DNA from: Sandaracinaceae bacterium
GTDB lineage: Bacteria > Myxococcota_A > Polyangia > Polyangiales > Sandaracinaceae
Reading direction: 5' to 3'
Length of the DNA stretch: 64,000 bases
NCBI GenBank assembly: GCA_044220955.1
Contig: JBGAQA010000005.1
Coordinates: 9,897-73,896 of the forward strand
Shown: positions 1 through 64,000 of the stretch, one piece after another
Layout: each line of letters begins with the position of its first letter
How positions within the stretch are numbered: position 1 is the stretch's first letter
Position numbers and translations under genes: made by a program
The notes under the pieces: model-generated
What the model saw: only the letters and a program-made list of their open reading frames with translations
The model's database searches: none
What the model was told of the DNA's origin: nothing

Positions 1-1716
1 GTCGCGCGAGTGCGCGAGCGGGTACACGTAGCGGCGCCCCTCGGCGGTGGCCTGCACCACCTGGGTGTACGCGATCACCACGCGACGGCTGCCGTGCGCC
101 GGGATCGGGAAGATCCGTAGCTCGAAGTTGCCGCCGCGCTGCCACTCGAGCAGCGCCGGATCGCGCCACGGCCCGGGCACCCACACGTACTCCTCGTGCG
201 GATCGCGGTGCGCGACGGGCGTCGCGTGACGGATCACGCCGCGCCAGATCGCGGCCGCGCGGTTCTGAGCCACGAACGCGCCCTCCTGCAGGTGGCCGTC
301 GACCTCGAGCGCGAGGCGCGAGATGCGCGCGTCGGCCGGGAGCGGGAAGCGGTAGGTGCCCTCGAGCTGGTCCCCCGAGTCGTTCTGGAAGACCTGCTCG
401 ACCTCCGTGCGCGCGACGTTGCCGGCGATGCGGACGCGCACGTGCTGCGAGGCGACGAAGAGCGGGCGCTCGCGGTCCTGGCTCTCGCCGGGGCGGCGCG
501 CGCGGAGCGAGCCGATGCCGGGGACGGTGGAGTCGGTGGTGTGCTCGCCGGTGTTGTCCTCGTCGAGCGCTGCCCACGACACGGCGCGGGCGAGGTCGAT
601 CGTGGGGGCGACCTGCGGCGCGCGGCCCGTGCGGAGGATGCCCTCCTCGCCGACCTCGACGTCCATCTCGGGCGAGCCATCGCTGCCGACGCGCACCTTG
701 CCGCGCGTCACGCGCACGGACGAGACGCTCGTGGCCGCGGAGAGCACGAACTCGGTGCCCACGACGCTCACGTGCCCGGTCGGCGTCGTGAACACGGCCG
801 AGGGGCCCTCGTCGAGGTGCGCGACGTCCGCGACGATCTCGCCCGAGCGCAGGTCGAAGTGCCGCGCACGGGCCGCATCGACGAGCAGCTCGGTCGTGTG
901 GTTGAGGACGAGCTCGGAGCCGTCCGAGAGGGTGAGGCGCGCGCGCGTGCGCTCGTCGGTGCGGACCGTGGAGCCGGCGGGGACCGTCGCGCCCAGCGCG
1001 AGCGCGGCGTACGTGCCGCCGGGCGGCATGATCTCCACGCCGGTACCGGTCTCGCCGGCGGCCGCGCGGACGACCTGCGCGAGCGTGCCGGTGATGGCGC
1101 CATCGATGGGCGAGCCCGGTGCGTGATCCGGGGTGGTCGGACCCGCCGGCCAGAAGGCGATCGCGGCGGACGCGGCGACCCCGAGCGCGGCGAGCGTGGA
1201 GAAGAGGACGATCACGCGGCCGAGGCCGCGACGCGCGGGCGCGGCCTTCGGCGCCGGATCGGCCTGCTTGGCCGCGCGCGCGGCGTCGAGCGACACGACC
1301 TCGGCGGTCTTGGAGGAGACGCTCTCGCTCTCGCTCTCGCTCTCGCTCTCGCTCTCGCTCTCGCTCTCGCTCTCGCTCTCGCTCTCGCTCTCGCTCGTCG
1401 CGGTCGCGGTCGCGGTCGTGGTGGCGGCAGGCTCCGGCGCGAACCCTGGCTGCGTCGTGCGCTCCGGCGCGAAGCTCGCGCCGCCCGCCTTCGTGTCCAG
1501 CGCCGCCAGCATCCTCGCCTCGAGGTCGGCGGGCATCGCCCAGTCGTCGCCCGCGTGCGCGAGCGCGTCGGCCGCGGCCTCGGCGTCGTGACGGATGTCG
1601 CGCGCTCGGTCGTCGTCCGCCAGGAAGTCCGCATGCCGTGCGATCGCCGCCCGGTCGCCGTCCACGATCGGACCCAGCTCGTCGAGGAATCGTTCCATCT
1701 TGTCGTTGCTGCTCAT
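1..1716 (-). CDS. Anti-sigma-like membrane protein with FecR domain and VIT (vault inter-alpha-trypsin) domain; 3' part runs off the window
   Basis: Not in the ORF track. Manual translation from ATG 1716 (ATGA overlap with the sigma gene stop): MSSNDKMERFLDEL..., TM segment VIVLFSTLAALGVAASAAIAFW, FecR-like LTLSDGSELVLN...TPTGHVSVVGTEF, VIT-like HVRVRIAGNVARTEVEQVFQND...LEGTYRFPLPADARISRLALEVDG...DPALLEW. Confidence 0.85.
   Translation of the reverse strand, partial: MSSNDKMERFLDELGPIVDGDRAAIARHADFLADDDRARDIRHDAEAAADALAHAGDDWAMPADLEARMLAALDTKAGGASFAPERTTQPGFAPEPAATTTATATATSESESESESESESESESESESESESVSSKTAEVVSLDAARAAKQADPAPKAAPARRGLGRVIVLFSTLAALGVAASAAIAFWPAGPTTPDHAPGSPIDGAITGTLAQVVRAAAGETGTGVEIMPPGGTYAALALGATVPAGSTVRTDERTRARLTLSDGSELVLNHTTELLVDAARARHFDLRSGEIVADVAHLDEGPSAVFTTPTGHVSVVGTEFVLSAATSVSSVRVTRGKVRVGSDGSPEMDVEVGEEGILRTGRAPQVAPTIDLARAVSWAALDEDNTGEHTTDSTVPGIGSLRARRPGESQDRERPLFVASQHVRVRIAGNVARTEVEQVFQNDSGDQLEGTYRFPLPADARISRLALEVDGHLQEGAFVAQNRAAAIWRGVIRHATPVAHRDPHEEYVWVPGPWRDPALLEWQRGGNFELRIFPIPAHGSRRVVIAYTQVVQATAEGRRYVYPLAHSRD
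1321..1396. repeat. Hexanucleotide microsatellite (GCTCTC)x12.7, encoding a (Ser-Glu)n linker on the minus strand
   Basis: Perfect tandem repeat read directly; in frame within the FecR/VIT gene. Confidence 0.95.
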
Positions 1717-2285
1717 CGCTCGACCTCCGCGCCCAGGAGCTCTTTCATCCGTGCCAGACCGCGGCTCACTCGCTTGCGAGCGGCCGCTTCGTCGATCGCG
1801 CAGGCCGCCGCGATCTCCGCGTAGTCGAGGCCCGCCTGGTACCTCATCACCACCGCATCGCGCTCCGAGGGCTTCAGCTCCTCGAGCGCCCAGCGAACGC
1901 GCTCGGCGCGCCGCTTCTGCTCCAGCACGTCGTCGGGCAGCCGCGCCGCTTCGCTCGCGTCGAACACGAGCCGCAGCCGTCGCTCGCGCCGCCCGCGCAT
2001 CTCGAGCCGCCGCGCGCACATGCGCCGCGCGATCCCGAAGAGCCACGCGCGCACGGTCCCCTCGTGCCGGAACTCCCGGAAGCCGTCGTGCGCGGCCATC
2101 AGCACCTCCTGCACGCACTCGTCGGCCTCGGCCTGCGAGCCGAGCATCGCCATGCAGAGGCGCCCGAGCGAGGCGCCGTGGGCGCGCACGCAGAGCGCGG
2201 TGGCGTCGCGGTAGGCGCCCTGGGTGATCGCGAGGAGCACCGGGTCGTCCGGTGCTGGGAGCGGTGCGGAGGAGGCGGGTAGCAT
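1713..2285 (-). CDS. ECF (sigma-70 family) RNA polymerase sigma factor
   Basis: Region 2 ADECVQEVL...FRHEGTVRAWLFGIARR; region 4 LKPSERDAVVMRYQAGLDYAEIAAACAIDEAAARKRVSRG. Confidence 0.9.
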   Translation of the reverse strand: MLPASSAPLPAPDDPVLLAITQGAYRDATALCVRAHGASLGRLCMAMLGSQAEADECVQEVLMAAHDGFREFRHEGTVRAWLFGIARRMCARRLEMRGRRERRLRLVFDASEAARLPDDVLEQKRRAERVRWALEELKPSERDAVVMRYQAGLDYAEIAAACAIDEAAARKRVSRGLARMKELLGAEVER

Positions 2286-2322
2286 CACCCTGCATGTGCC
2301 CACGAACCCCGCATTTGTGACA

Positions 2323-2406
2323 GGGGTCACTCCACCAGGTCTCAACCCATCGAAATCACGGCGGTCTGGCGGCTAGGTGCGCGTTTTGTCGGCGTGGAGT
2401 GACCCC
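2323..2406. mobile_element. MITE/REPIN-like element, short copy
   Basis: 13-bp terminal inverted repeat GGGGTCACTCCAC...GTGGAGTGACCCC; interior aligns with the left arm of the 23834-23996 element. Confidence 0.6.
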
Positions 2407-2446
2407 CGTTCGACGCGCGGGGGGCGACGTGACACACCGGCGCCGC

Positions 2447-4003
2447 ATGAGGCCCACCGTCCTGCTCGGAAAGACGCCGCTCACCATCGAGGCTGTCTGC
2501 GCGATCGCCGAGGGACGAGCGACGATCGCCATCGACTCGGACGCCGAGCTGCGAGCACGCATCGCCGCCGGCTCGAAGTTCATCGAGGACAGCCTGAAGA
2601 ACGGGCGGACGATCTACGGCGTCACCACCGGGTTCGGTGCGTCGGTGGAGTTCCAGGTGTCTCCCGAGGTCGCCGAGGGAATGCCGCTGAACCTCGTGCG
2701 CTATCACGGGTGCGGAACGGGAGCGATCTTCGGCCCTCGCGAGGCCGCCGCGATCACCGCGGTGCGGGCGAGCTCCCTCTCGCGCGGGTACTCGGGCGTG
2801 CGCCAGGCGCTGCTCGACCGGCTCTGCCTCTTCGTCGATCGCGGCCTGCTCCCCTGCATCCCCGAGGAGGGCTCGGTGGGCGCGAGCGGTGATCTCACTC
2901 CTCTCTCCTACGTGGGCGCGCTCCTCGTGGGCGAGCGTGAAGCGTGGCTCGGAGGCAAGCAGCTCGACGCGATGGCGGGACACCGCTCGCTCGGGATCGA
3001 GCCGATGACGCTCCGCCCCAAGGAGTCGCTCGCGATCATGAACGGTACGAGCGTGATGAGCGCGCTCGGCTGCCTCTCGTGGATGCGCGCCCGGAAGCTC
3101 GCTCGCTTCACCGCGACGCTCACGGCGATGGCGTCCGACGTGCTGCACGGCGTGGCCGCGCACTTCGACGACCGCATCTACGAGCTCAAGCCGCACCCCG
3201 GTCAGCGCGTGCTCGCCCGCTGGATCCGCGAGCGCGTGCATCAGCAGAACCCGCCGGCTCGCGTTCAGGACCGCTACTCCGTGCGCTGCGCGCCGCACGT
3301 CGCCGGGCTCGTGCTCGACTGCCTCGGCTGGACGCGCCAGATGCTGGAGACGGAGCTGCACGGGATCAACGACAACCCGATCATCGAGGGGATCGGCCCC
3401 GAGGCGCCCGAGGGCCGCGTGATGCACGGCGGCAACTTCTACGGCGGGCACGCCTGCCTCGTCACCGACACGCTGAAGAACGTCGTCGCGAACGTGGGCG
3501 ACCTGCTCGACCGGCAGGTGGGGATGATGTGCAACCCCGCGACGAACGCGGGCCTGCCGGCGAACCTCGTGGCGCGCACCGGCGCCGATCGCCCGACGCA
3601 CCACGGCTTCAAGGCCATGGAGATCAGCGCGAGCGCGCTCGCCGCCGAGGCGCTCAAGATGAGCATGCCAGCGAGCGTCTTCTCGCGGAGCACCGAGAGC
3701 TACAACCAGGACAAGGTGTCGATGGGCACCATCAGCGCGCGCGAGTGCGTGCGCGTCCTCGACCTCGTCGAGACGATCGCCGTGATCCACCTGCTGACGG
3801 TGGTGCAGGCGGTCGATCTGCGCGGCCCCGGCCACTGCCACCCGAGGAGCGTCGAGATGCGCGACGCGGTCCGCGCCAGGATCCCGATGAACACCGCCGA
3901 CCGCCGCATGGACGTGGACATCAGCGCCGTGCTCGAGATGTACCGAGCAGGCGCGCTGCCCATCGGTGAGATCGACTTCGAGACCGGACCGACCTCCGCG
4001 TGA
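2447..4003 (+). CDS. Aromatic amino acid ammonia-lyase (HAL/PAL/TAL family, MIO enzyme), aryl-polyene-cluster type
   Basis: IYGVTTGFG, MIO motif GSVGASGDL, LRPKESLAIMNGT, QDRYSVRCAPHV, HGGNFYG, STESYNQDKVSMG. Confidence 0.92.
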   Translation: MRPTVLLGKTPLTIEAVCAIAEGRATIAIDSDAELRARIAAGSKFIEDSLKNGRTIYGVTTGFGASVEFQVSPEVAEGMPLNLVRYHGCGTGAIFGPREAAAITAVRASSLSRGYSGVRQALLDRLCLFVDRGLLPCIPEEGSVGASGDLTPLSYVGALLVGEREAWLGGKQLDAMAGHRSLGIEPMTLRPKESLAIMNGTSVMSALGCLSWMRARKLARFTATLTAMASDVLHGVAAHFDDRIYELKPHPGQRVLARWIRERVHQQNPPARVQDRYSVRCAPHVAGLVLDCLGWTRQMLETELHGINDNPIIEGIGPEAPEGRVMHGGNFYGGHACLVTDTLKNVVANVGDLLDRQVGMMCNPATNAGLPANLVARTGADRPTHHGFKAMEISASALAAEALKMSMPASVFSRSTESYNQDKVSMGTISARECVRVLDLVETIAVIHLLTVVQAVDLRGPGHCHPRSVEMRDAVRARIPMNTADRRMDVDISAVLEMYRAGALPIGEIDFETGPTSA

Positions 4004-4037
4004 CGCCGCGCGGAACGGGGCCGGGGGCCGGGGATCG

Positions 4038-4325
4038 TCAGCGGATGTGCTGAACCTCGGGCACGACGTTGCCGTCCACCTTGATCGCGCAGCTGCCGTC
4101 GGTGAACGGGCCGTCGCCGATGCCGAGGATCACGTGCACGTCGACCGCCTTGCCGTTCAGCTCGGCGCTGCCGTGGAGCTCGCCGATGCCGATGAAGGAC
4201 CAGGCGCGGCGCGCGATCTCGTGGCCGTCCCACTCGATGCTGAAGCCGCGCGTGATCTCGTTGCGGGCCACGGTGATGTTGTGCCCCTCGTACTTGGCTT
4301 CCCAGCGAGTCGCGATCAGTCCCAT
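4038..4325 (-). CDS. Small hypothetical beta-rich protein (95 aa)
   Basis: ATG 4325 preceded by a GGAGG RBS; coding-like composition MGLIATRWEAKYEGHNITVARNE... Confidence 0.7.
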   Translation of the reverse strand: MGLIATRWEAKYEGHNITVARNEITRGFSIEWDGHEIARRAWSFIGIGELHGSAELNGKAVDVHVILGIGDGPFTDGSCAIKVDGNVVPEVQHIR

Positions 4326-4385
4326 GTCCAACCCCTCCAGCCCCGCGGACGCTACCACGATGCGCGGGTGCTAAGGTGCCGCGTC

Positions 4386-4904
4386 ATGAGAGACGATGCG
4401 GAGCGGGTCGAGCCCATCACACGCGAGCTGCGCGAGCGCGCACCGGACGGGGCGACCACGGTCGATCTGCAGGTGCCCTTCCACGACTGCGACCCGCTCT
4501 TCGTCGCTTGGCACGGCTGGTACTACAAGTACTTCGAGATCGCCCGCTGCGCGCTCTTCGCCGCGCACCGCATCGACGTGCCCGACATGATCCCGCTCAA
4601 GCTCGGCCTCTACGTGATCGAGACCCGAGCGCGGCACGTCGGCACGCTGCGCTACGGCGACAAGTTCCGCGTCGCGGCCTGGTTCACCGAGTGGCTGGCG
4701 CGCATCTCGGTCGCCTACGAGATCCAGAACCTCACCACGGGCAAGCGCGCCGCGCGAGGCAAGACGGTGCTGGTGACGACGCGCCGCGCGCACCACGGGA
4801 CGCTGGCGTCTCCGGACGCTCCGCGTCCAGGCGAGGACGAGATGCTCTTCGAGACACCCGAGGTGCTGATCGAGCGCATCGTGGCACCCCCGATCGCGCG
4901 ATGA
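4386..4904 (+). CDS. Acyl-CoA/ACP thioesterase (4HBT/YbgC hot-dog family)
   Basis: VPFHDCDPLFVAWHGWYYKYFEIAR motif. Confidence 0.88.
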   Translation: MRDDAERVEPITRELRERAPDGATTVDLQVPFHDCDPLFVAWHGWYYKYFEIARCALFAAHRIDVPDMIPLKLGLYVIETRARHVGTLRYGDKFRVAAWFTEWLARISVAYEIQNLTTGKRAARGKTVLVTTRRAHHGTLASPDAPRPGEDEMLFETPEVLIERIVAPPIAR

Positions 4905-5566
4905 ACACCTCCGGCCCCAGCCCCGTCCAAGGGGGCGTGCCCCGCCTCGTCGCCGCCGCGCTCGCGCTGGTCCTCGTCGCCGCCGCCTTCACACCCTGCG
5001 GGTCTGCGTCCGCGCAGACCGCACCCACGCTCGACTCGGTGCTCCGGCGCTTCGCGTCGATCGAGGGGCTGACCCTCTCGTTCCACGAGGAGAAGCGCAT
5101 CGCGCTGCTCACGATGCCGCTCTCGACCGACGGCACGCTCGCGTACTCCCGCCCGGGTCGCCTCGCGAGGCGGGCCAGCGGCCAGGTCGTGCTCATCGAC
5201 GGCGCGTCACTGCGCATGGCCGACGGCGGGCACGAGCAGCACATCGATCTCGCCTCGCAGCCCGTCGTGCGCAGCTTCGTCGACTCGTTCCGAGCGCTGC
5301 TGGCTGGAGAACGCGCGGCCCTCGAGCAGAGCTACGTGATCTCGTTCGCGACGACGGCGCCCGACTGGACGATCACGCTCACGCCGCGCGGAGCGCCGCT
5401 GAGCGAGTTCCTCGCCAGCATCGTGTTCGTCGGCCACGGCGACGCGCTCGTCTCGATGACGATGAGCGAGACGAGCGGCGACGTCACGACCACGACGTTC
5501 TCGAACGTGGACGATCACCACCGCTTCAGCGCGGAGGAGTCGGCCCGCGTCTTCGACATCCGCTGA
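4901..5566 (+). CDS. LolA-like outer-membrane lipoprotein carrier-fold protein
   Basis: Signal peptide, FHEEKRIALLTMPLSTDGTLAYSRPGRL, WTITLTP; ATGA overlap with the thioesterase. Confidence 0.8.
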   Translation: MNTSGPSPVQGGVPRLVAAALALVLVAAAFTPCGSASAQTAPTLDSVLRRFASIEGLTLSFHEEKRIALLTMPLSTDGTLAYSRPGRLARRASGQVVLIDGASLRMADGGHEQHIDLASQPVVRSFVDSFRALLAGERAALEQSYVISFATTAPDWTITLTPRGAPLSEFLASIVFVGHGDALVSMTMSETSGDVTTTTFSNVDDHHRFSAEESARVFDIR

Positions 5567-5587
5567 TCGCGAGTCCCGCTCGCGCGT

Positions 5588-6028
5588 TCAGGCGCCCGAG
5601 TCGGGAGCCGGGACCGCTCCATACGCGGGAGCCGGACCGCCCGCGTCGTCCGCTGGCGCGCCGTACGCCGGCGCGGTGTTCCCCGCGTCGGATCCGGCGT
5701 CGATCGGGGGGCCGCCGTACATCGCGAGCATGCCCGAGTCGTTGCCAGGCGTGCCCATGTCGGCCGTGGGCATGCCGGTGTCGGCCGGCGCGCCGTACGC
5801 GGGCGCGATCCCCGAGTCGGTGCCCGGCGTGGTGGCGCCCCCGCATCCAGCGACGCTGGTCGCGATCGCGGCGCCGAACGCGAACGTCGCGGCGCGACCG
5901 AGGCGCTGCATCGGCTGCGCACGCTCCGGCACGCCCTCGAGGGCCAGGGCGCTGCCGCAGAACGGACAGCCGCTCTCGGAGCGGCGGACGTGACGCGAGC
6001 ACGAAGGACAAGGAAGCAGCTGGCTCAT
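5588..6028 (-). CDS. Putative splicease substrate 1 (Cys knuckle + lipobox + 4 XYG motifs)
   Basis: CPSCSRHVR...CPFC, RLGRAATFAFGAAIATSVAGC, motifs AYG/MYG/AYG/AYG. Confidence 0.85.
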   Translation of the reverse strand: MSQLLPCPSCSRHVRRSESGCPFCGSALALEGVPERAQPMQRLGRAATFAFGAAIATSVAGCGGATTPGTDSGIAPAYGAPADTGMPTADMGTPGNDSGMLAMYGGPPIDAGSDAGNTAPAYGAPADDAGGPAPAYGAVPAPDSGA

Positions 6029-6061
6029 CTCGAACTCCTGGGATGGGGTGGAACGCGCAGG

Positions 6062-6490
6062 TCAGGCACCGCTGTCGGGCGGCGGCGGCGCCCCGTAGTC
6101 GGAGCTCGAGCCGCCCATGTCGACGTCCCCCGCGTCCTGCGGAGGGCCGCCGTAGAGCGCCATCGCGCCGGCGTCGTCACCGGCATCCAGCGCCGGGCCG
6201 CCGTAGAGCGGACCTGGGCCGCCCGTGTCGACGCCCGTGTCGGCTGCTCCCGAGTCGCTCACCGCGGCGTCGATCGGCGGCCCGCCATAGGCCGCCGACG
6301 GACCGCCGCCGCACGCGGTCGTCGCCAACGCGGCCCCGAACGTGAACAGCGCGGCGCGACCGAGGCGCTCGACCGGCGATCGCGCGGCGACCGGTGGCGC
6401 GTCGAGCGAGACGCTCGCCCCGCAGAAGGGACAGACCGCCTCGGTCCGGCGGACGTGGCGGGCACAGGAAGGACAGGGGGCGAGGCTCAT
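6062..6490 (-). CDS. Putative splicease substrate 2 (4 XYG motifs)
   Basis: ATG 6490: MSLAPCPSCARHVR...CPFC, RLGRAALFTFGAALATTAC, motifs AYG/LYG/LYG/DYG. Confidence 0.85.
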   Translation of the reverse strand: MSLAPCPSCARHVRRTEAVCPFCGASVSLDAPPVAARSPVERLGRAALFTFGAALATTACGGGPSAAYGGPPIDAAVSDSGAADTGVDTGGPGPLYGGPALDAGDDAGAMALYGGPPQDAGDVDMGGSSSDYGAPPPPDSGA

Positions 6491-6495
6491 GGTGA

Positions 6496-6909
6496 CTACT
6501 CCGAGGGTGGGGGAGGCGGGGGCGGCGCGCCGTAGAGGGCCGCGGTGCCGGAGTCGGGGAAGTTCGCGTCGACGTCGAGGCCGGCGTCGACCGGCGGCCC
6601 TCCGTACGCCGCGACCAGACCTGCGTCGGTTCCCATGTCGACCGGCGGCCCGCCGTATGCGGCGTCGATCGATCCGTAGTTCGCGTCCGTGCCGGCGTCG
6701 CTCCCCGGCGCGCTCGCCGTGCCGCAGCCGGGCGCGCTCGCGGCGACCAGCGCGCCGAACGCGAACGTGGCCGCGCGGCCGAGGCGCTTGACCGGCATCA
6801 ACGCGGGCGCGGTCCCCGCGAGATCGAGCGACGACGCGCAGAACGGGCAGGTAGTCTCGTCCATGCGGACGTGACGGCTGCAAGAAGGACAAGGAGTCAG
6901 CGCGCTCAT
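6496..6909 (-). CDS. Putative splicease substrate 3 (4 XYG motifs)
   Basis: CPSCSRHVR...CPFC, RLGRAATFAFGALVAASAPGC, motifs NYG/AYG/AYG/LYG. Confidence 0.85.
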   Translation of the reverse strand: MSALTPCPSCSRHVRMDETTCPFCASSLDLAGTAPALMPVKRLGRAATFAFGALVAASAPGCGTASAPGSDAGTDANYGSIDAAYGGPPVDMGTDAGLVAAYGGPPVDAGLDVDANFPDSGTAALYGAPPPPPPPSE

Positions 6910-6984
6910 CTCGTGAAGCCCTCGCGGGACGAAGGAGAAGGAAGGGAATAGGATGCGACGGGCGGCGGTGTCGTCGCAAGAGCC

Positions 6985-7377
6985 TCAGCGGCCGGCGTCG
7001 AAGGGGGGCGCGCCGTACGCTCCCGCCAGCCCGCCGTCCTGACCGCCGTCGGGGAGCCCCGTGTCGTCGGGCGGCGCACCGTAGGGCGGGGAGACCCCGG
7101 CGTCCGGGTTGCCCGCCGCGTCGCGGCCGGAATCGACCGGGGTCGCGTTCGCGTCGACCGGCGCGCCCGAGTCGACCGCCGGCGTCGAGGACATGCTGCA
7201 CGCCGCGACGTTGGTCGCCATCGCCGCGCCGAACGCGAAGAGCGCAGCGCGCCCGAGTCGCTCGCTCACGACGGGAGACGAGAGCGGCTGGAGGGCGATC
7301 GACGCGGCGCAGAACGGACACACCACCTCCGTCGCGCGCACGTGTCTCGAGCAGGAGGGACAAGGCTGTAGCGACAT
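6985..7377 (-). CDS. Putative splicease substrate 4 (2 XYG motifs)
   Basis: ATG 7377: MSLQPCPSCSRHVR...CPFC, RLGRAALFAFGAAMATNVAAC, motifs PYG/AYG. Confidence 0.85.
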   Translation of the reverse strand: MSLQPCPSCSRHVRATEVVCPFCAASIALQPLSSPVVSERLGRAALFAFGAAMATNVAACSMSSTPAVDSGAPVDANATPVDSGRDAAGNPDAGVSPPYGAPPDDTGLPDGGQDGGLAGAYGAPPFDAGR

Positions 7378-7388
7378 CGTCTTCTCGC

Positions 7389-7898
7389 TCAGGGCCAAGG
7401 TGGCCCGCCATAGTCGGCGTTGCAGCATCCTAGATCGGCATCGGGCCCCGCGTCGTCCTCCGGGATCGGCGGCGCGCCGTAGAGGTTCAGGATCGCGCCC
7501 GCGTCGCGCTCGTCGGCCCCCGCCTCGAGCTCGTGCACCGATCCGCCGTCGGGCGTGACGGGAGCGCCGGCGTCCGGGTCGAGGAGGGACACGTCCATGG
7601 GCAGCAGCGACGCGTCGAGCGGGGGCGCCCCGTACGCCCCGATCGCCCACCCGGCGTCGTGCTCCGCCGTCGGTGGGGGGCCCGGCTCGAAGAGCTGCGT
7701 CTTGGACCCGCAGCCGGCCGTGCTCGTGACCGCCGCCGCACCGAGCGAGAAGAGCGCTGCGCGTCCGATGCGCGAGGACACGACGCGCGCGCTCGGCCCG
7801 GCGTCGGGGACGCGCAGGGTCCCGCAGAACGGACACGCCCGCTCCGTGCGGCGCACGTGCCTGTGGCACGACGAGCACGGTGCGAGCGTCGCGCTCAC
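7389..7898 (-). CDS. Putative splicease substrate 5 (3 XYG motifs)
   Basis: GTG 7898 overlaps the rSAM stop (GTGA): CSSCHRHVR...CPFC, RIGRAALFSLGAAAVTSTAGC, motifs AYG/LYG/DYG. Confidence 0.82.
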   Translation of the reverse strand: MSATLAPCSSCHRHVRRTERACPFCGTLRVPDAGPSARVVSSRIGRAALFSLGAAAVTSTAGCGSKTQLFEPGPPPTAEHDAGWAIGAYGAPPLDASLLPMDVSLLDPDAGAPVTPDGGSVHELEAGADERDAGAILNLYGAPPIPEDDAGPDADLGCCNADYGGPPWP

Positions 7899-9232
7899 TC
7901 GGCGGCTCCGGACATCGGGGCTGCGGGCGCCGCCGCTGCGGACATCGGCACCTCGACACTGTCCCTGGGCTCGACGACGATCTCGAAGCGCCCGTGGTCG
8001 AAGGGCTCGCCCGGCGCTTCCTCGGCCTTCACGACGCGCTCGCGCAGACCCTGCTTGTCGAACTCGAGCGCGCGGTGGTGACAGTACGGGTTGTTCCCCG
8101 CCTTGCCGAAGAGCACGAAGCTCGTCCACGTGCAGCCCGCGCGGCACTCGTCGGCGTAGTAACAGGTACGGCAGAAGCCGCTGAGATCCTCGACGGTGCG
8201 ATCACGCGTGTAGCGCAGCGGCGCCGAGCGCTCCCAGATGTCCTCGAGCGAATTGTCGCGGATGTTCCCGCCGGTCCACGCCTCGGTCGGCAGGGAGGGG
8301 CAGCCCTTGATGGCGCCGTCGGCCTCGATCCCGAGCGTCGAGCGCCCGGCGCCGCACGAGTACATGTGCCCGCGCGGCATGCGCCCGCGCAGCGTCGACT
8401 CGTAGGGCCCGAAGTAGCCGATGTTGTTGCCCGGCCACATCCGCACCTTGAGCTCGTCGCAGCGCTCCTTGAGCTTGCCGAGGCGCGGGAACAGATCGAG
8501 CAAGTCGTAGGGCTGGAGCAGCACCTCGGGCTCGTCGGCGGCGCGGCCCATCGCGACGGTGAGCTGGATCTGCCAGCTGTGCAGGCCCAGCGCGCCGATG
8601 GTCTCGAGCACGCCCTCGAGGTGCGGGATCGAGAGCCGGTTGATCTGCGTGTTGCACGACACCGGGATGCCGACCTCGCGCAGGTTGGCGATCGACTCGA
8701 GCGCCGACCTGTAGGACCCCTGCACGCCGCGCAGGCGGTCGTGCGTCGCCTCGTCCCCGTCGAGCGAGATGCTCGCCGTGCGCAGCCCCGCGTCCTTGGC
8801 CGCGCGCGCGCGCTCCTTGGTGATGCCGCGGCCGCCGCTCGTGAGCAGCGGGATCATCCCGTGGTGCGCGATGCGACGGATGATGTCGGTCCAGTCCTCG
8901 CGCAGGTACGCCTCGCCGCCGATGAGCGAGACCTCCTTCACCTGCATCGCGGCCATCTGATCGACGAGGTCGAGGCACTCCTCGGTCGAGAGCTCCTCGG
9001 GCCGCGCCTTGCCGGCGCGCGAGCCGCAGTGCCGGCACGCGAGGTCGCACGCGAGCGTGATCTCCCAGACCGCGTAGATGGGCCGCACGCGCTCGTCGAT
9101 CGGGCGCGCCTCGTCGGCGAGCGGAAGCTTGCGCTTGGCCGGCTTGGCGAGAGGGGCGAGCGGCAGGTGGCGAGGGCGCGGCGCCTTGGCGAGACGCTCG
9201 CGCTCCTCGGGGCTGATCGGGGAGTTGGCCAT
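7895..9232 (-). CDS. Radical SAM/SPASM peptide/protein maturase, PlpX-like splicease
   Basis: YAVWEITLACDLACRHCGSRAG (CxxxCxxC), LIGGEAYLR, QIQLTVAMGRAAD, PGNNIGYFGPYE; SPASM CGAG...IKGCPSL...CRTCYYADECRAGC...NNPYCHHRAL. Confidence 0.88.
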   Translation of the reverse strand: MANSPISPEERERLAKAPRPRHLPLAPLAKPAKRKLPLADEARPIDERVRPIYAVWEITLACDLACRHCGSRAGKARPEELSTEECLDLVDQMAAMQVKEVSLIGGEAYLREDWTDIIRRIAHHGMIPLLTSGGRGITKERARAAKDAGLRTASISLDGDEATHDRLRGVQGSYRSALESIANLREVGIPVSCNTQINRLSIPHLEGVLETIGALGLHSWQIQLTVAMGRAADEPEVLLQPYDLLDLFPRLGKLKERCDELKVRMWPGNNIGYFGPYESTLRGRMPRGHMYSCGAGRSTLGIEADGAIKGCPSLPTEAWTGGNIRDNSLEDIWERSAPLRYTRDRTVEDLSGFCRTCYYADECRAGCTWTSFVLFGKAGNNPYCHHRALEFDKQGLRERVVKAEEAPGEPFDHGRFEIVVEPRDSVEVPMSAAAAPAAPMSGAAE

Positions 9233-9391
9233 GACGAGAGGGTATCCCCCTCGCGCCGAGCGGAGGGAGCGGACAGAGCGCAGGAGCGAAGCGACGTAGC
9301 GGCGGGAGCGAGCGCAGCGAGGAAGCGGAACGAGGGGCGGGACCCGGTCGGCTCCGCCGAACGGGAGGGGCCGCGTATCGGCCCCGGAAGA

Positions 9392-10150
9392 CTAGAAACG
9401 CCAGCCGAGCGCGATTCGTCCCTCGGGCACGAAGCCGTAGCTCGTGATCGAGCTGGCGATGCGTCCCTCGATCTCCGCGACCGCGGGCGCCTCCTCGCGC
9501 ATCGCGGCCGGCACGTCGAGGTGCGCGCTCGATCCGAGCGTGAAGGTGCCACCGACGCCGATGCGCAGGACGAGGTGGTCCGCGATCACGAAGCGCCAGC
9601 CGAGCTCGGCGCTCATCGCGTGGACCATCACGTGCAGCTGCGTGGTGTCGAACCCGCTGTACGCGAAAGACTGCCCGGTGACCGTCTCGAGCATCCCGCG
9701 CGAGACGGTGGGCTGCGAGTACATGAGCGTGTAGCCAGCGAGGATCTCGAGCCCGGCGTCGGGGACCGGCCGCATGCCGGCCTGCAGACGAAACACCCCC
9801 GCGCTCCCGCCGATGGCCGAGACGAGCGAGCGGGCCCCGGCGGTGCCGCCGTACGCCTGAACGAGCTCGCCGAGCCCGTCCGCGTACGGGTTGCCGCCCG
9901 CCATCACGTCGAGGAGGAACCGGCCCGGCGTCTCGACTCGAACGTTCGCACCGAGCACGGTCGGCGCCGCGGTCGCGACCATCACGTCCACCGCCCACTC
10001 GGACGGGGACAGGACACGCACCGGCGGGGCGAGCTGGTCCGCCCGATCGCCCGGCGCGACGCGCTGCGCCATGGCCGCTCCAGGCGAAAACACGGCGATC
10101 GCGAGCGCCAGGCTCACCGTCCACCGTGCCGAAGCGCGCCAGGGGCTCAT
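9392..10150 (-). CDS. Putative outer-membrane beta-barrel protein
   Basis: Signal peptide, alternating amphipathic strands, C-terminal GRIALGWRF ending in Phe (BAM-type signal). Confidence 0.65.
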   Translation of the reverse strand: MSPWRASARWTVSLALAIAVFSPGAAMAQRVAPGDRADQLAPPVRVLSPSEWAVDVMVATAAPTVLGANVRVETPGRFLLDVMAGGNPYADGLGELVQAYGGTAGARSLVSAIGGSAGVFRLQAGMRPVPDAGLEILAGYTLMYSQPTVSRGMLETVTGQSFAYSGFDTTQLHVMVHAMSAELGWRFVIADHLVLRIGVGGTFTLGSSAHLDVPAAMREEAPAVAEIEGRIASSITSYGFVPEGRIALGWRF

Positions 10151-10267
10151 CGGACGGCGGAGGGAGCAGGCTGCGTGCCACCGGTCAGTGCGAGGGCCGT
10201 TCCGGAAGCGCTGCGTCACCGGGGGTCCGTTGCCCGCACGAGGGCGGGCGTTCGCCGGGCCGCTACG

Positions 10268-10567
10268 TCAGAGCCGGGGACCGCGACCGCGGAGCGCGCT
10301 CCAGACCGAGAGCACGACGAGCTCTTCGCCTCGGACACAGTCGTAGACGTGGAAGCGTGTCTGCGTGAGCAGCAGGCGCCTCGTGCCCCCCCCCCGCGAG
10401 CCGCGGTAGGGCGCTCCGACGTGCGGCGTCTGCTAGAGCAAAGCCAACGCAGCGTCGATCTCGTCCAGGACGAGCTCGGGCGCATCCGTCCGGTGGTCTC
10501 GCCACCAGGCATGCACGCGCTCGATTTCGCGCCGAGCACGCGGCGTGAGCTTCGCTCGAAGCGACAC
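10268..10567 (-). pseudogene. ParE/RelE-family toxin with one in-frame TAG
   Basis: Manual translation from GTG 10567: SLRAKLTPRARREIERVHAWWRDHRTDAPELVLDEIDAALALL*QTPHVGAPY...RRLLLTQTRFHVY...LVVLSVWSALRGRGPRL; stop at 10433-10435. Confidence 0.75.
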
Positions 10568-10572
10568 GACGT

Positions 10573-10836
10573 CTACTTCGTGCGCGAGCGCAGGGATGCG
10601 AGGACCTCTCGCGCGTCCGAGAGTTCACCGCGGTCCGCCTGCGCGTACGACTCCTCGATCGACGCCTCGAGCGCCGCTCGGTCCGCGTGGTCGAGGTCGT
10701 CGTCGACGATCGCGAGGCTCACCACCAGGCCATCCGGCAGATCAGTGGGCTCGTCGACGAGCAAGCGGCCACCCTTCACCCGCGCGCGAACGGGTGCGTC
10801 GTGCTCTTCGACGACGTCCCCGCGCTCGCGGGCCAT
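10573..10836 (-). CDS. Putative antitoxin, upstream partner of the ParE/RelE toxin; start uncertain
   Basis: VRARVKGGRLLVDEPTDLPDG...LEASIEESYAQADRGELSDAREVLASL; acidic; lies directly upstream of the toxin. Confidence 0.65.
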   Translation of the reverse strand: MARERGDVVEEHDAPVRARVKGGRLLVDEPTDLPDGLVVSLAIVDDDLDHADRAALEASIEESYAQADRGELSDAREVLASLRSRTK

Positions 10837-11138
10837 GGCTGCGACTGCCGGCTCCTCTCGCCCATGCACGATGGGGAGCGCGTCCCGCCCGGCGCCGTCG
10901 CAACCGAGGTCGCGCTCTGTTTCCTCTTCGAGGCCGACGTCCTGCCCCACCTCGCGCCGGGTACGGGCTTCCGCCTCTGGGAAGGACGGGTGATCGGGCA
11001 GGGGCGCGTGCTCCGGATCGGCGCGGAGCAGCCATCGCGGGCCTGCATTCCTGCATTCCTCGGCGGGAATTGCAGCGCTTTTCTCGCTTCCGGCCTCGAA
11101 ATACGCCGACCCTCCCGCGCGTAGTCCCGGGAGCCCCC

Positions 11139-11783
11139 ATGCGCGCGTTCGCTTGGCCGTCCCCGCTCCTGCCCCTACCCTCCCTCACCCTGCCCTCGCT
11201 CGAGAGCAGCAGCGGGAGAACGACGCGCCTGCCCAGCCTCGAAGAACGCGCGGCGAGCGGCGACCGGCGGGCCCTCGAGCCCCTGCTGCGCGAGCACGCG
11301 CGCGCGATCTCCGAGCTCTGCCGCTGCCTCGCGGGGCCGGAGGACGGGCGCGACGCCGCGCAGGAGTCGCTCGAGAAGATCGTCGTCTCGATCGCGCGCT
11401 TCGATCCAGCCAAGGGCTCGTTCCGCGCGTGGGCGCTCGCGGTCGCGCGCAACACCTGCCGCGATCGTCTGCGCCGGCGCGGACTCGAGCGCCGGCTCTT
11501 CGTGGCCGAGACCGACGAGCCGATGGACCTGCCCGGCGACCAGCCCGACGTCGAGCGCACCGCGCTCGCCCGCATCGAGTCGGTGCGCCTGGCCGCCGCG
11601 CTCGAGACCTTGCCTGCGCCGATGCGCGCGGCGATCGTCCTGTTCCACGTGCACGAGTCCAGCTACGAGGAGATCGCTGCCGCGCTCGAGGTGCCGATGG
11701 GCACCGTGATGACGTGGCTGCACCGCGGGCGCAAGCGCCTGCGCATCGCGCTCGACGGCGAAGCGCCCGAGGGGGCGTCATGA
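11139..11783 (+). CDS. ECF sigma factor
   Basis: DAAQESL...FDPAKGSFRAWALAVARNTCRD; region 4 SYEEIAAALEVPMGTVMTWLHRGRKRL. Confidence 0.9.
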   Translation: MRAFAWPSPLLPLPSLTLPSLESSSGRTTRLPSLEERAASGDRRALEPLLREHARAISELCRCLAGPEDGRDAAQESLEKIVVSIARFDPAKGSFRAWALAVARNTCRDRLRRRGLERRLFVAETDEPMDLPGDQPDVERTALARIESVRLAAALETLPAPMRAAIVLFHVHESSYEEIAAALEVPMGTVMTWLHRGRKRLRIALDGEAPEGAS

Positions 11784-13483
11784 CGCTCCGCCCGCACGTC
11801 CTCGAGGCGCTCGCGCACGACCGGCTCGATCTGCTCACCGAGCAGGAGGGCGCCGAGGTCGAGGCCCTGCGCGAGCGCGATCCCGCGGCGCTCGAGCGCG
11901 CGATCGCGAGCGCGCGCGAGACCTCGCACGCCTTCACGCGCGCGCTGCCTCGGGCGGTCTCGGACGACGTGGACGTCGACGCGCTGGTCCGCACGGCGCT
12001 CGCGCGGGCCGAGCACGCGAGCGAGCGCGCGTCGGCGCGGACGCTGGCCGTGGGGGCGACCCTCGGCGTGATGCTCGCGGCGATCAGCGGCTCGCTCGCG
12101 CTGGCGATGAGCGAGGGCGGGACGCTCGAGCCGCTGCGCCGCGCCGCCTCGCTCGTGCGCGCGGGGCTGACGCTCTCGCTCGTGACGACGCGCGCGCTCG
12201 ACGGGATCCCCGGAGGCGCGGCCACGATCGCCCTCGTGCTGCTCGCGACGGTGAGCGGGGTCGTGATGCTGGCGCGACGCTTCGACGGCCCGCTGCGCGC
12301 GGCGCTCCCGCTCGTGCTGATCGCCGCGTTCGTCCCCACCTACGCGCACGCCTACGACCTCGAGGGCGTGCTCCCCGCCGATCGCAGCGTGCACGTGGAC
12401 GCCGACCGCATGCCGCGCTCGCAGGTGCTCACGGAGGCCGCGCGCGGCGCCGGGCTGGGGCTCGTGTACACGCTGCCCGACGATCCGCCGGTGACGCTGC
12501 ACGTGCGGCACGTGCCGCTCTCGGAGGTGCTCGAGGCGGTGCTGCCCCCCGACGCCGCCGTGCACGCGACGCCGCGCCTCCTCACGGTGCACGCCTCGCG
12601 CAGCTCGGTGATGCAGCCGCTCGTGGCCGGACCCGAGGTGCCGGGGCGCAGCGTGGAGCTGCACGACGTGATCACGATGGGGGGCGACGCACACGTGGCC
12701 CCCGGCCAGGAGGTCCGCGACGTCGTCACGATGGGGGGCGACGCGACGATCGACGGGCGCACCTACGGCAGCGTCGTGACGATGGGCGGCGACGCGGACG
12801 TCTCGGGCGTTGTCGTCGGCGACGTGGTGACGATGGGCGGCGACATCCACGTGCGCGAGCAGGGGATGGTGCATGGCCGGCTCGACTCGCTCGGCGGCGA
12901 GGTGCGGGTCGATCCACCCGGCGTGTCGGTCGTCCCGACGTCGAGCCTGCCGCCCGCAGCGCTCACCGCGTCGCCCCTGCGCGAGGGCCACGGCGGCGGC
13001 AGCGACGACGAGGGCGGCATCGTGTGGGCGGTGCTGCGCTACTCGCTCCTGTTCCTGGCGGCGATCCTCTTCCTCGGTCTCGCCCCCGAGCGCTTCGGCC
13101 GCGTGCAGCGCGCGATCGTGGAGCGCCCCGTGCGCACGCTCGCGACCGGGATCCTCGGCGTGATCGTGACGGGCGTGGTGATGATCGCGCTCTGCGTGAG
13201 CCTCATCGGCATCCCGGTCGCCCTGGTGCTCGCGATCCCGATGCCCGTGGCCGCGACGGCGGCGCTGGCCGCGATGCTGCCCGTGATCGGCGCGATGATC
13301 CCGACCCGCAAGCTCGACGGGCGCCCGGTCGCGCGCCTGGCGGCGGGAGCGCTCGTGCTCTTCGTGCTCACGCGCATCCCGCTCGTCGGCGGGCTCGCGC
13401 TCGCGCTCGCGCTGCTCGCGGGGCTCGGCGCGCTGGTGCTGACGCGCTTCGGGGCGCGCGACGCCGGGCCTCAGGGCCTCTGA
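11780..13483 (+). CDS. Anti-sigma-like membrane protein with STN-like domain, bactofilin-like beta-helix repeats and C-terminal TM bundle
   Basis: ATGA overlap with the sigma gene; 4x (D/S)V(I/V)TMGGD repeats; several TM helices. Confidence 0.7.
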   Translation: MTLRPHVLEALAHDRLDLLTEQEGAEVEALRERDPAALERAIASARETSHAFTRALPRAVSDDVDVDALVRTALARAEHASERASARTLAVGATLGVMLAAISGSLALAMSEGGTLEPLRRAASLVRAGLTLSLVTTRALDGIPGGAATIALVLLATVSGVVMLARRFDGPLRAALPLVLIAAFVPTYAHAYDLEGVLPADRSVHVDADRMPRSQVLTEAARGAGLGLVYTLPDDPPVTLHVRHVPLSEVLEAVLPPDAAVHATPRLLTVHASRSSVMQPLVAGPEVPGRSVELHDVITMGGDAHVAPGQEVRDVVTMGGDATIDGRTYGSVVTMGGDADVSGVVVGDVVTMGGDIHVREQGMVHGRLDSLGGEVRVDPPGVSVVPTSSLPPAALTASPLREGHGGGSDDEGGIVWAVLRYSLLFLAAILFLGLAPERFGRVQRAIVERPVRTLATGILGVIVTGVVMIALCVSLIGIPVALVLAIPMPVAATAALAAMLPVIGAMIPTRKLDGRPVARLAAGALVLFVLTRIPLVGGLALALALLAGLGALVLTRFGARDAGPQGL

Positions 13484-14421
13484 GGCCGGCTCCCCTCGCC
13501 GATCGTCTCCCACGCCTTGGCCAGACGCTGCACGCGCGCGGAGGTCGCGACCGAGAGCAGCACCCGGTCGCGCTGCCAGCGTGCGTGGAGCGCAGGGTCC
13601 ACGCCCGACCAAGAGGGCTCGATCGCCAGGGCGAGCGCCTTCGACTCCTCGATCACGCCGCCGAGCGCGACGTGCACGGCCGAGGACGAGGGCGGCTCCG
13701 CTGCGAGCGCCCGCGTGGCCACGAGCAGCGCCGTCGCGCGCTCGAGCAGCGCCTTCGGCCAGAGCGCGCGCGCGCCGATCGCGGCGAGCCACGCCCAGAG
13801 CGCCGCGTGCACGTGGAGGTCCTCGGTCGTGCGGAAGGGCTTGAGGTACGCGTCGTAGCCGTCGCCGTGCAGCATGGCGTCGCTCGCGAGGCGCACGCCC
13901 TCGAAGCGGATCGAGGCGTGCGGGATCTCGGGCACGAAGTCCGTGCGCGGTAGCGGCGTGATGGTGACGCCAGGCGCGCGGGTCTCGACTCGCACCACGC
14001 GCAGGCGCGGGCGATCCCCGTGCGGCGCCTCGGAGAGCCGGGCGACGACGAGCACCACGCCACCGTCTGGACCGAGCGTGACCCACTTCTTGGCGCCGGA
14101 GAGGAGGTAGCCGCCGCCCTCGGCGTGCGTGAGCGTCGTCGCGATGGCGCGCGGGTGCGCGCCGCCCTCCTCCGTCGCGGCGAACGAGGCGAGCGTGTCC
14201 GGCGGGAGGCTCGGCACCATGGCCTGCAGGGCCGCGGCGTAGCCCCCGGCGAAGGCGAAGCCGAGTCGGTCCACCTGCGTCGCGCCGGCGATCGCGCGAT
14301 CGATCGGCGCGGCGAACACGGCCGTCCGCGCGCGGTGATCGCGCCACCAGTCGGCGGGCGATTCGAACGCCAGCATCGGGCCGGGCGCCAGGACGGTGCC
14401 GAGGACGAGGTCGAGGGTCAC
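13471..14421 (-). CDS. Acyl-CoA dehydrogenase-family protein
   Basis: SFAATEEGGAHPRAIATTL, LSGAKKWVTLG. Confidence 0.8.
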   Translation of the reverse strand: MTLDLVLGTVLAPGPMLAFESPADWWRDHRARTAVFAAPIDRAIAGATQVDRLGFAFAGGYAAALQAMVPSLPPDTLASFAATEEGGAHPRAIATTLTHAEGGGYLLSGAKKWVTLGPDGGVVLVVARLSEAPHGDRPRLRVVRVETRAPGVTITPLPRTDFVPEIPHASIRFEGVRLASDAMLHGDGYDAYLKPFRTTEDLHVHAALWAWLAAIGARALWPKALLERATALLVATRALAAEPPSSSAVHVALGGVIEESKALALAIEPSWSGVDPALHARWQRDRVLLSVATSARVQRLAKAWETIGEGSRPQRP

Positions 14422-14473
14422 GGCGCGAAGGATGGCCCCGTCGCGTGCGGCGCGCGAGCAGACCCTCGCGCGA

Positions 14474-15397
14474 TCAGCGACACTCGGGCGCGACCCTCCC
14501 GTCGGAGCCGGTGGAGACGAACGCGTCGGCCACGTAGCCGCTCCCGATGAAGTCCCAGAGGCTGGAGGTGCCGTAGGTCCCGCTCACGGCGCTCCCACGG
14601 CGCTGGCACGTGATGCGAACGGTCGCCCCGTCGGCCACCGAGCCCACGATCCGCGCCGTCGTGCTCGCGCTCGCGCGGACGTTCAGGGGCGCGCCGCTCG
14701 TGTGGATGCGCGCGACGACGCCCGTCGCGCCGGCGCTCCCGCCGTCGGAGGGGCAGGCGTTCTGGCTCGTGTAGTTGCGGGTGCCCCAGAAGAACGCCGT
14801 GCGTCCGTGGAAGACGGGCCGCATCACGACGCCGCCGCGGCGCAGCTCGAAGTGCAGGTGCGGTCCGCTCGAGCCGCCGGTGTCACCGACCGCGCCGATG
14901 CGCTCGCCCCGGCCGACGCGCTGTCCGACGCGGACGTACTGCACGCTCAGGTGCGCATAGCGGGTGCGGAAGCCGTCGCCGTGATCGATCTCGATCCAGC
15001 GCCCGTAGCTGGTCGCGCCGAGGTTCTCGACCCGGGTCACGACGCCCGCAGCGGAGGCCACGACGGCATCGCCGACGTCGTTCGCCCGGTTGAAGTCGAT
15101 CGCCAGCGTGGGGCTGTGCGCCGTGCGCGTCTGCCCGGCCCACACCTGACCGCAGGGGAACGGCAGCTCGAAGCTCGAGGCGGTGAGCGCCTCGATCGCC
15201 ACGCCCGCCCCCGCCGGCTCGGTCGTCGCCGTCGCCTCCTCGACGATGGGGCCGTCCTCGATCGGGGGCCCCTCGTCGAGCCACTCCTCGCCGACGAGGG
15301 AGCGTGCCGGGTCGAGCTCCTCGCCGAGCTGCGCGGTGCAGCCGGGGGCGAAGGCCAGGACGATCGAGGCGAGGCGGACGAGCCGGGCGGGCGTCAT
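14474..15397 (-). CDS. M23 metallopeptidase lipoprotein with SH3b-like C-terminal domain
   Basis: Lipobox APGC, AIDFN, TRYAHL, SSGPHLHFE, LNVRASAST. Confidence 0.88.
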   Translation of the reverse strand: MTPARLVRLASIVLAFAPGCTAQLGEELDPARSLVGEEWLDEGPPIEDGPIVEEATATTEPAGAGVAIEALTASSFELPFPCGQVWAGQTRTAHSPTLAIDFNRANDVGDAVVASAAGVVTRVENLGATSYGRWIEIDHGDGFRTRYAHLSVQYVRVGQRVGRGERIGAVGDTGGSSGPHLHFELRRGGVVMRPVFHGRTAFFWGTRNYTSQNACPSDGGSAGATGVVARIHTSGAPLNVRASASTTARIVGSVADGATVRITCQRRGSAVSGTYGTSSLWDFIGSGYVADAFVSTGSDGRVAPECR

Positions 15398-15559
15398 GGG
15401 GCAGGCCGACGCAACGCGGATGCCACGCGACGAACGGCGCCAATGCAGCCTCGAGGCCGCAGCGCGGCTCGAGCTCGGGCCGCGCGCCGATGCGACCCCG
15501 CACAGACCGCCCAGGATCTGGCCGGCGCCCGACGCGCGCGGCGTGCTAGGCGTGGCCGC

Positions 15560-16045
15560 ATGTGGTTCACCCTGCGCGCGCTCCCGCCAGACTACCGATC
15601 GCCCCACCGCTTCGTGATGGTGCGCGAGCTCTCGACGACGCCCGAGAAGCTCTTCGCGCTCCTGGCCGACGCGAGCGAGTGGCCGCGCTGGTTTCCGGAC
15701 ATGCGGCGCGTGACGTGGATCAGCCCCGAGGGCGAGCGCGAGAAGATCGGCGCGGTGCGCCGCGCGGACACGGGCTCGGGAGACGTGTTCGAGCACTTCG
15801 TCGCCTGGGACGCTCCGCGGCGGATGGCCTTCTACGTCGAGAAGATGACGGCGCCGTACGTCAGCGCGTTCTTCGAGGACTACGTCGTCGAGAAGCTCGG
15901 CGAAGATCGCGCGCGCCTCACCTGGACGGTGGCGTTCGAGCCGCGGATGGTGTTCCGCCCGCTGATGTTCGCCATCCGTCCGCGCTTCGCGAAGATGTTC
16001 GACGACGCGGCCGACGCCCTCGTGACCTACGTCGCCGGCCGCTGA
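15560..16045 (+). CDS. SRPBCC/polyketide cyclase-dehydrase family protein
   Basis: PEKLFALLADASEWPRWFP, EHFVAWDAPRRMAF. Confidence 0.85.
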   Translation: MWFTLRALPPDYRSPHRFVMVRELSTTPEKLFALLADASEWPRWFPDMRRVTWISPEGEREKIGAVRRADTGSGDVFEHFVAWDAPRRMAFYVEKMTAPYVSAFFEDYVVEKLGEDRARLTWTVAFEPRMVFRPLMFAIRPRFAKMFDDAADALVTYVAGR

Positions 16046-16118
16046 CGGCGGCGCCGGGGGCCGCTCGCCGCCTCGCGAGCCGTGAACACGACTCGCGAGG
16101 CGCTCGCGTCGCGGCGAG

Positions 16119-16313
16119 TCACTTCTTGCCGAGCATGTCGCCCAGACCGCCGGCCATGCCGGCCAGGCCTGCCGGGACGGCGCCGCCCATCATCCCGGCT
16201 GCGCCCGGGATCTTCGACTGCACCACCTCCATCACCACGTCCGCGGCCCGGTTCGCCTGTTCGTCGGTCAGCCCCGCCTTGCTCTTGAGCGCGCCCACGA
16301 TCGTGTCCTTCAT
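16119..16313 (-). CDS. Small hypothetical protein (64 aa)
   Basis: MKDTIVGALKSKAGLTDEQANRAADVV...; RBS-like GAGGG upstream. Confidence 0.7.
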   Translation of the reverse strand: MKDTIVGALKSKAGLTDEQANRAADVVMEVVQSKIPGAAGMMGGAVPAGLAGMAGGLGDMLGKK

Positions 16314-16515
16314 CGTTCGACCCTCGATTCCCGCGCCACGCGCGAGTGGCCGACGCGGCCACGGACGAGAGTCGAGCAAGGGCCGTTCCACGCGTGGGGG
16401 TGCGTTCTCGCGGGGATTCTCACCCCGACTCCGGACGCGAATCGAGGCTGCGACCCACGATGCAAGGCTCGACCCGACGCTCGCGCCGGGCGGGGACGGC
16501 GGGGGCTTCGGCCGA

Positions 16516-17439
16516 TCAGCGCGGCAGGCTCTGGACGATCTGCTCCGAGCGCTCCCAGAGCTTCTGGGCGAGCGCCGGGTCTCGTCCGTCGGCGCGGCAC
16601 TTGGCGACGTTGCAGTCGGCCCAGTACTCCCCCGTCACGCCGGCCGCGCCCGGGCTCGCGGCGAGGTAGACCTGCGTCGCGGCGCCCTCCGGGATCGATT
16701 TCATCGCGAGCGGCACCGCGACGGCCAGGCCCACGCGCATGAGTGGGTTCATGTGCCGGCCGAGGTTGGTCGCGATCACGCCGGGGTGGAGCGCGTTCGC
16801 AGTCTTGTTCGTGCCCGCGAGCTTCTTGGCGAGCTCCTTGGCGAACAGGATGTTCGCCATCTTCGACTGACCGTAGAACGTCCACGGCGAGTAGCCCTTG
16901 CTGCCGTCGAGGTTGTCGAAGTCGATGCCGCCCGTCGGCGCGTTGCGGTGCGCGCTGCTCGAGGTGATGACGATGCGGCCGTCGTCCGCCAGCGCGTCGA
17001 GCAGGCCCGTGACCAGGATGAAATGCCCGATGTGGTTCGTGAAGAACTGCAGCTCGCAGCCGTGTGCGGTCTCGAGCTTCGGCAGCGCCATGATCCCGGC
17101 GTTGCACACGATCGCGTCGATCTTGCCGAGCTTGTCGCCGATCGTGCGCACCGCTGCGCGCACGGACTTCGGATCGGAGAGCTCGCACGCCACGCCCGTG
17201 GTCTTGCCCTTCACGGAGCGCCCTGCCTCGCTGGCCTTCGTCTCGGTGCGCGCTGTGCCGATCACGTGCGCACCGCGCATGGCGAGCACGCGCATCGTCT
17301 CGAGGCCGAGCCCGGAGTTGCAGCCCGTCACGACGATGGCCTTGCCCTCGAGCGACACGCCCTCGGTCACCTGCTCGGCCGTCGATCCGTACCCGAACCC
17401 GCTCGCACCCTTGCCCGCGAGCATCGAATAGAGCGACAT
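16516..17439 (-). CDS. Short-chain dehydrogenase/reductase (retinol dehydrogenase/WWOX-like)
   Basis: TGCNSGLG, CNAGIM, NHIGHF, YGQSK, LHPGVIATNL. Confidence 0.92.
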   Translation of the reverse strand: MSLYSMLAGKGASGFGYGSTAEQVTEGVSLEGKAIVVTGCNSGLGLETMRVLAMRGAHVIGTARTETKASEAGRSVKGKTTGVACELSDPKSVRAAVRTIGDKLGKIDAIVCNAGIMALPKLETAHGCELQFFTNHIGHFILVTGLLDALADDGRIVITSSSAHRNAPTGGIDFDNLDGSKGYSPWTFYGQSKMANILFAKELAKKLAGTNKTANALHPGVIATNLGRHMNPLMRVGLAVAVPLAMKSIPEGAATQVYLAASPGAAGVTGEYWADCNVAKCRADGRDPALAQKLWERSEQIVQSLPR

Positions 17440-17523
17440 GAGGCGGGGTGTAGGGCCGCCGTGCCCAGGGCGCACGTGAACAACTGTTTCGCGCGCGGTG
17501 GCCGCTGCGCTAACAATCACCTC

Positions 17524-18966
17524 ATGAGCAACGCGGGTTTCGCGGCGATCGTGCTCGCCGCCGGGCAGGGGACGCGGATGAAGAGCGCCCTGCCCAAGGT
17601 GCTGCACTCCGTGTGCGGCGTGCCGATGGTGGCGCACGTGGTGATGGCGGCCCAGCGTGCGGGCGCGAGCCGGGTGGTCGTGGTGGTCGGGCACGGGCGC
17701 GAGGCGGTCGAGAAGGATCTCGGACGGCGCTTCGGCCCCGACGTGACCACGGCCGTGCAGACCGAGCAGAAGGGCACCGGACATGCCGCCCTCTGCGCCA
17801 TGCCGGCGCTCGACGGCCACGAGGGGACCGTCGTGGTGCTCGCCGGCGACACACCTCTTCTTCCGTCGGATGCCATCGTCGCCCTGGTCGAGGCGCGCGG
17901 AGAGAGACGCCTCGCGATGCTCACGAGCACGCTCGACGACGCGACGGGCTACGGGCGCGTGCTTCGCGACGCGAGCGGCGCGGCGGTCGGCGTCCGGGAG
18001 CACAGGGACGCCAGCGAGTCCGAGCGCGCGATCCGGGAGTGGAACACCGGGGTCTACGCGATCGATGCCTCGTTCTTGCGGCGCACGCTGCCGACGCTCG
18101 GCGCGAACAACGCACAGGGCGAGCTCTACCTCACCGACCTCGTCGAGCGCGCGTCGCGCGAGGGCGGCGCGGCGACCGCGGGCTGGCGCGCCGACGACGT
18201 CGCGGGCGTGAACGACCGCGCGCAGCTGGCCGAGCTCGAGCGGGCGATGCGCCTGCGGATCGCGACGGCGTTCGCGCGCGCAGGCGTGACGATCCGCGAT
18301 CCGCACACGGCGTACCTCGACGCGACCGTGACGATCGCGGCGGATGCGACGATCGAGCCGAACGTGCACCTGCGCGGGGCGACGAAGATCGGCGCCGGCG
18401 CGCGCGTGGACACGGGCTGCGTGCTCACCGACGTCGTGGTGCACGAGCGCGCCGTCCTCAAGCCCTACACCATCGCGACCGAGAGCTCGATCGGGGCGGG
18501 CGCGCAGATCGGGCCCTTCTCGCACCTGCGCCCGGAGAGCGTGCTCGCCGAGGACGTGCACGTCGGCAACTTCGTCGAGACCAAGAAGACGCGCATCGGC
18601 AAGGGCAGCAAGGCCAACCACCTCGCCTACCTCGGCGACGGGCTCGTCGGCGAGGGCGTGAACGTCGGTGCGGGCACGATCTTCTGCAACTACGACGGCT
18701 TCGCCAAGCACCAGACCGTGCTCGAGGACGGCGTGTTCATCGGGTCGGACACGCAGCTGGTCGCGCCGGTGAGGGTCGGCAAGAACGCGACCGTCGCCGC
18801 GGGCAGCACCGTCACGATGGACGTGCCCGCCGACGCGCTCGCGATCAGCCGCACCAAGCAGGCGAACAAGGACGGAGTCGCCGCGAAGCTCCGCACGCGC
18901 ATGAAGGCGAGCGCCGACGCGGCCAAGCAAGCGCAGAAGCGTCCGCCGACGGATAGGTCCGGATGA
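17524..18966 (+). CDS. glmU: Bifunctional UDP-GlcNAc pyrophosphorylase/glucosamine-1-P N-acetyltransferase
   Basis: LAAGQGTRMKSALPKVLH, NAQGELYLTD, GNFVETKK, KANHLAYLGD, NYDG. Confidence 0.97.
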   Translation: MSNAGFAAIVLAAGQGTRMKSALPKVLHSVCGVPMVAHVVMAAQRAGASRVVVVVGHGREAVEKDLGRRFGPDVTTAVQTEQKGTGHAALCAMPALDGHEGTVVVLAGDTPLLPSDAIVALVEARGERRLAMLTSTLDDATGYGRVLRDASGAAVGVREHRDASESERAIREWNTGVYAIDASFLRRTLPTLGANNAQGELYLTDLVERASREGGAATAGWRADDVAGVNDRAQLAELERAMRLRIATAFARAGVTIRDPHTAYLDATVTIAADATIEPNVHLRGATKIGAGARVDTGCVLTDVVVHERAVLKPYTIATESSIGAGAQIGPFSHLRPESVLAEDVHVGNFVETKKTRIGKGSKANHLAYLGDGLVGEGVNVGAGTIFCNYDGFAKHQTVLEDGVFIGSDTQLVAPVRVGKNATVAAGSTVTMDVPADALAISRTKQANKDGVAAKLRTRMKASADAAKQAQKRPPTDRSG

Positions 18967-19409
18967 CGCGCCGCGCGCCGGCGATCGTCTTCGCGTCGGT
19001 CCTGCTCGCCCCCGGCTGCGCGCTCTCCCACGAGATCAGCGTGGATGCGAACGTCGACGCGGGCGACGCAGCGCGCGTGCTCGCCCCGTGCCGCGCCGGC
19101 GAGGCGGGCACCGGACGCGACTGCGGCTGGGACGACCGCGGAACGGTCCCCTGCCGCCCCGGTGCGGTCGTGAGCATCGGCTGCGGCGCGGAGTGCGGGC
19201 TCGGCGCGTGCTCCGGTGACGCGGTCCTGCGTGTCTGCGACGGCGTCCCGTGCACCGCCGCGCGGGCGCTCGCGGCCGACGACGACTCCTGCGGCAGCCT
19301 GTGCTCGCTCGTGCGGGCCGTGAGCTGCCCCGCGTCCGGGCAGCTGCGGGTGCTCACCGGCTCGTTCTCGGCCGGCAACGGGTACACGTGCTCGTTCGTG
19401 GCGCGATGA
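18963..19409 (+). CDS. Cys-rich lipoprotein
   Basis: Lipobox LAPGC, many Cys, DDDSCG motif; overlaps both neighbours by 4 nt. Confidence 0.75.
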   Translation: MTRRAPAIVFASVLLAPGCALSHEISVDANVDAGDAARVLAPCRAGEAGTGRDCGWDDRGTVPCRPGAVVSIGCGAECGLGACSGDAVLRVCDGVPCTAARALAADDDSCGSLCSLVRAVSCPASGQLRVLTGSFSAGNGYTCSFVAR

Positions 19410-20545
19410 GCACGCGCGACGCCATCGTCCTGGGGCTGGGGGTGATGGGCACGGCGGCGCTGCACCGGCTGGCGCTCGCCGGGCAGCGCGTGCTCGGGAT
19501 CGACCGCTTCGCCGTGCCGAGCGCGATGGGCAGCTCGCACGGCGGGACGCGGGTGACGCGCAAGGCGTACTTCGAGGACGCTCGCTACGTACCGCTCCTC
19601 GAGCGGAGCTGGGCGCTCGTCTCGGAGATGGAGGCCGCGCGCGGCGAGACGCTGCTCGTCCGCACCGGCGGTCTCTACTTCGGCCCCGACGGATCGGCGG
19701 GCGTGCGTGCCTCGTACGAGGCCGCGCGCCTCCACGGCCTGGTCCACGAGTGGCTCGACGCGAGCGCGATCCGCGCCCGCTTCCCCATGTTCGCGCCCGC
19801 GGACGACGACGTGGGCGTCTTCGAGCCCGATGCCGGGATCCTCTACGCGGAGAAGGTGGTGGCCGCGCAGGCTGCGCTCGCGCGCGAAGCGGGCGCGGAG
19901 CTGCGCGCCGACGAGCGCGCGACGCGCGTCGTGCTGGGTGAGGGCGGCGTGCGTGTCGAGACCGAGCGCGGCAGCTACGACGCCGAGCGGCTCGTGCTGG
20001 CGCTCGGGCCCTGGACCTCGAGCGCGCTCCCGGGGCTGCCGCCCTCGCCCATCCCGCTGCGTGTCGAGCGCCAGGTGCAGCTCTGGCTCGCGCCGCGAGA
20101 TCCATCGCTGTTCGTGCCCGAGCGCATGCCGGTGTTCCTGCGCTTCGACGCGCCCCACGCCTTCTACGGCCTGCCCTCGGCCGTCCATCCGGGCGTGAAG
20201 GTCTGCCAGCACCACGGGGGAAGCGCCGCCGACCCGGACACGCTCGATCGAGCGCTGCGCGCTGCCGACGAGGCGCCCGTGCGGGCGTTCGTGCGGCGCT
20301 TCATGCCCATGGCCGACGGCGAGGTGGTCGGAGCCCGCGTCTGCATGTACACGAACACGCCCGACGAGAACTTCGTGGTCGGTGTGCATCCGGCGCACGC
20401 GCGCGTGCTCGTGATGGCGGGCTTCTCGGGGCACGGCTTCAAGCTGGCGCCCGCGATGGGTGAGCTGATCGCCGAGCTGGCCACGCGCGGCAGGACCACG
20501 CTCGATGCGTCGCTGCTCGATCCGCTGCGCGCGCTCGAGAGCTGA
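19406..20545 (+). CDS. solA: N-methyl-L-tryptophan oxidase/monomeric sarcosine oxidase family
   Basis: GLGVMG, GSSHGGTRVTRKAYFE, CMYTNTPD, GFSGHGFK. Confidence 0.88.
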   Translation: MSTRDAIVLGLGVMGTAALHRLALAGQRVLGIDRFAVPSAMGSSHGGTRVTRKAYFEDARYVPLLERSWALVSEMEAARGETLLVRTGGLYFGPDGSAGVRASYEAARLHGLVHEWLDASAIRARFPMFAPADDDVGVFEPDAGILYAEKVVAAQAALAREAGAELRADERATRVVLGEGGVRVETERGSYDAERLVLALGPWTSSALPGLPPSPIPLRVERQVQLWLAPRDPSLFVPERMPVFLRFDAPHAFYGLPSAVHPGVKVCQHHGGSAADPDTLDRALRAADEAPVRAFVRRFMPMADGEVVGARVCMYTNTPDENFVVGVHPAHARVLVMAGFSGHGFKLAPAMGELIAELATRGRTTLDASLLDPLRALES

Positions 20546-20626
20546 ACGGGAACCTCGGCGAGCGTTCCGGTCGAGCGACTGGACGCGCCCGCGTCCGCGG
20601 ACGACCATGTCCCCGCGAGGGCCGTC

Positions 20627-21691
20627 GTGAAAGAAGCGCGCTGGGTGCGGATCTGGGCCGCGATCGCTCTGCTGACGAGCGCGTGCGCCGACACGACCGG
20701 GGGCGCGGGCGACTCCGGAGCGGAGGCCGACGCGGACCGCGACGCCGGTGGCGGCGACTCCGGGTCGGCGCTCGACGCGGGGAGCGAGGGCGGGACCGTC
20801 GCGGACGCCGGGACCGATGGCGGCGCATCCGGCTCGGACGCCTCCCACGCTCCCGACGCGGCCGCCTGCCCTGCGCGTCCGTACCTCGGCTTCTTCGTCT
20901 GGAACGACGACCTCGTCACAGCGCGCGACGCGATCCTCGACCTCGCCCAGGGCGCGGGCGTGACCGAGATCTACCTCCACGCCAACCTCTTCTACGCGGG
21001 GGACGAGACCGAGACCACGCTCGCCGCGTGGATCGACGCCGCCCACGCGCGCTGCATCGACGTGGACCTGCTCTTCGGCAACGCGAGCTGGATCCATCCC
21101 GCAGGCCGCGCACAGGCGAGCGCACGCGCAGACTGGGCCGTCGCCTTCGCCGCCGCGCACCCGGGCTCACGCCCGACGGGCGTGCACTTCGATCTCGAGC
21201 CGCAGCAGCTCGCCGAGTGGTCGGACACCACGACGCATCCGGCGCTGGTGAGCGAGCTCGTCGACACGCTCACCGCGATCCGACCGGCGACCGACGCGGG
21301 CGGGCTCGTGCTCTCGGTCGACACCGGCTTCTTCCTCGACGGCGTGATGGTCACGCGGAGCGGCACGACGAGACCCGGCAGCGAGTGGGTCACCGACGCG
21401 GTCACGCGCCTCGTGGTGATGGACTACCGCGACAGCGCGGCGTCGATGGGCCACGGCGGGATGATCAGCCTGGCGCAGGACGAGGTGGACTACGCTGCCG
21501 CCCACGGCACGCCCGTCGTCCTCGCGGCGGAGACGAACCCGATCAGCCCCGAGTACGTGTCGTTCGCCGAGGAGGGACGAGCGGCGATGTTCGTCGAGCT
21601 CGACCTCGTACGCGCGCACTTCGCCTCCGCCGCGACGTTCGCCGGCGTCGCCGTCCACGATCGCGACGGGCTCGCGGCGCTCGGGCCCTGA
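20627..21691 (+). CDS. Lipoprotein with D-A-G linker and TIM-barrel-like, possibly glycoside hydrolase-like domain
   Basis: Lipobox TSAC, GVHFDLEP, VVMDYRD, GVAVHD. Confidence 0.65.
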   Translation: MKEARWVRIWAAIALLTSACADTTGGAGDSGAEADADRDAGGGDSGSALDAGSEGGTVADAGTDGGASGSDASHAPDAAACPARPYLGFFVWNDDLVTARDAILDLAQGAGVTEIYLHANLFYAGDETETTLAAWIDAAHARCIDVDLLFGNASWIHPAGRAQASARADWAVAFAAAHPGSRPTGVHFDLEPQQLAEWSDTTTHPALVSELVDTLTAIRPATDAGGLVLSVDTGFFLDGVMVTRSGTTRPGSEWVTDAVTRLVVMDYRDSAASMGHGGMISLAQDEVDYAAAHGTPVVLAAETNPISPEYVSFAEEGRAAMFVELDLVRAHFASAATFAGVAVHDRDGLAALGP

Positions 21692-21700
21692 CCCGCTCGC

Positions 21701-23821
21701 TCAGCGAGCGCGCAGGAGGCGGAAGCTCCGCGGCGGCATCGACGTGCTGCCGCCGCTCGCCGTCGCTCCGCTGACGAGATCGTCGTAGCTGCCCGCGGGG
21801 ATCGTGACCGTCTGCGCGCTGTCGGCGCGGTTGATCGCGACGACGACGTCGCTCGCGCCCATGCAGCCCGTCCGCCGGTACACCCACGTGTCGGCGCTCG
21901 CCGAGATCGTCACGCGGCGGCCGCGACCGAGGACGGGGTTCTCGCCGCGCGCGCGAGCGAGCGTGCGGACGGTGCTCCGCAGCGCCACCTGAGGAGCCAG
22001 GAGGGAGGCATCCGTCCAGTTCATCGTGCGGCGGTTGTCGGGATCGCCACCGCCCGCGAGGCCGATCTCGTCGCCGTAGTAGATCATCGGCACGCCCGCG
22101 TTCGTCAGCATCACGGCGAAGGCCAGCGCGAGCCGCTCGTACGCGGCGGCGTCGGTCGGCTGCGCGAAGCTGCTCGGGGTCCACGAGTTGCCGACGTAGC
22201 TGCCCTGGCGGCAGTCGCCGATCTGCCCGCTGGCGAAGTGGATCGCGCGCGGAATGTCGTGGTTGCCGATCCACGTGCTCATGAGCGCGCCGTCGCCGTA
22301 CGCGTGGTCGTTGGCGTCCATCCACCCCGAGAAGGCGTCGAGCCCCATCGTGCGCGAGAAGAGCGCCTCGCAGGCGCGCGCCTTGAACGGGAAGTCGAAC
22401 TGCCCGTCGAGCATGGTGTCCGGATCCACGAAGCGGCCGATGAGCGCCTGGTCGTCGTAGCTGAACGTCTCGCCCACCATGTAGAAGCGGCCGCCCGTCG
22501 GCATGGGGAACGCCGACTCGACGCGCGAGCGCAGATCGGTGAGCCAGCTGAGCGGCACGTGCTTGATCGCGTCGAGGCGCAGGCCGTCGAGGTGGTACTC
22601 GCGGGCCCACCACACGGCGTCGGACACCGACCAGTGGCGCGGCGCGTCCTGGTAGTAGTCGAAGCTCGGCAGGTACGTGGTGAACGCGCAGCGCGTGCCC
22701 CAGTACGAGTCGTCCCAGACGTTGCCGTCACCGCAGGTGCGGACGGGCGAGACGAACCAGCTCGGGTGGGCCCGGTACAGACCGCTCAGGTCGTCGACGT
22801 GCTTCATCACGTAGTCGAAGAGCACGCGCATCGGATGGCCGTCGGCGCCCGTGGTCGCGTGCGCGCCGTCGACCAGCGCATGCAGGTCGGCGCTCGTACC
22901 GATGCGGGGCTCGACGAGCGGACTCGGCGACCCGCTCGCGAGCGAGCCGTCGGCCGCGTAGCTCACGTCGCCGGGCGAAGGCCAGTAGCCGTGGTAGCCG
23001 GAATAGAGGTGCGTGTCGCTCACGGGGTCGCCGGCGGCGCCGGTCGCGTCGCGGTTGTCGTAGGGAGCCGAGAGCCAGATGGCCGTCACGCCGAGATCGG
23101 CGAGGTAGGGCAGCTCCATCGTCACCCCGCGCAGGTCGCCGCCCTCGTACTGGCCGCTCGGGCCGGTGCGCGCGTCGCCGTCGGTCGCGCCGGCGACGGG
23201 CATGTTCGCGCCGTCGCTGTCGCGGAAGCGATCGGTCATCACGAAGTAGAGGACGGTGTCGCGCCAGTCGACGTCGGTGAGCGTGCCGCAGCTCGCGCCG
23301 CACACGTCGATGATGCTGTTGAAGCCGCCGAAGCCGTCGGACTCGCGCACCGGGTTGCCGGGATCGGGGATCCACGTCGGCGAGCCGTCCACGATCAGCT
23401 TGTAGCGATGCGGGCCGAAGGGCGTGATCAGCGTGGTCACCGACCAGAGGCCACTGCCCGCGTCGCGCGTCATCGCGAGTGCGCCGGTCGCGGGCGAGCC
23501 GGGCCAGGTGCCGGTCGCATCGGCGAGCCAGTCCCCCGTGACCCACACGCTGCTCGCGGACGGTGCGTCGAGGGTGAACGTCACCTGGTTGCAGGGAGGA
23601 GGAGGAGGCCCGGCGTCCACGCTGGCGTCGTCCACCGGCGTCACGCCGCCCTCGGCGCACGACGCGTCGCCGGCGCCTGCCTCGTCGCACCCGCGGAAGA
23701 TCGGCCGCGGCCCGCCGTCGCGCCGATAGGTCGCGTCGTAGTCGAGCGTGCCGGGCGGCGAGGCGCACCCGAGGGCCGCGCTGCCGACGACGAGGATCAC
23801 GAGCGCCCACCGAGCGACCAC
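21701..23821 (-). CDS. GH13 alpha-amylase-family lipoprotein with N-terminal CBM48-like domain; start uncertain
   Basis: YFVMTDRF, GGDLRG, YHGYW, GLRLDAIKH, GNHD, PMIYYGDE; lipobox ALGC. Confidence 0.9.
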   Translation of the reverse strand: MVARWALVILVVGSAALGCASPPGTLDYDATYRRDGGPRPIFRGCDEAGAGDASCAEGGVTPVDDASVDAGPPPPPCNQVTFTLDAPSASSVWVTGDWLADATGTWPGSPATGALAMTRDAGSGLWSVTTLITPFGPHRYKLIVDGSPTWIPDPGNPVRESDGFGGFNSIIDVCGASCGTLTDVDWRDTVLYFVMTDRFRDSDGANMPVAGATDGDARTGPSGQYEGGDLRGVTMELPYLADLGVTAIWLSAPYDNRDATGAAGDPVSDTHLYSGYHGYWPSPGDVSYAADGSLASGSPSPLVEPRIGTSADLHALVDGAHATTGADGHPMRVLFDYVMKHVDDLSGLYRAHPSWFVSPVRTCGDGNVWDDSYWGTRCAFTTYLPSFDYYQDAPRHWSVSDAVWWAREYHLDGLRLDAIKHVPLSWLTDLRSRVESAFPMPTGGRFYMVGETFSYDDQALIGRFVDPDTMLDGQFDFPFKARACEALFSRTMGLDAFSGWMDANDHAYGDGALMSTWIGNHDIPRAIHFASGQIGDCRQGSYVGNSWTPSSFAQPTDAAAYERLALAFAVMLTNAGVPMIYYGDEIGLAGGGDPDNRRTMNWTDASLLAPQVALRSTVRTLARARGENPVLGRGRRVTISASADTWVYRRTGCMGASDVVVAINRADSAQTVTIPAGSYDDLVSGATASGGSTSMPPRSFRLLRAR

Positions 23822-23833
23822 GCCCCATACTAC

Positions 23834-23996
23834 GGGGTCACTCCACGCCACCTCAACTACTCGAAAGCACAGCGATCCGGCGGCTAGGTGCGCGTTTCGT
23901 GCGAACGCCCGGAAAACATGGCCGATCCGACGAATCGCGCACTTGGCCGCCGGATCGCCGTCGATTCGCGGGGTTCGAGGGGTGTGGAGTGACCCC
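23834..23996. mobile_element. MITE/REPIN-like palindromic element, long copy
   Basis: Same 13-bp terminal inverted repeat plus long imperfect inverted arms (GCGATCCGGCGGCTAGGTGCGCGTTTCG / CGAATCGCGCACTTGGCCGCCGGATCGC). Confidence 0.65.
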
Positions 23997-24053
23997 GCGT
24001 TTTCCTGAACCCGCGGGGCGTTGGGGGGCGTCCTTGTGTCCGAGAAGCACGAG

Positions 24054-24707
24054 ATGATGCCCGCGATGGCGGCTGAGGGAGACGGGGAGCCCGAGCAGGA
24101 CGGCGGCGGAGCGCGCGTGATCGCGATCTCCGAGCGCGTGCTGCTCGAGCGGCATCGCCGCGGAGAGCCGGACGCCTTCGCGGCGCTGGTGGCGGCGTTC
24201 CGTGCTCCGGTGTTCGGCTATCTGACGAGGTGTGGCGTGGCGGCGGCAGATCGAGACGACCTGTTCCAGGAGGTGTTCCTCCGCGTGCATCGCGCGGCAG
24301 GCCCCGGCGGGACGTCCGAGCTGCCGACCGGACCCGTCGCTCCCTGGCTCTTCACGATCGCCGTGAACCTCGTGCGCAGCCACTTCCGCAAGGCGAGCGT
24401 CCGGAAGATCATGACCCTCGACACCGAAGCAGGGGAGACGAGCGCGAGCGCAGGCGAGTCGCCCGAGCGCTCGCTCGAGACGCGCGAGAAGATGGCGTGG
24501 CTCGAGCAGGCGATCGCGAGGCTGCCGCTCGAGCAGCGCGAGGCGCTGGTGCTCTCGTCGGTCGAGGGGCTCGAGCTGGCCGAGGTCGCGCTCGCGCTCG
24601 AGGTCCCCGCCGAGACCGTCAAGACGCGCATCCGGCGCGCACGCCTGGCGCTGGCCGAGGCACGCACGCGCGCGAGCGTGCGCGCCGCACGGGAGGAGTC
24701 GCGATGA
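24054..24707 (+). CDS. ECF sigma factor; start uncertain
   Basis: DDLFQEVFLRV, WLFTIAVNLVRSH, region 4 LAEVALALEVPAETVKTRIRRAR. Confidence 0.9.
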   Translation: MMPAMAAEGDGEPEQDGGGARVIAISERVLLERHRRGEPDAFAALVAAFRAPVFGYLTRCGVAAADRDDLFQEVFLRVHRAAGPGGTSELPTGPVAPWLFTIAVNLVRSHFRKASVRKIMTLDTEAGETSASAGESPERSLETREKMAWLEQAIARLPLEQREALVLSSVEGLELAEVALALEVPAETVKTRIRRARLALAEARTRASVRAAREESR

Positions 24708-27364
24708 GCACGCTCTCGTGTGAGCAGATCCGGGAGCGCCTCGCGGACGGCGACGAGGACGAGGCGCTGCACGCACACGCCCGCTCGTGCCCGGACTGTG
24801 CGCCGGTCCTCGCGGCGCTCTCCGAGATCGACGCAGAGCTGGCGGCGCTGCCCCCGATCGACGCGCCCGACGCGCTGGTGGTTTCGACGCTCGCGCAGGT
24901 CCAGGCGCCGGACGACGCAGCGAGCCCTGCGAGCGTGGGCACGCCGTCGCTGCTCGCCGCGGCGTTCGCGATGCTCACGACCGCGGTCGGCGCACTGCTC
25001 ACGGCACCTCTCGTGGCGCTGCGCTGGCTCCTCGGCGTCGGAAGCGCGCGCGCGGCGAGCGGCTCGCTCGAGGACCGGGGCAAGACACCGACGCGCCCGG
25101 TCGGCTGGCTCACGCCGACGCTCGCGCTCGGCTCGGTGCTCATCGGGATCGTCGGGCTCGCGACGTTCAGCACGCTCGGCGCGACGGTGAAGACGAAGGT
25201 GCGCGGCGCCGAGGCCGTGGTGAACGGGCTGCCCACGACCAGCACCGACGACGAGGCGGAGGAGGCGACGGGGGAGCGCGACGATGGACGCGGATGGTTC
25301 GAGCTCAACATGGACAGGCCCAACGCACCGGAGCCCGCGCCTGCCGCCGCAGCGACCGACTGGGCCGGGCGGCCCTCGAGCGCGACGCCGACGCAAGACG
25401 TGGCGCTCGACCTCCAGCAGGCCGAGCAGCTCGACCTGCCCGCGGCCGGCGATCGGGTGACGACCCAGTCGACCACGCTCGCGTGGGCAGAGCACGAGGA
25501 GGACCGCGAGCGCGGCGAGGCCGGAGGCGACATCACCCGCGAGCTCGCCGGAGGCGTGCCGGGTCCCACCTCGGGCGACACGACGGTCGAGGGTGAGCTC
25601 GGCCTCGAGGTGAACGGCCGCTTCCGCACGCTCGGCCCGGAGGGCCCGAGCTCGGCTCCCACGCGCACTCCTGCCCCGGACCTGGGCGCGCAGGGCCTGC
25701 TCGGTGGAGGCCGCGACCAGACGGCCGACGGCGACGACGACGGGATCGTGCGCGACGGCATGGACGTCGACGAGCTCACCGAGACCCTGGCGGCGCCTTC
25801 GTTCATCCCGCCCACGCCCGCCTACTGGGAGCTCGCGCAGGCGACGAGCGGCCTCACGTTCGCGTCGAGCCAGAGCTGGTGGGCCAACACGTACGTGCCC
25901 GGCGACGCGCGGCTGCGCGTGCTGCACGCGCGCCTGGCGGCCTCGCCCTCGCCGCTCGCCGGCGGTGCGCTGAGCGCGCTCGCCCTGGCCGAGACGGCGA
26001 CCCCGACGATCCCCGCCGTCGCTGCGCCGACGGATCGAGCCCTCGCGATCGGTGTGCACGCGGACACGACGGCGATCGAGGGCCCGACTCGCGTGCGGAT
26101 GGAGATCGCGCTCCGGGCGATCGATCAGGCCGCCGGACGTCGCGGCGCGCTGCGCATCGCGATCGTGGTCGACGCGCGCTCCGGCCTCGGGACGGAGGAG
26201 AGCGCCCACCTGCGCGCCTTGCTCGCGTCGCTCTCGCGCTCGCTCTCGCCCCGTGATCGCGTCGTGCTCACGGCGGCGGGCACGGGCGGCGGCACGCTCG
26301 TCCCGCTCGGCGTCCTGCGCCACGGACAGGTGGAGGTCGCGCTCCGCCACCTCGCTGCGCCCGCGGCTGTCGATGGCACCACGATCTCGCTCGAGGACGC
26401 GCTCGGCGCCGGCCTCGAAGCGGTGGCGGTGGACGACGACGGCGCGGGCCTCGCGCTGCTCGTGACACCCGACGGCAGCCACGACGCGGGCGTCGATCAG
26501 GCGCTGCACCTCGGCGCGGTCGCGGGTGTCCCGACCACCGCGGTCGGCATCGGAACGGCCGCGAGCACCGCGAGCCTCGACGCCATCGCGCTGGCCGGCG
26601 AGGGGCGCCGCCGTGTGGTGCTCTCGGACGACGACGCGACGCGCGCCGTGCGTGAAGAGGTCAGCGCCGCCTCGCGCCTCGTCGCCCGCGCGCTGCGCGT
26701 CCGCATCCGCCTCGCGGACGGCGTGCAGCTCGTGGACGTGGTCGGCTCGCACGCGCTCGACGCCGAGGAGACGCGCCGCACCCGCGAGAGCGAGCGCGCG
26801 ATCGACCAGGAGCTCGCGCGGCGCCTCGGCATCGGCCAGGACCGCGACGAGGACGACAGCGGCGTGCGCGTCCTCGTGCCCTCGTTCTACGCGGGCGACT
26901 CGCACACCATCGTCCTCGACCTGCTCGTGTCGCGCCCCGGCCCCGTCGCCGACGTGGACGTGCGCTTCAAGGATCTCGTGCGCCTCGGTAACGGCACCGC
27001 GTCTTCGGCGCTCGCGCTCGAGGCCGGCACGGCGCCGCGCGGCCCGCACGAGCTCCGCGTCGTCGCGAGCTTCGTCGGCCACGAGGTCGCGGGCGCGCTC
27101 GACGAGGCCGCCGATCGCATCGAGGCGGGCGATGTCGCGGGTGCGCGTGCCCGCCTCGCCGAGGTCCGCGCGCTCATCGACCAAGCTCGCGCGAGCGTCG
27201 AGGGTCTGGGCTCGGTGAGCTCGATCCGCACCGACGCGACGCTCCTCGATCGCTTCCTCGCGGCGATCGACACCGCGAGCGACCGAGGCCTGGTCGCGAG
27301 CTCGCTCCACTACGCGGCCGCGCGCCGCATCGTGATCCCACAGCTGCAGGCCTCCGTTCCGTAA
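24704..27364 (+). CDS. Zinc-finger (ZAS) anti-sigma factor fused to a degenerate VWA domain
   Basis: ATGA overlap with the sigma gene; HARSCPDC (HxxxCxxC); TM segments; VWA-like LRIAIVVDARSG...TTAVGIG...LDAIALAGEG. Confidence 0.75.
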   Translation: MSTLSCEQIRERLADGDEDEALHAHARSCPDCAPVLAALSEIDAELAALPPIDAPDALVVSTLAQVQAPDDAASPASVGTPSLLAAAFAMLTTAVGALLTAPLVALRWLLGVGSARAASGSLEDRGKTPTRPVGWLTPTLALGSVLIGIVGLATFSTLGATVKTKVRGAEAVVNGLPTTSTDDEAEEATGERDDGRGWFELNMDRPNAPEPAPAAAATDWAGRPSSATPTQDVALDLQQAEQLDLPAAGDRVTTQSTTLAWAEHEEDRERGEAGGDITRELAGGVPGPTSGDTTVEGELGLEVNGRFRTLGPEGPSSAPTRTPAPDLGAQGLLGGGRDQTADGDDDGIVRDGMDVDELTETLAAPSFIPPTPAYWELAQATSGLTFASSQSWWANTYVPGDARLRVLHARLAASPSPLAGGALSALALAETATPTIPAVAAPTDRALAIGVHADTTAIEGPTRVRMEIALRAIDQAAGRRGALRIAIVVDARSGLGTEESAHLRALLASLSRSLSPRDRVVLTAAGTGGGTLVPLGVLRHGQVEVALRHLAAPAAVDGTTISLEDALGAGLEAVAVDDDGAGLALLVTPDGSHDAGVDQALHLGAVAGVPTTAVGIGTAASTASLDAIALAGEGRRRVVLSDDDATRAVREEVSAASRLVARALRVRIRLADGVQLVDVVGSHALDAEETRRTRESERAIDQELARRLGIGQDRDEDDSGVRVLVPSFYAGDSHTIVLDLLVSRPGPVADVDVRFKDLVRLGNGTASSALALEAGTAPRGPHELRVVASFVGHEVAGALDEAADRIEAGDVAGARARLAEVRALIDQARASVEGLGSVSSIRTDATLLDRFLAAIDTASDRGLVASSLHYAAARRIVIPQLQASVP

Positions 27365-27383
27365 TCGCTCGAAGGAGAAGGTC

Positions 27384-30300
27384 ATGAAGAAGACGACGAC
27401 GTGGGCCCTGAGGGCCCTCGCGATGGCGACGTGCGCCCTCGCGTTCCCGATCCCGACCCACGCGCAGACCGAGGGCAGCGTGCAGGTGCCGCTCGGCGAG
27501 TGGCAGCGCATGACGAGCGGCGGTGCGCGCCCGATCCCGCCTGCCGCGCTCGGCGTCGCGAACGTGAGCGTCGACGTGCGCGACGAGGGCGGCCGCGTGG
27601 TCGCGACGGCGACCGCCACGCTCACGGTGCGCGCGAGCCAGGACGGCGCCGCGGCCGTGCTGCTCCCGCCGGGCACGGCGATCGAGTCGGCGACGGTGGA
27701 CGGCGAGGAGATCGCGCTCGTCGCGACGCCGGAGGGCCTCGCGTGGATCGCCGACGGCCCGGGCCCACACCGCGTGTCACTGACCTACGACGTCGAGGGC
27801 GCGCGCTCCGAGCAGGGCGCGTCGGTCGCGCTGCCGCTGCCGCCGGCGCCGTCCGTGCGCGTGCACGCGTCGCTCCCGCCCGAGGCGAGCGACGCCGCGA
27901 TCGTTCCCGCCGTCGGCGTGCGCAGCACCCACGTCGGCGACGCTGCCACGCTGGACGCCACCGTCCCGGGTGGCGGCGCGACGCAGCTCGCGTGGCGCGC
28001 GCTCGGCGCGGCCGAGACCGCGGCGCCCAGCCGCGCGACCTACCACGGCGTGCTCTCGCTCTCGGGCACGAGCGAGGACGCGGTGCGCTTCGACGTCACG
28101 CTCGACGTCGACCTCGGCTCGGACGCGCCCGTGCCGATCACGCTCTTCCCCACCGACGTCGCGCTCGGCAGCGTGACGGTCGACGACGCCGACGCGCCCA
28201 TCCGCGTCGTGGACGATCACTTCGCCGCCATCGTGTCCGGCCACGGACGCCACACGATCCGCGCCTCGATCGAGATCCCGATCGACGCGTCCTCGGGCCT
28301 GCCCGCGGCCGACATCATGATCCCCGAGGTGCCCGTCTCGCGCTTCGAGATCGAGCTCCCGCCGGGCAAGGATCTGCGCGTGTCGCCGACGGTCGCGGTC
28401 TCCCACGAGCACGCTCGCACCGGCGATCTCGCGGTCTTCCACGTGCCGCTCACCGACACCGTGCACCTCGAGTGGCCCGAGGCGCTGCCCGACGAGGCAG
28501 CCGGCACCGAGCCAGGCGAGGTCGAGGTGCGTGCGAGCGCGACCCTCGTGCACGTGCTCCGCGCGGAGGAGGGCCTTCTCCGCGGGCGCGTGCACGCGGG
28601 CTGGGACGTGGCGCACGGCGCGACCTCGCGCTTCGAGCTCTCGATCCCGGCCGGCGTCGACGTGAGCGCCGTGAACGTGGACGTGGCCACGGTCGCCGAC
28701 TGGCGCGTGAGCGAGCCCCACGGCGCGGACGCGCGCACGCTCTCCGTCTTCCTCGACCGCGAGGTCTCCGGCCCCGTGGCGATGACGATCGACTTCGACG
28801 TGCTGCGCACCGAGACGGCGAGCGCGACGCCGGCGCCCTTCGACGTTCCGCTGCTCTCGGCGAGCGGCGTGTGGCGCCAGACCGGCATGCTCGCGATGCT
28901 CGCGACGCACGACCTCGTGCTCGAGCCGGGCGAGAGCGGCGACGCCGCGCGCGTCGGCGAGAACCAGCTGCCGCCCGAGGTGCGCTCGGAGATCGACGCC
29001 ACGGTCGCGCACGTGTTCCGCTGGACGGACGCACCGCCGCACGTGACGGCCGCGATCCACCCGCGCCCGCACGAGGACGGCCGCTTCGACGTGCGCGTCG
29101 ACACCCTCGTGACGCTGGGCGACGTCACCACCACCGCGAGCGCCGCGTTCGACGTGCACGTGAAGTCGGGCACGCTGACCGAGCTCTCCATCGCGCTCCC
29201 GGACGGCGCGAGCGTGCTCGAGGTCTCGGCGCCCTCGCTCCGCGAGCACCGCGTGGAGGACGCCGAGGGCCACCCCGTCGTGCACCTCTGGTTCACGCAG
29301 GAGATGGAGGGCGACCTGCGCGTCGAGCTGCGCTGGGAGCGCATGGGCGCCGCGGGCGAGACCGACGTGAGCGCGCCGATCGCGCACGTCGAGGGCGCCG
29401 ACGTCGAGCAGGGACGCGTCGCGATCGAGGCGACCGCCGCGGTGGAGGTCTCGGCGCGCGACGCGCAGGGCCTCTCTCCGATGGACGTGGGCGAGCTGCC
29501 CGAGGATCTCGTGCTCCGCAGCGCGAGCCCGATCCTGCTCGCGTTCCGCTACGCCCACGCGACGCCGGCGCCCTCGCTCGCGCTCGCGGTCGCGCGCCAC
29601 ACGGAGCTGACGCTGCGCGACGCGTCGATCGACGAGGCGAGCTACCGGACGCTGGTGACCGACGACGGGCTCGCGGTGACGACCGTCTCGTGGACGGTGC
29701 GCAACCTCGGCCTGCAGTTCCTCCGCATCGCGCTGCCGTCCGGCGCCGACGTGTGGGCCGCGCGCGTGAACGGGCGCACCGAGACGCCCGCGCTGGCGAG
29801 CGAGGCCGACGCGAGCGCGCCCGAGATCCTGCTGACCGTGCCGCGCTCGGCCGAGCCCTTCCTGGTCGAGCTCACCTTCGCGACGCCGGTCGCCCGCGTG
29901 GGCCTGCTCGGCCGCCTCTCGATCGAGCTGCCGCGCCCCGACCTGCTCGTCTCGCACGCGAGCTGGGAGGTGAACCTGCCCGCCGACGCGCGCTGGTCCT
30001 CGCCCCAGAGCGACCTCGCGCTGGCCGATCAGGGCCTCTACTCGGCGGCCTCGGGCGGCTACGAGAGCTTCGTGCCCGCGACCAGCGGGGCCGGCCCCGT
30101 GGTGCGCGTCCCGAGCGAGACGATGCGCTTCGTGTTCGACGACGTGCTCGTCGGCGAGTCGGGCGGCGCCGTCGGCGCGTCGTTCCCCTACGCGTCGGGC
30201 TGGGGCGTCGCCATCGGCTGGCTGCTGGGCCTGCTCGGCGCGCTCGCCGCGTGGCTCGGCGTGCTCGGCCTCTTCATGGCGCGCGCCGGTGTGGTGGTCG

Positions 30301-30650
30301 TGCCGGAGGGCGGTCCCTTCGAGCTCGCGACCTACCGCTTCGCGAACGCCGCGCGCCACGTCGCGGTCACGCGCAAGGGCCTGGGCGGCCTCGCGATGGT
30401 CGGGCTCGGCGGCCTCGCCGTGGCCTTCTTCGCCGTCGGCTGGCTCGGCGCGAGCCCGCTCGGTCCGATCGCGGCGAGCCTCGTGGTCTTCGCGGGCCTG
30501 CTCGTGTCGCTCCGCAAGCGGATCCTCGCGCAGCTCTCGGCCCTGAAGGCGCGGCTCGTGCCGGCGCAGAGCGCGCTCGTCACGGCCGCGCCGGTGGGGG
30601 TCGAGGCGGGGAACGGCCTAGCCGGCGAGACCACGCACGACGGGCAGTGA
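27384..30650 (+). CDS. Large exported membrane-anchored protein with repeated beta-rich modules, function unknown
   Basis: GAAGGAG RBS, signal peptide ending THA, repeated LP.G..V..V.V.G-type modules, C-terminal TM helices. Confidence 0.8.
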   Translation: MKKTTTWALRALAMATCALAFPIPTHAQTEGSVQVPLGEWQRMTSGGARPIPPAALGVANVSVDVRDEGGRVVATATATLTVRASQDGAAAVLLPPGTAIESATVDGEEIALVATPEGLAWIADGPGPHRVSLTYDVEGARSEQGASVALPLPPAPSVRVHASLPPEASDAAIVPAVGVRSTHVGDAATLDATVPGGGATQLAWRALGAAETAAPSRATYHGVLSLSGTSEDAVRFDVTLDVDLGSDAPVPITLFPTDVALGSVTVDDADAPIRVVDDHFAAIVSGHGRHTIRASIEIPIDASSGLPAADIMIPEVPVSRFEIELPPGKDLRVSPTVAVSHEHARTGDLAVFHVPLTDTVHLEWPEALPDEAAGTEPGEVEVRASATLVHVLRAEEGLLRGRVHAGWDVAHGATSRFELSIPAGVDVSAVNVDVATVADWRVSEPHGADARTLSVFLDREVSGPVAMTIDFDVLRTETASATPAPFDVPLLSASGVWRQTGMLAMLATHDLVLEPGESGDAARVGENQLPPEVRSEIDATVAHVFRWTDAPPHVTAAIHPRPHEDGRFDVRVDTLVTLGDVTTTASAAFDVHVKSGTLTELSIALPDGASVLEVSAPSLREHRVEDAEGHPVVHLWFTQEMEGDLRVELRWERMGAAGETDVSAPIAHVEGADVEQGRVAIEATAAVEVSARDAQGLSPMDVGELPEDLVLRSASPILLAFRYAHATPAPSLALAVARHTELTLRDASIDEASYRTLVTDDGLAVTTVSWTVRNLGLQFLRIALPSGADVWAARVNGRTETPALASEADASAPEILLTVPRSAEPFLVELTFATPVARVGLLGRLSIELPRPDLLVSHASWEVNLPADARWSSPQSDLALADQGLYSAASGGYESFVPATSGAGPVVRVPSETMRFVFDDVLVGESGGAVGASFPYASGWGVAIGWLLGLLGALAAWLGVLGLFMARAGVVVVPEGGPFELATYRFANAARHVAVTRKGLGGLAMVGLGGLAVAFFAVGWLGASPLGPIAASLVVFAGLLVSLRKRILAQLSALKARLVPAQSALVTAAPVGVEAGNGLAGETTHDGQ

Positions 30651-30708
30651 TCGCCGCGGATTGGAGGAGCGGCCGCCGAACGGTCCTCGGTGGCCGCTCG
30701 CGTGTGCG

Positions 30709-30981
30709 TCAGGGAGCGACGAACGGCGCCGCGTCGGCGGCGGAGCCGGTGACGTCACGCCACTCGTAGGTCGCGCCGGTATTCACGTGCTGATACATCA
30801 GGCTTTCGCCGCAGCTCTCGAGGCGGACCTGCCGCGACAGCCGATTGCCGTCGTCGCCGATGATGCGGATCTCGTCCTCGGGGCAGCCGCGCTGAAGGGC
30901 CACGTGACGGCGGAGGTCCGCTTGCCAGGAGTAGCCACAGCCGCACACGGCCAGCACGGTAGCGATGAGTGCCGGCCGCAT
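30709..30981 (-). CDS. Small putative lipoprotein
   Basis: MRPALIATVLAVCGC signal peptide/lipobox. Confidence 0.65.
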   Translation of the reverse strand: MRPALIATVLAVCGCGYSWQADLRRHVALQRGCPEDEIRIIGDDGNRLSRQVRLESCGESLMYQHVNTGATYEWRDVTGSAADAAPFVAP

Positions 30982-31205
30982 CAGCGGAACGAAGCCCGCT
31001 GACAGAGTGGACCCTCCGGCCCGTTCACGCAGCGAACGACGTGGTGCTCATCCTCGATGACCCAGGCCACGTCGACATCGACGCCTTCTTGAGTGTGGAG
31101 TGTCGCGACGACGGGCGAGCCGAACGAGTGGGTGCAGCCGACGATACCTCCGCACGCAACGGCGAACACGATGCCGATGAGCGCACGGATCACGGGGACA
31201 CCCAT
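30981..31205 (-). CDS. Small putative lipoprotein
   Basis: Hydrophobic N-terminus ending IVGC; paired C-terminal Cys; stop overlaps the next start. Confidence 0.55.
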   Translation of the reverse strand: MGVPVIRALIGIVFAVACGGIVGCTHSFGSPVVATLHTQEGVDVDVAWVIEDEHHVVRCVNGPEGPLCQRASFR

Positions 31206-31751
31206 GAGCTCGTGACGTCGTACGCGCAGATCGTCCCGTCAGGGTTCGTGATCTGCAGGTATCCGAAGACGGCGGTGTCGCTTGCGTTCTGCGCGCTCAC
31301 CCCGATGCCACTTCCATCCGGGCATGCGGCTGCGGCACTCGCGATACAAGTCGGCAGGCTCGCCGGTGTCATGTTGCACGTACATCCCGCGGCACAGTCG
31401 AGCGCCACGAGGTTCTTTAGACTGGTGCTCCAAGCACTGACCGGATCCGGCGAGGGGCCGCCCGTGCTCGTGGTCGTGCCGCTGTTGATAGAGAACGTCG
31501 AAGTCCACGTGCCCGAGAGGACGCTGCAGCTCAGCACGGTCGCGGCGTCACTGCCGGGCATGCCCGCATCGTTGCCGACGCACATGCACGTGCCGAAAGT
31601 CGTCCCGCCCGCGTTGCAGACCTGCGAACCGCTGCTCGTCCCGCAGAGGCACGACTGGGTGCCGCCGGGCGTGCACACCCGCTGTTCGGGCGAACTCGAG
31701 CACGCGACGACGAGTAGCGCGCCCCCCCAACCCCACGATCCACCGTTCCAT
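31190..31751 (-). pseudogene. Cys-rich lipoprotein, frameshifted at a G7 run in the signal peptide
   Basis: ATG 31751 with AAGGA RBS; removing one G at 31722-31728 gives MERWIVGLGGALLVVAC-SSSPEQRVCTPGGTQSCLC... open to 31190. Confidence 0.7.
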
Positions 31752-31849
31752 GTCTTGGGTCCTTGCTTACGAAGTGTCTGACGATCAGACGACAACACGG
31801 ACAATAGATCAGTGTTGTTTGGGTCGAGGCGGGGCTTGGCTCGTCGCAG

Positions 31850-32167
31850 ATGCCCCGACGCACCCGCGCTCACGACGACGACGCGCTGCGGGAGCAGGAC
31901 ATCGCCATCGTCGTGGCGCGACTCTCGCCGAACGCGAGGAAGCTGCGCATCGCGGCGGGTCTCACGCAGGAGCGGCTCGCGGAGCGAGCCGGCATCGACG
32001 CCAGCTACGCACAGCGCCTCGAACGGGGCGCGCCAGTGAACGTGACGATCGCCATCGTCGGCGCGCTCGCGCGCGCACTCGACGCCGACGTGTCGAAGCT
32101 GCTCCGCGTGGCTCGTCCGGCCGTCCGCAGCGCAGGTCGCCCGCGAGCGCCGCGCAGGTCGCGGTAG
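31850..32167 (+). CDS. XRE-family helix-turn-helix regulator
   Basis: RKLRIAAGLTQERLAERAGIDASYAQRLERG. Confidence 0.88.
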   Translation: MPRRTRAHDDDALREQDIAIVVARLSPNARKLRIAAGLTQERLAERAGIDASYAQRLERGAPVNVTIAIVGALARALDADVSKLLRVARPAVRSAGRPRAPRRSR

Positions 32168-32188
32168 AGCATCGCACGGGCCCATGCG

Positions 32189-32245
32189 GGACGAATTCAC
32201 GGACGCGAACGGGACGAATTCACCGAATGCGATGGACGAATTCAC
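32189..32245. repeat. Three direct repeats of GGACGAATTCAC upstream of the ATPase gene
   Basis: Copies at 32189-32200, 32212-32223 and 32234-32245. Confidence 0.9.
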
Positions 32246-32267
32246 GGATCTGCCATAGACCATTCCG

Positions 32268-33545
32268 GTGAGTTCGGCTGCGAACCTGGATCGGCACCTC
32301 TCCTCTCCCATCGGCGAGGCGCTTCGCTCGGAGCCCGTCGTCGTGGTCACCGGAGCGCGTCAGGTCGGCAAGACGACGCTCGTCCGGGCGCTCGCGCAAG
32401 AGCTCGGAGGCACCTACCTCACGCTCGACGACCCGGAGATCCTCGTGAGCGCGCGGGCAGATCCCACGTCCGTGCTCCGGGGAGCGCGCGAGCCCATCGT
32501 CATCGACGAGTTCCAGCGCGTGCCGGAGATCCTGCTGGCCACGAAGGCGCTCGTGGACCGGAACCGGAGGCCTGGTCGCGTGATCCTGACGGGCTCGACC
32601 CGGTTCATGTCACTGCCGCAGCTCTCGGAGACGCTCGCCGGCCGCGCCGCGATCCTCGAGCTCTGGCCGTTCTCCGTCGGCGAGACCCTGGGGGTCCGGG
32701 AGACCTTCGTGGACGACCTGCTCGCGGGCACCGCGCTCCTCGAAGGCTCGACCGATCACGACGAGGTGGACGCCCTCGCGCTCGCATGTCGGGGCGGCTT
32801 CCCGGTCATCCGATGGCGCTCGCCGCGAGCCGCCGCGCGCTGGTGGGACGGCTACGTCACGACCGTGACCCAACGTGACGTGCTCGAGCTCTCGCGCATT
32901 CGTCGCGCCACGGATCTGCGCCGCGTGCTCCAGCTCGCGGCAGCACGCACGGCCACCGTCCTCAACGTCAGCGCGCTCGCGAGCGACGCGGGCGGTCTCT
33001 CCGTCACGACCACGACCGACGACCTCACGCTCCTCGAGTCCGTGTACCTGATCCATCGCGTGCCGGCGTGGTCCACGAATCTCTCGGCGAAGGTCGCGCG
33101 CACGCCGAAGCTCCACGTCACCGACACCGGGCTCTCGGCGTTCTTGATGGGGCTCGACGCGCGAGGGGCGCAGGCGCGGCGAGCGGCGGCAGCCGGGCCG
33201 CTGATCGAGACGTTCGTGGTCAACGAGCTGAAGAAGCAGATCGGTTGGTCCAGCGAGGCGCCCGCGCTCCATCACTTTCGCGATCGCAGCGGCGCGGAGG
33301 TCGACGCGATCCTCGAGACGCGCGACGGGCGCGTGGCCGCAGTCGAGGTGAAGGCCGGCACGCGGGTGGACGCGGCGGATCTGCGCGGGCTCGAACTACT
33401 CCGCGACCGGCTCGGCGACAGGTTCGTGCAGGGGGTCGTCCTGTTCGGCGGTACGCACGCGCAGTCGCGCGGCGATCGGGTCAGCGTCCTGCCCATGCGT
33501 CGTCTCTGGGGTGCGTCGCCGCGCAAGCGCCGCGCGCGCCCGTGA
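32268..33545 (+). CDS. AAA+ ATPase with DUF4143/restriction-endonuclease-like C-terminus
   Basis: GARQVGKT, IDEFQRVP, ETLAGR, RTPKLHVTDTG, EVD...AVEVK. Confidence 0.9.
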   Translation: MSSAANLDRHLSSPIGEALRSEPVVVVTGARQVGKTTLVRALAQELGGTYLTLDDPEILVSARADPTSVLRGAREPIVIDEFQRVPEILLATKALVDRNRRPGRVILTGSTRFMSLPQLSETLAGRAAILELWPFSVGETLGVRETFVDDLLAGTALLEGSTDHDEVDALALACRGGFPVIRWRSPRAAARWWDGYVTTVTQRDVLELSRIRRATDLRRVLQLAAARTATVLNVSALASDAGGLSVTTTTDDLTLLESVYLIHRVPAWSTNLSAKVARTPKLHVTDTGLSAFLMGLDARGAQARRAAAAGPLIETFVVNELKKQIGWSSEAPALHHFRDRSGAEVDAILETRDGRVAAVEVKAGTRVDAADLRGLELLRDRLGDRFVQGVVLFGGTHAQSRGDRVSVLPMRRLWGASPRKRRARP

Positions 33546-33652
33546 CGACGGCGCGGCGCGTCGAGTCGCCCTCCGCCGAGCCAACCGGCCCCGTTCTGCC
33601 CACCGTCGACACGCCACCGGCGCAGCCCTGATTATCCCGTAGACTGGGGCGC

Positions 33653-35194
33653 ATGCTCTCGCGCTCCTTGCTTGCTGCGTCCCTGCTCGTCGCGCTCCTG
33701 CCGGGCTGCCCGGTCTCGACGACGGCGACCGACGACACCGGCGCGCTCGACGCAGGCCTCGACGCGAGCGATCACGACGCGGCCGCGCCGCCCGACGCGT
33801 GGTCCACCCCCGACGCGACGCAGCCCTGCCCGACGCCGGGCGCGATCGAGCACCTCCCTTGCGGCCACTGCGGCACGCTCGATCGCTTCTGCACGGCGAC
33901 GAACACGTGGTCGTACGGCACGTGCATGGGCGAGCACGGTACCTGCAATCCTGGCGACAGCGAGGTCGGCGCTTGTGGTCGCTGCGGGCAACAGGCCCGG
34001 TTCTGCGACGCGACTTGCGCCTGGATCCCGATGGGCGCGTGCCTGAACGAGACGGGGAGCTGCGTCCCGGGCACGCGCATGCGCGTCGCGACCGGCTGCC
34101 CCGCGGGCCAGTCACGCATCGACGCCTGCGACGCCACGTGCGCCGTGACGCACGGCCCCTGCGAGATGCTGGAGTGCGACCCGGGCATGCTCTCGGCGCC
34201 CGTGAGCTGTGGCCGCTGCGGCACGATGGTGCGGAGCTGTGACGCGACCGGCCACTGGATGGACGGGACGTGCGCGGGCGAGGGCGAGTGCGCGCCGGGC
34301 GCGACGTCGAGCGTCACGTGCGAGGTGTGCGGCACGCAGCCGAGCACGTGCGACGCGACGTGCCACTGGATGGCGACCGGCGTGTGTACGGGCGGCGTGA
34401 CCTGCGGCGCGCGGCCGGCGGCGAGCTGCGTCGACGCGACGACGCTGCGCACGTACGACGGCGCGCCAGGCTGCATGACGGGCGCGTGCGTGTATCCGCC
34501 GATGGACGTGACCTGCCCCGCCGGCTGCGCGGCGAACGCGTGCGTGGGCGGCGCGACGCTCGTCGCCGGCCTGGGCGGAGCGACGGGCTTCGGCACGGCG
34601 ACGCTGCCCTCGACGGACGACGGCTCGTCGACGGCGCTCGACCTCACCATGCTCGACCCGATGGGCCTCTTCTACTACGGCGCGCGGCGCGCGACGCTCT
34701 TCGTGAACAACAACGGCAACGTCACGTTCGGGGCCGCGCAGTCCATCTACAGCGCGATGATCCCCGGCGCGATGGCGCCGATGATCGCGCCGTTCTGGGC
34801 GGACGTGGACACGGGCGGCGGCGGCCAGCCGGCCCGCAACAACGTGGTGTGGTCGCTCGACACCACGCGCCTCGTCGTGACCTGGGACCACGTCGGCCGC
34901 TACATGCGGCACGACGACCTGCAGAACAGCTTCCAGCTGATCGTCACGCCGCGCCCCGACCGCACATCCGGCGACTTCGACGTCGAGCTCCGCTACGCGC
35001 TCTGCCAGTGGACCAGGGGCGACACGAGCGCCACGCCGGCGACCGCGGGCTTCGACGCCGGCGACAGCACGCGCTCGCTCGTGCTCCCCGGGTCGGGCAC
35101 CCCCGCGGTCCTGAGCCTCTGCACGACCTCGAACGTCGGAACGGCCGGAGTGTGGCGTTACGAGGTCCGCGCCGGAATGCCGGTCTCGCTGTGA
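33653..35194 (+). CDS. Cys-rich repeat lipoprotein with C-terminal nidogen-like (NIDO) domain
   Basis: Lipobox LPGC; CG.CG...C...C.W repeats; VNNNGNVTF, IAPFWADVDT, NSFQL. Confidence 0.85.
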   Translation: MLSRSLLAASLLVALLPGCPVSTTATDDTGALDAGLDASDHDAAAPPDAWSTPDATQPCPTPGAIEHLPCGHCGTLDRFCTATNTWSYGTCMGEHGTCNPGDSEVGACGRCGQQARFCDATCAWIPMGACLNETGSCVPGTRMRVATGCPAGQSRIDACDATCAVTHGPCEMLECDPGMLSAPVSCGRCGTMVRSCDATGHWMDGTCAGEGECAPGATSSVTCEVCGTQPSTCDATCHWMATGVCTGGVTCGARPAASCVDATTLRTYDGAPGCMTGACVYPPMDVTCPAGCAANACVGGATLVAGLGGATGFGTATLPSTDDGSSTALDLTMLDPMGLFYYGARRATLFVNNNGNVTFGAAQSIYSAMIPGAMAPMIAPFWADVDTGGGGQPARNNVVWSLDTTRLVVTWDHVGRYMRHDDLQNSFQLIVTPRPDRTSGDFDVELRYALCQWTRGDTSATPATAGFDAGDSTRSLVLPGSGTPAVLSLCTTSNVGTAGVWRYEVRAGMPVSL

Positions 35195-35238
35195 GCAACA
35201 CGAGAGCCGGACGAAGAACGCCGAACGAAAGAAGAGTC

Positions 35239-37092
35239 ATGACGCCAAGCGCAGCTCGAACACTGCTCACCTCGATGTTGCTCGTCGCGATCGGCTGTGG
35301 GCCCGCGCCCGCTCCCGTCGACGCGGGGAGCACGAGCGACACCGGCACGGCGACCGACGCGGCCCCCGACGCCGGCGCCGACGCGCCTACCGAGCCGGAC
35401 GCAGGCGCGGTCGCGCCGATCTTCCGCAACGCGGTCGCGCTCGACGACGCGACCCTCGCCCACGACGCGCTCCGGCTGATGGGCGCCTCGCAGGCCGGCG
35501 GCTCCGGCAGCTGCCACGACTGCCACGCGATCTCGCGCCCGAACATCGCCCACTTCCTCGATCTCACGACGACCGCGTGGTCGACGTGCTTCTCGGACCT
35601 CGAGGTGCGCACGCCGGCGGCGGCGCAGCGCATCGTCGCCTGCTTCGAGGACGGCGCCTCGCACATGTTCCACACGGGCAACCTCGGCGTGTTCGCGACG
35701 GGCGCGACCTTCGACTGGTTCCGCTTCGTGTTCCAGCGCGCGTACGGGGCGGGCTGGGAGACCGAGTACGCGCGCTTCGTGAACCGCGTGCAGCAGTCGC
35801 CCGCGCCCTACCCCGCGCTCACGCAGGCGGAGTTCGACCTCTTGACGGAGTGGTTCCTGCGCGGCACGCCGCAGGTGAACGCGATCATCCCGCCCATGGA
35901 CGGCCCGGGCGAGTGCCACTCGTACGTCGACCCCGAGGTCGCCACGATCGCCGCGCGCGGCGCAACGACCGGCTGGAGCGCGCGCAACGCGTCGGCCGGC
36001 ATCCTGATGCACGGCTGCGCCGGCGCGGCCACGGCAGCCGACTGCCTGGCGTCGTACCCGCGCGTGACGACCACGAGCTACGGCGCCATGTGGGAGACGC
36101 CCGGCACCCACCAGCGCGTGCTCTTCGACGTGCCCTACGCGTCGAGCTTCTGGACGCGCAGCTCCGCCGACGGCCGCTTCGTCGCCCACGGCGGCGGCAC
36201 GGGCGGCGGCGGCGCATCGATCATCGATCTGGTCCGCAGGCTCGCGATCCCGACGTCGGCCGCGTACGACCCGGGCTTCTTTCCCGACAACAGCGGCTTC
36301 ATGTTCCAGGGCACGCCCTTCGGTGCCGCGCTCTGCGAGCAGAGCGTGCTCGTGACCGGCATGCCCACCGCGATCACGTTCTCGGAGGCGGGCTGCACGC
36401 ACCCCTCGGCCATCGGCCTCTACCAGCACGTCGGAGCGTCGCTCGACGGCGGCGACTACTTCGTCGTGAACTCGCTCTGGTCGGGCGACCCGGGCGGAAG
36501 CCTCACGGATCCGCAGGTCTTCACCGATCCGACCGCGATGGTGACGCTCTTCCGCTTGACCAACACCGGCTCCGGCTTCGCCGACGGCGGCAGCGTGCAG
36601 GTCCCCGCGCCCTACCAGGGCAACGCGGTCATCTCGCCCACGATGCGCACGTTGGTGACGCAGCTCGCCGACGTGAGCGGCGCGCCGCTCGGGTACGTGC
36701 TGCATCGGATCGACCTCGTGCGGGACGCGGGCGGCCGCGTCACGAGCGCGTCGACGGCCGAGCTCGCGCGCTACTGCGTGCCGGGCGGCAAGGCGGCCTT
36801 CTCGCTCGACGATCGCTGGCTCGTCACCCACCACCGCGCGACGGACGCGGACGCGGTGGACCTCGGCTTCACCGGCCCCACGGATCCGCTGTTCGCGCCC
36901 TACCGCGGCGTGTCCAACGTGTACCTGATCGACCTCGTCACGGGGCACGAGACCCGCATCACGAACATGCAGCCGGGGCAGCAGGCGCTCTTCCCGCACT
37001 TCCGCTCGGACGGGTGGATCTACTTCCTCGCGCGCACGGGCGGCGTGCCCGAGCACGTGATCGCGACGGACGCCGCGCTGACGCTGCCCTGA
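35239..37092 (+). CDS. Lipoprotein with one CxxCH motif and a TolB-like beta-propeller C-terminus
   Basis: Lipobox AIGC, CHDCH, SADGRFVA, FSLDDRWL, FPHFRSDGWIYF. Confidence 0.7.
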   Translation: MTPSAARTLLTSMLLVAIGCGPAPAPVDAGSTSDTGTATDAAPDAGADAPTEPDAGAVAPIFRNAVALDDATLAHDALRLMGASQAGGSGSCHDCHAISRPNIAHFLDLTTTAWSTCFSDLEVRTPAAAQRIVACFEDGASHMFHTGNLGVFATGATFDWFRFVFQRAYGAGWETEYARFVNRVQQSPAPYPALTQAEFDLLTEWFLRGTPQVNAIIPPMDGPGECHSYVDPEVATIAARGATTGWSARNASAGILMHGCAGAATAADCLASYPRVTTTSYGAMWETPGTHQRVLFDVPYASSFWTRSSADGRFVAHGGGTGGGGASIIDLVRRLAIPTSAAYDPGFFPDNSGFMFQGTPFGAALCEQSVLVTGMPTAITFSEAGCTHPSAIGLYQHVGASLDGGDYFVVNSLWSGDPGGSLTDPQVFTDPTAMVTLFRLTNTGSGFADGGSVQVPAPYQGNAVISPTMRTLVTQLADVSGAPLGYVLHRIDLVRDAGGRVTSASTAELARYCVPGGKAAFSLDDRWLVTHHRATDADAVDLGFTGPTDPLFAPYRGVSNVYLIDLVTGHETRITNMQPGQQALFPHFRSDGWIYFLARTGGVPEHVIATDAALTLP

Positions 37093-37217
37093 CGCGGCTG
37101 CCGGCGCCGCCACCTCGAGGCCGCCCGGTCGATGGACGGATCGCAGGGAAGCCGCGCGCCTGCCCATCCTGATCGCGAAGCGTGACAGCGCCGCGCGGGT
37201 CGCCGACAATCCCCTCG

Positions 37218-38159
37218 ATGGCCGGTGTGCTGTATCACGTGCTCGTCGTGGACGACGAGTCGGCGAACGTCCAGATCCTGACGCGCAACCTCTCCCAGAA
37301 CGGCTATCGCGTCACCGGCGCGAGCTCAGGTCCGGAGGCGCTCGAGGCCGTCAAGGCGTCCCTGCCCGACCTCGTCGTGCTCGACGTCTTCATGCCGAAG
37401 GTCAGCGGCTTCGACGTGCTGAGCGCGCTGCGAGCCAACGAGGCGACGGCCACGATGCCCGTGATCATCGCGTCGGCGCTGGCCGACACCGAGCACATCG
37501 TGCGCGGACTGAACGCGGGCGCGAACGACTACGTCACCAAGCCCTTCGTGATGCCCGTGCTCTTCGCCCGCGTGGCGGCGCTACTGCGCGCGAGCGAGAT
37601 GGTCAAGCGGCTGGAAGTGCAGACCGAGATCCTCTCCAGGATGGCTGCGTACGACGAGCTCACCGGGCTCTTCAACCGTCGGTCGCTCTTCCACACCCTC
37701 GAGACCGAGGTCAGCCGGGGCAAGCGCTACCGGCGCGAGCTCTCGCTGCTGATGCTCGACCTCGACGCCTTCAAGCGCGTGAACGACACGTACGGCCACC
37801 CGGCGGGTGACCAGGTACTTCGCGAATTCGCGCGCCGGATGCGAAGCGTGCTCCGGACGATGGATGCGGCCTGTCGGTACGGAGGCGAGGAGTTCTGCGC
37901 GATCCTGCCGGAGACGAGCGCCGCGGGAGCGATGACGGCCGCCGAGCGCATCCGCTCCACGTGTGCGGCGGCACCCTTCGAGACGACGGCCGGCGCGATC
38001 CCGCTGACGGTCTCGATCGGAGTGGCGACCGCCGCGCCGAGCGTCGCGGGCACGGCGAACGACCTGCTCGGCCAGGCCGACAACGCCCTGCTCCGCGCGA
38101 AGCGAGGCGGCCGCAACCGGGTGGAGCACTTCGGAACGACCCCCGCCGAACCGGTCTGA
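37218..38159 (+). CDS. Response regulator diguanylate cyclase (REC-GGDEF, WspR-like)
   Basis: VLVVDDE, DVFMP, DYVTKPF; RxxD I-site (RTMD); GGEEF. Confidence 0.93.
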   Translation: MAGVLYHVLVVDDESANVQILTRNLSQNGYRVTGASSGPEALEAVKASLPDLVVLDVFMPKVSGFDVLSALRANEATATMPVIIASALADTEHIVRGLNAGANDYVTKPFVMPVLFARVAALLRASEMVKRLEVQTEILSRMAAYDELTGLFNRRSLFHTLETEVSRGKRYRRELSLLMLDLDAFKRVNDTYGHPAGDQVLREFARRMRSVLRTMDAACRYGGEEFCAILPETSAAGAMTAAERIRSTCAAAPFETTAGAIPLTVSIGVATAAPSVAGTANDLLGQADNALLRAKRGGRNRVEHFGTTPAEPV

Positions 38160-38193
38160 GCGAGCCCCGCCGGCCTCTCACCCGCCCGGGCGT

Positions 38194-39336
38194 TCACGGC
38201 CACGGGCAGCCGTGCGGACAGCCGTTGGCCGTCTCGTCCAGCGACGCGATCCAGTCCGAGAGGACGCGGACGCCTTCGGCGTCGACGACGCTCGTACCGA
38301 TCGGGGGCATCTGATCCATCGGGGCCCGGCTGCCCATGCGCAGTACCGAGACGCTGAGGTCCGGATGGTGCGGCGCGATGCGCAGGTTCGCGAGCGCGCC
38401 CGTGGGGAGCGTCCGCGTCCACACGGAGCAGCCGCACACGGCGCTCGTCCACGTCGCGGTCGCCATCGGGTCGGTCGCACCGACGCGCAGCCAGAGGTCC
38501 AGCCCGTGCTCGGGCGCGGGCCCGCCGTGGCAGTTGCCGCAGTTCGCGTGCAGATATCCGAGCGCGGCGCGCGTCGTCGGGTCGCCTGGCACCTGCGCGC
38601 TCGACGGGTCGATCGACGTCGTGAGCAGGCCCTCCGCCCCGAGCGTCGCGAGCGTCACTCCGGCCTCGTCGTGCGCGAGCTGGATCGCAGAGAAGCCCAC
38701 GATGACGTCGTCCTGCGCGATGGAGTGGCAGCGGACGCACTCGGCGCGGCTCGGGACCTCGTGCCCCGTGCCGTGCACGTCGGCCTCGCCGAAGGGGCTC
38801 GCCGGCCTGACCGAGCGCTGGTCGATGGCCCACACGTACGACGTCATCGTCCAGCTGCTTGTGCCGCGCGGGGCGGCGGTCTTCTCGAGCACGCGCGTCT
38901 CGATCCGCACGCCGCCGATCGAGAACGTCTTGTACAGGCGGGTGCCGACGGGGAATCCCCAGCGGTCGGGATCGCTCGAGTCGATGGTCGCGCCCGCGGG
39001 CAGGTAGACGAACCGCTCCTTGTCCGCACCGTCGGACCAGAGACCGTAGCGCGGGTGGTAGGGGCGAACGCCAGGCGCGAGCGTCGTGCACTCGTCTCCG
39101 ACGTAGAGCCCCGGCGGACCGACGCACGGCGGTCCGGCGTCGCGCCCAGCGTCGTCGCTCGCGTCGCGACCGGCGTCCGAGAGGGCCGCGTCCGTCCCCG
39201 CGTCGTGCCCGGCCTCCGGAGGCGGCGAGGCGTCGCGGCCGGCGTCCGCAGGCGCCCCCGCGTCGGGCGCCGGCGACGCGGGCGCGCACGAAGCGGCGAG
39301 CACGAGGACCAGGACGGCGGCGAGGGCGCGCTGCAT
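38194..39336 (-). CDS. Lipoprotein c-type cytochrome domain protein with two CxxCH motifs
   Basis: LWSDGADKER, FPVGT, CVRCH, YLHANCGNCH, QMPP. Confidence 0.8.
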   Translation of the reverse strand: MQRALAAVLVLVLAASCAPASPAPDAGAPADAGRDASPPPEAGHDAGTDAALSDAGRDASDDAGRDAGPPCVGPPGLYVGDECTTLAPGVRPYHPRYGLWSDGADKERFVYLPAGATIDSSDPDRWGFPVGTRLYKTFSIGGVRIETRVLEKTAAPRGTSSWTMTSYVWAIDQRSVRPASPFGEADVHGTGHEVPSRAECVRCHSIAQDDVIVGFSAIQLAHDEAGVTLATLGAEGLLTTSIDPSSAQVPGDPTTRAALGYLHANCGNCHGGPAPEHGLDLWLRVGATDPMATATWTSAVCGCSVWTRTLPTGALANLRIAPHHPDLSVSVLRMGSRAPMDQMPPIGTSVVDAEGVRVLSDWIASLDETANGCPHGCPWP

Positions 39337-39386
39337 CGTCGAGCATTGTAGCCGAGCCTCGCGCGGGCTCGCGTACACTCGATCGG

Positions 39387-40091
39387 ATGAGCGAAGCGCC
39401 GGCACGAGCCGCCGACCCGCGCCGGGAGGTGCAGCGGCGCCTCGCGCGGGTCCAAGCGGGGACGGGCGTGGTCTTCGCGACCTTCCTCGCGCTGCACCTC
39501 GTCAACACGATGCTCGGCGCGCTCGGTCCCGCCGTCTACGACGGAGTCCAGCGGGTGCTCCGCCTCTACTACCAGCTCCTTCCCGTCGAGGTGGTCATCG
39601 TCGCGTCGGGCACCGTGCACTTCGTCGTCGGCATCGTGCGGATCGCGCTCGGACGTCCGGCGGCGACGAACCTGCGCGCGAGAGCCCATCGCTACGCGGG
39701 CTACACGCTCGTGCTCTTCTTCTTCGGCCACGTGATCGCGACGCGCGCTCCCTCGTTCCTCGGCGTCGGGCCCTCGCTCGGCTTCGCCGGGCTCACGTAC
39801 TCGGAGGCGTACCTGCCCGCGTTCTTCTTCCCGTACTACGTGCTGCTCGGGATCGCGGGCCTCCATCACCTGCTGCAGGGGCTGCTCGTCGCGGCGGGCG
39901 TGCTCGGGTGGCGCATCCCCGCGGTGCTGACGCGTCCACGCGTACTGCGGCCGGTGGTCGGCATCGGCTCGGTGCTGATCGTGGTCGCGGTGCTCGCGTT
40001 CGCAGGCGCGCTGTTCCCGATCCACGACCCGATGGACAACGACTTCGCGCGCTTCGCGAGCGCGCTCGTCGCCCGGTACCTCGGCCGGTGA
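39387..40091 (+). CDS. Integral membrane protein with intramembrane His residues (cytochrome b-like)
   Basis: About 5 TM helices; FLALHLVNT, VHF, FFGHVIATR, LHHLLQG. Confidence 0.7.
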   Translation: MSEAPARAADPRREVQRRLARVQAGTGVVFATFLALHLVNTMLGALGPAVYDGVQRVLRLYYQLLPVEVVIVASGTVHFVVGIVRIALGRPAATNLRARAHRYAGYTLVLFFFGHVIATRAPSFLGVGPSLGFAGLTYSEAYLPAFFFPYYVLLGIAGLHHLLQGLLVAAGVLGWRIPAVLTRPRVLRPVVGIGSVLIVVAVLAFAGALFPIHDPMDNDFARFASALVARYLGR

Positions 40092-40134
40092 CGGAGAGCC
40101 GGGCGCGGGCGGCCCTTCCGCGTACACTCGGCCC

Positions 40135-41814
40135 ATGCGCACGGCCTCACGCAAGATCGGTCGCTCCTACAAGCAGGAGCGCCCCGGGGGGCGCTGGGAC
40201 GCGATCGTGGTCGGCTCCGGGCTGGGCGGCCTCACCAGCGCCGCGCTCCTCGCCAAGCACGCGGGCAAGCGCGTGCTCGTGCTCGAGCGGCACTCCACCG
40301 CGGGCGGCTTCACGCACACGTTCAAGCGCCCCGGCTTCGAGTGGGACGTCGGCGTGCACTACATCGGGCAGTGCGAGCCCGGCTCGCTCGTACGCGCTCT
40401 CTTCGACGAGATCTCCGGCGGCGAGCTCGCCTGGGCCAAGATGCCGGACGTCTACGACCGCGTCGTCCTCGGCCGCGAGAGCTTCGATCTCGTCGCGGGC
40501 GGCCGACGCTTCGTCGAGACGCTCGCCGCGCGCTTCCCCGGCCAGCGCCTCGCGATCGAGAGGTACCTCCGCGAGGTGATCCGCTCGACCCGCGGGGGCA
40601 CATCCTTCTTCGTCGATCGGGCCCTGCCCGCGCGCCTCTCGCGGCTCGTCGGCCCGCTCCTGCGTGCGCCCCTGCACCGCGCGTCGGCACGCACGGTGGA
40701 AGAGGTCGTCCGCCCCATCGTCGGCGACACGCGGCTCTACGACGTGCTCACGGCGCAGATGGGCGACTATGGCCTGCTCCCGCGCGATGCGAGCTTCGCG
40801 ATCCACGCGATGGTCGTCGGCCACTACCTCGGCGGCGGCTACTACCCGGTGGGCGGCAGTGCCCGCATCGCCGAGACGGTCTCCGAGACGATCGAGCGCG
40901 AGGGCGGCGAGATCTTCGTCGCCGCCGAGGTCGAGCGCATCCTCGTGGAGGGCGGGCGCGCGACCGGCGTGCGGATGATCGACGGCGGGGAGCTGCGCGC
41001 GCCCATCGTGATCAGCGACGCCGGCGCGCCGAACACGTACCTGCGGCTGCTCGAGCCGGGTGTCGCCGAGCCCACGGGCCTCCCGGCGAAGCTCCGCGCG
41101 ATCGGTCCGTCCGCCTCGCACCTCTCTCTCTACCTCGGGCTCGACAAGGCCGACGAGGCGCTCGGCCTGACTGGCACGAACCTGTGGATCTACCCCGAGC
41201 CCGATCGCGAGCGCGCGTTCGAGCGCTTCATGGCCGACGCGAGCGCGCCGATCCCGCTCGTGTACGCGTCGTTCCCCTCGTCGAAGGACCCCACGTTCGC
41301 CGCGCGGCACCCCGGCAAGTCCACCGTGGAGCTCGTCACGATCGCCAACGTGGAGTGGCTGCGGAAGTTCCAGGACACGCGCTGGAAGAAGCGCGGCCCG
41401 GAGTACGACGCGTGGAAGGCGCGCATGAGCGAGCGCCTGCTCGACATCGCGCTCGAGCACCGCCCCTCGCTCCGCGGCCACGTCGTGCACGCCGAGCTCT
41501 CGACGCCGCTCTCGACGCGGCACTTCACGGCGCATCCGGACGGCGAGATCTACGGCCTCTCGCACACCCCCGCGCGCTTCCGCCTCCCGCTCCGCGCGCA
41601 GACCCCCGTCCCGGGCCTCTTCCTCACCGGACAAGACCTCGTCACGTGCGGCGTCGCCGGTGCTCTCTTCGGCGGAGCCATCACCGCAGCCGCGGTGCTG
41701 CGCGGCTCGCTCGTCTCGAGCCTCGCGCGGCGAGCTCTCGGTCGCGAGCGGCCCGCATCACGAGCGACGCCCCCGGCACCCGCCCCGCGCCCGGCCGCGG
41801 AAGAGCGCGCCTGA
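40135..41814 (+). CDS. Phytoene desaturase/all-trans-retinol 13,14-reductase family FAD oxidoreductase
   Basis: GSGLGG, GGFTHTF...WDVGVHYIG, STPLST, GEIYGL, LTGQD. Confidence 0.9.
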   Translation: MRTASRKIGRSYKQERPGGRWDAIVVGSGLGGLTSAALLAKHAGKRVLVLERHSTAGGFTHTFKRPGFEWDVGVHYIGQCEPGSLVRALFDEISGGELAWAKMPDVYDRVVLGRESFDLVAGGRRFVETLAARFPGQRLAIERYLREVIRSTRGGTSFFVDRALPARLSRLVGPLLRAPLHRASARTVEEVVRPIVGDTRLYDVLTAQMGDYGLLPRDASFAIHAMVVGHYLGGGYYPVGGSARIAETVSETIEREGGEIFVAAEVERILVEGGRATGVRMIDGGELRAPIVISDAGAPNTYLRLLEPGVAEPTGLPAKLRAIGPSASHLSLYLGLDKADEALGLTGTNLWIYPEPDRERAFERFMADASAPIPLVYASFPSSKDPTFAARHPGKSTVELVTIANVEWLRKFQDTRWKKRGPEYDAWKARMSERLLDIALEHRPSLRGHVVHAELSTPLSTRHFTAHPDGEIYGLSHTPARFRLPLRAQTPVPGLFLTGQDLVTCGVAGALFGGAITAAAVLRGSLVSSLARRALGRERPASRATPPAPAPRPAAEERA

Positions 41815-41859
41815 CCCCTCGCCGCTCCGCGAGCCCGAGAGCGAAGCGCTGCGCCGGGC

Positions 41860-42753
41860 TCAGCGCGCGGCGAGCCCGGCGCGGCTCAGCCGCTCGATCA
41901 CGTCCGCGAGCCGGGCCGCCGGCACGCTGACGCGGGTGGGCATCCCGCCCTGCAGCTCGAGCATGCGGAGCAGATCGATCCCCGAGTCGAAGCGCGCGGC
42001 CAGCGTGATCGTCGAGTCGTCGTGAACGAGAGCGACCCGGGCGCGCTCCTGCCCGAGGAGGAGCAGCACCGTCTTGTCGTAGGTGAGCGTGTTCCCTCGG
42101 ACGTCGCAGATCGCCGTGTCGCCGCGCAGCTCGTAGCGCTTCGCGAGCGTTCGCGCGTTGTCCTCCATCACGCGCACGGCGTCGGCGATCGTCTCGAGCT
42201 CACGGAAGAGCGTCGCGTCCTCGGCGCCAGTCGCGAAGTAGCGCACGACCAGGCCCTTGAGCGCGTCGTCGTGCATCCGCGCGCGCAACGCGCGATCGAT
42301 CACCTGGGCCCGCGGGCTCGGCGTCCCCATGCGCGTGTCGATGGCGCGCGCGTCGGCGTCGGCCCCTTCGTAGGGCTCGCGACCGCCGCGCACCCACTTC
42401 GCCGCCGACGCGAGTCCGTCGAAGTCGCCGTGACAGAGGATCGTGTCGACCTCACCGGCCCGCAGGACGAGCGCCTCGTCGATCATCTCCGGGCAGGCGC
42501 CGTGCTCCGCCTTCGTCGCGAGCACGAAGCGCGGGTCCTTCGAGTACGTGGCGTGCAGCGCGTGGTCGTGGTGGTCGACCCACATCGCGAGGCGCGCTCC
42601 GAGCCCGTCGATCAGCTTCTTGGTGACCTTCTCGAAGCTCGTGCCGGTTCCCTCTGCGGCGAATGCGATGTCGAGCACCACGACGCGCCCCCCGAGCTCG
42701 TTCGCTCGAGGGAGCTTGCGGGGCGTTCCGAACGCGAGCCGGGGAAAGCGCAT
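41860..42753 (-). CDS. DHH-family phosphoesterase-like protein
   Basis: WVDHHDH, HGDFDGLASA. Confidence 0.7.
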   Translation of the reverse strand: MRFPRLAFGTPRKLPRANELGGRVVVLDIAFAAEGTGTSFEKVTKKLIDGLGARLAMWVDHHDHALHATYSKDPRFVLATKAEHGACPEMIDEALVLRAGEVDTILCHGDFDGLASAAKWVRGGREPYEGADADARAIDTRMGTPSPRAQVIDRALRARMHDDALKGLVVRYFATGAEDATLFRELETIADAVRVMEDNARTLAKRYELRGDTAICDVRGNTLTYDKTVLLLLGQERARVALVHDDSTITLAARFDSGIDLLRMLELQGGMPTRVSVPAARLADVIERLSRAGLAAR

Positions 42754-42845
42754 GACGCGTCACTGTCGGACGGGCGCGCAGCACGCGCAACCGCTCGTTT
42801 CGCCTCGTGTGACGTGTTAGGCCTGGCGCCCTCAGGAGGGTGGAC

Positions 42846-45053
42846 ATGGCCCATCGCTTTCGTTTCGTGCGTGCCGGCGGCTTCGATCAGGTCGTGATCG
42901 ACTCGGGGGCCGATCTCGAGGCGCTCGGCTCGCTCGACCAGAAGCTCTGGGTCGCGCTCGCGTGTCCGATTCAGGGCGTGGAGTTCGACGCGCGGACGCT
43001 GGCGCTGCTGGACACGGACAAGGACGGTCGCATCCGCGCGCCGGAGCTGCTCGCCGCCGTGAAGTGGGCGTGCGAGGTCACGGCGGATCCGGACGATCTG
43101 ACCCAGGGTCAGGACGGGATGAAGCTCGCGTCGATCGACACGGACGCCCCGGAGGGCAAGCTGCTGCTCGCGACGGCCAAGACGCTGCTCCAGAGCATCG
43201 GCAAGGGCGACGCGAAGAAGATCAGCGTCGCGGAGGTCAGCAAGGCTGTCGCCGGCTTCGACGAGCAGGCGTTCAACGGCGACGGCGTGGTCCCGGAGCA
43301 CGCGGCCGACGCCGACGCCGCGAAGGCGCAGATCAAGGACGTGCTCGCCTGCACGACGAGCCCCGCCAAGGACCGCAGCGGTGACCCGGGCGTGACGCAG
43401 GCGTCGCTCGACGCGTTCTTCGCGGAGGTGGACGCGCACGAAGCCTGGGTCGCGAAGGGCGAGGATGCCGCCCTGCGCCCGCTCGGCGACGACACGGCGG
43501 CCGCGTTCGCGGCACTGAGCGCCGTCCAGAAGAAGATCGACGACTACTTCGCGCGGGTGAACGTGGCCTCGTACGACCCGCGCGCGCTCGCCGCGATCAA
43601 CGGCGAGGAGAAGCTGTACCTCGAGCTCGCGGCGAAGGATCTCGACGTCACGGCGGCCGAGATCGAGCGGATGCCGATCGCGCAGGTCGCCGCGGACAAG
43701 CCGCTGCCGCTCGTGAAGGGCGTGAGCCCGGCCTGGACGGCGCGGCTCGCGGACTTCCGCGCGAAGGTCGTGCGACCGAAGCTCGGCGAGAAGGACACGC
43801 TCACCGAGTCGGACTGGAGGACGCTCAAGAGCATCTTCGCCGAGCACGCGACGTGGGCGGCGGCCAAGGGTGGAGCGTCGGTCGAGAAGCTGGGCGCCGC
43901 GCGAATCGCCGCGCTCGCCGCGCCCGAGGTGCGCGCGAGCCTGGCCGGGCTCGTGGCGAAGGACGAGGCGAAGAGGGAGGAGGCCAAGGCGATCGAGTCG
44001 GTCGAGAAGCTGGTGCGCCTGCACCGCGACCTCATCGGCCTCGTGAACAACTTCGTCTGCTTCCGCGACTTCTACTCGCGCAAGGGCCCGGCGATGTTCC
44101 AGGTCGGCACGCTCTACCTCGATCAGCGCGCGTGCGAGCTCGTGGTCCGCGTGAACGACGCCGGTCGCCACGCGTCGATGGCGCCGCTCGCGAACAGCTA
44201 CCTCGTGTACTGCGACTGCAAGAACGCCAAGGGCGAGACCATGCAGATCGCGGCCGCGATGACCGCGGGCGACGTCGACAACCTCATGGTCGGCCGCAAC
44301 GGCCTCTTCTACGATCGCAAGGGCGTCGACTGGGACGCGACCGTGACCAAGATCGTCGACAACCCGATCAGCGTCCGGCAGGCCTTCTGGTCGCCCTACA
44401 AGAAGGTGCTCCGGATGATCGAGGAGCGGATCGCCAAGCGCGCGAGCGACGAGGCGGCGGCGCAGGACGCCGCGCTCACCGCGAGCGTCGATCACGCGCA
44501 GACGTCGGTGGCGACCGGTCCCGGCGCGGCCGTGACGCCGCCACCGGCCCCGCGCGGCTTCGACATCGGCACCGTCGCCGCTCTCGGCGTCGCGGTCGGC
44601 GGCATCACGGCCGCGCTCGGCGCGCTGCTCCAGGCGTTCTTCGGGCTCGGCATCTGGATGCCGCTCGGCGTCGTGGGCCTGATCCTGTGCATCAGCGGTC
44701 CCTCGATGGCGATCGCGTGGCTGAAGCTTCGCCGCCGGAACCTCGGCCCGATCCTCGACGCGAACGGCTGGGCGGTGAACGCGCAGGCGAAGATCAACGT
44801 ACCGCTCGGCGCGTCGCTCACCGCCGAGGCGAAGCTGCCCGAGGGCAGCGAGCGCTCGCTCCACGATCCCTTCGCCGAGAAGCAGCCGCCCTGGGGCTGG
44901 TACCTGTTCGTGACGATCGTCGTCGTCGTCGGCTGTGCCTGGCTGACGGGCCACTGCGACTGGATGCTCCCCGAGGCCGCGCGGAGCAGCACCGTGTTGC
45001 ACGCCGAGGCGCCCGACGACGCCTCACCGGCACCCGGGCCCGCGGCCCCGTAG
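42846..45053 (+). CDS. Hypothetical membrane protein with EF-hand loop and long helical region
   Basis: DTDKDGRIRAPE canonical EF-hand loop; C-terminal TM helices; AGGAGG RBS. Confidence 0.8.
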   Translation: MAHRFRFVRAGGFDQVVIDSGADLEALGSLDQKLWVALACPIQGVEFDARTLALLDTDKDGRIRAPELLAAVKWACEVTADPDDLTQGQDGMKLASIDTDAPEGKLLLATAKTLLQSIGKGDAKKISVAEVSKAVAGFDEQAFNGDGVVPEHAADADAAKAQIKDVLACTTSPAKDRSGDPGVTQASLDAFFAEVDAHEAWVAKGEDAALRPLGDDTAAAFAALSAVQKKIDDYFARVNVASYDPRALAAINGEEKLYLELAAKDLDVTAAEIERMPIAQVAADKPLPLVKGVSPAWTARLADFRAKVVRPKLGEKDTLTESDWRTLKSIFAEHATWAAAKGGASVEKLGAARIAALAAPEVRASLAGLVAKDEAKREEAKAIESVEKLVRLHRDLIGLVNNFVCFRDFYSRKGPAMFQVGTLYLDQRACELVVRVNDAGRHASMAPLANSYLVYCDCKNAKGETMQIAAAMTAGDVDNLMVGRNGLFYDRKGVDWDATVTKIVDNPISVRQAFWSPYKKVLRMIEERIAKRASDEAAAQDAALTASVDHAQTSVATGPGAAVTPPPAPRGFDIGTVAALGVAVGGITAALGALLQAFFGLGIWMPLGVVGLILCISGPSMAIAWLKLRRRNLGPILDANGWAVNAQAKINVPLGASLTAEAKLPEGSERSLHDPFAEKQPPWGWYLFVTIVVVVGCAWLTGHCDWMLPEAARSSTVLHAEAPDDASPAPGPAAP

Positions 45054-45091
45054 CTCGCCGTTCGATCGGACGCGGCCGCTCGAGCCGGCCC

Positions 45092-46267
45092 TCACTCGGC
45101 GGCGTCGCGCTTGTCGCTCGCTGGCGCCGCCACTTCCTCCGGCTTGCTGGGCCCGGCGGGCGGCGCAGACACGCGCGCTGCGAGCAGCGTTCCGCCCGCG
45201 GAGCGCTCGGCGGCGGTCAGCCAGCCCCACTCGAGCCGCTTCTTCTCGACCCACTCCTGCGAGCTCAGGAGAACGGCGAGCCCGCGCGTCTCCTCCGAGA
45301 TCGCCAGCGCGCTCCGCAGGAGCATCGTCAGCGGCACGGCGAAGAGCGCGCCGAGGGGGCCCCAGAGCCAGCCCCAGAAGAGCATCGAGACGAAGACGAC
45401 GAGCGTCGAGAGGCCGAGCGCCACGCCCATCATGCGCGGCTCGAAGAAGTTCCCGATCACGAAGTTCACGGCCAGGAACCCGATCGCGGCGGCTGCGGCG
45501 GCGCCCGGCCCGAGCGTGAGCAGCGCGACGAGCACCGGCGGGATCCCGGCGATCGCCGCGCCCACCGACGGGATGTAGTTCAAGAGGAACGTGAGCAGTC
45601 CCCAGAGGAGCGGGAAGTCCACGCCCACGATCGCCAGCCAGACGCCGCAGAGCGTCCCCGTGATCGCCGAGAGGTAGGTCTTCACGACGAGGTAGCGCTG
45701 CAGCTGCCCCGCGGCGTCGGCGAGCTCGTGCAGGTCGGCGTGCGGGCCGCCGAGCAGCACGCGGAGCTTGTGCGCACCCGGGGCGATCTCGAAGAGCATG
45801 AACACGACCAAGAGCATCACGAGCACGATGCTCGACACGAGGCTCGTCAGCTCCCGGAAGAGGTCCGCGACGAGCGTCATGATCCAGCCCGGATCGCCGA
45901 GTCCGGCGAAGTCGCCGCGGTCCACGGGGACACCGCGCGCGAAGAGGAAGTCGACCGTGCTCGACACGAGCTGCCCGATCGCCATGCGGTAGCGAGGAAG
46001 CGCCTCGTTGAAGCCCGAGAGCGACGCGGACACGAGGGCGATCACACCCGCGAGCACCGCGACGTCGAGGAGCACGGTGAGCGAGATCGCGAGCACGCGC
46101 GGCACGCGCACCCTCTCGAGCAAGAGCATCACCGGCATCGACACGACGGCGATGAAGAGCCCCGAGAGCAGCGGCAGGAAGAGCGCGCTCGACTCCCGGA
46201 GGCCCGCGACGACCACGAAGAGCCCCGCCAGCGCGAGCACCGTCCGGAGGCCGACGTCGAAGCGCAT
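45092..46267 (-). CDS. AI-2E family transporter
   Basis: LLNYIPSVG, GNFFEPRMMG, FWGWLWGPLGALFAVPLT. Confidence 0.92.
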   Translation of the reverse strand: MRFDVGLRTVLALAGLFVVVAGLRESSALFLPLLSGLFIAVVSMPVMLLLERVRVPRVLAISLTVLLDVAVLAGVIALVSASLSGFNEALPRYRMAIGQLVSSTVDFLFARGVPVDRGDFAGLGDPGWIMTLVADLFRELTSLVSSIVLVMLLVVFMLFEIAPGAHKLRVLLGGPHADLHELADAAGQLQRYLVVKTYLSAITGTLCGVWLAIVGVDFPLLWGLLTFLLNYIPSVGAAIAGIPPVLVALLTLGPGAAAAAAIGFLAVNFVIGNFFEPRMMGVALGLSTLVVFVSMLFWGWLWGPLGALFAVPLTMLLRSALAISEETRGLAVLLSSQEWVEKKRLEWGWLTAAERSAGGTLLAARVSAPPAGPSKPEEVAAPASDKRDAAE

Positions 46268-46321
46268 CGATCGGAAACTTACCCCGAAACGGCCACGGGG
46301 TCAGGAAGGCGGCCCACGGGC

Positions 46322-47365
46322 TCAGCCGCCGTGCTCCGCGAGCATCTTCTCCGCGAGGGCCACGTCGTCGGCGCTGCCGATGAAGAGGGGCACGCGCTGG
46401 TGCAAGCTCGTCGGCTCGACGTCCAGGATGCGCTTGTGCCCGGTGCTCGCCGCACCGCCCGCGGCCTCGGCGATGAACGCCATCGGGGAGGCCTCGTAGA
46501 GCAGGCGGAGCTTGCCCTCGGGCGCGCCCTTGTCGCCGGGGTAGGCGAACACGCCGCCGCGCAGCAGCGTGCGGTGGAAGTCGGCCACGAGGGTGCCGAC
46601 GTAGCGCAGACCGTAGGGCTTGCCGCCGGGCGCTTCCTTGGTCTTGAGACGATCGATCCAGGCCTTGACGCCGGGCGTCCACTTGCCCGTGTTGCCCTCG
46701 TTGATCGAGTACGTGCTCGCCTGCCTCGGGATCCGGATGTTCTCGTGCGAGAGGAAGAACTCGCCGATCAGAGGATCGAGCGTGAAGCCGTGGACGCCGT
46801 CGCCCGTCGTGTAGACGAGCATCGTGCTCGAGCCGTAGATCACGTAGCCGGCGGCGACCTGCTTGTAGCCGGGCTGCAGGCAGTCGGCCGTCGTGCCCGG
46901 CCCGCTCTCGCCGAGGCGGCGGTGGATCGAGAAGATCGTCCCGATGGAGATGTTCACGTCGATGTTCGAGCTCCCGTCGAGCGGGTCGAACATCAGCACG
47001 TACTTGCCGTGGGGGTACTGGGGCGGGATCGGGATGATGTCCTCGTCCTCCTCGCTCGCCATCACGCAGACGTGGCCACCCGCCTCGACACAGCGCACGA
47101 GGACACGGTTCGCCAGCTCGTCGAGCTTCTGGACGGTCTCTCCCTGGACGTTCACGGCCCCCGTCGCGCCGAGCACGTCGGCGAGGCCTGCCTTCTGCAC
47201 CTTGCTGGCGATCACACGGCAGGCGAGCGCGACGCTCTGGAACAGGCCGGTGAAGTCGCCCGTCGCGCCGGTGGTGCGGCGCTGCCGCTCGAGGATGTGG
47301 CGATCGAGCGTCCAGCCGAGCTCGTCGGCGGAGGCGGGACCGATGGAGACGCGGGGCTCGTTCAT
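46322..47365 (-). CDS. fbp: Class 1 fructose-1,6-bisphosphatase
   Basis: FDPLDGSSNIDVN, RYVGTLVADFHRTL, GKLRLLYE. Confidence 0.97.
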   Translation of the reverse strand: MNEPRVSIGPASADELGWTLDRHILERQRRTTGATGDFTGLFQSVALACRVIASKVQKAGLADVLGATGAVNVQGETVQKLDELANRVLVRCVEAGGHVCVMASEEDEDIIPIPPQYPHGKYVLMFDPLDGSSNIDVNISIGTIFSIHRRLGESGPGTTADCLQPGYKQVAAGYVIYGSSTMLVYTTGDGVHGFTLDPLIGEFFLSHENIRIPRQASTYSINEGNTGKWTPGVKAWIDRLKTKEAPGGKPYGLRYVGTLVADFHRTLLRGGVFAYPGDKGAPEGKLRLLYEASPMAFIAEAAGGAASTGHKRILDVEPTSLHQRVPLFIGSADDVALAEKMLAEHGG

Positions 47366-47397
47366 CGCTCGTTCCTCTCTGCTTCTCTTCTCTGGGT

Positions 47398-47892
47398 CTA
47401 CTTCTTGCGCGCCGCGCGCGTGGCGGCTGGCGACGGCGCGGCCTCGGTGTCGTCCATCTCCACCTGCACGCGCGACCTGGGCGGCGCCTTCTTCGACGCC
47501 TTCTCTCCCTCGTCGTGATCGAGCTCGACGAGCGCGCCGTAGATGCCGCCGATCGCCGCGAGATACAGCGGGGGAAGCGAGGTCCACGGCACGGCGTGCT
47601 CGGCGCCGGGCCACGGGATCGAGACGGCGCCGTAGCTCGCCCCGAGCCAGTAGAGCAGCGCGGCGACGCAGAGGCCGACCAGCCCCTTGATCGACGCCTC
47701 GATCCACGCGCCCTCCCTCCACGGGGCGCGTCCCGCGAAGATGCCGGTCGTCCCGCCGACCCCCAGCGCCAGAAGATAGGCGAGCAGCCCTCCCGAGGGC
47801 GTCTCCCAGCGCGCGCCGAACATGACGCCGGCTCCGATGGCCGCACCGACGACGAGGCCCTTCAGGAAGCCGATGCCGAGGCGCTTTCCCAC
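47398..47892 (-). CDS. Hypothetical membrane protein (about 4 TM)
   Basis: Hydrophobic helices; co-oriented upstream of fbp. Confidence 0.75.
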   Translation of the reverse strand: MGKRLGIGFLKGLVVGAAIGAGVMFGARWETPSGGLLAYLLALGVGGTTGIFAGRAPWREGAWIEASIKGLVGLCVAALLYWLGASYGAVSIPWPGAEHAVPWTSLPPLYLAAIGGIYGALVELDHDEGEKASKKAPPRSRVQVEMDDTEAAPSPAATRAARKK

Positions 47893-47940
47893 GCGATGGC
47901 GAACCTACACCGCAGCGGCCCTTGGGGCTACGCTCGGAGG

Positions 47941-48348
47941 ATGGGCCCGCGCGCAGGCTGGTCGATCGCGCTCGTCCTGGTGTTCGCCGCCTGTGACGCG
48001 GTGTCGGTGACCGGGGCGTGGTGCCAGTACCCCGCCGACTGCCACCGGCCCAACGACTGCAGCTACCACCGCTGCCGGCCGCGCTGCGTGGCGGGCGCGG
48101 ACTGCCCGGGGACGCACCTGTGCCTCGCGGGGCACTGCGCCGTCGAGCAGGACCGAGGCTGCGCCGCCGTCGCCGGGCGGGAGTGCACGAGCCCGCTCGT
48201 CTGCGCTGAGGACCGATGCACCCTGCGCTGCACCGGCTCGTGCATGGGCGACGCGCTCTGCCGACCCGCGAGCGATCAGCCCTTCGACGTGTGCGTGGAC
48301 CCGTCGCAGCCCGTTCCGGACGCCGGCAACGGGCTCGACGCGCGATGA
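47941..48348 (+). CDS. Small Cys-rich lipoprotein
   Basis: MGPRAGWSIALVLVFAAC lipobox; repeated C...DC...C motifs. Confidence 0.75.
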   Translation: MGPRAGWSIALVLVFAACDAVSVTGAWCQYPADCHRPNDCSYHRCRPRCVAGADCPGTHLCLAGHCAVEQDRGCAAVAGRECTSPLVCAEDRCTLRCTGSCMGDALCRPASDQPFDVCVDPSQPVPDAGNGLDAR

Positions 48349-48386
48349 GACCGATGAGCACGCCCCGGCGAGGACGAGGGCGCAAG

Positions 48387-48586
48387 GCGCGTCCTTACCA
48401 TCGTGGCCGGTGGTCGAGGAAAGAACCCCAGATGCCTATCGAGGTGGGCGCCCGGTATCGCTCGCTTCTAGCACCCCAGTGAAGAACGCTGGGTCCGCAC
48501 ACCACGAGCGAGAAAGGCTCCCTAGGATCCAAGGTCGTTCGGGATTCTTCACCGTGGACCGGATCGAACCCGACAGAGGAACGCGC
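48387..48586 (-). ncRNA. ssrS: Probable 6S RNA
   Basis: 200-nt rod with nested stems GCGCGTTCCT/AGGACGCGC, CCGGT/ACCGG, GAATCCCGA/TCTGGGGTTC, GGGAGC/GCGCCC, CTCGCT/AGCGAG and CCCAG/CTGGG, with an unpaired central bubble. Confidence 0.7.
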
Positions 48587-48593
48587 AACCCTG

Positions 48594-48622
48594 ACGCTAG
48601 GGACTCCGCGCGATCGGGTCAA
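48594..48622 (-). promoter_or_regulatory. Sigma70-type promoter of the putative 6S RNA
   Basis: Minus strand TTGACC-17 nt-TAGCGT, ending 7 nt before the RNA closing stem. Confidence 0.65.
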
Positions 48623-48722
48623 TAGCGATCGGCGCGTTTTCGCTCCCGCGGCGTTCCGTATTCGCGCCCTCCCGGACCCGGGCACCTGGACGCAGGCTGC
48701 TGGTCAGACAGGAGCTCACGTC

Positions 48723-49280
48723 ATGGCACTCACCAAGTTCGACTTCGACAACGGTCACTCGAGCGTCGCGTTCGTCGCGCGCCACCTGATGTTCACCAAG
48801 GTCCGCGGGACCTTCTCCAAGTGGGGCGGCTCGCTCGAGCTCGACCTCGCCGACCTCAGCCGCTCGAGGGTCGAAGTGCAGATCGAGACGGGCAGCGTCG
48901 ACACCCACGAGGAGAAGCGTGACGCGCACCTGCGCTCGCCCGACTTCTTCGCGAGCGACGAGTTCCCGAGGATGACGTTCAAGAGCAAGCGCATCGACAA
49001 GAGCGGCAGCGCCTACCGGTTGATCGGCGATCTCACGATCCGCGGCGTCACCAAGGAGGTCGTGCTGGACACGGTCTTCGAGGGCGCCTCGAAGGACCCC
49101 TGGGGCAACGAGCGCGTCGCCTTCTCGGCATCGACGAGCGTTCAGCGCAAGGACTGGGGGCTCAGCTGGAACGTGGCCCTCGAAGCGGGCGGCGTGCTCG
49201 TGGGCGAGACGGTCGAGATCGTGCTCGACCTCCAGGCGATCCAGCGGCGCGCGGAAGCCGGCGCCAGCGCGAGCGCGTGA
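48723..49280 (+). CDS. YceI-family lipid/polyisoprenoid-binding protein
   Basis: HSSVAFVARHL, RDAHLRSPDFF, GDLTIRGVTKEV, DPWGN. Confidence 0.95.
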   Translation: MALTKFDFDNGHSSVAFVARHLMFTKVRGTFSKWGGSLELDLADLSRSRVEVQIETGSVDTHEEKRDAHLRSPDFFASDEFPRMTFKSKRIDKSGSAYRLIGDLTIRGVTKEVVLDTVFEGASKDPWGNERVAFSASTSVQRKDWGLSWNVALEAGGVLVGETVEIVLDLQAIQRRAEAGASASA

Positions 49281-49325
49281 GAGACGGCGAGCGCTGCGCG
49301 GCGCGTGCGTGCTAGGCCTCGCGAC

Positions 49326-49697
49326 GTGGATCGCTGCTCACACTGCCAGTCCCCGCTCGAGTGGTCGGCCGAGCGCGCGCATGCGCGCTGCACCGGCTGC
49401 GCAGGGCTCTACACCGCCGACATGACCCCGGTTCGCCTCGAGGCCCCCGGCGGCGGGTTCGACGCGGAGTTCCAGGCGATGTTCGAGCAGCAGCTCGGGT
49501 TCGCGCCTCGGATCGTCCCGAACCGCCCGCCGGCCTACTGGGGCGGCGGCGCCGGGGCACGGAGCGCTCCGATGCAGGCGCCGCCGAACCCGATCGCCCG
49601 CATGATGACCATCGGGATCTCGCTCTTCGTCCTGACGATCCTCGGGATGGTCGCGCTCTACGTCGGGTGGGTCCTCTACACGTCGATCCCACACTGA
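49326..49697 (+). CDS. Small Zn-ribbon protein with C-terminal TM helix
   Basis: CSHC...CTGC; C-terminal hydrophobic helix. Confidence 0.6.
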   Translation: MDRCSHCQSPLEWSAERAHARCTGCAGLYTADMTPVRLEAPGGGFDAEFQAMFEQQLGFAPRIVPNRPPAYWGGGAGARSAPMQAPPNPIARMMTIGISLFVLTILGMVALYVGWVLYTSIPH

Positions 49698-49760
49698 TTG
49701 CGGGGCGGAGGCGCCCGGCTCGCGCCCGCGGGTCCGACGGCCCGCGAGCGTCAAGCTCGC

Positions 49761-50351
49761 TCATCGCGGGGCGCGCTGCATGCACCAGAGCGGCGGGGCG
49801 TCCTTCACGCGCACCTCGCGAGTGACCTCGAAGCCGAAGCGCCGGTAGTAGGTGAGGTTCGATTCCTTGGCGGTCTCGAGGTACGCAGGCTTCTTCTCGG
49901 CGTCGGCCCTCGCGAGCGTCGGCTCGAGCAGCAGCTTGCTGAGGCCCTTACCCTGCGAGGGTGGGTCGACGCCGAGCACGCCGAGGTAGTAGTGCGGTTC
50001 CTTCGCGTGCGCGCGCTCCATCTCCGTGAAGAGCGGTAGCGCCGTGAGCAGGCGCGTGCCGAGCGCGATGCCGATCGACGGGGCGACCGCGATCGACGAG
50101 AAGAAGCGCGTGGTCGACACGCCAGGCGGCAGCCAGAGCGCCGCTCCCGCGTGATCGGGCAGGCGCACGCTCGCCCCGATCGGCAGGAACACGTGGCGCG
50201 CGAGCCCACCGAACAACGTCGCGAGCGCGCGCGGCCGGTCCACGTCCGACGGAAGGATCCATCGGAACATCGGGTCGTCGTCGAACGCCCGAGCGAGCAT
50301 CGGACCCAGGCGCGACGCCTCGCTCGGGATCGCGCGTTCGGCGTGCGTCAC
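49761..50351 (-). CDS. GNAT N-acetyltransferase
   Basis: AFDDDP, YLGVLGVDPPSQGKG, YLET..N..YYRRFGF; GTGA overlap with mbnH. Confidence 0.9.
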   Translation of the reverse strand: MTHAERAIPSEASRLGPMLARAFDDDPMFRWILPSDVDRPRALATLFGGLARHVFLPIGASVRLPDHAGAALWLPPGVSTTRFFSSIAVAPSIGIALGTRLLTALPLFTEMERAHAKEPHYYLGVLGVDPPSQGKGLSKLLLEPTLARADAEKKPAYLETAKESNLTYYRRFGFEVTREVRVKDAPPLWCMQRAPR

Positions 50352-51466
50352 CGGAAGGGATCCCCGTAGCGAGGGTCGGTCCGAAGCGACTCGTCGGTCA
50401 GGCTCTCGAGGAAGGCGATCACGTCGGCGCGCTCCTCGGCGGTGAGCGTGAAGCCGTGCACGAAGATGCTCCGGAGCGGGCTCTCGGAACCGACGCCGGC
50501 GTTCGGTCCGGAGCGGATCGTGCGCCCCCCCGCGGCGTAGTGATCGAGCACGTCGTCGAGCGTCGCGGCGCTGCCGTCGTGGAAATAGGGCGCGGTGAGC
50601 GCGACGTTGCGGAGCGTCGGCGCGCGGAAGGCGCCCATGTCGCGCGGGTCGTGGCTGATCTCGTACACGCCGCGGTTCGGCGCCGGATATCCGCCGCGTC
50701 CATCGACGTTGTAGAGGCCCGTGTTGTGGAACTGCACCATCGGGATGACGGTGCCGCCGTGCATCACGCCGTCGGTGAAGTTGAAACCCCCGTGGCAGTG
50801 GAAGCAGTCGAGGCGCTCGCCGTAGAAGAGCGCCTGCCCACGAAGCGCGGACTCGCTCATCGCGCCCGTGTCGTGCCGGTACGTGTACCGGTCGTAGGGC
50901 GAGTCGCCGCTCAAGATCGTGCGCTCGAAGCAGGCGACGGCGCGCACGATGTTCGCGACCGTGATCGGGCTCGCCTCGCCAGGAAACGACGCGGCGAACA
51001 TCGGCGGGTACATCGGATCGGCCGCGATGCGTCGGACGAGCGCGTCCTCCATGCCCGCCAGACCCAGCTCGACGGCGTTCGGGTGCGCGCCGAACATCGG
51101 CACCAGCGCTTGGTCCTCGAGGCTCACGAGGCTCGTGTTCGCCCACGTCTGGACGGGGTTGTACGCGACGTTGACGATCGACATCGCGCCGCGCGGCGTC
51201 AGGTCACCGGTGGAGCCGACCGACACGGGTAGCGCGTCCGTGAACGCGTTCGCCTGCTCGTGGCAGGACCCACAGGAGTAGGTGCCGTTGCCCGACATGC
51301 GCGTGTCGTAGAAGAGGTAGCGACCGAGCTCCACCTTCTCGTCGCTCATCGGGTTGTCGGCCGGGACGACGGGCGTCGGAAAGCCGGGCGGCAGATCCCA
51401 GACGTACGAAGGCGACGCCGGCGCGCACGCGGCGAGCAGGAGCGTCGCGGCGAGGAGCCCACGCAC
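50348..51466 (-). CDS. mbnH: MbnH-family di-heme cytochrome c peroxidase/MauG-like lipoprotein
   Basis: PADNPMS.EKVELGRYLFYD, CGSCH, CFHCH, FRAPTLRNV..TAPYFHDGS. Confidence 0.88.
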   Translation of the reverse strand: MRGLLAATLLLAACAPASPSYVWDLPPGFPTPVVPADNPMSDEKVELGRYLFYDTRMSGNGTYSCGSCHEQANAFTDALPVSVGSTGDLTPRGAMSIVNVAYNPVQTWANTSLVSLEDQALVPMFGAHPNAVELGLAGMEDALVRRIAADPMYPPMFAASFPGEASPITVANIVRAVACFERTILSGDSPYDRYTYRHDTGAMSESALRGQALFYGERLDCFHCHGGFNFTDGVMHGGTVIPMVQFHNTGLYNVDGRGGYPAPNRGVYEISHDPRDMGAFRAPTLRNVALTAPYFHDGSAATLDDVLDHYAAGGRTIRSGPNAGVGSESPLRSIFVHGFTLTAEERADVIAFLESLTDESLRTDPRYGDPFR

Positions 51467-51467
51467 G

Positions 51468-52289
51468 TCAGATCCCTCCGTGCTCGACGCGGAACGTCGA
51501 CTGCGCGCCGCCCAGACCGACCGCCGCGAGCATCGACGCGCAGTCTGGGTCGTCCGGGTCGGACATGCACCCGGCGGCGCCGCCCGCGTCGTGATCGAGA
51601 TCGCTCGCGGCGAAGAGGCCCGCGACGTCCACCACGATCGTGTCGTGCTCGACGTCGAGCCCGTCGAGCCTGATCTCGGGCGTGTTCTCGTTCGCGCAGA
51701 CACGGGTACCCGCGCGCGGGTCGCCGGTGCACGCGGTCGCGCCGAGGTGGAAGCGGATGCCGCCGGGCTGGCCCGTCGTGCGTCCGTCGACGCGGAAGTA
51801 CTTGTAGCCGTCGTTCCAGCCCCAGAACATCGAGGTGACGTTCAGCGGCGAGGGCTGGTTGTCGGCGTCGAGGTGATCGAGCGCCGCCGGGACGCCGAGG
51901 CGGAAGCGGACGCCCGCGTACGTCGCTCCGTCGTCGGGGACGGTGCCGCGCACGAGCACGTTCGTCGGCGCATTGCCCTCTTCGCAGCCAGCGCCGGCCT
52001 CGAAGTCGAGGAGCGCGACGCCGAGGGCCTGCCAGACTCCGTCGCCGGAGAGCGCGAGCGGCACCACGCGCCCGTCGGCGGTGAGCAGCGCCACGTCGTG
52101 GACGTACAGGCGGAAGTCGAGACCCGTGAACGTCGTGCCCGTCGTGCCGACACCGGCGAAGGTCCCGCCGCACGCGAAGGGCGCGTCGCCCACACGCCCG
52201 GAGAAGCGCAGCGTGACGGCCCGCGTGGGGACGTTGCCGCACGAGACCACGAGCGCGATCAGGGGCAGCGCGAGGAGCGACGACCGCAT
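51468..52289 (-). CDS. mbnP: MbnP-family copper-binding lipoprotein
   Basis: DFRLYVHDV, WQ...VALLDFE, WxW motif MFWGWNDGYK, FHLGATAC, GCMS. Confidence 0.85.
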   Translation of the reverse strand: MRSSLLALPLIALVVSCGNVPTRAVTLRFSGRVGDAPFACGGTFAGVGTTGTTFTGLDFRLYVHDVALLTADGRVVPLALSGDGVWQALGVALLDFEAGAGCEEGNAPTNVLVRGTVPDDGATYAGVRFRLGVPAALDHLDADNQPSPLNVTSMFWGWNDGYKYFRVDGRTTGQPGGIRFHLGATACTGDPRAGTRVCANENTPEIRLDGLDVEHDTIVVDVAGLFAASDLDHDAGGAAGCMSDPDDPDCASMLAAVGLGGAQSTFRVEHGGI

Positions 52290-52342
52290 CGCCGCCCAGG
52301 CTAGCGCGACCGGGCAGGACTGGAGGCCCCGGAAGTGCGAAT

Positions 52343-53626
52343 TCACGCGCGTGCCGCGGCTCGCGCGGCGTTTCGCCCGGCGAGCCAGCCCGTGAGCGTC
52401 GCGATGCCGAGGCCTCCGCCTGCGCCGGCGATGGGCACCTCGGCCAGGACGCTACCTGCCGCGAAGAGCGTCGGCAGCTTGGCCCGGCCGCTCGCGTCGA
52501 GCGGACGCATGTCCTCGTCGACGCCCACCCCGACACGAAAGCCAGGAGCCTCCGCCGCGGTGTCGGCCTCGAAGAGCGCGCTCGTGTCCGACGACGGAAG
52601 GGGCCTGCCGTCGACGTAGCCGGGGAGGCCGAAGAGCGGCTCGATCGCCTCGTCGCGCCGGAAGACGAGGCCCCCGGCGAGGTGGCGGCCGGTCGCGAGC
52701 ACGACGGCGCCCGGGCGATGGGTGGTGCGATCCGTCTCGAGGGTGCGGCCGCTGGCCCGCAGCACGGGCGAGCGCTCGTAGCTGGCCTGCGACCGGGCGA
52801 ACCCGCGCGCCAGCGCGCGGACCAGGCGCGCGCTCTGCGGCCCCGTGAGAGAGCTGGCCCACTCGCCGATGGGCATCGCGAGCGCGGATCGGACGCGGGA
52901 CCAGGCGGTGTCGTCGTGCTCGCCGAGGAGCGGCGGCAGGAGCACGCCATCGAAGCTGGAGCCGCCCAGGGCGCGGTCGAGCGCACGGACGAGGCGATCA
53001 CGCGCGCGATCGTCGTCGAAGAGCGCGCCCGCCTCGTGCGGGTGTAGCCACACGTCGCGGCCCCGGCGCAGCATCTCCACCTCGACGGCGCAGAACCGCC
53101 GCGGGTCCCCCGCCCGGACGGCCACCTCGCCGAGCGAGGCGGCGACGAAGGCACCGTCGTGCGCGCGCGCCGCGGGGAACGTCGCGACGGCGATGCGCCC
53201 GCGCGGGAGCGCGGCGAGATCGAGCAGGGCGCGCTGGGCCGTGGCCACGCGCCGCACGAGTCCGACGTCGGTCGCGACGAGCGCAGGCGGGGCGCCGAGA
53301 TCGAGCGGCGCGTAGATGCCCAGGGCCGCCAGCACGGCGGCGTGCGCGCGCGCGGCGAGCTCGGGTAGCTCGGCGACGTGCGCCGCGAGCGGGTGCGCCT
53401 TGCGCGCCTCGACCGTCTCGACGAGCAGGGCGGCGCTCGAGCGCGCGTCTCCCAGGGCAGCGGCGGCGCGCGCGGGGGCGAGGCCGAGGTCCCACGTCCC
53501 GCCCGCGAGCGACGATGCGCCCGGGCTCGCGTCGAGGACGGTCACCCGAGCGCCCGCCTCCGTGGCCGACAGCGCGGCGGCGAGGCCCGCGACGCCACCC
53601 CCGATCACCACGACCTCGGCGCTCAC
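52343..53626 (-). CDS. GlpB-like FAD-binding protein (anaerobic glycerol-3-phosphate dehydrogenase subunit B-like)
   Basis: GGGVAG, VVLATGRHLAGGL, EPLFGLP, GVGVDEDMRP, LFAAGSVL, GGLGIA. Confidence 0.75.
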   Translation of the reverse strand: MSAEVVVIGGGVAGLAAALSATEAGARVTVLDASPGASSLAGGTWDLGLAPARAAAALGDARSSAALLVETVEARKAHPLAAHVAELPELAARAHAAVLAALGIYAPLDLGAPPALVATDVGLVRRVATAQRALLDLAALPRGRIAVATFPAARAHDGAFVAASLGEVAVRAGDPRRFCAVEVEMLRRGRDVWLHPHEAGALFDDDRARDRLVRALDRALGGSSFDGVLLPPLLGEHDDTAWSRVRSALAMPIGEWASSLTGPQSARLVRALARGFARSQASYERSPVLRASGRTLETDRTTHRPGAVVLATGRHLAGGLVFRRDEAIEPLFGLPGYVDGRPLPSSDTSALFEADTAAEAPGFRVGVGVDEDMRPLDASGRAKLPTLFAAGSVLAEVPIAGAGGGLGIATLTGWLAGRNAARAAARA

Positions 53627-55167
53627 TCGCCGCCTCCGTCCTCGCCGCTGGCGAGGCTCGACGCGGTCCAGCGCGCGTGCGCGAGCTCTTCCTGCGCGAG
53701 CGCCGCTCCGTCGAGCGCGGGGGCGCGCGCGACCCAGCGCTCGGCGAGGAAGCGGCGCGTCATCTCACGCGCGTCCGAGGGCGCGAGGGCGCGCTCCGCG
53801 CGGACGATCTCGGCGGCGCGCTGGGCGCAGAGCATGCCGCCGCACGCGCCGTGACCGAGCCCCGTACGGCGGCCCACGTCGCAGACGTCACGCGCGTGCT
53901 CGGCGCGAATCGCGTGCCGGATCTCGGCCTCCAGCACGGGCTCGCAGGCGCAGACGACGGAGGCCTCGGTGCGGCGCCTGCCGATGCGCGCGCCGATGTC
54001 GATCGCGCGCGCCCCATGCCGCAGCGCGACGCGCCGCGCGGTCGGCTCGGGGATCGCGAGCCGCTCGGCCACGAGGAAGGAGTCGACCGCCTCCTCCCCG
54101 CCGGGGAGCGCCGCGCTCTCCACGTCGCGCGATGCGCCGAGCCCCAGGTGCCCGGCGACGAGCGCCCCGATGGCGCCGGCGCGGGCGCGCGCGTCCCACG
54201 GCGTGCCCGCCGGGACCACGAACACGGGCGGCGCGGCCGCGGCGGCGAGCGTGCGACGGACACTCGCGTACGCGGCATCGATCCGCGCGTCGCGTAGCTC
54301 GGGGACGACGCGGGCCATCCGCGAGAGCAGCGTCCGCACCTCGTCGCGCGTCGCGAGCGTCGAGGGCGCAGGTCCCGCGCGCGCGCTCGCCGGACCGGTG
54401 ACGATGGTGACGTTGTGGAAGGGCACGATCGACGCGTCCGCGTCGACGATCGCGTGCGTGACGATCGCGTGCCCGAGCACGAGGTGCACCCGTCGCTCGC
54501 GAGGGAGCACGTCGGCCGCGCCGGGGATCGACTCGGCGCCGGTGGCGATGACGGCGGCGCGCGCGAGCAGGGTGTCGCCCGCGCGCGTCGTGACCCGCAC
54601 TCCCTCGGCGCCCGCGACGAGAGACACGACCTCCTCACGAAGTCGGAGGTCGGCGCCGTTCTCGATCGCATCGCGCGCGTACGCGAGCGAGAGCCGCCGC
54701 GCATCGACGCGCACACGCGTCGTCAGCAGCGCGCCGCGGTCGTCGTCGAGGCGCAGCGCGGCCTCGCGCGCTCGCGCGGCGCGCGGGTCGAGCACGTGGC
54801 GATCGGTCTGCTCACCGGCGCGCGCCCGCAAGGCGAGGAGCGCGTCCCAGCGCGCGAGCAGCCCGACCCCGCGCCGCGGCCCGGAGGCGAGCGCCAGCAC
54901 CCGCACGCTCGAAGCGAGGTGGGGCGCCGTCCGCACGAGGATCGACTCCTCCCGTGCTCGACGCGCGCGCGAGGCGGCGTCGCCGAGATCCTCGAGCTCG
55001 AGATCGCGCACGTCGACGGTGCCCTGCGCCGCGATCGACCCCCCCGCGGCGAGATCGTCCCGCTCGAAGAGGACCACGCGCGCGGCGCGCCGGGCGAGGT
55101 CACGCAGGGTGGACGTCCCGGCCAGACCTCCGCCGATCACCACGACGTCGACGTCGGCCGCGCTCAC
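53623..55167 (-). CDS. GlpA-like FAD oxidoreductase with C-terminal BFD-like [2Fe-2S] motif, divergent
   Basis: GGGLAG, LPGGE, VCACE...RRTGLGHGACGGMLC. Confidence 0.7.
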   Translation of the reverse strand: MSAADVDVVVIGGGLAGTSTLRDLARRAARVVLFERDDLAAGGSIAAQGTVDVRDLELEDLGDAASRARRAREESILVRTAPHLASSVRVLALASGPRRGVGLLARWDALLALRARAGEQTDRHVLDPRAARAREAALRLDDDRGALLTTRVRVDARRLSLAYARDAIENGADLRLREEVVSLVAGAEGVRVTTRAGDTLLARAAVIATGAESIPGAADVLPRERRVHLVLGHAIVTHAIVDADASIVPFHNVTIVTGPASARAGPAPSTLATRDEVRTLLSRMARVVPELRDARIDAAYASVRRTLAAAAAPPVFVVPAGTPWDARARAGAIGALVAGHLGLGASRDVESAALPGGEEAVDSFLVAERLAIPEPTARRVALRHGARAIDIGARIGRRRTEASVVCACEPVLEAEIRHAIRAEHARDVCDVGRRTGLGHGACGGMLCAQRAAEIVRAERALAPSDAREMTRRFLAERWVARAPALDGAALAQEELAHARWTASSLASGEDGGGE

Positions 55168-56087
55168 GCGGGCACAGTACCACCACCGTCGAGCACGGCC
55201 GAGACGCGCGGCAGCCGCTCGAGCGTGAAGCGCGAGACCAGCGCCTGCGGGGTCGTCCGCTCTCCGGGCGCGGCCAGACCGAGGCTCGCGGCCAGCCGCC
55301 CGACGATCGCATCCGGCGTCTCTCGTGCCGCGCGCAGCGCGTCGATGCCGATCGCGCCGTGCCGCTTCGCGAGCCGGTCCCCGTCGGCGCCGAGCACCAG
55401 GGGGACGTGCAGGAAGCCCGGCGGCTCGGCGCCGAGCGCCCGATGGAGCGCGATCTGACGCGGCACCGATGGGAGGAGATCCACACCGCGAACGACCTCG
55501 GTGATGTGCATGTCCATGTCGTCGACGACGACGGCGAGCTGGTAGGCGAACACGCCGTCGCTCCGCGCGACGACGAAGTCACCGCTCGCGATCCCGTCCT
55601 CGCGGCGGCCGAGGAGCGCGTCGTCGAAGGGCGCGCCGCGCTCGAAGCGGAAGCGCAGCGCGGCCGGGCGCTCGGGATGCGTGGGCCCGTTCCTGCACGT
55701 CCCGGGATACACCGGCTCCTCGCCGTGCGGCGCGCTCGCGAGCCCCGCGAGCTCCTTGCGCGTACACGTGCACGGATAGACGAGCCCGCGCGCACGGAGC
55801 GACGCCACGACCTCTCGATAGCGGTCGACGCGCATGCTCTGCACGTAGGGGGCGTAGGGCCCACCGACGTCGGGGCCCTCGTCCCAGTCCAGGCCGAGCC
55901 AGCGCAGCTCCTCGAGGATCGCCTCCGCCATGCCCGAGCGCGCGCGCGGTCCATCGAGGTCCTCGACCCGCAGCACGAAGGCGCCTCCCTCGCTCCGCGC
56001 GCGGAGCCAGGCGACGAGCGCCGTGCGCGCCGTGCCGAGGTGCACGTGACCGGTCGGCGAGGGAGCGAATCGGCCGCGGTAGCTCAC
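55164..56087 (-). CDS. gluQ: Glutamyl-Q tRNA(Asp) synthetase
   Basis: GRFAPSPTGHVHLG, CTCTRKE...YPGTCR, YQLAVVVDD, RLAKRHG; no anticodon-binding domain. Confidence 0.92.
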   Translation of the reverse strand: MSYRGRFAPSPTGHVHLGTARTALVAWLRARSEGGAFVLRVEDLDGPRARSGMAEAILEELRWLGLDWDEGPDVGGPYAPYVQSMRVDRYREVVASLRARGLVYPCTCTRKELAGLASAPHGEEPVYPGTCRNGPTHPERPAALRFRFERGAPFDDALLGRREDGIASGDFVVARSDGVFAYQLAVVVDDMDMHITEVVRGVDLLPSVPRQIALHRALGAEPPGFLHVPLVLGADGDRLAKRHGAIGIDALRAARETPDAIVGRLAASLGLAAPGERTTPQALVSRFTLERLPRVSAVLDGGGTVPA

Positions 56088-57271
56088 GCGCGCCGCACCC
56101 GATCGATGGACACCCACTCGTCCCAGGTGTCCGCGTAGTCGTCGTAGTGGACGAGGTGTACGCCGAGGCGCGCCTCGCGCACCGTCGCCGGGAACCACTC
56201 GTCGTTCCACTGGACCGACACGCGCGTGCCAGGCGCGTAGGCCAAAGGGGCGAAGGGTCGCGTCTCGCTCACGTCGACGGTCGCGTCCCAGCGCCGGGTG
56301 TAGCCGTCGTAGTGAACCGCGATCTGGCCATCGGGCTCGCCCGTGATCGTGGCGGGCCACCACGCGCCCTCGGAGAGCACCTCGATGCGCTCGCCGTAGC
56401 GGGCGCAGGGCGCGGCCGCGGCAGGCCCGAGCTGGAGCATGAGCGGGAACTCGCTCGTCTGCCGCACGCTCGCCAGCTGCCCGTCGGCGAACGCCATCTC
56501 TTCCTGCACGAAGCGGGAGAGATCCGCGACGGTCACGGTCCGGTCGCGATCACGGTCCGCGTACGCCGTGCCCTCGAAGGCCGAGATGATCGCGTCGGTG
56601 AACGTCCATGCGCCGGTCGACGTCTGGCTGGCGCTCGACGCGCCGAACCCCGCGCGCGGAGGGCCGCCGGGTCGGGCCATCACCTCGTCGGCGAGCGCGC
56701 CCGAGTAGCAGGTGTCGGCGAAGAGCAGCGCGCGCTGCATGCGGCCGTGCTCCTCGAGCGTGCGCACGATCTCCTCGTAGCCGAGGCAGGTGCTCGGGGT
56801 ATCGTCGCCGCCGTCGAAAGGGACCGCGTAGCTCGCGCCCGCCGCGGTGCGATCGCCGTGCCCCGCCCAGTAGAAGAGGAACGTGTCCGCAGGACCGGCG
56901 GCCTCGATCGCCGATCGCAGTCCGCCGCGCGCGGCGGCGAGCGTCGCGCCGCGATCCGTCAGGTGCGTGATGCGCGCCTCCGGGACGCCGCGGCGGACGA
57001 GCGCCTCGATCAGCGCGCGATCGCGCCGCTCGACGCGTGGGAACGAGTCGTAGAGGTCGTGGCGGTGCCAGCGCAAGAGGCCCGCCGCGAAGACGACGGT
57101 GCGCGCCGGCTCCCACACGGGCCAGACGTCGGGCCTCGGCGGCGGACCGGGCGCGGCGGGTGCCGAAGGCGGCAACGCCGGGGCCGCGGGGCCGCCCCCG
57201 AAGCAGCACGCCCCGAGGGGCAGGGTCACGCTCGCCGAGATCGCTCGCCTCAGGAACGTCCGCCGCCGCAC
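56084..57271 (-). CDS. Exported caspase-like (clan CD) peptidase with two C-terminal Tudor/Agenet-like domains
   Basis: RRRTFL twin-arginine-like signal, YWAGHG, ADTCYSG; WWPATI...VHYDGY..WD and WFPATV...VHYDDY..WDEWV. Confidence 0.75.
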   Translation of the reverse strand: MRRRTFLRRAISASVTLPLGACCFGGGPAAPALPPSAPAAPGPPPRPDVWPVWEPARTVVFAAGLLRWHRHDLYDSFPRVERRDRALIEALVRRGVPEARITHLTDRGATLAAARGGLRSAIEAAGPADTFLFYWAGHGDRTAAGASYAVPFDGGDDTPSTCLGYEEIVRTLEEHGRMQRALLFADTCYSGALADEVMARPGGPPRAGFGASSASQTSTGAWTFTDAIISAFEGTAYADRDRDRTVTVADLSRFVQEEMAFADGQLASVRQTSEFPLMLQLGPAAAAPCARYGERIEVLSEGAWWPATITGEPDGQIAVHYDGYTRRWDATVDVSETRPFAPLAYAPGTRVSVQWNDEWFPATVREARLGVHLVHYDDYADTWDEWVSIDRVRRA

Positions 57272-57328
57272 GCCCCGACGATACCGCCGCCCCCGCTCGT
57301 CGCGCACCGACTATGATCGCCGCGCTCG

Positions 57329-58081
57329 ATGCTGCAGCTGCCCCCGCTCGACCTCGCGCTGCCGCTCGCGCTCGCGGCCGTGCTCGCGTTCTCGGTCGAG
57401 ACCGCGCTCGGCTTCGGCGCGACCCTCATCCTCGTCGCGATCGGCTCCTTCTTCGCCGACCTCGGCACGTTGCTCCCGGCCATCGCGCCGCTGAACCTCC
57501 TGCTCTCGCTCTACATCGTCTCCCGCTACCACCGCGAGATCGACCGGCGCGTGCTCCTCGGCAAGCTCGTGCCCCTCATGGCGCTCGGCCTGCCCATCGG
57601 CGTCGTGATCGTCGGCGCGCTCGACGCGTCGATGCTCAAGCGTCTGTTCGGCGTCTTCCTCGTGGCCGTGAGCTCGCTCGAGCTCTGGCGCGCACGCAAC
57701 GGCGAGGGGACGCGCCCACCCCTGGGACGCATCCCGGAGGGCGCGCTCCTGATCGCTGGCGGCGTGATCCACGGCGCCTTCATGACCGGCGGGCCGATGG
57801 CGGTCTACGTCGCCAGCCGGATCCTCCACGACAAGGGGCGCTACCGCGCGACGCTCTCGTCGCTCTGGGCGATCCTCAACGCGGCGATCCTCGTCACCTA
57901 CGGCCTGCGCGGCGAGCTCGGCCCGAGCGCCCGCGGCCTCTCGCTCGCGCTCCTGCCCGCGATCGTGCTCGGCATGGTGGTGGGCGAGGTCGCGTTCCGG
58001 CGCTTGCCGGTGACCGCGTTCCGGACGATGGTCTTCGCCATGCTCCTGGCCTCGGGTGTGGCGCTCGTGGTGCGCGGATGA
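57329..58081 (+). CDS. TauE/SafE family sulfite exporter
   Basis: ETALGFG, HGAFMTGGP; about 8 TM helices. Confidence 0.88.
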   Translation: MLQLPPLDLALPLALAAVLAFSVETALGFGATLILVAIGSFFADLGTLLPAIAPLNLLLSLYIVSRYHREIDRRVLLGKLVPLMALGLPIGVVIVGALDASMLKRLFGVFLVAVSSLELWRARNGEGTRPPLGRIPEGALLIAGGVIHGAFMTGGPMAVYVASRILHDKGRYRATLSSLWAILNAAILVTYGLRGELGPSARGLSLALLPAIVLGMVVGEVAFRRLPVTAFRTMVFAMLLASGVALVVRG

Positions 58082-58091
58082 AGGTGCGCGA

Positions 58092-58799
58092 GTGAGCGCG
58101 CCCTCGCCCGTCGATGCCGCGGTGCTGCGAACCCGCGCGGCGCTCGCGCTCGCGTTCGTGCTCGGCCGCTACGTGCCCTTGCCCTTTCTCGACGACCTCG
58201 TGCGCGAGCGGATCGCGCGCGTGGTGGTGACCCGGGCGGCCACGAGCCTCGGGCACGCGCTCGAGCCGTCGGAGGCCGCGCGACTCGCGGCCAACTCGGA
58301 CGGCTGCCTCGGCTGCCTCGGGGCGATCCTCTGGGCGCCGCTCCGGCTACTGTTCTTTCCGATCGCGGTCCTGCTCAACCTTCGCCACGCGAGCCGCGAC
58401 CTCGTCGAGATCTTCGCGCTCGGGCGCACCATCGAGCGTGTGCTCGAGGACGCTCGCTACCCGGTCGCGGCGACGGCCGACGCGCGGCTCGCCTACGCGC
58501 GTGACGTGCGGGTGGCGTTCGACACCGCGAGGCGCGGGCTGGACGTGCAGGCGGTCGCGGGGCTGCTCTCGGTCGCGCTCGGCCCGATCCGCAAGATCGC
58601 GCCGGCCGCGTTCCGGATGATGCGCCGCGTCTGGCACGGCGACGACGACGCGACCGCCGACGCACGCGCGGACGCTCCGGCGAGCCGCCTCGCGGCCGCG
58701 CTCTCCGATCCGCGCATGAGGGACCTCTTCGCCGAGATCGATCGCCGCTTCGACGCGGCGCTGCTCGCCGAGCGCGCCAAGACGACGGACGCCCGCTGA
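58092..58799 (+). CDS. Hypothetical protein
   Basis: VPLPFLDDL motif; coding-like composition. Confidence 0.65.
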   Translation: MSAPSPVDAAVLRTRAALALAFVLGRYVPLPFLDDLVRERIARVVVTRAATSLGHALEPSEAARLAANSDGCLGCLGAILWAPLRLLFFPIAVLLNLRHASRDLVEIFALGRTIERVLEDARYPVAATADARLAYARDVRVAFDTARRGLDVQAVAGLLSVALGPIRKIAPAAFRMMRRVWHGDDDATADARADAPASRLAAALSDPRMRDLFAEIDRRFDAALLAERAKTTDAR

Positions 58800-58809
58800 G
58801 TCGCCCCAT

Positions 58810-60552
58810 TCAGGGCGAGACGACGTCCGCCATCGAGAAGTCGACGTCGAATGCCCGGTGTCTCCACGGCGCACGGCAGTGCTTGCGCGCGGCCGCGTGC
58901 GCGGGGGGGTCGGCGCGCAGCGCCAGGCACGCGCGGTAGTCGTCGACCGCCCCGCGACGATCGCCGGCGAGGTCCCGCGCACGCCCGCGGAAGAGATGGA
59001 ACGTCGCGCGCCGCTCCTCGTGCGGGTGGCCGAGCGCGATCGCGCGACCGAACGCCTCGCCCGCGGCGCTCGCCTCGCCGAGCTCGAGCGACGTGAAGCC
59101 GACGAGCGCGTGGAAGAGCGGCTCGCGTGGAGCGAGCGCCCGCGCCTCTTCGCACTCGGCCCGCGCCGCGCGCACGTCGTGCTCGTCGACGTACGCGCAG
59201 TACGCCCGTCGATAGTGCTCGAACGCCTCGCGCTCGCTCGCCGTCTCGCCGTCCTGCACGCGGAACGTCCCGCGTCCCTCGACCCAGTCGCCGGTCGCGA
59301 GCGAGAAGCACGCCATCTCGCCGCGGCTGGTCGGCGCCTCGCCCGTCCCGAGCCACAAGAGGCCCTGCTCCGGCTTGAACACCACGCTGGTGGTCGTCAT
59401 CACCATCGCGGTCGCCTCGCCGAGACGGCAGCCGTCGAGTCCCCGGGCGCCGATCACGCCGGCCACGACCTCCTCGTCGATCTTCCCACGCTGCGCCTCG
59501 AGCGCCTCGTTCGCGCGCCGATGGCGAGCGGCGTTGTGCCGCCAGTAGCTGCCGTAGAGGTTCGCCTCGGTGCGCCCGAGCTCGGGGTCGAGGTAGACGT
59601 TCGCGTAGCCGAACGTGGCGCGTCCGTCCCCTTTTCCGATGCGTCGCCGAGCGCGGCGCACGGGGTTCTCCTCCCAGCAGAGGATCTCGCCGTTCTTCCC
59701 GTCGGTGACGAGGTAGGTCCAGCAGCCGATCGGTGTGTGGCGCGACAGGATCGCCTCCGCCTCGTCGAGGTTCGACGCCTCCCGCATGACGAGGTCGCCC
59801 ACGACGCCGATGGGCGTCCCGCCGAGCGCCGCCTCTGCGGTGAACATGTGCTGGTGGACGCTGAGCGAGAGCCCTGCCTCGTTCATCGCGGTGACGCCGC
59901 CGAGGCCGACACCCGCCGACGCCGCCGACACGTACTTCTGACCGCGCTCCGGCTCGTGGAAGAGCAGCGCGGCGTTCGTGGGCCACGTCGAGACCCCGTG
60001 GTAGTCGAGGTTGCGCGCGTGGACCAGCTTGCCGTCGCGCGTCGCATCGCCCCACGCGATCGCGCTGGTGCAGCCGAGGCCGAGCGAGAACCGGTGCACC
60101 ACCGCCGGGCCCGGGGCCTTCAGCGCGATGAGCCGCGACGCCACCCAGAGCAGCGTGTCGGGCATCGTGCACCCCGCGAGCAGCTCGTCCGGGTCGAGGC
60201 CCGCGCCGGCGGCGATCCCCACGATGGTGTCGCGCGCGAAGTCGGGCATCCGTCGGGCGACACGGCCGCCGACGCCGGCCGAGAGGGCCGGCCAGACGAA
60301 GCGGCCGAGCGGGCCGACGGAGCGGCCCATGAGCTTCTCGATGTAGCGCCGGTAGTAGGGAATGGTGCCGGCGCGGACCTCGTCGCGCAGGAGCGCGCCG
60401 TGCTGCTCGCCCATCTCGCGAAACGAGCCGCGGAGGCGGAGCACGTTCACGTTGGCGACGCGACGGCCTTCTCCTTTGCCGTGGGATCGCCAGGGCGTGC
60501 GCTCGATGCGCGGGCTGGGGATCGGGGTGCTCGACACGTGCTCGATCGTCAT
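58810..60552 (-). CDS. C45-family Ntn-hydrolase peptidase (AAT-like) with C-terminal TPR-like region
   Basis: EMGEQHG, autocleavage site GCTS, HARNLDY, MNEAGL. Confidence 0.85.
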   Translation of the reverse strand: MTIEHVSSTPIPSPRIERTPWRSHGKGEGRRVANVNVLRLRGSFREMGEQHGALLRDEVRAGTIPYYRRYIEKLMGRSVGPLGRFVWPALSAGVGGRVARRMPDFARDTIVGIAAGAGLDPDELLAGCTMPDTLLWVASRLIALKAPGPAVVHRFSLGLGCTSAIAWGDATRDGKLVHARNLDYHGVSTWPTNAALLFHEPERGQKYVSAASAGVGLGGVTAMNEAGLSLSVHQHMFTAEAALGGTPIGVVGDLVMREASNLDEAEAILSRHTPIGCWTYLVTDGKNGEILCWEENPVRRARRRIGKGDGRATFGYANVYLDPELGRTEANLYGSYWRHNAARHRRANEALEAQRGKIDEEVVAGVIGARGLDGCRLGEATAMVMTTTSVVFKPEQGLLWLGTGEAPTSRGEMACFSLATGDWVEGRGTFRVQDGETASEREAFEHYRRAYCAYVDEHDVRAARAECEEARALAPREPLFHALVGFTSLELGEASAAGEAFGRAIALGHPHEERRATFHLFRGRARDLAGDRRGAVDDYRACLALRADPPAHAAARKHCRAPWRHRAFDVDFSMADVVSP

Positions 60553-61328
60553 GCCTTGCTCCTCTTTCTCTTGCTCTGACTCGGCGGCGCGGGCGCGCCG
60601 GACGGGTAGCTCGGGCCCGAGGCCAGGGCCGCTGCAGCGACCAGTCGCGGCGAGGCCCACGCGTGGAACGCGCGCACCACCTGCTCGATCCCCGTCGCGT
60701 CCTTCTTGCGCACGAGGTCGACGAGGACCGTCATGCCCTGGAAGTGGGCCTCGTTCGCCGGTCGCACGATGCGGAACAGCTCGTCGAGATCGCGGCTCAC
60801 CACGCGGTTCCAGTGCGCGAGCATCTGGAACACGGGGTTCTGCGTCGCCTGCGCGACGGCCGCCGCGACGTCGGGGCTCCGCTCGGCGTACGCGTCCGCG
60901 TCACCGAGCGCCTCCCTGGCGCGCGCGAGCGCGGTGTCGAGTCGCTCGAGATCGGCCTTCGTGCGCCGCTCGGCTGCCAGGACGGACATCTTCACGTCGA
61001 GCTCCGCCCGCACCTCGAGCAGACCCTCGAGCACCCGCCGGTCGATCTTGCCGGGCTCGGGCGTGAGCAGCGCGCGCAGGACCTCGGGCGAGAGCGAGCG
61101 GAGCGGATCGAGGACCTCCGTCCCGCGGCGGCGCACCGGCCGCACGAGCCGATGCACCTCGAGCAGCTTGATCGCCTCGCGGACGACGCCCCGGTTGACG
61201 CCGTAGCGCGCCGCGAGCTCGTCCTCGCGCGGGAGGATCGCGCCGACGGCCCACTCGCCGCGGACGATGCCGCGCATGATGTCGTCCGCGACCGTGTCGG
61301 CCTTCCGCACGCGAGGACGATACATCAT
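60549..61328 (-). CDS. GntR/FadR-family transcriptional regulator
   Basis: LPREDELAARYGVNRGVVREAIKLL; FCD-like C-terminus. Confidence 0.92.
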   Translation of the reverse strand: MMYRPRVRKADTVADDIMRGIVRGEWAVGAILPREDELAARYGVNRGVVREAIKLLEVHRLVRPVRRRGTEVLDPLRSLSPEVLRALLTPEPGKIDRRVLEGLLEVRAELDVKMSVLAAERRTKADLERLDTALARAREALGDADAYAERSPDVAAAVAQATQNPVFQMLAHWNRVVSRDLDELFRIVRPANEAHFQGMTVLVDLVRKKDATGIEQVVRAFHAWASPRLVAAAALASGPSYPSGAPAPPSQSKRKRSKA

Positions 61329-61402
61329 ACTTATTCTGTGTCCAGCGATGATTGCAATGGCGGCGCTGCGCCCGGCGCGAATTCGCGTGATATAGGCCCC
61401 CG

Positions 61403-61969
61403 ATGACCCGCTTCCTGGCCGCCCTCCTCCTCCTCTCGCTCTCCGCGTGCGGCGGCGCCTACTACGCGATGCGGCCCGCCGCCTCCGACGATCCGCCCGT
61501 GGCGATCGAGGGCCGCGCGCTCGTCGTCTTCGCGATGCCCACGAGCGGGCGCGACACGGTGAGCGTCATCGACGAGCTCGGCGTGTACCTGGGCCAGCTC
61601 CGCGGCCACACCTGGTTCGCGCGGGACGTCCCGCCGGGGGACCACCGCTTCTACGCGCTCGAGGGCAGCTCGGCCGCGGTGGTGCACGCGGTCGGGCTCG
61701 AGGCGGGACGCGTCTACTACCTCCGCATGGAGGACCCCGTCTTCGGCGTCACGCGCTTCGTCGCCGCCGGGTGCGACGCCACGAGCTTGACGGGGACGCA
61801 CCGCACCGAGCCGGATCCGGCCGCGAGCGAGGCCGCCGTCCGCCGGCAGCTCGGAGACATCCCCCAGCGCACGCTCGAGGCCGACGGTCGCTTCGACCGG
61901 ATGAGCGGCGAGGATCGGACCGCGCGCACCCTTTCGGGGGCTTGCCCTTCGGCGACCGCCGCCCCATGA
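61403..61969 (+). CDS. Lipoprotein of unknown function
   Basis: Lipobox LSAC; VPPGDHRF...LEAGRVYYL. Confidence 0.75.
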   Translation: MTRFLAALLLLSLSACGGAYYAMRPAASDDPPVAIEGRALVVFAMPTSGRDTVSVIDELGVYLGQLRGHTWFARDVPPGDHRFYALEGSSAAVVHAVGLEAGRVYYLRMEDPVFGVTRFVAAGCDATSLTGTHRTEPDPAASEAAVRRQLGDIPQRTLEADGRFDRMSGEDRTARTLSGACPSATAAP

Positions 61970-61998
61970 GACCTGCCCTCGAAGGAGACGAACGAACC

Positions 61999-62466
61999 AT
62001 GCGACCGCTCTCTGCGCTCCTGCTCTCCTGCTCCCTCGCCGCCTGCGGTGGCGCGTCCTCGGGCGCCGCCTCCTCCGCGGACGGCGCGACCGCCTCGACG
62101 TCGGGCTCCGAGAGCTCGAGCGAGGCGGCACCGCGCTTCGCGATGGTCACCGTCGACCAGGTCGCCGCCCGCGTCGAGGCCCACGACCCGCGCCTGGCCG
62201 TCTTCGACGCCAACGGCCGCGAGACCTACGACGAGCACCACGTCCCGGGCGCGACGTGGGTCCACTACGACTCGGTCACCGCGGACGTCCTGCCCGCCGA
62301 CCGCGGAGCGTCACTCGTCTTCTATTGCGCCAACGAACATTGCTCGGCGAGCCACGTCGCCGCGGAGACGGCGCTGGACCTCGGCTACACGGACGTGTCC
62401 GTGATGGGCGGTGGTATCCAGGGCTGGATCGACGCGGGCAAGCCGGTCGAGTCGGCCGCGCACTGA
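61999..62466 (+). CDS. Rhodanese-domain lipoprotein
   Basis: Lipobox LAAC, HVPGA, FYCANEHC, GGIQGW. Confidence 0.9.
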   Translation: MRPLSALLLSCSLAACGGASSGAASSADGATASTSGSESSSEAAPRFAMVTVDQVAARVEAHDPRLAVFDANGRETYDEHHVPGATWVHYDSVTADVLPADRGASLVFYCANEHCSASHVAAETALDLGYTDVSVMGGGIQGWIDAGKPVESAAH

Positions 62467-62550
62467 CGCGCTCCGGGCAGAGCATTCTTCACCTCGGCTC
62501 TGGGCTCACCGTCGCCGATTCGACCGAGCTCCGCGGCTCTCGCTCGAGCG

Positions 62551-63390
62551 CTACTTCTTGTCGCCGAGCGCGCGCATCAGCGCGCCGCGCTTCTGCGCCG
62601 CGCCGAGCAGCTCGAAGAAGCCCTGGCCGAGCACGCGCTTGGCACGCCACGTGGCCTTCGCGTCCGCCTGCGGGAGCACGTAGAGCTTGCCCGCGAGCAT
62701 CCCGTCGAGCGCGAGCGTGGCGATCTGCTCCGCGCTCCACTTCGCCTCGGTCACGAGCTTGTCGGTGGCCGTCTCGGTGCCGCCGCCGTGCGCGCGCTTG
62801 GACTTGTGGATGTTGGTGCGGAAGAAGGTCGGGCAGAGCGCGGTGACCTGCACGTTGTCCTTCGCGAGCTCGGTGAAGAGCGTCTCGGAGAGCGCGATGA
62901 CGCCCGCCTTGGTCACGTTGTAGGGGGCCATGTTGGGCGGGCTCACGATGCCCGCGCTCGACGCCACGTTGAGGATGAAGCCGTTGCCTCGCTCTCGCAT
63001 CTCCGGGACGAAGAAGTGACAGCCCCAGATCGGGCCGTAGAGGTTCACCTCGACCTCCAGCTTCCAGTCGTCGATCGGGATCTTGCCGACCTCCCCCACG
63101 ACGGCCAGGCCGGCATTGTTCACCAGGACGTCGGTGCCGCCCCAGAGCTCGCGCGCTCGCTTGGCGAGCGCCTCGATCTGCGCGGGATCGCGGACGTCTG
63201 CCCTCGCGGCGACGGCCTCGGCGCCCCGCTCTCGGCAGAGCTTGCCCGTCGCTTCGGCGCTCTCGAGTTCCACGTCGCTCGCGAGCACGCGCGCGCCACG
63301 GCTCGCGAGCTCGAGCGCCACCGCGCGGCCGAAGCCGCTCCCTGCCCCCGTGATCACCGACCTCGCCTTGCTCGGGAGCTTCCTGCGCAT
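62551..63390 (-). CDS. Short-chain dehydrogenase/reductase
   Basis: TGAGSGFG, NNAG, YNVTK. Confidence 0.93.
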   Translation of the reverse strand: MRRKLPSKARSVITGAGSGFGRAVALELASRGARVLASDVELESAEATGKLCRERGAEAVAARADVRDPAQIEALAKRARELWGGTDVLVNNAGLAVVGEVGKIPIDDWKLEVEVNLYGPIWGCHFFVPEMRERGNGFILNVASSAGIVSPPNMAPYNVTKAGVIALSETLFTELAKDNVQVTALCPTFFRTNIHKSKRAHGGGTETATDKLVTEAKWSAEQIATLALDGMLAGKLYVLPQADAKATWRAKRVLGQGFFELLGAAQKRGALMRALGDKK

Positions 63391-63475
63391 GGCAGTATCC
63401 TTAGCAACCCGGGCGCGGCGAGGGCGCTCGCGTCCGGGAGGACGACGCACACGAACGATCGTCCCGAGGCCGGCG

Positions 63476-64000
63476 ATGGAGATCGAGACGTACGACCCGA
63501 GGCTCGACGATGCGCTCGCATTCGTCGCCGAGCGCTTTCGCCACAAGCCGCGCAAGGCGACGCGCGTGCCCTACCTCAGCCACCTGCTCGCGGTGACGGC
63601 GATGGTCATGGAGCACGGCGGCAGCGCGGACCAGATGGTGGCCGCGGCGCTGCACGACTACCTCGAAGACATTCCCGGCGCCTCGCTCGGCGAGATCGAG
63701 GACCGCTTCGGCGCGAACGTCGCGCGCCTCGTCGATGCGCTCTCGGACAGCAAGGACGCGTCCAGGCCCAAGGCGCCGTGGCGCGAGCGCAAGATCGCGC
63801 ACCTCTCGCGCCTGACGCCTGCGGCCGGCGACGTGAAGCTGATCGCCGCGTGCGACAAGCTCCACAACGTTCGCTCGGTGGTCCACGAGCAGAAGCGCGT
63901 GGGCGACGCGGCGTTCTCGCGCTTCAACGCGAGCATGGCGGACTCCCTCTGGTACTACCGAGCCGCGCTCGAGGCGCTGCGCACCGGCTGGGAGCACGAG
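63476..64000 (+). CDS. Stand-alone HD-domain (MESH1/SpoT-like) hydrolase; 3' end outside the window
   Basis: Not in the ORF track. Manual translation MEIETYDPRL...RKATRVPYLSHL...AALHDYLED...CDKLHN. Confidence 0.85.
   Translation, partial: MEIETYDPRLDDALAFVAERFRHKPRKATRVPYLSHLLAVTAMVMEHGGSADQMVAAALHDYLEDIPGASLGEIEDRFGANVARLVDALSDSKDASRPKAPWRERKIAHLSRLTPAAGDVKLIAACDKLHNVRSVVHEQKRVGDAAFSRFNASMADSLWYYRAALEALRTGWEHE

Follow-up and report, generated by a model that had tools for sequence, protein, structure and literature searches.

Scott et al. 2022 (Chem 8:2659) reportedly arrived at 939 predicted splicease systems. Two types of described system are closest to the locus reported here. Type I spliceotide systems, namely PlpX/PlpY/PlpA and PcpXYA of Pleurocapsa (PMC11414181, PMC10533398, PMC11002830), pair a radical SAM (rSAM)/SPASM enzyme with precursors bearing X-Y-G sites, sometimes several per precursor; as described in the accessible portions of PMC11414181, a tyramine equivalent is excised to leave an alpha-keto-beta-amino amide, a separate small PqqD-like Y protein is needed, and the leaders are of the Nif11/NHLP type. 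Type II systems, i.e., RhaX/RhaA, RasX/RasA and RcsX/RcsA of Rheinheimera, have two components only, the leader being part of the substrate (PMC11626197, PMC11414181). In the available text of these two papers, the type II leaders are helical, with binding and activation of the enzyme proposed as the role of the leader helix; X-Y-G occupies the active site in structure models, and each product is a short, soluble peptide with a single spliced site.

The window, by which we mean the whole stretch of 64,000 nucleotides analysed here, comes from a myxobacterium from activated sludge. It carries, all on the minus strand, a splicease-like rSAM/SPASM gene (7895-9232; 445 aa) and five paralogues, P1 (7389-7898; 169 aa, GTG start), P2 (6985-7377; 130 aa), P3 (6496-6909; 137 aa), P4 (6062-6490; 142 aa) and P5 (5588-6028; 146 aa), the last gene of the array. 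An earlier reading of the letters of this DNA (the sequence-only reading) had described five co-oriented paralogues of 130-169 aa adjoining the rSAM/SPASM gene, as the ORF coordinates bear out, and had proposed that the rSAM gene is coupled to P1 by a GTGA overlap. This overlap is real, because the enzyme stop codon TGA (7897-7895) shares bases with the GTG of P1 (7898-7896). The GTG start is supported by the family alignment, since the first CxxC then falls at residue 8 of P1, close to its position at residues 6-7 in the other four paralogues. A 4057-base contig from an independent study spans 5400-8570 with 5 differing letters, so that an assembly artefact can be discounted as the source of the array. 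A search of the genome to which the window belongs found a single copy of the enzyme and no substrates beyond P1-P5.

Every Tyr of P1-P5 was claimed to lie in an X-Y-G motif, and Gly indeed follows 17/17 of them, which would occur by chance with a probability of ~2e-15 given the 13.8% Gly content of the five proteins. The sites are A-Y-G, L-Y-G and D-Y-G in P1; P-Y-G and A-Y-G in P2; N-Y-G, A-Y-G, A-Y-G and L-Y-G in P3; A-Y-G (Y68-G69), L-Y-G, L-Y-G and D-Y-G in P4; and A-Y-G, M-Y-G, A-Y-G and A-Y-G in P5. They number 3+2+4+4+4 in gene order from P1 to P5, and the 4+4+4+2+3 counted previously is the identical tally in coordinate order. The residues given for X hold as well, being A (8), L (4), D (2), and P, N and M (1 each), as does the description of the sites as mostly xYG(G/A)P, with Y-G-(G/A) in 16/17 and Y-G-(G/A)-P in 15/17. 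The 17 ketoamides proposed for the five substrates should be read as an upper bound, because the MYG of RcsA is spliced and its DYG is not, according to the accessible part of PMC11626197, and DYG makes up two of the 17 sites. In contrast to type I systems, the locus has five precursors with 2-4 sites each.

Each paralogue begins with an N-terminal CxxC-x10-CPFC zinc ribbon (C8, C11, C22 and C25 in P1), after which comes a hydrophobic helix with a Cys at its end (Cys63 in P1, Cys60 in P2, Cys62 in P3, Cys60 in P4 and Cys62 in P5). In the AF2 model of P4, the ribbon at residues 1-30 has a pLDDT of 94-96, the helix occupies residues 45-58, and the tail past residue 60 is disordered and devoid of secondary structure. 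The general layout is a ribbon at ~1-30, a short linker that includes a conserved Arg, the hydrophobic helix, a Cys with Ala/Gly before it, and an acidic, disordered, Pro/Gly/Ala-rich tail with 2-4 x-Y-G-(G/A)-P-P sites. This substrate class is set apart by its zinc ribbon and its lipobox-like signal, both of which were overlooked in the sequence-only reading. Searches of P1-P5 against Pfam and NCBIfam returned no family above threshold, generic zinc-ribbon Pfam models appearing below threshold only, and no leader of the Nif11/NHLP type; the nearest ESM Atlas clusters of P3 are unannotated Myxococcota proteins. Thus, a zinc ribbon plus a lipoprotein-like signal stands here in place of the type I leaders in the accessible text of PMC11414181, and, unlike type II substrates, the P1-P5 class combines a zinc-ribbon leader with a 70-105-residue tail behind a predicted export signal.

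The same features are conserved across the family. C6, C9, H12, C20, C23, R45 and C60 are invariant among 91 aligned family proteins. Position -1 relative to the invariant Cys holds Ala in 56 proteins and Gly in 31 (together 87/91), and Gly or Ser directly follows the Cys in 84/91; a strict lipobox, [LVI][ASTVI][GAS]C, is found in 26/91 and a relaxed form in 77/91. Tyr residues after the invariant Cys are in Y-G in 284/300 cases and those before it in 0/13, and at least one Y-G site is present in 90/91 proteins. The family consensus of the site is (L/A/V/P)-Y-G-(A/G)-P-P; one of the PlpA splice tags derived from natural cores also has Pro at Tyr +3, as given in the available text of PMC10533398.

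Gene content and motifs support the reading of the locus as a backbone-splicing system, and we judge it rather probable that enzyme and substrates form a two-gene splicease system, yielding proteins that are exported, probably anchored by a lipid and modified with multiple ketoamides. Acting in the cytoplasm, the rSAM/SPASM enzyme would modify P1-P5, whose genes follow directly downstream and which would be pre-prolipoprotein-like with an unusual zinc-ribbon head. The ribbon would dock on the enzyme as a leader, and perhaps as an activator. Each Y-G site would then be threaded into the radical SAM barrel, where a tyramine equivalent (C8H9NO, -135.07 Da) would be excised to leave an alpha-keto-beta-amino amide bearing the side chain of X, mostly Ala and Leu here. 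The modified protein would be exported by Sec and lipidated on the Cys, and signal peptidase II would cut off the ribbon and the signal peptide together, so that neither a dedicated leader protease nor a dedicated transporter would be necessary. The pathway is predicted to yield a peptide of ~70-105 residues that is anchored in the envelope and bears several electrophilic ketoamides; if this is true, the peptide could plausibly inhibit Ser/Cys proteases while tethered.

Alternatively, the substrates may be spliced and yet not be lipoproteins, as the helix could be an uncleaved N-in membrane anchor; the mature protein would then retain its cytoplasmic ribbon and show the modified tail beyond the inner membrane. 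The strict lipobox in only 26/91 family proteins is consistent with such an anchor, as is an n-region that, being ~45 residues long and folded, is unlike those of classical lipoprotein signals. Nevertheless, a plain anchor needs neither the helix-end Cys found in 91/91 nor the preferences at -1 and +2 flanking it, and we regard this alternative as possible but doubtful. The conserved Arg preceding the helix agrees with the positive-inside rule under both the lipoprotein and the anchor readings. It is in itself unusual for a signal peptide to have a folded 30-residue domain in its n-region.

The enzyme has CX3CX2C at C62/C66/C69 and SPASM cysteines at C293, C311, C354, C357, C363, C367 and C384, all of which are invariant or nearly so in a 56-row alignment (A3); it scores 77.7 bits on Radical_SAM and 34.3 bits on SPASM of Pfam, and its AF2 model has a pLDDT of 89 and a pTM of 0.88. 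Its best NCBIfam match is TIGR04103 (nif11-class peptide radical SAM maturase 3), which we take to be the PlpX family, at 516.4 bits against a cut-off of 725. IPR026482 presumably corresponds to TIGR04103, and the link between PlpX and TIGR04103 is drawn from this correspondence together with the published placement of PlpX. PlpX is a member of IPR026482 according to the accessible part of PMC11002830. The second-best family, TIGR03913 ('GDL motif peptide-associated radical SAM/SPASM maturase'), falls within the same broader clade, and the enzyme reaches 475.1 bits on it against a cut-off of 591.75. The next-best NCBIfam rSAM family scores 162.5 bits, and the rival families AhbD, MftC, PqqE and SkfB score 151, 129, 105 and 83 bits, respectively.

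A 48-row ML tree, the rows of which exclude PlpX itself and the Rheinheimera enzymes RhaX, RasX and RcsX, placed the myxobacterial clade of the enzyme (100/99) as sister (85/93) to P0127, an enzyme with an N-terminal fused ribbon, plus the TIGR04103-like clade (100/100), and a quick tree agreed on this relation. The value of 85/93 is moderate support. The TIGR04103-like clade includes the cyanobacterial P0334 and P0363, named 'nif11-class peptide radical SAM maturase 3' in NCBI, whose TIGR04103 scores of 820 and 808 bits both exceed 725. All five motifs that the sequence-only reading listed as typical of spliceases are present in the window protein; WEITL, WQIQLTV, GNNIGYxGP, KGCPSLP and NNPYCHHR are common to it, P0334 and P0363, and are absent from PqqE and SkfB. 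In the HMM and phylogenetic comparisons, the enzyme groups with the PlpX-like proteins, as that reading anticipated, and PqqE, MftC, AhbD and the sactisynthases score at most 163 bits. Its assignment to the spliceases holds at the level of the wider PlpX-like clade, in agreement with scores and tree. It does not extend to the PlpX equivalog, since the scores lie under both curated cut-offs. The locus therefore shares with type I (accessible part of PMC11414181) a wider-clade rSAM/SPASM enzyme, the same signature motifs and X-Y-G sites, and by homology the same tyramine excision is expected, the TIGR04103 score of 516 against 725 being a point of difference.

The chemistry is assigned on the basis of homology and the Y-G motif, as the enzyme's own clade is without a characterised member in the accessible literature. 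The pairing of enzyme and substrates may thus be right and the chemistry different, the Tyr of Y-G being modified without tyramine excision, e.g., by a C-C or C-O cross-link, beta-carbon modification or epimerisation. The scores under both cut-offs would fit this alternative, as would the chemical diversity of rSAM/SPASM enzymes and the nearest solved folds, which cross-link or oxidise (PqqE, SkfB, SuiB, CteB and anSME). We nonetheless consider it unlikely, as (i) the near-absolute Gly after Tyr is a splice-site signature, (ii) the clade motifs that line the modelled active site are common to true TIGR04103 members, and (iii) 27 splicease-substrate pairs were confirmed among the YG-associated PlpX-like enzymes of 189 genera, according to the available text of PMC10849128, citing Scott 2022.

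We modelled a complex of the enzyme with residues 1-80 of P4, SAM and three 4Fe-4S clusters. Its ipSAE was 0.81, the best of 3 controls giving 0.01; the ipSAE mark is reached by 116/157 solved complexes and 2/215 mismatched pairs, counts that are only a rough guide here because self-supplied alignments were used and ligands were present. The runs showed at least 61% contact agreement and a partner pLDDT of at least 62. Residues 63-74 of P4 sit in the enzyme active site of the model, and the lowest-error contacts are made by P4 68-71 (Y-G-G-P) only, inside the barrel, with enzyme residues 55, 102, 104, 131, 154, 192, 194, 219, 221, 266 and 312. Other confident contacts involve ribbon residues 2-3, 5, 9-12 and 21, plus R45. 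The model supports a binding mode of P4 in which the first Y-G occupies the enzyme's active site, like the X-Y-G in the published type II models (accessible parts of PMC11626197 and PMC11414181). No solved splicease structure was found in the PDB copy searched, and the score may be partly due to likeness to known structures of rSAM enzymes with bound peptides, e.g., SuiB-SuiA.

Homologous substrates were expected to keep Y-G and to co-occur with the rSAM enzyme, and both proved to be the case. A ribbon protein adjoins the enzyme on the same strand in 67/80 related myxobacterial loci (57 loci with complete proteins in alignment A2, 2 loci missed by the filter and 8 in which a contig end cuts the protein). 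Among the 13 loci with no ribbon protein beside the enzyme, four have <250 bases downstream of it, and L014, L044, L049, L051, L077 and L080 have >1 kb of downstream sequence. No other ORF family is kept in >10 of the 80 loci, nor is a Y protein or RRE conserved near the enzyme in them, in contrast to the Y protein of type I; the cassette is binary, consisting of the enzyme and the ribbon substrates. Of 301 genomes searched across the phylum, 77 encode the enzyme (E <= 1e-100) and 41 the ribbon head (E <= 1e-6). The enzyme is found in 40 of these 41, although related genomes are non-independent samples. The ribbon head had no match at E <= 1e-6 in 37/77 enzyme-bearing genomes, some of which hold a diverged ribbon class. 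The pairing of enzyme and ribbon protein occurs across the phylum. That the small proteins are instead zinc-ribbon membrane proteins (regulators or partners), the rSAM enzyme acting elsewhere, would agree with their lack of any curated family match beyond sub-threshold generic models and with ribbon genes lying far from the enzyme in some genomes, but is highly improbable given the tail-confined Y-G enrichment, the adjacency and co-occurrence above, a modelled complex that puts Y-G in the active site and the finding of no alternative conserved precursor nearby in the 80 loci.

The substrate-type ribbon is also found on relatives of the enzyme. A CxxC-x10-CxxC ribbon is C-terminal in eleven of them, namely the TIGR03913-type P0126 (771 bits, the sole representative over the cut-off) and ten relatives, and N-terminal in one; the window enzyme is without the C-terminal zinc ribbon of these TIGR03913-like relatives, the ribbon being on its substrates instead. 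P0010, a close homologue of the enzyme, carries the TIGR03913 name in NCBI; no TIGR03913 member over the cut-off was found among the 301 phylum genomes searched. An HMM of the substrate ribbon matched the fused ribbons of 10/12 such enzymes and three further relatives (domain E-values 3e-8 to 0.02, set of 403 proteins), and enzymes of the sister clade bear a ribbon of the substrate type fused to themselves. According to the accessible text of PMC11414181, active enzymes were obtained experimentally when a splicease was extended at its C-terminus by the Y protein or by the leader of RhaA. In these engineered PlpX-PlpY and RhaX-RhaA-leader fusions, as here, the activating or recognition element may be on the substrate or on the enzyme C-terminus, and by analogy the zinc ribbon may have an activating role. 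The engineered elements are laboratory-made and helical (same text), whereas the relatives here show natural placements of a zinc ribbon.

The radical SAM/SPASM gene (positions 7895-9232, minus strand, 445 aa) shares its orientation with an array of five paralogues, P1 (7389-7898), P2 (6985-7377), P3 (6496-6909), P4 (6062-6490) and P5 (5588-6028), which are the predicted substrates of this splicease-like enzyme. The paralogues are 130-169 aa in length and show 41-53% identity to P1. As stated in the sequence-only reading, the TGA of the enzyme gene overlaps the GTG start codon of P1 (GTGA); the remaining genes in the array are separated by 5-75 bases. That reading had also placed every tyrosine of P1-P5 in a Y-G motif, and all of the 17 tyrosines indeed precede glycine (3, 2, 4, 4 and 4 from P1 to P5), an arrangement with a chance of ~2e-15 given the 13.8% glycine content of the five proteins. 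The sites are mostly of the form xYG(G/A)P, with Y-G-(G/A)-P found in 15 of the 17. An independent contig from another study covers 5400-8570 with five differences, and the tandem array is thus no assembly artefact. In the genome to which the window belongs (7.5 Mb, 301 contigs, 88% complete), the enzyme is single-copy and P1-P5 are the only paralogues of their kind. The array, with five genes and 17 sites, represents a rich example of its class.

The GC content of the window is ~73%, and the best protein matches come from the Sandaracinaceae and other Myxococcota. Sandaracinus amylolyticus, a cultivable relative, has an enzyme (P0024) with 76% identity to that of the window. Large plus-strand ORFs overlapping the array (e.g., 7880-10993) were rejected as shadow frames, which are typical of DNA with 73% GC. 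Scanning of 5300-10400 for promoters and terminators gave nothing informative, and a sequencing run guessed to be RNA yielded only one contig, of 233 bases, and probably represents DNA. Three plus-strand genes at 2399-5566, convergent with the array, form a set reminiscent of aryl-polyene or flexirubin-type pigment clusters. One encodes an aromatic ammonia-lyase that stays below cut-off on the models for both BagA/FevW tyrosine ammonia-lyase (401.8 bits) and histidine ammonia-lyase (392 bits), another is a weak thioesterase-like ORF, and the third encodes a LolA-like protein scoring 42 bits on the flexirubin LolA2 model. Directly upstream of the enzyme lies a gene (9392-10219, minus strand) whose 275-aa product begins with a signal-like stretch and has no family match. 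As its homologue is upstream of the enzyme in only 7 of 80 related loci, this protein is probably not a part of the system. Divergent from it, plus-strand genes at 10545-13483 encode an ECF-type sigma factor domain and a membrane protein of 776 aa in which V-V-T-M-G-G-D motifs recur and for which no NCBIfam match was found.

The architecture of the paralogues was overlooked in the sequence-only reading. Every paralogue carries a zinc ribbon, C-P-x-C-x-R-H-V-R-x5-C-P-F-C, and then a linker of ~15 residues with R-L-G-R-A-A at its end, a hydrophobic helix with a terminal cysteine, and an acidic, Pro/Gly/Ala-rich tail in which all Y-G sites reside. In the AF2 model of P4, residues 1-30 form two beta-hairpin strands (pLDDT 94-96) and a helix spans residues 45-58, beyond which no secondary structure is predicted (pLDDT 50-60). 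Searches of the substrates against Pfam and NCBIfam gave nothing above threshold, generic zinc-ribbon models matching only below it, and in the ESM Atlas P3 matched unannotated Myxococcota clusters only.

This architecture recurs beside related enzymes. A scan of species-representative genomes recovered 567 stretches with enzyme relatives, of which the best 80, all from Myxococcota MAGs, encode enzymes with 59-92% identity to that of the window. At least one complete ribbon-helix-Cys protein was found on the enzyme strand in 57 of these 80 loci (86 proteins in total, nearly always directly downstream). Two further loci (L047 and L068) have ribbon proteins overlooked by the filter, and in eight the end of the contig truncates the ribbon protein, so that 67 of the 80 loci have a ribbon protein beside the enzyme. 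Among the other 13, four have <250 bases downstream, and six (L014, L044, L049, L051, L077 and L080) have >1 kb downstream with no ribbon protein in it. When 5061 ORFs of these loci were compared all against all by BLAST, with the SEG filter masking the low-complexity substrates, nothing but the enzyme and shadow frames of it recurred in >10 loci. As no further gene family reached this frequency, the cassette is binary, without Y protein, protease or transporter.

The alignment of the 86 proteins with the five of the window (A2; 91 rows) has seven positions invariant in all rows, C6, C9, H12, C20, C23, R45 and C60. The Y-G rule anticipated for homologous substrates is well kept, as glycine follows 284 of the 300 tyrosines located after C60 and none of the 13 before it. 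At least one Y-G site is present in 90 of the 91 proteins (range 0-6, most commonly three), the median site-to-site spacing being 23 residues and the median distance of the last site to the C-terminus being 10 residues. In a tally of 268 sites from 88 proteins, two unrelated proteins still included, the position preceding Y-G was occupied by L in 92 cases, A in 53, V in 40, P in 25, I in 14, M in 11 and other residues in 33; position +2 was A or G in 202 sites, and position +3 was P in 207. Co-occurrence with the radical SAM enzyme, also expected from the earlier reading, was confirmed in 301 genomes of the phylum, where the enzyme was found in 77 (E <= 1e-100) and the ribbon head in 41 (E <= 1e-6). 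The enzyme is present in 40 of the 41 ribbon-head genomes, albeit related genomes do not represent independent samples. The sole exception, G050 (C128 and C69), has ribbon-head matches that are confined to the ribbon (profile positions 2-40), and the enzyme did not match there at E <= 1e-100.

The enzyme scored best against two NCBIfam families, TIGR04103, at 516.4 bits with a cut-off of 725, and TIGR03913, at 475.1 bits with a cut-off of 591.75; these are named nif11-class peptide radical SAM maturase 3 and GDL motif peptide-associated radical SAM/SPASM maturase, respectively. Other families were far below (TIGR04133, 162.5; AhbD, 151; MftC, 129; PqqE, 105; SkfB, 83 bits). TIGR04103 is presumably equivalent to IPR026482. 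PlpX is assigned to IPR026482 according to PMC11002830. A profile-free search of 1.84 billion representatives yielded 701 of these at E <= 1e-30. Among 70 full-length representatives, 24 had matches at E <= 1e-90, always to TIGR04103 or TIGR03913 and to nothing else, and among the remaining 46, the 16 covered by a second scan at E <= 1e-60 likewise matched these two. P0126 alone among the representatives scanned passed the TIGR03913 cut-off (771 bits), and the 301 phylum genomes contained no TIGR03913 member above it. Two cyanobacterial proteins from a second search, P0334 and P0363, which carry the TIGR04103 name in NCBI, scored 820 and 808 bits on that model. The five enzyme motifs listed as PlpX-like in the sequence-only reading are common to the window enzyme, P0334 and P0363, and are absent from PqqE and SkfB. 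A PDB sequence search with the enzyme returned SkfB and PqqE only, with no solved splicease structure, and Foldseek with the enzyme model gave generic SPASM folds only.

In a maximum-likelihood tree of 48 enzymes other than PlpX and the Rheinheimera enzymes (LG+G4), with a distant radical SAM protein of the same genome as outgroup, the window enzyme falls in a myxobacterial clade (support 100/99). This clade is sister (85/93) to P0127 plus a TIGR04103-like clade (100/100), consistent with the splicease assignment proposed earlier, and the TIGR03913-like enzymes form another clade (94/93) within the same wider clade (100/98). A 57-row quick tree, which additionally contained P0141, P0212, P0226, P0249, P0253, P0260, P0267, P0343 and P0401, agreed with this topology. 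The enzyme belongs to the wider PlpX-like clade, yet stays under the cut-offs of both curated families.

The ribbon is also found fused to enzymes. Eleven relatives among the representatives of at least 340 aa (P0125, P0126, P0130, P0131, P0137, P0140, P0144, P0150, P0152, P0153 and P0163) carry a ribbon, CxxC-x10-CxxC, C-terminal to the SPASM domain, and P0127 is the only one with a ribbon before the core. The HMM of the substrate ribbon detected the fused ribbons in 10 of these 12 enzymes (not in P0152 or P0163) and in three more relatives (P0165, P0148 and P0279), with domain E-values between 3e-8 (P0165) and 0.02 (P0130) for a search set comprising 403 proteins; three additional matches were ignored as apparent read-through gene calls. 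In the 48-row tree, the C-terminal fusions constitute the TIGR03913-like clade. That one clade bears the ribbon on its substrates and another on its enzymes argues that the ribbon touches the enzyme. The natural fusions parallel engineered ones described in PMC11414181, in which a Y protein or the RhaA leader placed on the splicease C-terminus gave active, leader-independent enzymes at the bench.

We modelled the enzyme (alignment A3) together with SAM, three 4Fe-4S clusters and residues 1-80 of P4 (alignment A2). The pair scored 0.81, and the best of three controls 0.01; among solved complexes 116 of 157 attain the pass mark, as do 2 of 215 mismatched pairs, a calibration that is only rough here because our own alignments were used and ligands were included. 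At least 61% of the contacts agree between runs, with a partner pLDDT of at least 62. The lowest-error contacts all come from P4 residues 68-71 (Y-G-G-P, the first site), which face enzyme residues 55, 102, 104, 131, 154, 192, 194, 219, 221, 266 and 312, in or beside conserved motifs of A3. Confident contacts also involve ribbon residues 2-3, 5, 9-12 and 21 as well as R45. The model supports binding of P4 by the enzyme without showing it, and the score may partly reflect resemblance to solved radical SAM-peptide complexes. Together, the fusion pattern and the modelled active site lend support.

The invariant cysteine is preceded by Ala in 56 and Gly in 31 of the 91 proteins and followed by Gly or Ser in 84; a strict lipobox is present in 26 and a relaxed form in 77. 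Lipidation requires an invariant cysteine of this kind, closing a signal-like helix, and a plain anchor does not. We give the lipoprotein step about even odds, since a long, folded n-region is atypical. In the pathway that we propose, the ribbon would dock to the enzyme in the cytoplasm, and the Y-G sites would be spliced in turn, each with a loss of 135.07 Da and each leaving a ketoamide that keeps the side chain of X. After Sec-dependent export, the cysteine would be lipidated and signal peptidase II would cut off the ribbon and signal together, leaving an envelope-tethered protein with several ketoamides. The 17 sites need not all be used, by analogy with the DYG site of RcsA, which is left unspliced (PMC11626197); use is uncertain for the DYG, NYG and PYG sites.

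Taken together, these data may point to a phylum-wide class of Myxococcota 'lipo-spliceoproteins', a tentative reading to which we grant somewhat less than an even chance. The RiPP leader would then be a zinc ribbon inside the n-region of a lipoprotein signal peptide, and with the leader in that position, the general machinery of Sec, Lgt and signal peptidase II would double as leader peptidase and exporter. The ribbon would be a portable docking or activating module, borne by the substrate here and by the enzyme in the TIGR03913-like clade, and the product would be lipid-anchored, disordered and displayed on the envelope with several backbone ketoamides. Ketoamides are strong warheads for protease inhibition. 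A protease-shielding role of the product is plausible by analogy, because the ketoamides of spliceotides act as inhibitors of Ser and Cys proteases (PMC11626197), and a tethered anti-protease shield is conceivable in predatory, protease-secreting myxobacteria.

To our knowledge, tyramine splicing is the sole cellular route that brings alpha-keto-beta-amino acids into ribosomal proteins. The window system resembles type II spliceotide systems in its binary mode of working, and its precursors differ from the known types in being neither Nif11/NHLP proteins nor short peptides. In the literature searched, splicease substrates of a zinc-ribbon or lipoprotein type are nowhere described, albeit the survey of Scott 2022 may list the class; in that survey, 939 systems in 189 genera were predicted from YG-rich neighbours of PlpX-like enzymes and 27 systems were tested (PMC10849128, PMC10533398). 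According to PMC9811515, the isolation of a native spliceotide product from a producer is still awaited. A widespread myxobacterial class would provide exported, probably lipid-anchored, multi-site substrates, hinting at a role in physiology and at where in the cell to look. It would also exemplify, in nature, the removal of a RiPP leader by general secretion enzymes, and would offer natural enzyme-ribbon fusions mirroring the laboratory leader fusions for leader-independent splicing. It would further provide a compact two-gene system for multi-site splicing, with a small zinc-ribbon handle of possible use in protein engineering.

Ribbons were also observed in proteins of a different build, two of which (in L011 at 10675 and in L057 at 1892) were excluded ahead of the counts. 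The L057 protein (1893-2957, 355 aa), whose gene lies upstream of the enzyme, shares the ribbon and has a lipobox-like cysteine, followed by a Cys-rich, Tyr-containing domain in which only one of 10 tyrosines is in Y-G. Upstream of enzymes ~50% identical to that of the window, three loci (L093, 1196-2470; L096, 2055-2414; L097, 3707-4174) encode ribbon proteins whose signal helix ends in L-M-A-C-Y-G, the lipobox-like cysteine being the X of a single C-Y-G site. The ribbon-head profile missed this diverged class in all three genomes, which in part accounts for the 37 enzyme-bearing genomes without a ribbon-head match. Finally, three genomes (G285, G300 and G120) possess 8-12 ribbon-head genes each on several contigs, and several of these genes, distant from any splicease-like enzyme, may be dispersed 'orphan' substrates.

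Follow-up and report, generated by a model that had tools for sequence, protein, structure and literature searches.

The five small proteins encoded at 5588-7898 on the minus strand of the window (the whole stretch of 64,000 nucleotides that was analysed) probably carry a zinc ribbon that acts as an enzyme-associated leader ahead of a signal peptidase II (SPII) signal; judging from their sequences, the general lipoprotein machinery would remove this leader and anchor the modified tail. In the pathway that we propose, the enzyme would modify x-Y-G-[A/G]-P sites in the disordered acidic tail within the cytoplasm. The weakly hydrophobic signal would then take the tail across the inner membrane by Sec, the zinc ribbon staying cytoplasmic, and Lgt would lipidate an invariant Cys before which SPII would cut. 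The lipoprotein machinery would stand in place of a RiPP leader peptidase and exporter, and what would remain is a chain of about 80 residues, anchored by lipid at its N-terminus and modified at 2-5 sites. Zinc-ribbon binding by the enzyme, the chemistry, export, lipidation, the final location and a protease-inhibiting role are all proposals.

The enzyme gene and its five substrate genes

The substrate genes are co-oriented and lie in tandem downstream of a radical SAM/SPASM gene, an arrangement best explained as a six-gene operon with the enzyme gene first. The GTG start of paralogue 5 overlaps the stop codon of the enzyme gene (GTGA), and the intergenic gaps from paralogue 5 to paralogue 1 are 11, 75, 5 and 33 nt. 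The features are as follows:

7895..9232, minus strand: radical SAM/SPASM enzyme, a PlpX-like putative splicease, 445 aa (Pfam, NCBIfam, Cys conservation)
7389..7898, minus strand: paralogue 5, 169 aa; zinc ribbon, RIGR and uncharged run, TAGC box (Cys63), three YG
6985..7377, minus strand: paralogue 4, 130 aa; zinc ribbon, RLGR, VAAC box (Cys60), two YG in the tail
6496..6909, minus strand: paralogue 3, 137 aa; zinc ribbon, RLGR, APGC box (Cys62), four YG in the tail
6062..6490, minus strand: paralogue 2, 142 aa; zinc ribbon, RLGR, TTAC box (Cys60), four YG in the tail
5588..6028, minus strand: paralogue 1, 146 aa; zinc ribbon, RLGR, VAGC box (Cys62), four YG in the tail (AlphaFold2 model)
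5957..6010, minus strand: paralogue 1 residues 7-24, CPSC-x10-CPFC zinc-ribbon core, proposed enzyme-associated leader element
5843..5905, minus strand: paralogue 1 residues 42-62, RLGR n-region, 16 uncharged residues and VAG-Cys62, proposed SPII signal with cleavage and lipidation site
5591..5842, minus strand: paralogue 1 residues 63-146, acidic disordered G/A/P/D tail, proposed to be the mature part, modified and lipid-anchored

The sequence-only reading of this DNA had described five paralogues with an N-terminal knuckle, an R(L/I)GRAA.F..GA-type patch, a Cys box and a YG-bearing tail. All five were confirmed on the minus strand at the coordinates listed, and their boxes match those that it had quoted. 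Each substrate falls into three parts, beginning with a C4 zinc ribbon; next come a basic patch, 16 uncharged residues and [A/G]-Cys; and an acidic tail of about 80 residues makes up the remainder. Columns identical in all five include C7, C10, R12, H13, C21, P22, F23 and C24 in the first part, R42, G44, R45, A46, A47, F49, G52 and A53 in the second, and two Y-G pairs. Paralogue 5 has an additional CC pair close to its C-terminus. Were translation of this gene to start at an internal GTG (7781), the product would have a lipoprotein signal of canonical form, 24 residues long.

The zinc ribbon is the best-defined part of the AlphaFold2 model of paralogue 1, with two short hairpins and a pLDDT of 91-95 over residues 1-30. 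A Foldseek search of this model against the PDB returned nothing at E <= 0.001, and the weaker matches are all small C4 zinc ribbons or fingers. Pfam likewise gives weak zinc-ribbon matches, below the cut-off, for paralogues 2 and 4, and no Pfam or NCBIfam family reaches its cut-off for any substrate. The ESM Atlas matches are 'hypothetical protein' clusters from Myxococcota only. The N-terminal module is confined to the family; the single match among longer proteins was rejected as it looks like a frameshifted gene call. The genome holds no copy of the module beyond the five, two extra matches (E about 0.009) aligning to the tail only. Across 93 loci, 118 YG-bearing ORFs have the ribbon, versus none that lacks it and has an ordinary short lipoprotein signal. 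We infer that this C4 zinc ribbon of about 30 residues, always found with the enzyme, is a recognition or leader element.

The link between enzyme and substrate was seen from both sides. In a sample anchored on the substrate, 59 of 79 loci have a radical SAM homologue (>500 bits, same strand), and in these loci 104 of 105 precursors lie less than 3 kb from the enzyme gene, with a median gap of 120 nt. In the sample anchored on the enzyme, a zinc-ribbon/YG ORF was found within 1.5 kb in 14/14 loci (13 without the present one). At 50% identity the substrate family comprises 3147 cluster representatives; of the 201 genomes sampled in the order, 112 encode it, and a single genome may have as many as 19 copies.

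The other neighbours show no such association. By Pfam the flanking genes encode ECF sigma factors, an ammonia-lyase, a LolA-like protein and an acyl-CoA dehydrogenase, together with an M23 peptidase about 5 kb away. The earlier statement that no leader peptidase or ABC exporter is nearby was upheld: none appears among the flanks, no flanking gene is conserved in related loci, and no conserved protease, ABC transporter or RRE gene was found there. Recurrent neighbours are only ECF sigma factors, Ser/Thr kinases and sigma-54 activators, all multi-copy families in the phylum. The LolA-like neighbour (4895-5566, plus strand) was considered as a link to lipoprotein transport and rejected, being present in 2/79 related loci and part of a divergent operon with the ammonia-lyase. 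A 275-aa upstream gene, present in 5/79 related loci, was rejected as a part of the system.

The enzyme and the tyrosine-glycine sites

The 445-aa enzyme has Pfam Radical_SAM and SPASM domains. Its radical SAM motif, C62-x3-C66-x2-C69 (CX3CX2C), is invariant across 30 homologues, as are seven auxiliary Cys in the SPASM domain (C293, C311, C354-x2-C357-x5-C363-x3-C367 and C384). The best NCBIfam model is TIGR04103 (rSAM_nif11_3), which we take to be the family of PlpX; the match is nearly full length (positions 3-383 of 412, E 4e-155) and scores 516 bits, under the curated cut-off of 725. Second is TIGR03913 (GDL-motif peptide-associated rSAM maturase), with 475 bits against a cut-off of 591.75, a cut-off reached in none of 151 genomes sampled across the phylum. 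The third, TIGR04133, gives 162 bits, far under its cut-off of 425. Neither TIGR04103 nor TIGR03913 is mentioned in the literature searched. With both of these leading scores under the curated thresholds, the chemistry assigned to the enzyme is putative.

The substrate tails show where the enzyme may act. Almost every tail Tyr lies within an x-Y-G-[A/G]-P motif; paralogue 1 has four of the form x-Y-G-[A/G]-[P/V], and each paralogue has 2-4 YG. In 218 homologue tails Gly follows 657 of 702 Tyr (94%), a YG count that in shuffled sequences averages 137 and reaches 162 at most. These tails have a median net charge of -12, and in the model of paralogue 1 the tail has no secondary structure and a pLDDT of 54-71. 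Only eight ORFs in the 7.5-Mb genome, including these five genes, have at least two YG[AG]P. The context x-[L/A/M]-Y-G-x-P is similar to that of the PlpA splice tags, given as ..RP[L/G]YGLPI in one table of a published source (Table 1, PMC10533398).

SPASM enzymes as a group catalyse many different reactions. The proteins could therefore follow the same export route with another chemistry, in which Y-G sites or other positions are modified with no tyramine excision and no ketoamides. The scores below both cut-offs and the empty TIGR03913 survey of the phylum fit this alternative, which we regard as rather unlikely. The nearly full-length TIGR04103 match speaks against it, as does the near confinement of Tyr to x-Y-G-x-P, as in known splice tags. 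So does the survey of Scott et al. (2022), which, as summarised in PMC10849128 and PMC10533398, places YG-rich substrates beside PlpX-like enzymes in 189 genera, with 27 verified pairs and 939 predicted systems.

A further suggestion of the sequence-only reading was that lipid-anchored chains bearing ketoamides could form a protease-inhibitor coat. Actual lipidation, ketoamide formation by this enzyme and the 'protease-inhibitor coat' gained no support here, and all three stay conjectural. In its widest form, which we offer tentatively and hold to be possible at best, the family would be a large, phylum-wide class of 'lipo-spliceotides' that combine a zinc-ribbon leader with an SPII signal and end as lipid-anchored, disordered acidic chains, each with several alpha-ketoamide groups, on the myxobacterial envelope or on vesicles, perhaps a tethered, reversible-covalent trap for serine and cysteine proteases. 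Such a trap could be directed at proteases of the cell itself or at those that prey and competitors produce.

The signal segment and its cysteine

Conservation of the Cys in homologues had been set beforehand as a refutation test for the lipoprotein reading, and it holds: the residue is present in 256/256 homologues examined and is invariant in an alignment of 60 diverse sequences, in which Cys62 is as conserved as the four zinc ligands. The pattern [KR]..[KR], 10-26 uncharged residues and Cys is matched by 247/256 homologues, and the remaining nine retain the Cys. Of the 247 matching sequences, 240 have G or A at -1; the +2 position is G, S or A and never K; and at -3, in the Polyangia-type subfamily, V or A is commoner than L. 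The uncharged run is rich in Ala, Gly, Ser and Thr, has a mode of 16 residues and measures 11-18 in most members. Upstream of it is the basic patch R-[LIMV]-G-R, with R at -20 and -17 in 111/111 sequences of the modal register. In the AlphaFold2 model of paralogue 1 a predicted helix, residues 45-61, stops at Cys62.

These features can be compared with the lipoproteins of the host itself. Its genome (7.5 Mb, 88% complete) encodes 356 strict candidate lipoproteins with a median uncharged run of 13 residues (10th-90th percentile 11-17), a range that includes the substrate mode of 16; such a run is short for a membrane-spanning helix. At least two DAG occur within 60 residues after the Cys in 42 of the 356, versus 4 of 1665 random windows. 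The host's ordinary lipoproteins typically have DAG-rich tethers, and the substrate tails, with 2-4 DAG each, resemble them. The four lipoproteins of the window that had been named as internal controls (20627, 33653, 35239 and 38194) have, as had been noted, D/A/G-rich linkers with no YG repeats, and they carry canonical short signals (LTSAC, LLPGC, AIGC and AASC). For maturation, LspA is encoded (86.9 bits, above the cut-off of 73.95), and five genes resemble Lgt at 76-109 bits, below the cut-off of 118.9 in every case; one of them adjoins lspA. The idea that SPII replaces a leader protease is thus supported, at sequence level, by an SPII-type signal, by the lack of a dedicated protease or exporter in the locus and by an encoded LspA.

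The position of the Cys is unusual, falling at residues 49-104 with a median of 62. The PROSITE-type lipoprotein pattern joins a residue rule to a Cys within residues 15-35. Three of the five paralogues and 205/256 homologues fit the residue rule, the misfits being N at -4 in paralogue 4 and P at -2 in paralogue 3, and none of the 205 has its Cys at 15-35. For this reason we call them lipoprotein-like proteins whose n-region is extended, and not proven lipoproteins. Signal peptides do not usually have a folded zinc ribbon in their n-region, and we know of no tested precedent.

The distance of the Cys from the N-terminus would also suit an uncleaved signal anchor, that is, a bitopic inner-membrane protein with a cytoplasmic ribbon and a periplasmic tail, in which the Cys is kept for a disulfide or a partner contact, for example. 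A basic N-terminal part with a strongly acidic tail is in keeping with such an N-in/C-out topology, and AlphaFold2 gives a single helix. We nonetheless consider a signal anchor unlikely: an Ala/Gly/Ser/Thr-rich run of 11-18 residues is a short and weak candidate for a stable membrane span, an invariant Cys exactly at the helix end preceded by G or A is the signature of SPII, and the composition of the tail is like that of lipoprotein tethers.

In the Polyangia-type subfamily RLGRAAxFAFGAA has 3.3-4.3 bits per position, versus about 2.3 at lipobox positions -3 and -2, and this strong conservation, atypical for a generic signal peptide, suggests that the stretch may have a second, sequence-specific role. 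Taken further, it would fit a cytoplasmic RiPP-type precursor in which the helix is a leader that docks or activates the enzyme, as in RhaA, and an unlinked protease cuts between leader and core at the Cys. A splicease-binding leader helix is described for binary systems (PMC11414181). In such a scheme the product would leave by an unlinked route or stay in the cell.

The second sample, in which ORFs were found via the enzyme rather than the substrate, bears on this point. Among its 23 neighbouring ORFs, 21 retain the basic patch, 11-18 uncharged residues and [A/G]-Cys. Of the two others, one has Asp at -1, and one (L106:2696-3085) has a zinc ribbon and a YG site with no hydrophobic segment, as a cytoplasmic precursor would. 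Distant lineages have a different hydrophobic sequence, with boxes such as LTAC, FGAC, LAGC, IAAC, LGAC and ALGC and often the classical Leu at -3. Since the sequence of the helix drifts while its length, its uncharged nature and the terminal [A/G]-Cys stay, it is better read as a physicochemical signal of the lipoprotein type than as a specific surface for docking the enzyme. With no conserved protease or exporter, and with a basic patch, an uncharged run and a small -1 residue that match the host's own lipoproteins, a cytoplasmic precursor seems to us improbable.

Export by Tat, or cleavage by signal peptidase I, in place of Sec and SPII is very improbable: the weakly hydrophobic, Ala/Gly/Thr-rich h-region resembles Tat signals, and V/A at -3 with A/G at -1 also fits the -3/-1 rule of signal peptidase I, but the basic patch is R-L-G-R, a twin-arginine motif before the h-region is absent (RR occurs in one distant member only), and an invariant +1 Cys plays no part in signal peptidase I cleavage.

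Relation to known systems

In known RiPP pathways leader removal and product export are usually carried out by a dedicated protease and transporter. If an SPII signal does take over both tasks here, radical SAM backbone modification would be applied to a cell-surface lipoprotein instead of a diffusible peptide. The native molecules would then be sought in membrane or vesicle fractions and in Triton X-114 extracts, and the invariant Cys would be a simple genetic handle. Standard lipoprotein predictors would overlook such proteins because of the 40-residue zinc-ribbon extension. A 2022 review states that the native end products of spliceotide pathways are unknown (PMC9811515). For one very large group, the present family suggests a concrete and testable answer, a lipoprotein matured by Lgt and LspA.

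The pairing that the sequences suggest, of chemical editing in the cell with lipoprotein-style export and anchoring, is one that the literature searched does not describe. That search gave no paper joining a splicease or spliceotide with a lipoprotein, although the survey of Scott et al. (2022) may already include this type. Among the literature matches listed, none pairs a splicease with Sandaracinus, Labilithrix, Sorangium or Chondromyces, and a preprint on conserved Myxococcota gene clusters does not mention SPASM, radical SAM or spliceotide.

The nearest relatives in gene content are the spliceotide systems, PlpX/PlpY/PlpA of Pleurocapsa and the binary RhaX/RhaA and RcsX/RasX of Rheinheimera, which share with the present locus a radical SAM/SPASM enzyme beside one or more x-Y-G precursors and several sites per precursor. 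Like the binary splicease systems, described as having no Y protein (PMC11414181), the present system has none. It differs in its leader: spliceotides have one of the Nif11/NHLP type or a helical one, whereas in the present substrates a C4 zinc ribbon precedes a lipoprotein-type signal whose Cys is invariant. Its 'core' is an acidic disordered tail of about 80 residues, no protease or exporter is linked, the enzyme falls below the TIGR04103 cut-off, and splicing is putative.

A curated pair from Bacteroides, TIGR04133 (rSAM_w_lipo) and TIGR04134 (lipo_with_rSAM), likewise joins a radical SAM/SPASM enzyme to a putative lipoprotein, which we take to be the substrate of that enzyme. The TIGR04134 model matches Bacteroides thetaiotaomicron and has no match in the present genome; with this, and with the low TIGR04133 score of the enzyme, identity was rejected and the two are different families. 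In autotransporters the ESPR, a conserved N-terminal extension before an otherwise ordinary signal peptide, may serve to adjust when export takes place; unlike the extension described here it has no zinc ribbon and no linked modifying enzyme, and it precedes a signal peptidase I site.

With classical lipoproteins (Sec, Lgt and LspA; L-[A/S/T]-[G/A]-C) the substrates have several features in common: the n-region is basic, the h-region is uncharged and 11-18 residues long and leads to [A/G]-Cys, the residues at +2 are small, and the low-complexity tether that follows resembles those of the host's own lipoproteins. They differ in an n-region of about 40 residues that contains a folded zinc ribbon, in a Cys near residue 62 rather than at 15-35, in a -3 residue that in this subfamily is more often V or A than L, and in a mature part that has no folded domain.

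Operon and gene neighbourhood

The putative splicease gene heads a row of six genes on the reverse strand of the window (G+C 72%). With its five small followers, the substrate paralogues, it looks like a single operon.

Genes of the row, in reading order
7895-9232, reverse strand: radical SAM/SPASM enzyme, 445 residues
7389-7898, reverse strand: paralogue 5, GTG start overlapping the enzyme stop codon (GTGA)
6985-7377, reverse strand: paralogue 4, 11 nt from the preceding gene
6496-6909, reverse strand: paralogue 3, 75 nt from the preceding gene
6062-6490, reverse strand: paralogue 2, 5 nt from the preceding gene
5588-6028, reverse strand: paralogue 1, 33 nt from the preceding gene

The source genome (7.5 Mb, 88% complete) is in 301 contigs, of which C257 carries the window, and relatives come from Sandaracinaceae, Polyangiaceae, Labilithrix and similar taxa. 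Apart from the possible source sample, three studies have runs labelled activated-sludge metagenome that contain DNA near-identical to 5588-9232 (at least half of the sampled words).

The family to which the paralogues belong is large. Scoring with a five-paralogue profile found at least 2012 members among 8000 candidates in one database and, in another, 3147 representatives of 50%-identity clusters (E ≤ 1e-10 for 1142 of these); all members with any name are called 'hypothetical protein'. Of 201 genomes sampled from the order, one unpublished genome being part of the tally, 112 carry the family, with up to 19 copies per genome. Among 79 substrate-anchored loci, 59 have an enzyme homologue above 500 bits on the same strand, and 104 of the 105 substrates in these lie within 3 kb of it (median gap 120 nt). 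The other 20 have no enzyme within up to 9 kb on each side (less at contig ends), so orphan substrate copies exist. No other conserved neighbour was found among the 79 loci: of the window's neighbours, the 275-aa protein recurs in five, the LolA-like protein and ORF 4400-4904 in two each, the ammonia-lyase in one and the 106-aa ORF in none. Beyond these, recurrence is limited to clusters of ECF sigma factors, Ser/Thr kinases and sigma-54 activators, each a many-copy family in the phylum. The system thus has two components and lacks a dedicated protease, transporter or RRE protein.

ECF sigma factor genes lie on both sides of the locus (1713-2345, reverse strand; about 11200-11783, forward strand). 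Such genes are present in 13 of the 79 related loci, and in L024, the closest relative, one comes immediately after the substrates; this could be the background of a many-copy family or a regulatory link. A divergent operon adjoining the cluster (2399-5566, forward strand) resembles a portion of a pigment pathway of the flexirubin or aryl-polyene type. It encodes an aromatic ammonia-lyase (best match the tyrosine ammonia-lyase BagA/FevW, 402 bits; FlxA, 284 bits; all under cut-off), a LolA-like protein (LolA_3; LolA2_flexi, E 6.5e-11) and, at 4400-4904 (forward strand), an ORF that is thioesterase-like by eye and matches no Pfam or NCBIfam family. The operon is not conserved beside the radical SAM system (1-2 of the 79 loci), and we rejected its LolA-like gene as a member of that system.

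Substrates and their enzyme

The sequence-only reading had described the substrates as a knuckle, a conserved patch, a hydrophobic stretch with a lipobox-like Cys and an acidic YG tail, and every element was located in the sequence. In the five paralogues the N-terminal knuckle is C-x2-C-x10-C-x2-C, with R12, H13, P22 and F23 invariant. The middle segment is R-[L/I]-G-R-A-A-x-F-x-[F/L]-G-A and an uncharged run ending in a Cys box (VAGC, TTAC, APGC, VAAC, TAGC), and the tails are acidic and Gly/Ala/Pro/Asp-rich with two to four Y-G motifs each. The knuckle lies inside the first 80 residues in 250 of 256 homologues; those looked at among the other six start within it or just past it and, by look, are probably truncated gene calls. 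In an alignment of 60 sequences only the four knuckle Cys, R12, H13, F23, R45, A47, Cys62 and one Y-G are invariant. In the AlphaFold2 model, residues 1-30 form a zinc ribbon with high confidence (pLDDT 91-95), residues 45-61 form a single helix that stops right at Cys62, and the tail is disordered.

Tails could be drawn from 218 of the 256 sequences, the other 38 not matching the extraction pattern. Their median length is 82 residues and median net charge -12, and Lys, Arg and Cys are nearly absent. Gly follows 657 of the 702 Tyr (shuffled mean 137, maximum 162), Leu (248) and Ala (204) dominate the position ahead of Tyr, and Pro stands third after Tyr in 556 cases. Genome-wide, only eight ORFs have at least two YG[AG]P, and five of these are the paralogues. 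Judged by sequence, the tails look like splicease substrates, and their YG context resembles the PlpA splice tags listed in Table 1 of PMC10533398. An additional Cys-Cys pair, found only in paralogue 5 (residues 158-159; 7401-7412, reverse strand), stands just ahead of its last YG site (…LGCCNADYGGPPWP); any Cys occurs in only 20 of the 218 tails.

The enzyme has Radical_SAM and SPASM domains (Pfam), and the CX3CX2C motif and seven more Cys in SPASM spacing are invariant among 30 homologues. Its best NCBIfam match is TIGR04103 ('nif11-class peptide radical SAM maturase 3'; 516 bits over profile positions 3-383 of 412, cut-off 725), which we take to be the family of the splicease PlpX, followed by TIGR03913 (475 bits, cut-off 592). 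Being below both cut-offs, it is a close relative, yet not a curated member, of either family. Ahead of the radical SAM core is a basic, Pro-rich extension (residues 1-50; 9083-9232, reverse strand) in which R19, P20, L23, P24, R34, L36, P37, L38, R43 and D46 are invariant or nearly so; the zinc-ribbon leader may dock here. In 12 of the 59 enzyme-bearing loci (L032, L033, L035, L037, L047, L049, L050, L060, L070, L076, L087 and L091), two enzyme paralogues, about 59-68% identical to that of the window, flank the substrate genes.

A probable lipoprotein-type signal

Loss of the Cys in homologues had been named at the outset as an observation that would count against lipoprotein-like substrates; the Cys is kept in all 256. 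The pattern '[KR]..[KR], 10-26 uncharged residues, Cys' fits 247, and in the nine others the Cys still ends a hydrophobic stretch. Gly and Ala (120 each) account for position -1 in 240 of the 247; -3 is occupied by V, A, L, T, S or I, and +2 by G, S or A, never by Lys. The most stringent test was a second sample, independent of substrate motifs, taken by a TIGR03913 search of 151 genomes of the phylum. All 14 best enzyme loci, examined with 1.5-kb flanks, have at least one zinc-ribbon ORF with a YG site beside the enzyme (13 besides this one), and in 21 of 23 such ORFs a basic residue is followed by 11-18 uncharged residues and then [A/G]-Cys. In distant lineages the hydrophobic sequence is quite unlike RLGRAAxFAFGAA and the boxes (LTAC, LAGC, LGAC, ALGC, FGAC, IAAC) are often of textbook form. 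Length, charge and the terminal small residue and Cys are thus kept without sequence conservation, so the segment behaves as a signal peptide and not as a specific docking helix. The exceptions are an ORF at one locus (L106:2696-3085, reverse strand), which has the ribbon and one LYGVP site without hydrophobic segment or Cys box, adjoins a sibling having both and may be a naturally non-exported variant, and one at another (L109) with Asp at -1. Together they show that the ribbon is the enzyme's constant partner and the export signal a separable module.

The four lipoproteins proposed as internal controls (20627, 33653, 35239, 38194) do each start with a canonical signal of short length, and a D/A/G-rich linker comes after it. 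Among 356 strict candidate lipoproteins genome-wide (a PROSITE-type pattern with Leu/Val/Ile at -3 and Cys at residues 16-30), 42 show 'DAG' at least twice within 60 residues past the Cys, as do 4 of 1665 random internal windows; the five paralogues have 2-4 per tail. Ahead of the Cys, the candidates have an uncharged run of median length 13 (10th-90th percentile 11-17), and in the family the mode is 16. Some features tell against a simple reading. Only three of the five paralogues and 205 of 256 homologues show the strict residue pattern; paralogue 3 departs from it through Pro at -2, though control 33653 has LLPGC as well. The lipoprotein pattern also places the Cys within residues 15-35, whereas in the family the Cys falls between residues 49 and 104 (median 62), outside that span in every member. 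An in-frame GTG within paralogue 5 (7389-7781, reverse strand) would give a textbook 24-residue signal with Cys at 24, and 45 of 199 homologues have a Met no more than eight residues ahead of R-x-G-R; a shorter form lacking the ribbon may exist. In the Polyangia-type subfamily R-L-G-R-A-A-x-F-A-F-G-A-A carries 3.3-4.3 bits per position, which exceeds the need of a generic signal and makes a second role possible; this may be contact with the enzyme or a targeting factor. The genome encodes LspA (86.9 bits, over cut-off) and five Lgt-like genes, all under the curated cut-off, one of which adjoins lspA.

A proposed route and known systems

We infer lipidation, export and YG chemistry of the family. 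The zinc ribbon, as the putative recognition element, would remain cytoplasmic, and the enzyme would modify YG sites on the unfolded tail ahead of export. The Ala-rich signal would then carry the tail through Sec, after which Lgt and LspA would act at the invariant Cys, lipidating it and removing the leader, some 61 residues, by cleavage. Lys at +2 is described as marking inner-membrane retention in Myxococcus xanthus (PMC3222651). As the family never has it, the products would go to the outer membrane or beyond, if the rule holds in a different order. Spliced ketoamide peptides are reported to inhibit serine and cysteine proteases (PMC11626197, PMC9811515), and from the properties of ketoamides one may reasonably guess at a surface layer that inhibits proteases.

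The survey of Scott et al. 2022, as related in PMC10849128 and PMC10533398, covers YG-rich substrates in 189 genera, 27 verified pairs and 939 predicted systems. The kind of enzyme-substrate pair is already known; the apparently new part is the leader, a zinc ribbon plus a lipoprotein-type signal, which implies signal peptidase II in place of a leader protease. The literature searched held no link between spliceases or spliceotides and lipoproteins; the survey itself and its supplements lay outside that search, and an earlier description is possible. In Bacteroides a SPASM enzyme and a putative lipoprotein form a curated pair (TIGR04133/TIGR04134), a conceptual precedent from a different family. 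Richter et al. 2024 (PMC11414181) describe 'binary' splicease pathways, which the two-component layout resembles.
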